From IMG/VR virus record IMGVR_UViG_3300033163_000174: a stretch of 20,000 nucleotides of DNA. One strand, given 5' to 3'. Positions within the stretch are counted from its first letter, which is position 1. Every line of letters starts with the position of its first letter. The DNA comes from an uncultured virus (IMG/VR IMGVR_UViG_3300033163_000174) (Duplodnaviria; Heunggongvirae; Uroviricota; Caudoviricetes). Of the stretch, positions 1 to 20,000 are shown piece by piece. The position numbers were made by a program, and so were the translations under genes. The notes beneath the pieces were generated by a model. That model was not told where the DNA came from and did no database searches. It saw only the letters and a program-made list of their open reading frames with translations.

Positions 1-1335
1 AAGTGCTCAGAGTGTAAAACCCTAGAAAAGCTAAACGGAATATATGAAATTAAGCTCTCCTATCCCCTACATTTAGAGAAGAAAAAGTATCTAAAGCCCT
101 TTAATATCATCAAAGCTGATGGACAGCTTTTTAGGATCTATCATGTGGAAAAAGACACACCCAGTAACCTTCTTAGGGTTAGTGGAAGGCATATCTTTTA
201 TGATCTTAATCATTATTTCATCGAAGATCGAAGGGCAGTAGATAAAAAGGCCATCGATGCTATGGAGATGGTTTTAGATGAAGCAGGTTTAACAGATATC
301 TATACCATTGAAAGCGATATTGAAGCATTAAACACCCAGTATTTTATTAGAAGGTCAGCTTCTCAGGCCATGTTTATGGTGTCTAATAGGTGGAAGGGTG
401 AGCTTTTCAGAGATAATTTTCATATAAAGATTAATGGAAGACACTTAAATGATAAAGGGGTTACTGTAGCCCATGGAAAAAACATCACCGGAATTAACGA
501 GAAGCTCAGTGCCGATGAGGTGCTAACAGGTATTTATCCTGTAGGGGCAGAAGGCTTAACCCTACCAGAGAAATATCTTATTAATGCCCAGTGGTCAGGC
601 GCAGATTATCCAGATTTTAAACTAATCAAGAGAGTAGACTTTAAAGAAGCCAAGGATGAAGAAAGCCTTAGACAAATGGCGGAGAACTACCTTTATGAAC
701 ATGCAGGCTTCGCAGTTAATTATCAAGTGGATTTTATCCAGCTTGAACACACCAAGGAGTATGAGGAATATAAGCCGCTTTTAAAAGTAAGCATTGGAGA
801 CACTGTAACCGTAAAGCATAAGCTTCTTGGTGTAGATTTTAAAATAAAAGTGATCTCCATTGAAAAGGACATCCTAAGATCTCAAAACACCAAAGTGGAA
901 CTAGGAAAACCTCTTTATACACTTGACCAGTACATTGAGGAATTTAAAGAAAATGTCGATGAAAACTTTCAAGAAGTGGATGAATCCATTGGTGGTATTA
1001 GGACTCAGCTAGATGATTTGGGAGTCTCTTATACCATTGTAAAAAATATAAGCATCGAAGAAAATATGATTCATGTCACCTATGAAGTGGAGAGGGGCAG
1101 CACCCATCAGTATCATGCGGATTATAGTTTTACCTTAGATGACTCAGGGCGTATGACCAGCATCACCCTTGAGGGAATATTTTCAGAGCTATTACTAAAA
1201 GAAGTATCCACCCTCATAGTGGATATGACAAGTTTCGATATTGTTTACGCTGATGGGAAAAAGGCAAAATACAACTTTACCACAGATAGTAGTGGCAGAA
1301 TTACAGCAATAGAAAAGGTATGGGAGGGGGAGTAA
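1..1335 (+). CDS. Phage tail / minor structural protein (prophage tail endopeptidase-like), 5'-partial
   Basis: The frame is open from base 1 (KCSECKTLEKLNGIYEIKLSYP...KADGQLFRIYHVE), so the ORF-track start at 145 is internal. Motifs typical of siphophage minor structural proteins: E-x-LNG-x-YE-x-x-L-x-YP, GQLFRI, GKNITG, T-x-IYP-x-G-x-EGL, L-x-x-x-x-IGDTV-x-V, VELG. Lies upstream of holin and endolysin. Confidence 0.85.
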   Translation, partial: KCSECKTLEKLNGIYEIKLSYPLHLEKKKYLKPFNIIKADGQLFRIYHVEKDTPSNLLRVSGRHIFYDLNHYFIEDRRAVDKKAIDAMEMVLDEAGLTDIYTIESDIEALNTQYFIRRSASQAMFMVSNRWKGELFRDNFHIKINGRHLNDKGVTVAHGKNITGINEKLSADEVLTGIYPVGAEGLTLPEKYLINAQWSGADYPDFKLIKRVDFKEAKDEESLRQMAENYLYEHAGFAVNYQVDFIQLEHTKEYEEYKPLLKVSIGDTVTVKHKLLGVDFKIKVISIEKDILRSQNTKVELGKPLYTLDQYIEEFKENVDENFQEVDESIGGIRTQLDDLGVSYTIVKNISIEENMIHVTYEVERGSTHQYHADYSFTLDDSGRMTSITLEGIFSELLLKEVSTLIVDMTSFDIVYADGKKAKYNFTTDSSGRITAIEKVWEGE

Positions 1336-1336
1336 A

Positions 1337-2407
1337 GTGACCTATCATGAAAGATTTAATAATACACTGGCCATATGGACAGCCTTTGGTGGTAGGGGAA
1401 ATCTTATTCTTCCTATCCCAACCTTAAAGTGGGAAAAACGCTATTATCATGATTTTGGATATCCTCAAACCGGCAGTGCTACAAGGATTGATGTTTTTGA
1501 TAATGGTCTGGCGCAAATTGCCGTGTACCGAGCTTCTAGTCCTAGAATGTCATATTTTAACCATCAAACGGGGCAGTGGACCATCGCCGATGTGCCTTGG
1601 TGGAATCATGGAATACCAGAAATTCTATGGGCGGGAGATGGTGTGTTTTTAGCTAGAATCGTAGGGCTTGCTAACATCATCGCTTCCTTTGACGGTATCA
1701 CCTGGCATAATGCAGGATTTTGTAGAGGTGCCCAAAACCATATGGAAACAGGGGCTTACGACATTACAAGGAATGTAGGAGTAGTAAGCTGGTGGTGGTA
1801 TAAGTCACCCGTCTATTACAGCTTTGATTCCCTTACGGAAAGAACAGAATGGACCCTTACAGGCTCTGATGGAAATTCTGTACCGATTTTTAAGTATATG
1901 ACTGCCCATAAAGGAAACTTTGTAGGGGTGGTTGGAGGAGATAAATCCATCGCTGTAGCAAGTTCTGCCACACCTTGGGCTTGGACTACTACCATTCCAG
2001 AAGATCCACTGGACCACAGGTATATGTATATTCGCTCTGTTAATAACAAACTCTTTGTCCACCGGTTTAGATACCATGGATCGCCGGGGAATTTTAGTGT
2101 TAATCTATGTGTTCTAAACGATAGCGCCACCCAGCTGATTGAGACCAATCTATCCCACTATGGAGATTTGGCAGATAATAGAGCGCCAAATCCTCAAAAT
2201 ATAGTATGGATGAAGGACTGGGGGAAATACGCCCTCTTTACTCAAAATATGCTGTACGCTTCAGCGGACGGGATTTACTGGGAAGGGGTAGAGCAGCCGG
2301 GGTTCTCACTTTCACCTCATGGGAATATGTTTGGTGGTGCTATTTATGTACCGGGAGATGGCTTCTACGTTAAGGGCAATGGGTTCGTTTTTTTTGGGGC
2401 TTATTAA
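1337..2407 (+). CDS. Putative phage tail-associated / receptor-binding protein with Asp-box (BNR) repeats, probable beta-propeller
   Basis: RBS GGAGGGG then GTG, 1 nt after the upstream stop. Trp/Tyr/Gly-rich; two S-x-D-G-x-x-W motifs (ASFDGITW, ASADGIYW). Position between tail gene and holin. Function is inferred. Confidence 0.55.
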   Translation: MTYHERFNNTLAIWTAFGGRGNLILPIPTLKWEKRYYHDFGYPQTGSATRIDVFDNGLAQIAVYRASSPRMSYFNHQTGQWTIADVPWWNHGIPEILWAGDGVFLARIVGLANIIASFDGITWHNAGFCRGAQNHMETGAYDITRNVGVVSWWWYKSPVYYSFDSLTERTEWTLTGSDGNSVPIFKYMTAHKGNFVGVVGGDKSIAVASSATPWAWTTTIPEDPLDHRYMYIRSVNNKLFVHRFRYHGSPGNFSVNLCVLNDSATQLIETNLSHYGDLADNRAPNPQNIVWMKDWGKYALFTQNMLYASADGIYWEGVEQPGFSLSPHGNMFGGAIYVPGDGFYVKGNGFVFFGAY

Positions 2408-2433
2408 TCACAACAACTTAAGAAAAAGATAAT

Positions 2434-2460
2434 GGCGTCCTTCGTGAGGACGTCTTTTTA
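2434..2460 (+). terminator. Intrinsic terminator after the tail genes
   Basis: Stem GGCGTCCT / AGGACGTC, loop TCGTG, followed by TTTTT. Confidence 0.7.
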
Positions 2461-2495
2461 ATAGATAAAACTTTTATGAAAGTGAGGGAAAGTAC

Positions 2496-2912
2496 ATGAG
2501 AGAAGTTTGGAATATTAGTCAGATGATATTTGCTGCCATCGGCGGATGGCTGGGCTGGTTTCTTGGAGGTTACGATGGGTTTTTATATGCTCTGATAGCT
2601 TTTGTGGTTATTGATTATATTACAGGTGTTCTTTGCTCAATTTTAGAAAAACACCTGTCCAGCGATGTAGGTGCTAGAGGGATTTTTAAGAAAGTAGTGA
2701 TTTTCTCTTTAGTAGGTGTGGCCCATATTATTGACCAGAACATCATCGGTGATGGCAGTGCCATTCGGACTGCAGTTATTTTCTTCTATTTATCCAATGA
2801 GGGAATCAGCATCATTGAAAATGCTACAAGGCTTGGACTACCTATACCTAAGAAACTGGTAGATGTTTTAGAACAGCTAAAAAGTGGAGGTGATAAGGAT
2901 GGCACTAAGTAA
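2496..2912 (+). CDS. Phage holin (toxin secretion/phage lysis holin, Phage_holin_4_1 type)
   Basis: 138 aa with several TM segments and family motifs GWFLGG-x-DG, IDYITG, LSS-x-VG-x-RGI-x-KK, FFYLSNEGISIIEN-x-x-x-LGLPIP. Overlaps the endolysin start. Confidence 0.93.
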   Translation: MREVWNISQMIFAAIGGWLGWFLGGYDGFLYALIAFVVIDYITGVLCSILEKHLSSDVGARGIFKKVVIFSLVGVAHIIDQNIIGDGSAIRTAVIFFYLSNEGISIIENATRLGLPIPKKLVDVLEQLKSGGDKDGTK

Positions 2913-3891
2913 TCTAAAAACAAAGTTCATGACCAGAAATGATTGCTATACAGCAGGAAGGAAAATTACTCCTAAAGGCATTATGATCCACTCCACAGCA
3001 ACACCTGGTGTAATGGCGGCTGCTTGGTTCAGTAGATGGAATAAGTCCTTTAGAGCCGGAGAGATTAACAGGCAGGTTTGTGTCCATGCCTTTTTAGACG
3101 ATAAAGAAATATGGCAGTACCTTCCTTGGAATCACAGGGGCTGGCATGCAGGTGGTGCTGCCAATAATAGTTATATAGGGATTGAAATCTGCGAGCCGAG
3201 AGGACACTCCTATCAAGGATCCACTATGGTGAACTATGATGTAAAAAAGAATGAAGCCTACTTTAGAGCTGCCTGGAAAAATGCAGTAGACTTATGTGTT
3301 TTTCTTTGTAAGGAATATGGTCTGACGGAGAAGGATATCATAGGTCACGCTGAAGGTCACAGGCAGGGTATAGCCAGCAATCATGCAGACCCCATGCACT
3401 GGTATCCAAAGCATGGTGAGAGTATGGATACCTTTAGGGCTGAAGTAAAGAAAGGTCTTACAACAGGTATTTCTATTGATAGTGAAGATGATCTAGAAGC
3501 TGGAGATATTGTAGAAATTAAAGCCTCAGCTAAACGCTATTATCCAAATGGGCCTATTATTCCAAATTGGGTGAAATGGAACTATCATTTAATCACTCAA
3601 GATAAGTCTGGCAATAGGCCGGTTATTAAAGGTGGAAAAGAATGTGTTCTCTTAGGTAGGACCATTCTTAAAAGTAACATGGATGAAAAAGATGGCATTA
3701 TGACCTGGGCAGATAAAGACATTTTAGATTTAGTGAGTAAAGGTGTAGAGGTAGAGCCTAAGCCTGAAACGAAAACTACTCAAAAGTTCTATCGGGTCCA
3801 GGTAGGGGCCTTTAGTAAAAAAGAGAATGCTAAGGCTCTAATGGATCGCCTTAAAAAGGCAGGATTTGATGCCTATATGAAATACGATTAA
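2899..3891 (+). CDS. Phage endolysin, N-acetylmuramoyl-L-alanine amidase (Amidase_2) with C-terminal SPOR-like domain
   Basis: IMIHSTA, VHAF-x-D, GWHAGG-x-AN-x-x-YIGIEICE, IIGH-x-E...NHADP. C-terminal YRVQVGAFSKKENA...LKKAGFDAY. Start placed at ATG 2899 behind RBS GGAGGTG rather than GTG 2884. Confidence 0.92.
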   Translation: MALSNLKTKFMTRNDCYTAGRKITPKGIMIHSTATPGVMAAAWFSRWNKSFRAGEINRQVCVHAFLDDKEIWQYLPWNHRGWHAGGAANNSYIGIEICEPRGHSYQGSTMVNYDVKKNEAYFRAAWKNAVDLCVFLCKEYGLTEKDIIGHAEGHRQGIASNHADPMHWYPKHGESMDTFRAEVKKGLTTGISIDSEDDLEAGDIVEIKASAKRYYPNGPIIPNWVKWNYHLITQDKSGNRPVIKGGKECVLLGRTILKSNMDEKDGIMTWADKDILDLVSKGVEVEPKPETKTTQKFYRVQVGAFSKKENAKALMDRLKKAGFDAYMKYD

Positions 3892-3910
3892 GAAAAATTT
3901 TTAAATTTAG

Positions 3911-3945
3911 AGCCGGTGTTATCCCCTTAGCATCGGCTTATTTTT
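3911..3945 (+). terminator. Intrinsic terminator after the lysis module
   Basis: Stem AGCCGGTGTTA / TAGCATCGGCT (with G-U pairs), loop TCCCCT, then TATTTTT. Confidence 0.75.
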
Positions 3946-3978
3946 ATCCCTATATATAGTAGATAAATAGTAGAAATG

Positions 3979-4058
3979 ACTTGCATTATCCGAGCAGATA
4001 AGTGATATATACTATGACGCCAATACCCTGAACCCTTTATTTATGGGCGTTTCAGGGT
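3979..4058 (+). promoter_or_regulatory. Upstream regulatory motif of recombinase unit 1 (ACTTGCATTATC plus downstream inverted repeat)
   Basis: ACTTGCATTATC (3979-3990) recurs identically at 7514-7525. Followed by an AT-rich -10-like region and the IR ACCCTGAA...TTCAGGGT (4025-4058). Confidence 0.5.
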
Positions 4059-4138
4059 TTTAATTTTAAACTAGGTGTTTGGATGACAACTTAAAATATT
4101 TTAAAAGAGTGGCTTACTAAACGAAAGGAGGAATAAAC

Positions 4139-5767
4139 GTGGAAACCAATACTACAGAACGCATGATAGATACAGATGATGGAATCTTTAGATATGGACC
4201 TTCTAGGACAAGATCCAGTGAGTTTAGTTATGGGAATTTAGCAATCGACAGTCAAAGGCTTAGAGTGGCTTCTTATTGCAGGGTAAGTACAGAAGAAGAA
4301 CTGCAGATGAATTCTTTGGACAACCAAATTGTCCACTACACCAATTACATCCGCTCCAACCCACAGTGGCAGTTTGCTGGTATCTTTTCAGACCGAGGAA
4401 AATCAGGAACAATGATGGAGAGCCGAGCAGGATTTAATAAAATGATTCGCTACGCAATGGCTGGAAAGATTGATTTGATTATCTGTAAATCCATCTCAAG
4501 GTTTGCAAGAAATGTGATGGATACCTTGAAAGTAGTAAGAGACCTTAAAGAGAGAAATATTTTTGTACTATTCGAGAAAGAAAATTTTCATACGGGAGAT
4601 ATGCAGAGTGAATTCATCCTTACCATGCTTGCTGCAACGGCTCAGGAAGAAAGCCGAAGTATATCAGAAAATATTAGCTGGGCAACATCAAAACGTTTTG
4701 AACAGGGAGAAGCCAGATTTGCAAGAATCCTAGGCTACAAAAAGATAAAAGGAAAGCCCTGGGTCATTGACGAAAGAGAAGCTTCAACAGTGAGAGAAAT
4801 CTTTAGACAATACTTAGAGGGTAAGACACCTACGGAAATTGCAAATTATTTGATACGCAACAATTATGTAAAAGTAAATGGTAGAAGAGACTGGACCAAT
4901 GTGGCCATTATATCCATCCTTAGAAATGAAAAATATGTGGGAGATGTTCTTTGCCAAAAGACATACACAGAAGATTATCTAACCCATAAAACACGAGTGA
5001 ATCAAGGAGAAAAAACCCAGTACCTTATCCAAAATAATCATGAAAGAATCATTGATAGGGAGACATTTGATAAAGTCCAAAAGATGCTTAAGCCAAAATC
5101 TAAGGGTGTTAAGCGAGGGCCGAGTAAACGGTATGATTTAACGGGAAGAGTTGCTTGCTCAGAGTGTGGCGCTAACTTTCACCGTTACAAAACCAGAGGT
5201 TATGTTACATGGCGCTGTAGCAATCGCAGGAAAAGCACTCGACTATGTAAAATGACAAGTGTTGGGGAAGAAATTCTATTAAAGGTACTTAAACAAGCCT
5301 TTATAGAAAAGCATGAAATCGACCCTAAGAGTTCAGGAAAAAGGCAGATTATAAAGCTGATGAAAAACCTACAAAATACAGATGTATTAAGAGATGGAGA
5401 ACAGAACCGCTTAAGGCTTGAACTTGAAAAAGCCCTCTTTGCTGAAAGTATGGCTGTGCTGGATAATAAAGATGAAAAAGAACTAAAAGACCACAGAGAA
5501 GCTATCGAAAAAACCATAGCAGAAAAAGAAGTATGGTGGAGATTGGTTGATGCAGATGACCCTTATAGAAAAGAAGCACTAGAAGAGCTAGCGAAAATAA
5601 AAGATGCTGCTAATCCCTTAACGGAACTGTATAAAAAGCTGGATAATATTAAATTCTTAAGAGCCTGGATGACACGCATAGAAGCGAAGTCATCTTTTTT
5701 ATTTTCCATCACATGGGTGAGCGGTGAGGAAACAGAAGTTGAAGCCAGTGAAGGAGGAGATGATTAA
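4139..5767 (+). CDS. Large serine recombinase, type A copy 1 (resolvase catalytic + recombinase + zinc ribbon)
   Basis: RBS AAAGGAGG + GTG. Catalytic YCRVST, D-x-G-x-SGT...R-x-GF, KSISRFARN, AQEESRSISENI, LGY, ILRNEKY-x-GD, HE-x-II; zinc ribbon CSECG...WRC...C. Confidence 0.95.
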   Translation: METNTTERMIDTDDGIFRYGPSRTRSSEFSYGNLAIDSQRLRVASYCRVSTEEELQMNSLDNQIVHYTNYIRSNPQWQFAGIFSDRGKSGTMMESRAGFNKMIRYAMAGKIDLIICKSISRFARNVMDTLKVVRDLKERNIFVLFEKENFHTGDMQSEFILTMLAATAQEESRSISENISWATSKRFEQGEARFARILGYKKIKGKPWVIDEREASTVREIFRQYLEGKTPTEIANYLIRNNYVKVNGRRDWTNVAIISILRNEKYVGDVLCQKTYTEDYLTHKTRVNQGEKTQYLIQNNHERIIDRETFDKVQKMLKPKSKGVKRGPSKRYDLTGRVACSECGANFHRYKTRGYVTWRCSNRRKSTRLCKMTSVGEEILLKVLKQAFIEKHEIDPKSSGKRQIIKLMKNLQNTDVLRDGEQNRLRLELEKALFAESMAVLDNKDEKELKDHREAIEKTIAEKEVWWRLVDADDPYRKEALEELAKIKDAANPLTELYKKLDNIKFLRAWMTRIEAKSSFLFSITWVSGEETEVEASEGGDD

Positions 5768-7452
5768 TGAACACAGGGCAAATAGAGAGAGCGCCAACAG
5801 CTAGAGTTAGGGTAATTCCAGCTAGGACAAGGACCCCTAGAGATGAAGAACACTTTGATGGCCAAAAGAAGCGAATCGGCGTTTATGTACGTGTATCAAC
5901 AGATTCAGCCATGCAGGCCACCAGTTATGACATTCAAGTATCCTACTTTAAAGAATATGTAGAGAAAAATCCAAACTGGCAGCTTGTAGAAATCTTTGCA
6001 GACGAAGGCTTGTCAGGCACCTCAACAAAAAACCGTGTTGAATTTAACCGAATGATTGAAAGGTGTAAAAACAAGGAAATCGACTATATCATAACCAAGT
6101 CCATCAGTAGATTCGCTAGGAATACCCTAGACTGCCTTCACTACATTAGAATGCTTAAAAATCTAGGCATTGGGATATTTTTCCAAAAAGAAAATCTCGA
6201 TACATTGGACAGTAAGAGTGAATTATTTTTGACGATTTTATCATCGATGGCTCAGGAAGAGTCCCGCTCCATTTCTGAAAACACCAAGTGGGGAGTACAG
6301 AAAAGGTTCCAACAAGGGAAAGCTCATATCCCCACCACCTACTTTCTAGGCTACACAGAGGATGAAGATGGGAACATTATTATCGATGAAAAACAGGCTA
6401 AGGTTGTAAGGCGAATATACAAAGAACTCCTTGAAGGTAAGGGGACACCAACCATTGCCAAGGGGCTGATGAAAGATAAGATTAGAACCGCCAGAAACAA
6501 GAAAACCTGGACTTCTGATGCTGTTCTCAAGATCCTTAAAAACGAAAAGTACAAAGGCGACTGCTTAGCACAAAAGACCGTAACCGTAGATTATCTCACC
6601 CATGAAAGGGTCAGAAACAAAGAGCACCAGCCTCAGTACTATATAAGAAATCACCACCCAGCAATCATCAGCGAGGAAGACTGGGAAAAGGTCCAGGAAG
6701 AACTGACAAGACGTAACAAGATGCTAAGGGATCCAGATAATAAATACAGCATGACTTACAGCGGAGCGGCACCTTTTTCAAACAAGCTCTTTTGTGGGGA
6801 GTGCGGAAGGCCAGTTACTAGAAGGAGGCTTACCACCCACTTTGGAGAAGAGAGGATTCCAGCTAAGTTTACTGCTTGGCACTGCAGGGCAGCTTCCAAG
6901 AGAGACAAAGAGTTTACAGATTGTAGCTGTAGTTATATTTGGGAAGAAGAACTAGAAAAAGCTTTTATGAAATTACTCTTTGATATTAAGAAAGATAAAA
7001 ACCGTCTACTGAAAGATGTTGAGCTTGCTATCGAGGAAGCCTCATTAACAGAAGAGGAAGAACGTAGGCTAAATGAACTAGGCATTCAAATAGAAAGAAT
7101 TGCTGATAAAATAACGGAAATGGCAACGAGAGCTTCAGGAGGAAATGAAGTTGTTTATGAAGCTACTATGAGACACATGATCTATGAGCAGGAAATCCTA
7201 CAGATGGAGTACGATGGGCTAAATGAAAATAAAAAAGAAAGCGAATATCTAAAAGAGAATATTAAAATCTTACTTGAAGATTTAGAAAAAATAGAAGGCC
7301 AAGAGGAACCCTTTAATGAAGAACTTTTTAAGAGGACCGTAGAAAGGGGAACGGTATTTGCGAAGTGGCAGGTAGAGCTTCACTTAAAATGCGGAGTCTC
7401 CTACAAGGTATCTGTTAAAAGAAGACCACAAAGGAGCAAAAAGGAAAAATAA
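5767..7452 (+). CDS. Large serine recombinase, type B copy 1
   Basis: ATG overlaps the upstream TAA (TAATG), RBS AAGGAGG. RVRVIPA N-terminus, YVRVST, DEGLSGT...R-x-EF, KSISRFARN, AQEESRSISEN, LKNEKYKGD, HHPAII, CGECG...WHC...C, coiled-coil C-terminus. Confidence 0.95.
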   Translation: MNTGQIERAPTARVRVIPARTRTPRDEEHFDGQKKRIGVYVRVSTDSAMQATSYDIQVSYFKEYVEKNPNWQLVEIFADEGLSGTSTKNRVEFNRMIERCKNKEIDYIITKSISRFARNTLDCLHYIRMLKNLGIGIFFQKENLDTLDSKSELFLTILSSMAQEESRSISENTKWGVQKRFQQGKAHIPTTYFLGYTEDEDGNIIIDEKQAKVVRRIYKELLEGKGTPTIAKGLMKDKIRTARNKKTWTSDAVLKILKNEKYKGDCLAQKTVTVDYLTHERVRNKEHQPQYYIRNHHPAIISEEDWEKVQEELTRRNKMLRDPDNKYSMTYSGAAPFSNKLFCGECGRPVTRRRLTTHFGEERIPAKFTAWHCRAASKRDKEFTDCSCSYIWEEELEKAFMKLLFDIKKDKNRLLKDVELAIEEASLTEEEERRLNELGIQIERIADKITEMATRASGGNEVVYEATMRHMIYEQEILQMEYDGLNENKKESEYLKENIKILLEDLEKIEGQEEPFNEELFKRTVERGTVFAKWQVELHLKCGVSYKVSVKRRPQRSKKEK

Positions 7453-7513
7453 CCCCAAAAAGAATAGAAAAAAGTAAGTAAATGAAAATAACTTCTTTCA
7501 TACCAGAGATAGT

Positions 7514-7568
7514 ACTTGCATTATCTTTGGACTAGAGCCATTAATAACATACCTGCTATTTTAGCAGG
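7514..7568 (+). promoter_or_regulatory. Upstream regulatory motif of recombinase unit 2
   Basis: ACTTGCATTATC (7514-7525), identical to 3979-3990, followed by the IR CCTGCTA-TTT-TAGCAGG (7552-7568) just before RBS AAAGGAG. Confidence 0.5.
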
Positions 7569-7595
7569 ATCGCTCTAGAGAAAGGAGTTTTTATT

Positions 7596-10500
7596 TTGGA
7601 AAGAAAAACAGTGGAAGTGCTGTGGCCTTCAGTGAAGGAAGAGACAGTTGAGAAAAAAAGTGAAAAGTTAAGGGTTGCTGCCTATTGTAGGGCGAGCGAT
7701 ATTTATGGCGATGACAAAAGGAGTTCTTTAGAAAACCAGATGGATTATTACTCAAAGTACATCCTCCAACATGAAGATTATAAACTGGTAGGCATTTACT
7801 ACGATAGTGGCGTTTCAGGCATGACTGTACAAAAAAGACCTGGATTTAAAAGACTTATTAGACATTGCCTTGAAGGCCGAATTGATGTAGTAATAACAAA
7901 GAGCATCTCAAGGTTTTCTAGAAACTCCAAAGATTTGCTTGAAACTGTAGAGTTATTAAAAGAACATAATATTACTGTAATATTCGAGAAAGAAAAAATT
8001 GACTCCATGAAAACAAGGAACAAGTTTTTTCTTACAGCGTTATCAGCTGTTTATCAGCAAGAGTCATTAGAGATATCAGCAAATAATAAATTGAGTGCTG
8101 AAAACAGGAATAAAATGGGCAGACCGATTTTCCGAAACCAGTATGGTTATCGAGTGGTTGAAATTGATGGAAGGAAGACTTTTGAGATTGTTGATGAAGA
8201 AGCAAGGGCGATTAAATATATATACAAAAGATTTCTTGAAGGTAACAGTACAACAAAAATTGCATTAGAACTCACAGAAAGTGGTATTAGAACGCCATCT
8301 GGCAATGAAATATGGCGAGGTACAAGCATTAAAAATATCCTTACGAACAACAATTATTTGGGGGACCGGTTAACCAATGAGTATGTAAGTTTGTTAATGG
8401 AAAGAAGATACATTCGCAATGAAGGGCAGGAAAATCGGTATTATATTAAGAATACTCATCCTGCTATTATTGATGAAGAAGCATTTCATAAGGTGCAAGA
8501 AATGTTAGAAAGTAAGCAAGTGACCAGTAAACCTCCTATGAAGAATTATCCACTTTCAAAGAGAATAATATGTGCTTACTGTGGATGGCCATATTACCAT
8601 AGCGAAAAAAGAAATAAACATCGTTGGAAATGCGGCTTAAAGGGTGAGCATGCTACTTTATGTGAGTCAAACTCTTTAGTGGAAACGACACTAAATGAAA
8701 TGATGAAGCGGGCCTTGGATGAAAGATATGATTTTCAGAAACCAGGTGCTCTCAAACGATTAAAACAGGATCTTGAACGCCTTAATAATAACGACCGGTT
8801 TGAACTTCATCGGATGAGCAATTTGATGAGTCTACTATCAGCAAAGGAAGAGTTGGCCATTTCAGAAGGAATAGAGAGAGACCTATTGATAGCAAAGGTG
8901 GAAAAAATAGAAAGTGAAATTCTAGCCTTTGAAGATTTAGCTTCAAAGATTGAAGAAGATAGAGTGTACAGAGAAAATGCCGTAGAAATGATTGTAAAGA
9001 GCAAGACTTTAGAAGACTTTATTAAGTCTTTAGACGCATCAATTCTACGGGCTTGGATTATGGAAATTAGTGTATTGACTAAGAATGATTTTAAAGTAAG
9101 GTGGTTAGATGATTCCTACGAAGAACTGGGTGACTATATTTCCATTAAGGAGAAAAGAAGTTTTAAGCTTAGCGAATCAAAAAAACAAAAGGCAGGAATA
9201 AGTATTTTTAGAGAAGTTGATAAAGAGCCTATCGAAGATAAAAAGACTGAGAAAAGAGATGATGAAAGGAGGAGTGAAGAAGTGGAAATCATCGAGATTC
9301 AAAATAAACCTTCCACAGAACTTATAGATAAAATAAAGAAAAAATATAAAGAGAGCGCCACAGACATTTTAAAAATAGAACCGAAAAAAACTAAGAAGAA
9401 AACTAGGGTAGGGGTATATGCAAGAGTCAGCACCAGAGAACCAGATCAATTGGGGTCCTTAGAAGCTCAGGTCGCTTATTATACTTTTGCTTTGCTAAAG
9501 GACCCAAATAATCAGTTAGTGAGGATCTATGCAGACGAAGGTGTTTCAGGCACCAATGCAAAAAAACGATCAGGATTTCAGAAAATGATTAAAGACTGCG
9601 AAAATGGGAAAATCGATAGGATAGTAACTAAATCAATATCAAGGTTTGCTAGGAATACTGTCGATGCCTTAGAGTATGTCAGAAAGTTAAAAGAGTATAA
9701 AGTTTCCATCTATTTTGAGAAAGAAGGAATCGATACGGCAAAAGAAGACGGAGAAGTGCTTTTAACTGTGTACAGTGCCTTAGCTCAAGAAGAATCAAGA
9801 AGCCTTGGGGAGAGTATTTCTTGGGGTAAAAAGGCACTGGCTAAAAGAGGCATAGTAAGACATAATGCCAGAACTTATGGCTACGATTTCAATAAAGACC
9901 GGAGTTGGTACATTGTTGAAGAAGAGGCGAAAGTAGTTAGATCGATCTTTGAGCGGTATATAAATGGAATAAGGACACCTCAGATTAGCAGGGATTTAAC
10001 GATAGAAGGAATACCGACTATGAAGGAGGGATCTTCGTGGGATGCAAAGAGGATAAGTACTATACTCAATAACATAAGTTATACAGGAGACCTTCTCTAT
10101 CAGAAAAACTATACAAAGGATACTTTTACAAGCAGATCAAAACAGAACTTTGGTGAGGTCCCCCAGCTATTGATTGAAGATCACCACCCTGCGATTGTTG
10201 ATAAAGCAATTTGGTATAAAGCGCAAAGTATCATGGAGAAAAGAAGAAATCCTAAAACGAATAGCAAAAGAAGTCATGATAAGGAAGAATTCTTTTCAAG
10301 GTTTATTTGCTCGAATTGTGGAAATTTTTATGCCCATGTGCTTTTGGTAACAAAACATAAGTGGAGATGCAAAGCTTCTTTAAAGAAAGAACCATTAGCT
10401 TGTTGCGATGCTGGATATATTGAAGAACCGGAGATTATAAAACAATTTATGAAAATGCTAATTGAATGTAAAAAAGACAGTAGTTTTAAATCTCTTATCG

Positions 10501-10895
10501 AAGAAAAAATTGAAGAAAAAAGTTTAACAAGAAATGAAAAACAGCTATTGTCTTATTTGGAGGAAGAGATTCAAAAGAGATATCAAGAGCTATACAAAGT
10601 AGTGGAGGCTGGAGGAAAATCAGGGGAAGATACTGTAGAAATTAAAAAGCATACAGACGGAATAATGGCAGTACAAGATAAAATTAATGAGATTATAGAT
10701 AAAGAGGATGAGTATAAATTCCTTGTAGAGGAGAAGGAATGGCTCATGAAAGAGCTAGATAACCTTCCTGATAAGAAGAAATTGGATTATAGAAATGACA
10801 TCTTCAAAAGAATAATAAAAGACGGTGTCATTTCATCTGATAACATTATTACTTTTAATCTAATATTTGGCATATCCAAAACTGCCAGCAAATAG
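7596..10895 (+). CDS. Tandem double large serine recombinase (type A-type B fusion), 1099 aa
   Basis: RBS AAAGGAG + TTG. Two complete LSR modules. N-half: YCRASD, DSGVSG...RPGF, KSISRFSRN, THPAII, CAYCG...WKC. C-half: YARVST, DEGVSGT...RSGF, KSISRFARN, AQEESRS, HHPAIV, CSNCG...WRC. Joined by a Lys/Glu-rich linker. Confidence 0.93.
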   Translation: MERKTVEVLWPSVKEETVEKKSEKLRVAAYCRASDIYGDDKRSSLENQMDYYSKYILQHEDYKLVGIYYDSGVSGMTVQKRPGFKRLIRHCLEGRIDVVITKSISRFSRNSKDLLETVELLKEHNITVIFEKEKIDSMKTRNKFFLTALSAVYQQESLEISANNKLSAENRNKMGRPIFRNQYGYRVVEIDGRKTFEIVDEEARAIKYIYKRFLEGNSTTKIALELTESGIRTPSGNEIWRGTSIKNILTNNNYLGDRLTNEYVSLLMERRYIRNEGQENRYYIKNTHPAIIDEEAFHKVQEMLESKQVTSKPPMKNYPLSKRIICAYCGWPYYHSEKRNKHRWKCGLKGEHATLCESNSLVETTLNEMMKRALDERYDFQKPGALKRLKQDLERLNNNDRFELHRMSNLMSLLSAKEELAISEGIERDLLIAKVEKIESEILAFEDLASKIEEDRVYRENAVEMIVKSKTLEDFIKSLDASILRAWIMEISVLTKNDFKVRWLDDSYEELGDYISIKEKRSFKLSESKKQKAGISIFREVDKEPIEDKKTEKRDDERRSEEVEIIEIQNKPSTELIDKIKKKYKESATDILKIEPKKTKKKTRVGVYARVSTREPDQLGSLEAQVAYYTFALLKDPNNQLVRIYADEGVSGTNAKKRSGFQKMIKDCENGKIDRIVTKSISRFARNTVDALEYVRKLKEYKVSIYFEKEGIDTAKEDGEVLLTVYSALAQEESRSLGESISWGKKALAKRGIVRHNARTYGYDFNKDRSWYIVEEEAKVVRSIFERYINGIRTPQISRDLTIEGIPTMKEGSSWDAKRISTILNNISYTGDLLYQKNYTKDTFTSRSKQNFGEVPQLLIEDHHPAIVDKAIWYKAQSIMEKRRNPKTNSKRSHDKEEFFSRFICSNCGNFYAHVLLVTKHKWRCKASLKKEPLACCDAGYIEEPEIIKQFMKMLIECKKDSSFKSLIEEKIEEKSLTRNEKQLLSYLEEEIQKRYQELYKVVEAGGKSGEDTVEIKKHTDGIMAVQDKINEIIDKEDEYKFLVEEKEWLMKELDNLPDKKKLDYRNDIFKRIIKDGVISSDNIITFNLIFGISKTASK
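9282..10895 (+). CDS. Putative internally initiated, in-frame type B recombinase isoform (537 aa) of the fused gene
   Basis: AAAGGAGG at 9265-9272, then GTG at 9282 in frame with 7596 (offset 1686 nt), at the start of the second module (VEIIEIQ...). Mirrors the RBS/start at the 5767 junction. Independent translation is inferred. Confidence 0.55.
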   Translation: MEIIEIQNKPSTELIDKIKKKYKESATDILKIEPKKTKKKTRVGVYARVSTREPDQLGSLEAQVAYYTFALLKDPNNQLVRIYADEGVSGTNAKKRSGFQKMIKDCENGKIDRIVTKSISRFARNTVDALEYVRKLKEYKVSIYFEKEGIDTAKEDGEVLLTVYSALAQEESRSLGESISWGKKALAKRGIVRHNARTYGYDFNKDRSWYIVEEEAKVVRSIFERYINGIRTPQISRDLTIEGIPTMKEGSSWDAKRISTILNNISYTGDLLYQKNYTKDTFTSRSKQNFGEVPQLLIEDHHPAIVDKAIWYKAQSIMEKRRNPKTNSKRSHDKEEFFSRFICSNCGNFYAHVLLVTKHKWRCKASLKKEPLACCDAGYIEEPEIIKQFMKMLIECKKDSSFKSLIEEKIEEKSLTRNEKQLLSYLEEEIQKRYQELYKVVEAGGKSGEDTVEIKKHTDGIMAVQDKINEIIDKEDEYKFLVEEKEWLMKELDNLPDKKKLDYRNDIFKRIIKDGVISSDNIITFNLIFGISKTASK

Positions 10896-10905
10896 TCAAA
10901 ACTAA

Positions 10906-10959
10906 AACCCACTGAGTCGCCTGATAGAAGTCATCAAGCTACTTGGTGGGTTATTTTTT
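10906..10959 (+). terminator. Long imperfect hairpin / terminator after the recombinase cluster
   Basis: AACCCACTGAGT-CGCCTGAT / ATCAAGCT-ACTTGGTGGGTT around loop AGAAGTC, followed by ATTTTTT. Confidence 0.7.
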
Positions 10960-11017
10960 ATTTCAAACAAACGGAGCGAAAACGGAAATGGTTCCGAATG
11001 TTGGATGGTTAATCACT

Positions 11018-11169
11018 TTTTAATAATGGAACGATTTTCTTTACAAATAGAGAATAACGTGCTAAAATTAAAAAAAGATGAATATTGGCGTTAGAAACGG
11101 GCATAATGTTTTAATAATGGAACGTTATTCTTTGAATATGGAGAAAAACATTCCAAAAGTAAAAAAAGA
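11018..11169 (+). repeat. Two 61-bp direct repeats (11018-11078, 11109-11169), each an imperfect palindrome; probable AbiEi operators
   Basis: TTTTAATAATGGAACGATTTTCTTTACAAATAGAGAATAACGTGCTAAAATTAAAAAAAGA vs TTTTAATAATGGAACGTTATTCTTTGAATATGGAGAAAAACATTCCAAAAGTAAAAAAAGA; 50/61 identical by manual alignment. Half-site consensus GGAACGTTATTCT / AGAATAACGTTCC. Confidence 0.85.
11040..11068 (+). promoter_or_regulatory. Sigma-A promoter of the abiE operon
   Basis: -35 TTTACA (11040-11045), 17-nt spacer, extended -10 TG-c-TAAAAT (11063-11068), embedded in the first palindromic repeat. Confidence 0.75.
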
Positions 11170-11179
11170 GGTGAGGAAC

Positions 11180-11944
11180 GTGAATGTCTATACTGAACTA
11201 GCGAAATATCCTGTTTTCTCCATAGAAGATGTTAAGAAGCTTACTGGAAATGAGAAAACAGCTTATTCTCAGATGGACCGTCTAATGAAAAAGGGGCTTG
11301 TCAAAAAGATACGAAAAAATATCTACTCTGTAGTCAATCCAACAACAGGACAGGTAGTAGCTACTCGATATCAAATAGCCTGTGCCATAACTGACACTGC
11401 CTATATCTCTCACCACAGTGCCTTTGAATATTATGGCCTAGCGAATCAAGTGTATTATGAGGTCTATGTTTCATCAGAAAATAAGTTTAATCATTTTGAA
11501 TATGATAATGTAACCTACAAATATGTCGCTTCTAGAATGCAAGATGGAGTAGTGGAAGCTAAAAATACCACCGGTGTTAGAATGACAGATTTAGAGAGAA
11601 CTGTGGTGGACAGCATAAGAGATTTCAATAAAATAGGCGGCTTTGAAGAGCTGCTCAATTGCCTAGAAGGAATCCATTACCTAGATGAAAAAAAGCTAAA
11701 ACACTATCTTTCTATATATGATACCCAGGGGCTTTATCAAAGAGTAGGATATCTTTTGGACCATTACAGAAAAGAGATGCAGCTTTCAACAGAGTTTATA
11801 GATTATTGTAAAAGCAAGATAGGAAAGAGTAGAAGGTACCTGGTTAGTGATTTAAAAGAAGAAAGCTATTATAACAACGAGTGGGAACTGATGGTACCGG
11901 AAGGGCTATTTGAAATAAATCAAGGAGGCGATATACTTGTCTAA
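11180..11944 (+). CDS. abiEi: Type IV toxin-antitoxin antitoxin / transcriptional regulator, AbiEi family
   Basis: N-terminal wHTH-like L-x-KKG-x-V-x-KIRKNIY, AYISHHSAFEYYGL-x-x-Q, TDLERTVVD, QRVGYLL. Start moved to GTG 11180 (RBS GAGGTGAGG) because the track start at 11078 lies within the operator repeats. Overlaps the toxin start. Confidence 0.88.
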   Translation: MNVYTELAKYPVFSIEDVKKLTGNEKTAYSQMDRLMKKGLVKKIRKNIYSVVNPTTGQVVATRYQIACAITDTAYISHHSAFEYYGLANQVYYEVYVSSENKFNHFEYDNVTYKYVASRMQDGVVEAKNTTGVRMTDLERTVVDSIRDFNKIGGFEELLNCLEGIHYLDEKKLKHYLSIYDTQGLYQRVGYLLDHYRKEMQLSTEFIDYCKSKIGKSRRYLVSDLKEESYYNNEWELMVPEGLFEINQGGDILV

Positions 11945-12878
11945 TTACGATATTATATATTTAGGGAAAAAAGCAGAGGAGCTTGGCTTTGTCAGGGATA
12001 CATTAGAAAAGGTGACAAGACTTGCAGATATTTTGGAGTATCTTAATACAAATCCAATCTTAAAGGATAGTCTCGCATTAAAGGGTGGGACTGCCATAAA
12101 TCTTACCATTTTTAATTTACCCCGTCTCTCGGTAGATATAGATTTGGATTATTTAATTACCAACAGCAGAGAAGAAATGCTTGAGAGCAGAGAAGTCATT
12201 AACACTACCATTGATCGCTATATGGTCTCCCAGGGATATTCAAAAAATCCTAAGACGAAGAATCCCCATAGCCTTGATTCTTGGGTTTATGATTACCTGG
12301 GAGCCAGTGGGAATAGAGATAACATTAAAATTGAAATCAACTACTCTCTGAGATCTCATGTACTTGAAGCCGAGGAAAGACCAATCATCACTGAGCATTT
12401 CTCAAGTGAATACAAGGTGAAGTCCTTAGCTCCAATTGAGATATATGGAAGTAAGATAAATGCACTATTAAGTAGAGCTGCAGCTAGAGATTTATATGAT
12501 GCTAGAAATATGATCCACTTTGGGCTGTTTGACGAATCGGAAGAAGAATTGCTGAGAAAGTGCGTTGTATTCTATGCTGCAGTATCTGCTAAAGACATTA
12601 ATAAGACCTTTGACACCAAGGCTATAGATTCCATCACCCAAAGAAAAATTAAAACGGATCTCCTTCCAGTAATTAAAAGAAAAGATGATTTTGAGCTGGA
12701 ATCAGCTAAGAAGCTTGTCAAAGAGTACATTTCTGATTTGATGGTTCTTACAAAGGAAGAGAAGGAATTCCTGGATAGATTTGAAAATGGAGAATACGCT
12801 CCTGAACTCTTATTTGATGATAAAGAGATTCTGGACCGTATAAAGAATCATCCGATGGCCATATGGAAAACTAGATAA
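11937..12878 (+). CDS. abiEii: Nucleotidyltransferase toxin, AbiEii/AbiGii family
   Basis: RBS AAGGAGG + TTG. LALKGGTAINL...PRLSVDIDLD (pol-beta NTase motif), IKIEIN, K-x-x-ALL-x-R-x-x-x-RDLYD. Confidence 0.92.
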   Translation: MSNYDIIYLGKKAEELGFVRDTLEKVTRLADILEYLNTNPILKDSLALKGGTAINLTIFNLPRLSVDIDLDYLITNSREEMLESREVINTTIDRYMVSQGYSKNPKTKNPHSLDSWVYDYLGASGNRDNIKIEINYSLRSHVLEAEERPIITEHFSSEYKVKSLAPIEIYGSKINALLSRAAARDLYDARNMIHFGLFDESEEELLRKCVVFYAAVSAKDINKTFDTKAIDSITQRKIKTDLLPVIKRKDDFELESAKKLVKEYISDLMVLTKEEKEFLDRFENGEYAPELLFDDKEILDRIKNHPMAIWKTR

Positions 12879-12884
12879 ATCATG

Positions 12885-12956
12885 TAACCCGCCTAGATAG
12901 AATCTAGCTTCGGAAAAATGCCGAGCTTAGAGAGCATCTGAGCGGGTTATTTATTT
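12885..12956 (+). terminator. Long imperfect hairpin / terminator after abiEii
   Basis: Outer stem TAACCCGC / GCGGGTTA, inner stem AGCTTCGG / CCGAGCT, followed by TTTATTT. Confidence 0.65.
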
Positions 12957-12959
12957 GCT

Positions 12960-13043
12960 TATATAATAGAAGGAACTTGAAACTTAAGTACATATATAAT
13001 AGAAGAAACTCCAAATTCAAATCACTATATAATAGAAGGAACT
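12960..13043 (+). repeat. Three 18-bp direct repeats TATATAATAGAAG(G/A)AACT at exact 33-bp period
   Basis: Copies at 12960-12977, 12993-13010 and 13026-13043, separated by 15-bp spacers TGAAACTTAAGTACA and CCAAATTCAAATCAC. Confidence 0.9.
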
Positions 13044-13132
13044 CGTTTATACATGCTGATGTATAAGCATTTTAGAAGAACAAAACTAAAATAAGAAACG
13101 CTCAATAAAGAGTATATATGAATCAAGATTAC

Positions 13133-13164
13133 AGCTCATCGCATTGTGGTGGGCTTATTTTTTT
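13133..13164 (+). terminator. Orphan intrinsic-terminator-like hairpin
   Basis: AGCTCATCGC-ATT-GTGGTGGGCT (several G-U pairs) followed by TATTTTTTT. No ORF lies directly upstream. Confidence 0.5.
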
Positions 13165-13521
13165 GTGCTTTTTTTGAGGAATTTCAAGATAGAGGCCTTT
13201 ATTCGGGAGCATATAGCATAGTCAGAGCAGCAAAATCGGAATAAAAATGTACTAATTGGCTCTGGGTTATCCTTCTCGTATCATGGCGACGTGAGTATGG
13301 TGAAAGGATAAAGAGGCTGTAAGGTAGTAATAGCAAGGGTTTCAGCATAACTACCAAATGTACTAATGTTACAGAACCATTGCACGTAGTCTCATTCAAT
13401 CAAAGCATACATTTATGCAAGATATAGTGTCGAATCAAGCGCGAAACACTACATATAGATTAAGAAAATCAAGGTGTTCTACACACCACAAACATACATA
13501 ACCGAAGCAGGAGGAACTAAC

Positions 13522-14145
13522 ATGGTTTACTTAAAAGTTAAAAGATTAATAGATATCATACTTTCTACACTTGGACTTATCATATTATCTCCTGTTTTTT
13601 TAGTACTCATTATAGCGATCAAGCTTGACTCCCCTGGACCTGTTCTCTTTAAACAGAAGAGAGTTGGGATCCATAAGAGTCATTTTCATATATTGAAGTT
13701 TAGAACGATGAGAATTGATACGCCAAAGGACACGCCAACTCATCTGTTAGAGAATCCGGATCAGTGGATCACTAAGGTAGGTAAGTTCCTCCGTAAGACT
13801 TCTCTTGATGAACTACCTCAAATCATCAATATTTTCAAGGGTGAGATGAGTATCATTGGTCCTCGTCCAGCACTCTGGAATCAGTATGATTTGATTGAAG
13901 AAAGAGACAAGTACGGGGCAAATTATGTGCCGGTCGGACTTACAGGATGGGCACAGATTAATGGTAGAGACGAGCTTGAGATTGAGGTAAAGGCAAGACT
14001 TGATGGAGAGTACGCTGAGAAGATTGGGTTCATGATGGATATCAGGTGCTTCTTTGGTACGGTGATAAGCGTACTGAGGACTGAAGGTGTTGTTGAAGGT
14101 GGGACTGGGACGAAAAAAGCTGATAAAGAGACAGTGAAACATTAG
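13522..14145 (+). CDS. Initiating undecaprenyl-phosphate glycosylphosphotransferase (Bac_transf, small PglC-like)
   Basis: KRLIDI + single TM helix, DSPGPVLFKQKRVG, F-x-I-x-KFRTM, ITKVGKFLRKTSLDELPQ, GEMS-x-IGPRP, GLTGWAQINGR. Start at ATG 13522 behind AGGAGG. Confidence 0.93.
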   Translation: MVYLKVKRLIDIILSTLGLIILSPVFLVLIIAIKLDSPGPVLFKQKRVGIHKSHFHILKFRTMRIDTPKDTPTHLLENPDQWITKVGKFLRKTSLDELPQIINIFKGEMSIIGPRPALWNQYDLIEERDKYGANYVPVGLTGWAQINGRDELEIEVKARLDGEYAEKIGFMMDIRCFFGTVISVLRTEGVVEGGTGTKKADKETVKH

Positions 14146-14155
14146 GGGTGAGTAG

Positions 14156-15046
14156 ATGTTATTAGTGACAGGGATTACAGGACATACAGGAAGATATTTT
14201 CTTCAAGAACTTATTGATCATAAATACGAAGGACCAATCCGCTGCATCGTTAGGGAGACATCTGACACTTCAATGTTGGATAACAGCGGATTAAATATTG
14301 AAAAGGTTTATGGAGATCTCAATGACAAAGAGTTCATAAGAAAAGTTATGAATGGTGTAGATAATATTATGCACATTTATAATATACATCATTCTCCGAT
14401 GATTGTTGAAACGGCAATTGAGAACAATGTGAAACGAGCAATTTTAGTTCATACAACAGGAATTTATTCAAACTTCAAATATGCATCTCAAGGTTATAAA
14501 GATGTTGAAAAGAAAGTTTTTGAAATGACTTCAGATCCAAACTGCTCTACAAAAGTCACGATTGTTAGACCGACTATGATCTACGGTGATCTGTGTGATA
14601 GCAACATGAGTAAGTTCATTAAGATGATAGATAGATTAAGAATTATGCCGGTTATCAACGGTGGGAGAAACTTAATACAACCAGTAAATGCAAGGGATTT
14701 AGGAAAAGCATTCTATACAGTTCTCATATCTTCTGAAAAGACAGCTGGAAAAGCATATGACTTATCAGGCGAAAAGCCTCTACAGATGATAGAAGTTTTT
14801 AAGATGATAAGAGATAACCTCAACAAAAAAACAATCTTTGTTAGTGTGCCTTTAGGATTAGGGGTAGTACTTGCCCAAATTGCCAAGGTGCTGACTCTTG
14901 GAAAAATAGATTATGTAGAAAGAGTTCAACGTATGGGTGAAGACAGAAGTTATCCTCATGCTGAAGCCAAGAAAGATTTCAACTATAGTCCGATGAGTTT
15001 TGAAGAGGGCATTCAAATTGAAGTGAATCAGTATTTGAAGAAGTAA
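14156..15046 (+). CDS. NAD-dependent epimerase/dehydratase family (atypical SDR)
   Basis: N-terminal LVTGITGHTG Rossmann motif, GDL-x-D, TIVRPTMIYG, QPV-x-A-x-DL. Confidence 0.85.
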   Translation: MLLVTGITGHTGRYFLQELIDHKYEGPIRCIVRETSDTSMLDNSGLNIEKVYGDLNDKEFIRKVMNGVDNIMHIYNIHHSPMIVETAIENNVKRAILVHTTGIYSNFKYASQGYKDVEKKVFEMTSDPNCSTKVTIVRPTMIYGDLCDSNMSKFIKMIDRLRIMPVINGGRNLIQPVNARDLGKAFYTVLISSEKTAGKAYDLSGEKPLQMIEVFKMIRDNLNKKTIFVSVPLGLGVVLAQIAKVLTLGKIDYVERVQRMGEDRSYPHAEAKKDFNYSPMSFEEGIQIEVNQYLKK

Positions 15047-15073
15047 CTAAGTGATGAAAGTAGGATTGACAAT

Positions 15074-16183
15074 ATGAAAATAGCTGTACTCTCAAGCCAT
15101 ACGTCATCACTATTTTGGTTTCGTATGGATATGATGAAAGATTTTATAAAACATGGGCATTCTGTTATCGCCTTAGGACCAGAACCTGAATTAAACTGGA
15201 GAAGTAAATTTGAAGAATATGGTATTCAATACAAGCAACTCTTTGTAGAAAGAAATGGTATAAATCCTTTTAATGATTTAAGGACGTATCGAGAGCTTAA
15301 GCAATTTATGAAAGAAGAAAAGCCAGATAAAGTATTTGCATATCAAGCAAAAACTGTAGTTTATGGAAGTCTTGCAGCAAAATCTAATGGCATTACTGAA
15401 GTATATACCCTGATAGCAGGTCTGGGATCTATTTTCAGAGGAGAAGGGCTTAAAAACAAAATAATCAAAACAATAATGAAGACAGAATATCGTTTGTCAT
15501 GTAATGCAAGTAAAAAGGTGTTTTTCCAAAACAATGATGATAAAAACGAGTTTATAAATAACGGACTTATTCAAGAAGAAAAAATCGAGATTATTAATGG
15601 ATCAGGTGTAAACCTTGAGAAGTTTAAACCAGAACCCTTGCCTGATATACCGGCATTCTTGTTTATCGGTAGATTAATCAAAGATAAGGGTGTAATGGAG
15701 TATTTAGAAGCCTGTAAGAGAGTTAAGGCTGAATATCCTGAAGTAAGATGCTTACTTGTGGGACCTTATGATAGCAATCCTTCAGCTTTGAAGCCAGAAG
15801 AACTACAGCCATTTATTGATCAGGATATTATTGAGTATTTTGGAGAGCAGGCCGATGTTAGACCATATTTGAAACAGTGTAGCACTTATGTTTTACCTTC
15901 TTATCATGAAGGGACGCCTAAAACTGTTCTTGAAGCTATGGCAATAGGGCGTTCAATTATAACCAGTGATGCTCCAGGTTGTAGAGAAACTGTTACAGAT
16001 GGATACAATGGGTACCTAGTGCCCGTCAAAGACATTGATGGCTTAACAGATAAAATGAAAGCTCTTATTGAAAATTCATCAACAAGTAAGTTAATGGCTG
16101 AGTATAGCTTGAGGCTTGCCAGAGAAAAATATGATGTCAATTTAGTCAATGAATCTATAATGAAAACTATGCAATTAATATAG
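15074..16183 (+). CDS. Glycosyltransferase family 4 (PglA/CapM-like)
   Basis: FR-x-x-M, K-x-V-x-YG, AGLGS-x-F, FQN-x-DD, I-x-GSGV, FIGRLIKDKG-x-x-E, VLPSYHEGTPKTVLEAMA, SDAPGCRE. Confidence 0.92.
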   Translation: MKIAVLSSHTSSLFWFRMDMMKDFIKHGHSVIALGPEPELNWRSKFEEYGIQYKQLFVERNGINPFNDLRTYRELKQFMKEEKPDKVFAYQAKTVVYGSLAAKSNGITEVYTLIAGLGSIFRGEGLKNKIIKTIMKTEYRLSCNASKKVFFQNNDDKNEFINNGLIQEEKIEIINGSGVNLEKFKPEPLPDIPAFLFIGRLIKDKGVMEYLEACKRVKAEYPEVRCLLVGPYDSNPSALKPEELQPFIDQDIIEYFGEQADVRPYLKQCSTYVLPSYHEGTPKTVLEAMAIGRSIITSDAPGCRETVTDGYNGYLVPVKDIDGLTDKMKALIENSSTSKLMAEYSLRLAREKYDVNLVNESIMKTMQLI

Positions 16184-16201
16184 CGAGAAGGAGTAATCAA
16201 A

Positions 16202-17521
16202 ATGAACTTATACGAAAAAATCAAAAACAGAGAAGAAAAAATTTCACTAGTAGGTCTTGGTTATGTAGGTATGCCGATTGCGGTTGCATTTGCAAAAAAA
16301 ACAGATGTCATAGGGTTTGATATCAGCAAAGAGAAGGTTGAATTATACAAAAAAGGAATAGATCCAACTAAAGAGGTTGGAGATGATGTGATAAAAGAGA
16401 CAACTGTAGAATTCACAGCAGATGAGAGCAAACTTAAAGAAGCTAAGTTTCATATTGTTGCAGTTCCTACTCCGGTTAATGCAGATCATACACCTGACTT
16501 AAGACCAGTTGAATCAGCGAGTAGAACGGTAGGTAGAAATCTTACTAAGGGGTCTATTGTTGTATTTGAATCTACAGTTTATCCGGGGGTAACGGATGAC
16601 ATTTGTATACCTATTCTTGAAAAAGAATCAGGAATGAAATGTGGAGAAGATTTCAAAGTTGGATATTCACCTGAAAGAATTAACCCAGGCGATAAGGTGC
16701 ACAGGCTCGAAACAATAGTAAAAGTTGTAGCCGGAATGGATGAAGATTCTCTTGATGTAATAGCTAAAACATATGAGTTGGTTGTTGATGCCGGAGTACA
16801 TAGAGCTGAATCAATTAAGGTGGCTGAAGCTGCCAAGGTTATTGAAAACTCACAAAGAGATATCAATATCGCATTTATGAACGAGCTTTCTATAATCTTT
16901 AATAAGATGGGAATTGATACAAAAGCGGTTCTTAAGGCTGCAGGAACGAAGTGGAACTTCCTTAACTTCTCCCCTGGTCTAGTTGGAGGACACTGTATTG
17001 GCGTAGACCCATACTACCTAACTTACAAAGCGGAACAATTAGGATACCACTCTCAAATCATCCTTTCAGGAAGAAGAATCAATGATGACATGGGTAAATA
17101 TGTGGTTGAGAATTTGATTAAGAATCTTATAAAAGCAGACGTTCCAGTCAAAGATGCAAGAGTCGCAATCCTAGGGTTTACATTTAAAGAAAACTGTCCA
17201 GATACTAGAAATACAAGAGTTATCGATATCGTAAATGAACTAAAAGAGTATGGTTTGACTCCTATGATTGCAGATCCGGAAGCTGATGCTGAAGAGGCCA
17301 AATATGAGTATGGACTTGCGTTTGATACAATAGAAGACATTAAAGAAATGGATGCAGTTGTTGTAGCTGTTGGACATGATCAATTCTTGAAATTGACTAC
17401 AGAAGACTTCAGTAAGATGTTCAAAAAAGGCTCAAATGAAGGCAAAGTATTACTTGATATTAAAGGAATCCTAGATAGAAAAGAGTATGAAACAGCAGGA
17501 TATAAATACTGGAGACTGTAA
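16202..17521 (+). CDS. UDP-N-acetylhexosamine 6-dehydrogenase (WbpO/TviB/CapL family)
   Basis: VGLGYVGMP, VAVPTP, VFESTVYPG, GYSPERINPGD, AEAAKVIENSQRDINIAF, PGLVGGHCIGVDPYYL, LGFTFKENCPD-x-RN. Confidence 0.95.
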   Translation: MNLYEKIKNREEKISLVGLGYVGMPIAVAFAKKTDVIGFDISKEKVELYKKGIDPTKEVGDDVIKETTVEFTADESKLKEAKFHIVAVPTPVNADHTPDLRPVESASRTVGRNLTKGSIVVFESTVYPGVTDDICIPILEKESGMKCGEDFKVGYSPERINPGDKVHRLETIVKVVAGMDEDSLDVIAKTYELVVDAGVHRAESIKVAEAAKVIENSQRDINIAFMNELSIIFNKMGIDTKAVLKAAGTKWNFLNFSPGLVGGHCIGVDPYYLTYKAEQLGYHSQIILSGRRINDDMGKYVVENLIKNLIKADVPVKDARVAILGFTFKENCPDTRNTRVIDIVNELKEYGLTPMIADPEADAEEAKYEYGLAFDTIEDIKEMDAVVVAVGHDQFLKLTTEDFSKMFKKGSNEGKVLLDIKGILDRKEYETAGYKYWRL

Positions 17522-17539
17522 TGAAAGGTTGTGTACATC

Positions 17540-18514
17540 ATGGGATATGAAAATATTGAATTTGAAAAAGATAGTGTATTTCTCGTAACAGGTGGAGCTG
17601 GTTTTATTGGTTCCAATCTGTGCGAAGCTTTATTGGATAAGGGTTATAAGGTCAGATGTCTAGATGATCTGTCTAATGGAAGACAGACTAATGTGGATCT
17701 ATTTATTAATAACCCAAATTATACTTTTATCAAAGGAGATATAAGAAGTCTAGATACATGCATGAAGGCATGTGAGGGCGTCGATTATGTATTAAATCAA
17801 GCTGCATGGGGAAGTGTTCCAAGAAGCATTGAAATGCCGTTATTATATGAAGAAATCAATATTAGAGGAACACTAAATATGATGGAAGCTGCAAGACAAA
17901 ATGGCGTGAAAAAATTTGTTTATGCATCTAGCTCTTCCGTTTACGGAGATGAACCTAACCTTCCTAAACAAGAAGGTAGAGAAGGGAACCTTTTATCGCC
18001 ATATGCTTTAACTAAAATGGTTGATGAAGAATATGGAAAGCTCTATTCAAAATTATATGGATTGGATACTTATGGACTAAGATACTTCAATGTGTTTGGA
18101 AGAAGACAAGATCCTGAAGGCGCTTATGCTGCAGTGATCCCTAAGTTTATTAAGCAATTACTCGATGGCGAAAGACCAACGATAAATGGTGATGGCAAAC
18201 AAAGTAGAGACTTTACTTATATTGAGAATGTAATAGAGGCAAATTTAAAAGCGTGCAAGGCGTCATCTGAAGTTGCAGGAGAAGCTTTTAATATTGCATA
18301 TGGTGGTAGAGAATATTTGATTGATGTTTATAATTCCTTATGTAAAGCTCTTGGAAAAGATATTAAACCAATCTTTGGCCCAGATAGAAAAGGTGATATA
18401 AAGCATAGTAATGCTGATATTAATAAGGCTAAAGAGATGTTAGGATATGATCCTAGTTGGAGTTTTGAAAAAGGGATTGAGGCTGCAATAGAATGGTATA
18501 GGGAGAATTTATAA
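17540..18514 (+). CDS. UDP-GlcNAc(A) 4-epimerase (WbpP/TviC/WbgU family SDR)
   Basis: VTGGAGFIGSNL, QAA-x-GSVPRS, YASSSSVYGD, SPYA-x-TK, LRYFNVFGRRQDP-x-GAYAAVIPKF, GDG-x-x-SRDF, GDI-x-HS-x-ADI. ATG 17540 preferred; GTG 17531 is an alternative start. Confidence 0.93.
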   Translation: MGYENIEFEKDSVFLVTGGAGFIGSNLCEALLDKGYKVRCLDDLSNGRQTNVDLFINNPNYTFIKGDIRSLDTCMKACEGVDYVLNQAAWGSVPRSIEMPLLYEEINIRGTLNMMEAARQNGVKKFVYASSSSVYGDEPNLPKQEGREGNLLSPYALTKMVDEEYGKLYSKLYGLDTYGLRYFNVFGRRQDPEGAYAAVIPKFIKQLLDGERPTINGDGKQSRDFTYIENVIEANLKACKASSEVAGEAFNIAYGGREYLIDVYNSLCKALGKDIKPIFGPDRKGDIKHSNADINKAKEMLGYDPSWSFEKGIEAAIEWYRENL

Positions 18515-18565
18515 GATAAAATCAAAGGGGTAGGCAGTCTAACTGTTTATGAAAATGGTGATAGT

Positions 18566-19663
18566 ATGAAAAAAATACTTTTTGTTGCTCCTAACCTTGA
18601 ACATGGCGGAGCGGAATCGGTACTCGTTAAAATCATAAATAATATAGATTTAAAAAATTACGAGGTAAAACTAGCTTTGTTACAGAAAAGAGGTAGTCAC
18701 TTATCAAAATTAAAAAATGATATTGAGATTCTTGATTTAAAGGCTAAAGGTCCTATTGAATCTATTTTAGAATTGAAAAAAGTAATTAGACAGGAGAAGC
18801 CTACTACAGTCTTTTCAATAATTGGGCATGTTAACATATATATGGCAATCCTAAAAGTACTGTTTTTTAAGAATACTAAGTTTATTGCTAGGGAGAATGT
18901 AGTTTATAGTGAGTGGCTGTATAAAGATAGAAACATCAAAAAAATTGTATTGGGTATGTTATATTCAATTTATTTAAAAAAATTGGACGTTATAATGGTT
19001 CAGTCAAATTTTATGGCTGAACAAGTAGTGAGATATTTTAATGTTCCAAAAGACAATATTGCTGTATTTAATAATCCATTAGAACACAGTAAAATAGACG
19101 AACTTCAAAAGCAAGAATTAAATGATAATAGATGGGATTTTAACAAGATTAATTTAATTGCTGTAGGAAGAATTGAAAAAGTAAAAAATTATGAGGATAT
19201 GATAGACATATTCAACACTCTTCCAGATAAATTTCATTTAAATATATTAGGTGATGGTAAAGAGAAAAAAAATCTTCAAAACTATATTTCTGAAAAATCT
19301 ATGGATAGTAAAATCACCTTATATGGATATGTCGACAATCCATATAAGTACATGCAAAATTCTTTCGTGCTATTACTTACATCACACAGAGAATCATATC
19401 CAAATGTAGTTTTAGAGGCAAATGCCTGTGGAATATATGCTGTGTCATATGATATGCCTGGTGGAATAAAAGAAATGATTAAAGAAGGGGTAAATGGAAG
19501 TATAGTGACATACGGAAATAAAAAAGAGTTTGCCAATAAAATATTGCAAATTTCAAAAGATGGTTATAACTCAAACGTTATTCTAGAAGGTATTAAAAAG
19601 TACTCTATAGACTCTTATATGTCAAACTTATACAAACTTTTGGTCGGCAATCATGATGTTTAG
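18566..19663 (+). CDS. Glycosyltransferase family 4
   Basis: L-x-x-GGAE, AVGRI-x-x-VKN, ILGDG, GYVDNPY-x-YM, S-x-x-ESYPNVVLEA-x-A-x-G. Visibly more AT-rich than the upstream genes. Confidence 0.9.
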   Translation: MKKILFVAPNLEHGGAESVLVKIINNIDLKNYEVKLALLQKRGSHLSKLKNDIEILDLKAKGPIESILELKKVIRQEKPTTVFSIIGHVNIYMAILKVLFFKNTKFIARENVVYSEWLYKDRNIKKIVLGMLYSIYLKKLDVIMVQSNFMAEQVVRYFNVPKDNIAVFNNPLEHSKIDELQKQELNDNRWDFNKINLIAVGRIEKVKNYEDMIDIFNTLPDKFHLNILGDGKEKKNLQNYISEKSMDSKITLYGYVDNPYKYMQNSFVLLLTSHRESYPNVVLEANACGIYAVSYDMPGGIKEMIKEGVNGSIVTYGNKKEFANKILQISKDGYNSNVILEGIKKYSIDSYMSNLYKLLVGNHDV

Positions 19664-19680
19664 TATGGAGGTGACATTTT

Positions 19681-19935
19681 GTGAAGAAGGATAGTTTTTT
19701 TATAGGGCAATTAATTGCGTTATTTTTTGTTGCTTCAATACTTATTATAATGAATGATTATATTGAACTAGGGTTGGTTATTACTGGTATATTAAGCTTA
19801 TTGATATTGCTCTGGAGTAAGCATGTAATTGGTAATTATACTAATGCAACAGTCATGTTTATTGCTTTTAATATTTTTTATTTGATAGGAAAGTTCTACT
19901 TTTCTATCAAAGACATTTTAGAATCAAAAAAATAA
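19681..19935 (+). pseudogene. Short hydrophobic ORF, probable truncated polysaccharide polymerase (Wzy-like) N-terminus
   Basis: RBS GGAGGTG + GTG. About three TM segments, then an early stop; the other two + frames also close by about 19995. The position after GTs in an EPS locus fits wzy, but the identity is inferred. Confidence 0.4.
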
Positions 19936-20000
19936 TCCAAGGCACAAAAATAAGGCCAAGGATTAAAATGGCAATGATTTATTCGTGTTTGTAAGTAACG

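Follow-up and report, generated by a model that had tools for sequence, protein, structure and literature searches.

Four large serine recombinase modules, two of them fused, in the putative integration module of a temperate prophage

Why should one phage carry four large serine recombinase (LSR) modules, two of them in a single polypeptide? Classical phage serine integrases act as homotetramers of one protein together with a directionality factor. Serine integrases are also leading tools for large-DNA insertion, and in the accepted picture a single protein is used four times over, on near-palindromic sites. The stretch of viral DNA analysed here, 20,000 nucleotides long and referred to as the window, carries three adjacent LSR genes. 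Is the fused third gene genuine? If so, how old is the arrangement and does it travel as a unit? Where do such elements integrate, and how might four modules share the work?

Four modules in three genes

Positions 4139–10895 hold three ORFs encoding four LSR modules: A, B and a fusion A′–B′ of 1099 residues (7596–10895).

4139–5767, + strand: LSR A (A1), 542 residues, catalytic Ser50 (Pfam; A clade, support 99)
5767–7452, + strand: LSR B (B1), 561 residues, catalytic Ser44, translationally coupled to A (Pfam; B clade, support 100)
7596–9149, + strand: module A′ of the fused gene, residues 1–518, catalytic Ser34 (Pfam, tree, AF2 model)
9150–9392, + strand: charged, disordered linker, residues 519–599 (pLDDT below 50 throughout)
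9393–10895, + strand: module B′ of the fused gene, residues 600–1099, catalytic Ser612 (Pfam, tree, AF2 model)

Judged by domain content, all four modules are complete LSRs. The resolvase-type catalytic domain (PF00239) is present in 4/4 modules and the Recombinase domain (PF07508) is found four times. The Pfam values are 5e-32 (Resolvase), 6.6e-24 (Recombinase) and 2.9e-9 (Zn_ribbon_recom) for A, 5.8e-36, 1.7e-24 and 1.2e-11 for B, and 8.8e-62 (Resolvase) and 1.4e-43 (Recombinase) for the long ORF, with two stretches each. Pfam places the zinc ribbon (PF13408) in A, B and module A′; in B′ Cys905, Cys908, Cys925 and Cys937 are invariant in the fused-protein alignment and the strands of the ribbon are modelled by AF2. 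The nucleophilic serine of the Y-x-R-x-S motif is invariant in 46/46 aligned fused proteins (both Ser34 and Ser612), in 7/7 A proteins (Ser50) and in 9/9 B proteins (Ser44). The AF2 model predicts long helical hairpins at residues 402–454 and 979–1055 of the fused protein, as expected of the coiled coil that LSRs carry within the zinc ribbon. The top structural matches are full-length integrase–DNA complexes (PDB codes 9y66, 9dxh, 9tep, 9iu2 and 4kis).

A sequence-only reading of this DNA had described three ORFs with four full LSR modules and zinc-ribbon cysteines, and our ORF coordinates and domain assignments agree. The catalytic motifs that it listed (YCRVS, YVRVS, YCRAS, YARVS) are all in the translations, as are the motifs by which it sorted the modules into two types: DDPYRKEALE / EDRVYRENAVE and FLRAWMTRIE..ITW / ILRAWIMEIS..VRW for type A, FNEELFKRTVERG..LKCGVS / YRNDIFKRIIKDG..LIFGIS for type B. 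Pairwise identity among all four modules is 33–39% over the first ~320–390 residues. Only like types align through the C-terminal region, A1 with A2 over 494 residues and B1 with B2 over 519, so the A/B typing is real.

The linker of the fused protein is 41–103 residues long across 46 homologues. In the window it holds an in-frame Shine-Dalgarno (SD)-like AAGGAGGAG (9266–9274) followed by GTG (9282–9284, residue 563). Of 19 fused genes, 10 keep such a ribosome-binding site and start codon within the linker; B′ may therefore also exist as a separate product, in which case the fusion may matter less than appears.

Might the long ORF be an assembly artefact, or a recent pseudogene-like read-through of what are truly four separate genes? 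The closest relative, in genome G014, has A′ (520 residues, with a stop codon) and B′ (537 residues, with SD and GTG) as separate ORFs on two contigs. That split, however, is caused by a multi-copy insertion sequence of ~1.77 kb (8–9 copies) lying in place of 9150–9265, both ends of which are on contig C81, and the A′ of G014 nests within the clade of fused N-halves. Elsewhere, 45 fused homologues have open linkers. A 98%-identical protein of 1099 residues (P0004) is recorded from another source, and one contig of an independent metagenome run spans 3963–9657, linker included, at ~97% identity; the in-frame fusion thus does not depend on this assembly alone, and its frame is confirmed by independent contigs. 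As far as sequence alone tells, the insertion sequence, the open linkers and the independent contigs refute the artefact reading, to which we give next to no credence.

Age of the fusion and conservation of the triplet

In a tree built on the core domains alone, A singles (support 99) join the fused N-halves (99) with a support of 95, and B singles (100) join the fused C-halves (99) with a support of 85. The same groupings are seen in the N-half and C-half subtrees, and placing A and B together as one clade is rejected (AU test, p 0.0007). The proposal that an A+B pair was duplicated and its second copy fused is borne out by this tree, in which A pairs with A′ and B with B′ as had been predicted. 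A and B are the most conserved modules. Support for the node uniting B with the fused C-halves is only 85, which counts against the four-module explanation preferred below.

The fusion is ancient and widespread, not local, a point that the sequence-only reading had overlooked. We identified 45 full-length fused homologues of 1061–1346 residues, with identities from 98% down to 30%, some of them from named Bacillota isolates. The A′–B′ polypeptide would have a single ancient origin in the fusion of a duplicated A–B pair. A collection of 50,697 phage records gave 713 matching records and no fused form; in these matches both query halves map onto one single LSR gene of ~1.5 kb. A scan of metagenome contigs returned 80 loci, all of single-LSR match strength, the search pattern being too general.

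The gene order A, B, [A′–B′], for which a synteny check had been proposed, is conserved in at least 14 loci with complete or near-complete triplets, plus two decayed ones. Carriers are Clostridia, Bacilli and Heliobacteria-type genomes, including many soil and gut bacteria. The coupling of A to B is tight: the genes overlap or lie no more than 6 nt apart in 8/11 triplets, and in the window the stop codon of A overlaps the start codon of B by 1 nt (TGATG). The spacer between B and the fused gene is 67–163 bp in 11/11 triplets and 143 bp in the window. B, or a truncated B, precedes 28 of the 29 fused genes for which upstream sequence is available, and the lone exception is itself 5′-truncated.

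Prophage ends and integration into recombinase genes

From its surroundings, 4139–10895 reads as the integration module of a temperate tailed prophage of ~57.6 kb, carried in a metagenome-assembled genome (91.8% complete, 217 contigs). The prophage runs on contig C13 from ~6.3 kb to 63,908, the right end corresponding to 13289 of the window; the left boundary, at ~C13:6204–6950, is placed by gene content. The features flanking the LSR genes are as follows.

1–3891, + strand: prophage right arm, with tail endopeptidase (1–1335), an ORF of unknown function (1337–2407), holin (2496–2912) and amidase with SPOR domain (2884–3891) (Pfam)
3979–3991, + strand: 13-mer ACTTGCATTATCC upstream of gene A, a possible operator or promoter element (read from the sequence)
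7514–7526, + strand: near copy of the 13-mer, ACTTGCATTATCT, within the 143 bp that separate B from the fused gene (read from the sequence)
10931–10949, + strand: terminator-like hairpin 3′ of the fused gene, within a conserved stretch of ~100 bp
11078–12878, + strand: cargo, AbiEi (11078–11944) and AbiEii (11937–12878), an abortive-infection / type IV toxin–antitoxin pair (Pfam, PADLOC)
12960–13043, + strand: TATATAATAGAAGRAACT repeated three times with period 33; conserved close to right ends in different genera
13267–13289, + strand: prophage right end (att arm), TTATCC-N6-GTATCATGG-CGA, conserved, downstream of the AbiE cargo; homology to G014 stops at 13289
13290–13363, + strand: host flank beyond the junction, CGTGAGTATGG..., a conserved leader ~185 bp upstream of a sugar-transferase gene (from unoccupied copies)

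The order tail, holin, amidase likewise lies 5′ of the LSR triplet in G014 and R. andreesenii, and the triplet is found directly 3′ of such a lysis cassette in the four genomes annotated upstream. A consensus promoter scan returned 33 sites against 26.6 ± 5 expected, which is chance level. The ~100-bp stretch around the hairpin also lies 3′ of two other fused genes in G014; it was considered as an att site and dropped, since it reads as a terminator. AbiEi is followed by the AbiEii nucleotidyltransferase, as defines an AbiE defence pair (PADLOC 1.8e-106 and 1.1e-126; PF08843 5.5e-25), and in G014 the pair accompanies the LSR genes at 96% identity.

How firmly is the right end placed? Unoccupied copies, one the genome's own paralogue on contig C71 and one in the congener G002, read ...ATTCGA|CGTGAGTATG, and a contig of run X16 crosses the right junction, up to 13312. 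Across relatives the phage arm follows the pattern TTATCY-N7-core, the core (ATCATGG or CTCACGG) being common to arm and target. Thirteen of 14 distinct TATATAATAGAAGRAACT sites in 281 kb sit 46–307 nt upstream of a right-end motif on the same strand. Rfam and tRNA scans gave no matches, so no RNA-gene target is indicated. The left end (attL, P′ arm) was sought and not located; contig C13 has no second copy of the end motif, and an inverted copy lies near the start of gene A in only one of eight triplets (L027). A putative non-palindromic attP is accordingly read from one arm, and a putative attP × attB reaction is seen through its junction sequences. Runs X13 and X22 cover the module in part and at low depth.

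In relatives the conserved right arm often abuts sequence from inside another LSR gene. From these junctions we conclude that related elements integrate into resident LSR genes themselves, which had also escaped the sequence-only reading. The outcome is arrays of units, each a truncated B, a fused LSR and defence cargo, holding up to five fused genes; in every displaced unit the fused gene is kept, A is gone and B is cut. Target position tracks the fused-gene clade of the incoming side (4/4, 2/2, 2/2 and 2/2). Two units of the fused-LSR family sit in comM at His-His-Gly codons; the 5′ part of comM was not found on the Niallia contig. No single strict target is set by one set of proteins, since the window element lies upstream of a sugar transferase and its 90–96%-identical relative in G014 lies inside ugd, the 5′ part of which was not found in G014. 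In run X12 identity to the window is 96–97% for A, B and AbiE and under 88% for most of the fused gene, a pattern that fits a swappable site-reading part.

Two models of how arrays form were set aside. Nested insertion predicts stacked remnants of A plus 5′ B upstream, and these are absent in 3/3 long-contig genomes (G041, G043 and G045). A cassette model, in which small circles swap the 3′ part of B, is disfavoured by comparing Niallia with R. andreesenii: the side with phage, A and 5′ B is 72–76% identical, the displaced units 91%.

Are the three genes then simply redundant or independent recombinases, accreted by nested or tandem insertion and lacking any joint function? Arrays at exactly the same place in relatives, with their multiple fused genes, lend this some colour, as do other insertions into LSR-triplet genes by a tyrosine-integrase satellite, by an insertion sequence and, at 9657/9658 in run X16, perhaps by a further element. 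Yet from one Bacillota class to another A, B and [A′–B′] keep their order, their spacing and their shared phylogeny, and no triplet has an end motif or a junction between its three genes. Junctions fall inside genes and never at 7452–7596, where it had been suggested that an independently inserted element might have its own att sites; we looked there and the spacer has neither end motif nor junction. Accretion is in our view quite improbable.

Models of action and known systems

The best overall explanation is probably that the integration module encodes a heteromeric four-module enzyme whose fusion is old and of single origin. One attachment site would be bound by an A:B heterodimer and the other by the covalent A′–B′, a ‘single-chain dimer’, giving each of the four half-sites a module of its own; four modules on four half-sites would explain att arms that are not palindromic. 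The earlier suggestions that A and B may be an obligate heteromer, and that the two pairs may divide integration and excision between them, draw on Rosetta-stone logic, on the close coupling of the genes and on their co-phylogeny; we likewise infer the physical association of A with B, the assignment of pairs to sites and the control of directionality.

Several points speak against this explanation. The fused gene persists in displaced units without A or an intact B, and may not need them; closely related proteins are found at different targets; B′ may be made as a separate product; the non-palindromic attP is read from one arm; and the genome is metagenome-assembled.

The fused A′–B′ could instead be a self-sufficient integrase, two copies of the single-chain dimer making a tetramer, with A and B serving excision, a second target or control. 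The loss of A and the cutting of B in displaced units, the correspondence between target class and fused-gene clade, and the variable fused gene beside constant A and B in run X12 are all in keeping with this. However, the catalytic serines of A and B are invariant, no modules are better conserved than these two, and B or its remnant precedes nearly every fused gene (the 28/29 above). Target tracking, moreover, is not attributable to the fusion alone because incoming elements also had their own A and B at integration. We judge self-sufficiency unlikely.

Returning to the heteromeric four-module enzyme, a fuller reading joins it to the arrays: A:B would act on the conserved phage site, the single-chain A′–B′ would serve as an exchangeable target reader, and elements would as a rule insert at core-like codons within the integrase genes that resident relatives carry, disabling the resident integrase and leaving arrays of defence cassettes with an intact fused integrase. 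This combination is offered tentatively, as a possibility with the odds somewhat against it. If four dedicated modules do operate, asymmetric sites would be readable half-site by half-site, target choice might change by exchange of one gene, and the rotation mechanism would tolerate single-chain dimers. The conserved kit hints that DNA-inserting enzymes may act as mixed teams. The arrays suggest a so far unrecognised way for prophage ends to gather anti-phage defence genes, and also that integrase genes are themselves integration hot spots.

How does the module compare with known systems? CcrA and CcrB of SCCmec are both needed for SCC movement. As there, two paralogous LSRs are adjacent in one operon on a mobile element and are thought to act together; here, unlike in SCCmec, there are two pairs, one of which is a covalent fusion, a phage carries them and other targets are used. 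CcrB is the best Ccr model for all four modules, at 126–206 bits against an NCBIfam equivalog cut-off of 900; CcrA gives 66–117 bits (cut-off 700) and CcrC 87–169 (cut-off 900). All scores being below the cut-offs, the modules do not belong to CcrA, CcrB or CcrC, nor to XisF, the fdxN element excision recombinase (98–168 bits, cut-off 375). The fold and domain order are those of the phiC31, Bxb1, Listeria A118/LI and SPbeta integrases; as in classical phage integrases the genes lie next to a phage end and the att arms are short, with distal and proximal motifs, but here there are four distinct modules. A full-text literature search returned triplets and Ccr pairs and no description of a fused double LSR.

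Three further systems bear comparison. The tRNA/tmRNA islands (Dehalococcoides ssrA, PMC3146451) and comM-targeting elements also form tandem arrays of units that end at a target-gene fragment; here, in contrast, what is hit again and again is a resident element from within the family, and the hits fall in its recombinase gene. An engineered integrase–RDF fusion (PMC5737554) likewise joins partners by a flexible linker, whereas the present fusion is of natural and ancient origin and links one catalytic recombinase module to another. In Streptococcus ICEs, according to Ambroset et al. (2016, PMC4701971), three adjacent serine integrase genes cluster by position, which implies an ancestral multi-gene module arising by duplication, and the triplets insert inside genes, including traG of another ICE. 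Our triplets share the three adjacent LSR genes, the duplication-born module and the intragenic insertion; unlike the streptococcal ones, which have single-module genes on conjugative elements, they have a two-module third gene and lie in a prophage, and gene content sets them apart. Many loci carry a different kind of three-gene set, an LSR, a short protein without a catalytic domain and a second LSR, which falls outside the A and B clades.

Recombinase modules in the window

All long ORFs of the window are on the plus strand and their assignments are given here.

Features of the window (Pfam; AbiEi/AbiEii also PADLOC, 1.8e-106 and 1.1e-126)
1-1335, +, phage tail endopeptidase
2496-2912, +, holin
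2884-3891, +, amidase
4139-5767, +, large serine recombinase (LSR) A, 542 aa
5767-7452, +, LSR B, 561 aa
7596-10895, +, fused LSR, 1099 aa, two Resolvase and two Recombinase domains (modules A' and B')
11078-12878, +, AbiEi/AbiEii
13474 onward, +, polysaccharide-synthesis genes

The LSR motifs cited in the sequence-only reading are all found in translations of the three recombinase ORFs, and the four modules classify as LSRs by every criterion of sequence and predicted fold. They are not members of the Ccr or XisF families. Identity among them is 33-39% across the catalytic, recombinase and zinc-ribbon parts. The sorting into two types on C-terminal features holds, in that coiled coil and tail can be aligned only for A with A' (494 residues) and B with B' (519).

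A tree of 99 modules was calculated with IQ-TREE (quick mode, LG+G4) on the catalytic, recombinase and zinc-ribbon core, excluding the type-defining tails. The outgroup was 18 of approximately 80 other LSRs from the loci under study, the remainder being omitted for speed. The expected pairing was recovered. A singles (support 99) and fused N-halves (99) join at 95, B singles (100) and fused C-halves (99) at 85. Constraining A and B singles into one group costs 76.5 log-likelihood units (p-AU 0.0007). The groupings agree between N-half and C-half subtrees, and this agreement points to a single duplication of the A-B pair with a single fusion afterwards. Another three-gene kind, frequent in Clostridia MAGs (L034, L037, L041-L047, L053, L063 and others), comprises a ~520-aa LSR, a ~290-aa protein with a partial recombinase domain and no catalytic domain, and a ~540-aa LSR; it is placed outside the A and B clades. 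Serine-integrase triplets are known in Streptococcus ICEs (PMC4701971). Full-text literature searches, which covered work outside subscription journals, turned up no account of an LSR with two fused modules.

The fused protein

A homologue search limited to proteins of 604-1924 aa, with 8000 candidates scored, gave 111 matches. Full-length two-module proteins account for 45 of these (1061-1346 aa, 98% down to 30% identity), some of them from named isolates, Heliorestis, Solibacillus, Alkalihalophilus and Bacillus timonensis among them. Judged by these sequences the A'-B' fusion is ancient and widespread. In a 46-sequence alignment both catalytic triplets (Y30/R32/S34 and Y608/R610/S612) and eight zinc-ribbon cysteines are invariant; the charged linker between modules spans 41-103 aa, median 70. 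An AlphaFold2 model from this alignment (mean pLDDT 76.4, pTM 0.47) predicts two complete LSR folds connected by a disordered stretch, residues 519-599. In structure the model is closest to full-length serine integrase-att complexes (9y66, 9dxh, phiC31, Bxb1).

In G014, the closest relative (90-96% identity), which is of a different genus, A' and B' are separate genes. The sequences flanking the break each occur in 8-9 copies in that genome and, since both are on one 1.77-kb contig, belong to an insertion sequence, which stands in place of window 9150-9265. On this sequence comparison the separate state is secondary. At locus L013 (minus strand of G017:C147, 3900-6935) a single TAG separates an A-like frame of 491 aa from a B-like one of 518 aa, giving 1019 aa with read-through; this looks like an intermediate from pair to fusion, or a broken fusion.

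Two metagenome runs bear on the fused gene. In the independent wastewater run X16 contigs break in module B' at 9657/9658 (codons R-N-T-V-D/A), with a loose right end (..CCGTCTACTCGAC) similar to the end arm of locus L027; another element within the fused gene in part of the population, or an insertion sequence, may be responsible. In run X12 a 3618-bp contig spans the fused-gene flanks (window 7528-11080) with an interior mostly <88% identical, unlike A, B and AbiE at 96-97%. X12 has either an exchanged allele of the fused gene or one that has diverged strongly.

The triplet, its prophage and the right end

The gene order A, B, [A'-B'] is kept, as anticipated, in the window and seven loci (L009, L018, L023, L027, L029, L035 and L039), three of the seven being interrupted by a local frameshift, stop or contig end. 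The order also occurs in three IMG/VR contigs and in arrays G042:C7, G044:C50 and G044:C55, with two decayed copies (L019, and Robertmurraya andreesenii G045 with B split). In 8 of 11 triplets A and B either overlap or are ≤6 nt apart, the remaining three overlapping by 14-89 nt from the earliest possible start, and B to fused gene is 67-163 bp in all 11. Tail and lysis genes are immediately 5' of the triplet in the window, G014, R. andreesenii and IMG/VR contig L187.

On contig C13 of the window's own genome the host polysaccharide genes extend to 6204. Phage genes continue from there, unbroken, to the window and so define a prophage of ~57.6 kb. They encode a SMODS-domain protein, HTH and M78-peptidase proteins, antirepressor, SSB, VapE-type primase, SNF2 helicase, methylases, terminase, portal, ClpP, capsid and tape measure. 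The SMODS nucleotidyltransferase (G000:C13:6951-7844, outside the window) is a defence-like gene near the left end, and a second AbiEii lies at G000:C13:35619-36542, also outside the window. A ~61-bp direct repeat (82% identical; window 11018-11078 and 11109-11169), shared with G014, lies 5' of and overlapping the AbiEi start. Window 19874-19927 (~54 bases at the contig end) is an assembly repeat recurring at several other contig ends, and the last 73 bases of the window derive from a different contig, C190.

Homology to G014 covers window 4573-13289 and ends there, and both copies finish ...TTATCCTTCTCGTATCATGGCGA. Past this arm the window continues into the leader of a sugar-transferase gene, G014 into the interior of ugd. 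The unoccupied form of the window site, ...ATTCGA/CGTGAGTATG, is present in a paralogue in the same genome (C71) and in the congener G002, and a contig from an independent run spans the junction up to 13312. An arm of this kind, TTATCY-N7-(ATCATGG or CTCACGG), terminates every unit in relatives; the strict pattern occurs five times in the 4.07-Mb genome, only once adjoining LSR genes. Both Niallia and Paenibacillus have their terminal unit within comM, at His-His-Gly codons. Interrupted and intact comM copies, both in Niallia, show that ATCATGGG is common to phage arm and target; within the motif, therefore, the common core is the proximal half, and TTATCY is phage-specific. Another conserved element, TATATAATAGAAGRAACT, precedes the end by 46-307 nt at 13 of the 14 distinct sites, with three copies in the window. 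The 75-nt leader (13290-13363) is conserved at the C71 paralogue (79%) and in G002 (86%); an Rfam search with it matched no family, and its role may be to regulate polysaccharide operons.

Arrays in relatives and mode of action

Five genomes carry, 3' of one complete triplet and on the same strand, 2-4 extra units of 5'-truncated B, fused gene and small cargo. The full end arm is directly 5' of the truncated gene in 15 of 17 cases. One (L027:13142) has only the core half, and the other adjoins the end of a 14.3-kb satellite with tyrosine integrase, primase and capsid gene. A relaxed end pattern 3' of fused genes gave 21 matches; two (L017:16570, L033:14990) with deviating core and no bordering feature were excluded, and of the 19 kept 14 adjoin an LSR gene and five non-LSR DNA. 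The cuts, in B numbering, fall at residues 119-122 (three), 132 (one), 146 (two, one of them in the G014 homologue of A), 168 (two), 256 (two) and 268-275 (four). Position follows the clade of the incoming fused gene (4/4, 2/2, 2/2, 2/2). The four B genes cut at 268-275 are 92, 64, 55 and 57% identical to references, hence separate events. Cut sites are core-like, as with GTATCTCATGGGG at S-I-S-W-G. The cargo consists chiefly of defence or toxin-antitoxin genes, with a Pfam family for 13 of 28 ORFs, including Abi_2 (twice), ToxN, SocA/Panacea, AAA_21, Schlafen/AlbA_2 and RAMA (twice).

How might such arrays arise? Small self-mobile cassettes are one conceivable source, and whole-phage integration into a resident LSR gene, with the left part of the resident lost afterwards, another. 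Stacked left remnants are absent in all three genomes with long upstream contigs. When Niallia is compared with R. andreesenii, the side made up of phage, A and 5' B is 72-76% identical as opposed to 91% for displaced units. This disfavours cassettes and favours the whole-phage route.

With respect to mechanism, the best reading is a heteromeric enzyme in which an A:B pair would act together with single-chain A'-B'. It is supported by how closely A is coupled to B, by the ancient fusion of their paralogues, by the serines that each of the four modules conserves and by the non-symmetric right arm. Counting against a heteromer, displaced units that have lost A and an intact B retain the fused gene, two different host sites are occupied by near-identical proteins, and in 10 of 19 fused genes a ribosome-binding site with a start codon persists inside the gene.

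The satellite in R. andreesenii is PICI-like (G045 C2:~11,060-25,350, L100/L101), lies within the B gene at F-E-K-E codons, is bordered by the 8-bp repeat TTCGAGAA and also encodes an HTH protein, its primase being of the NrS-1-type primase/D5 helicase kind; LSR genes are therefore targeted by unrelated mobile elements as well. In Niallia G041 the 3' part of comM and the next gene beside the array (C4) are a 93% copy of the intact comM locus on C93, and the comM 5' part is absent from C4, so array and flank may have moved jointly.
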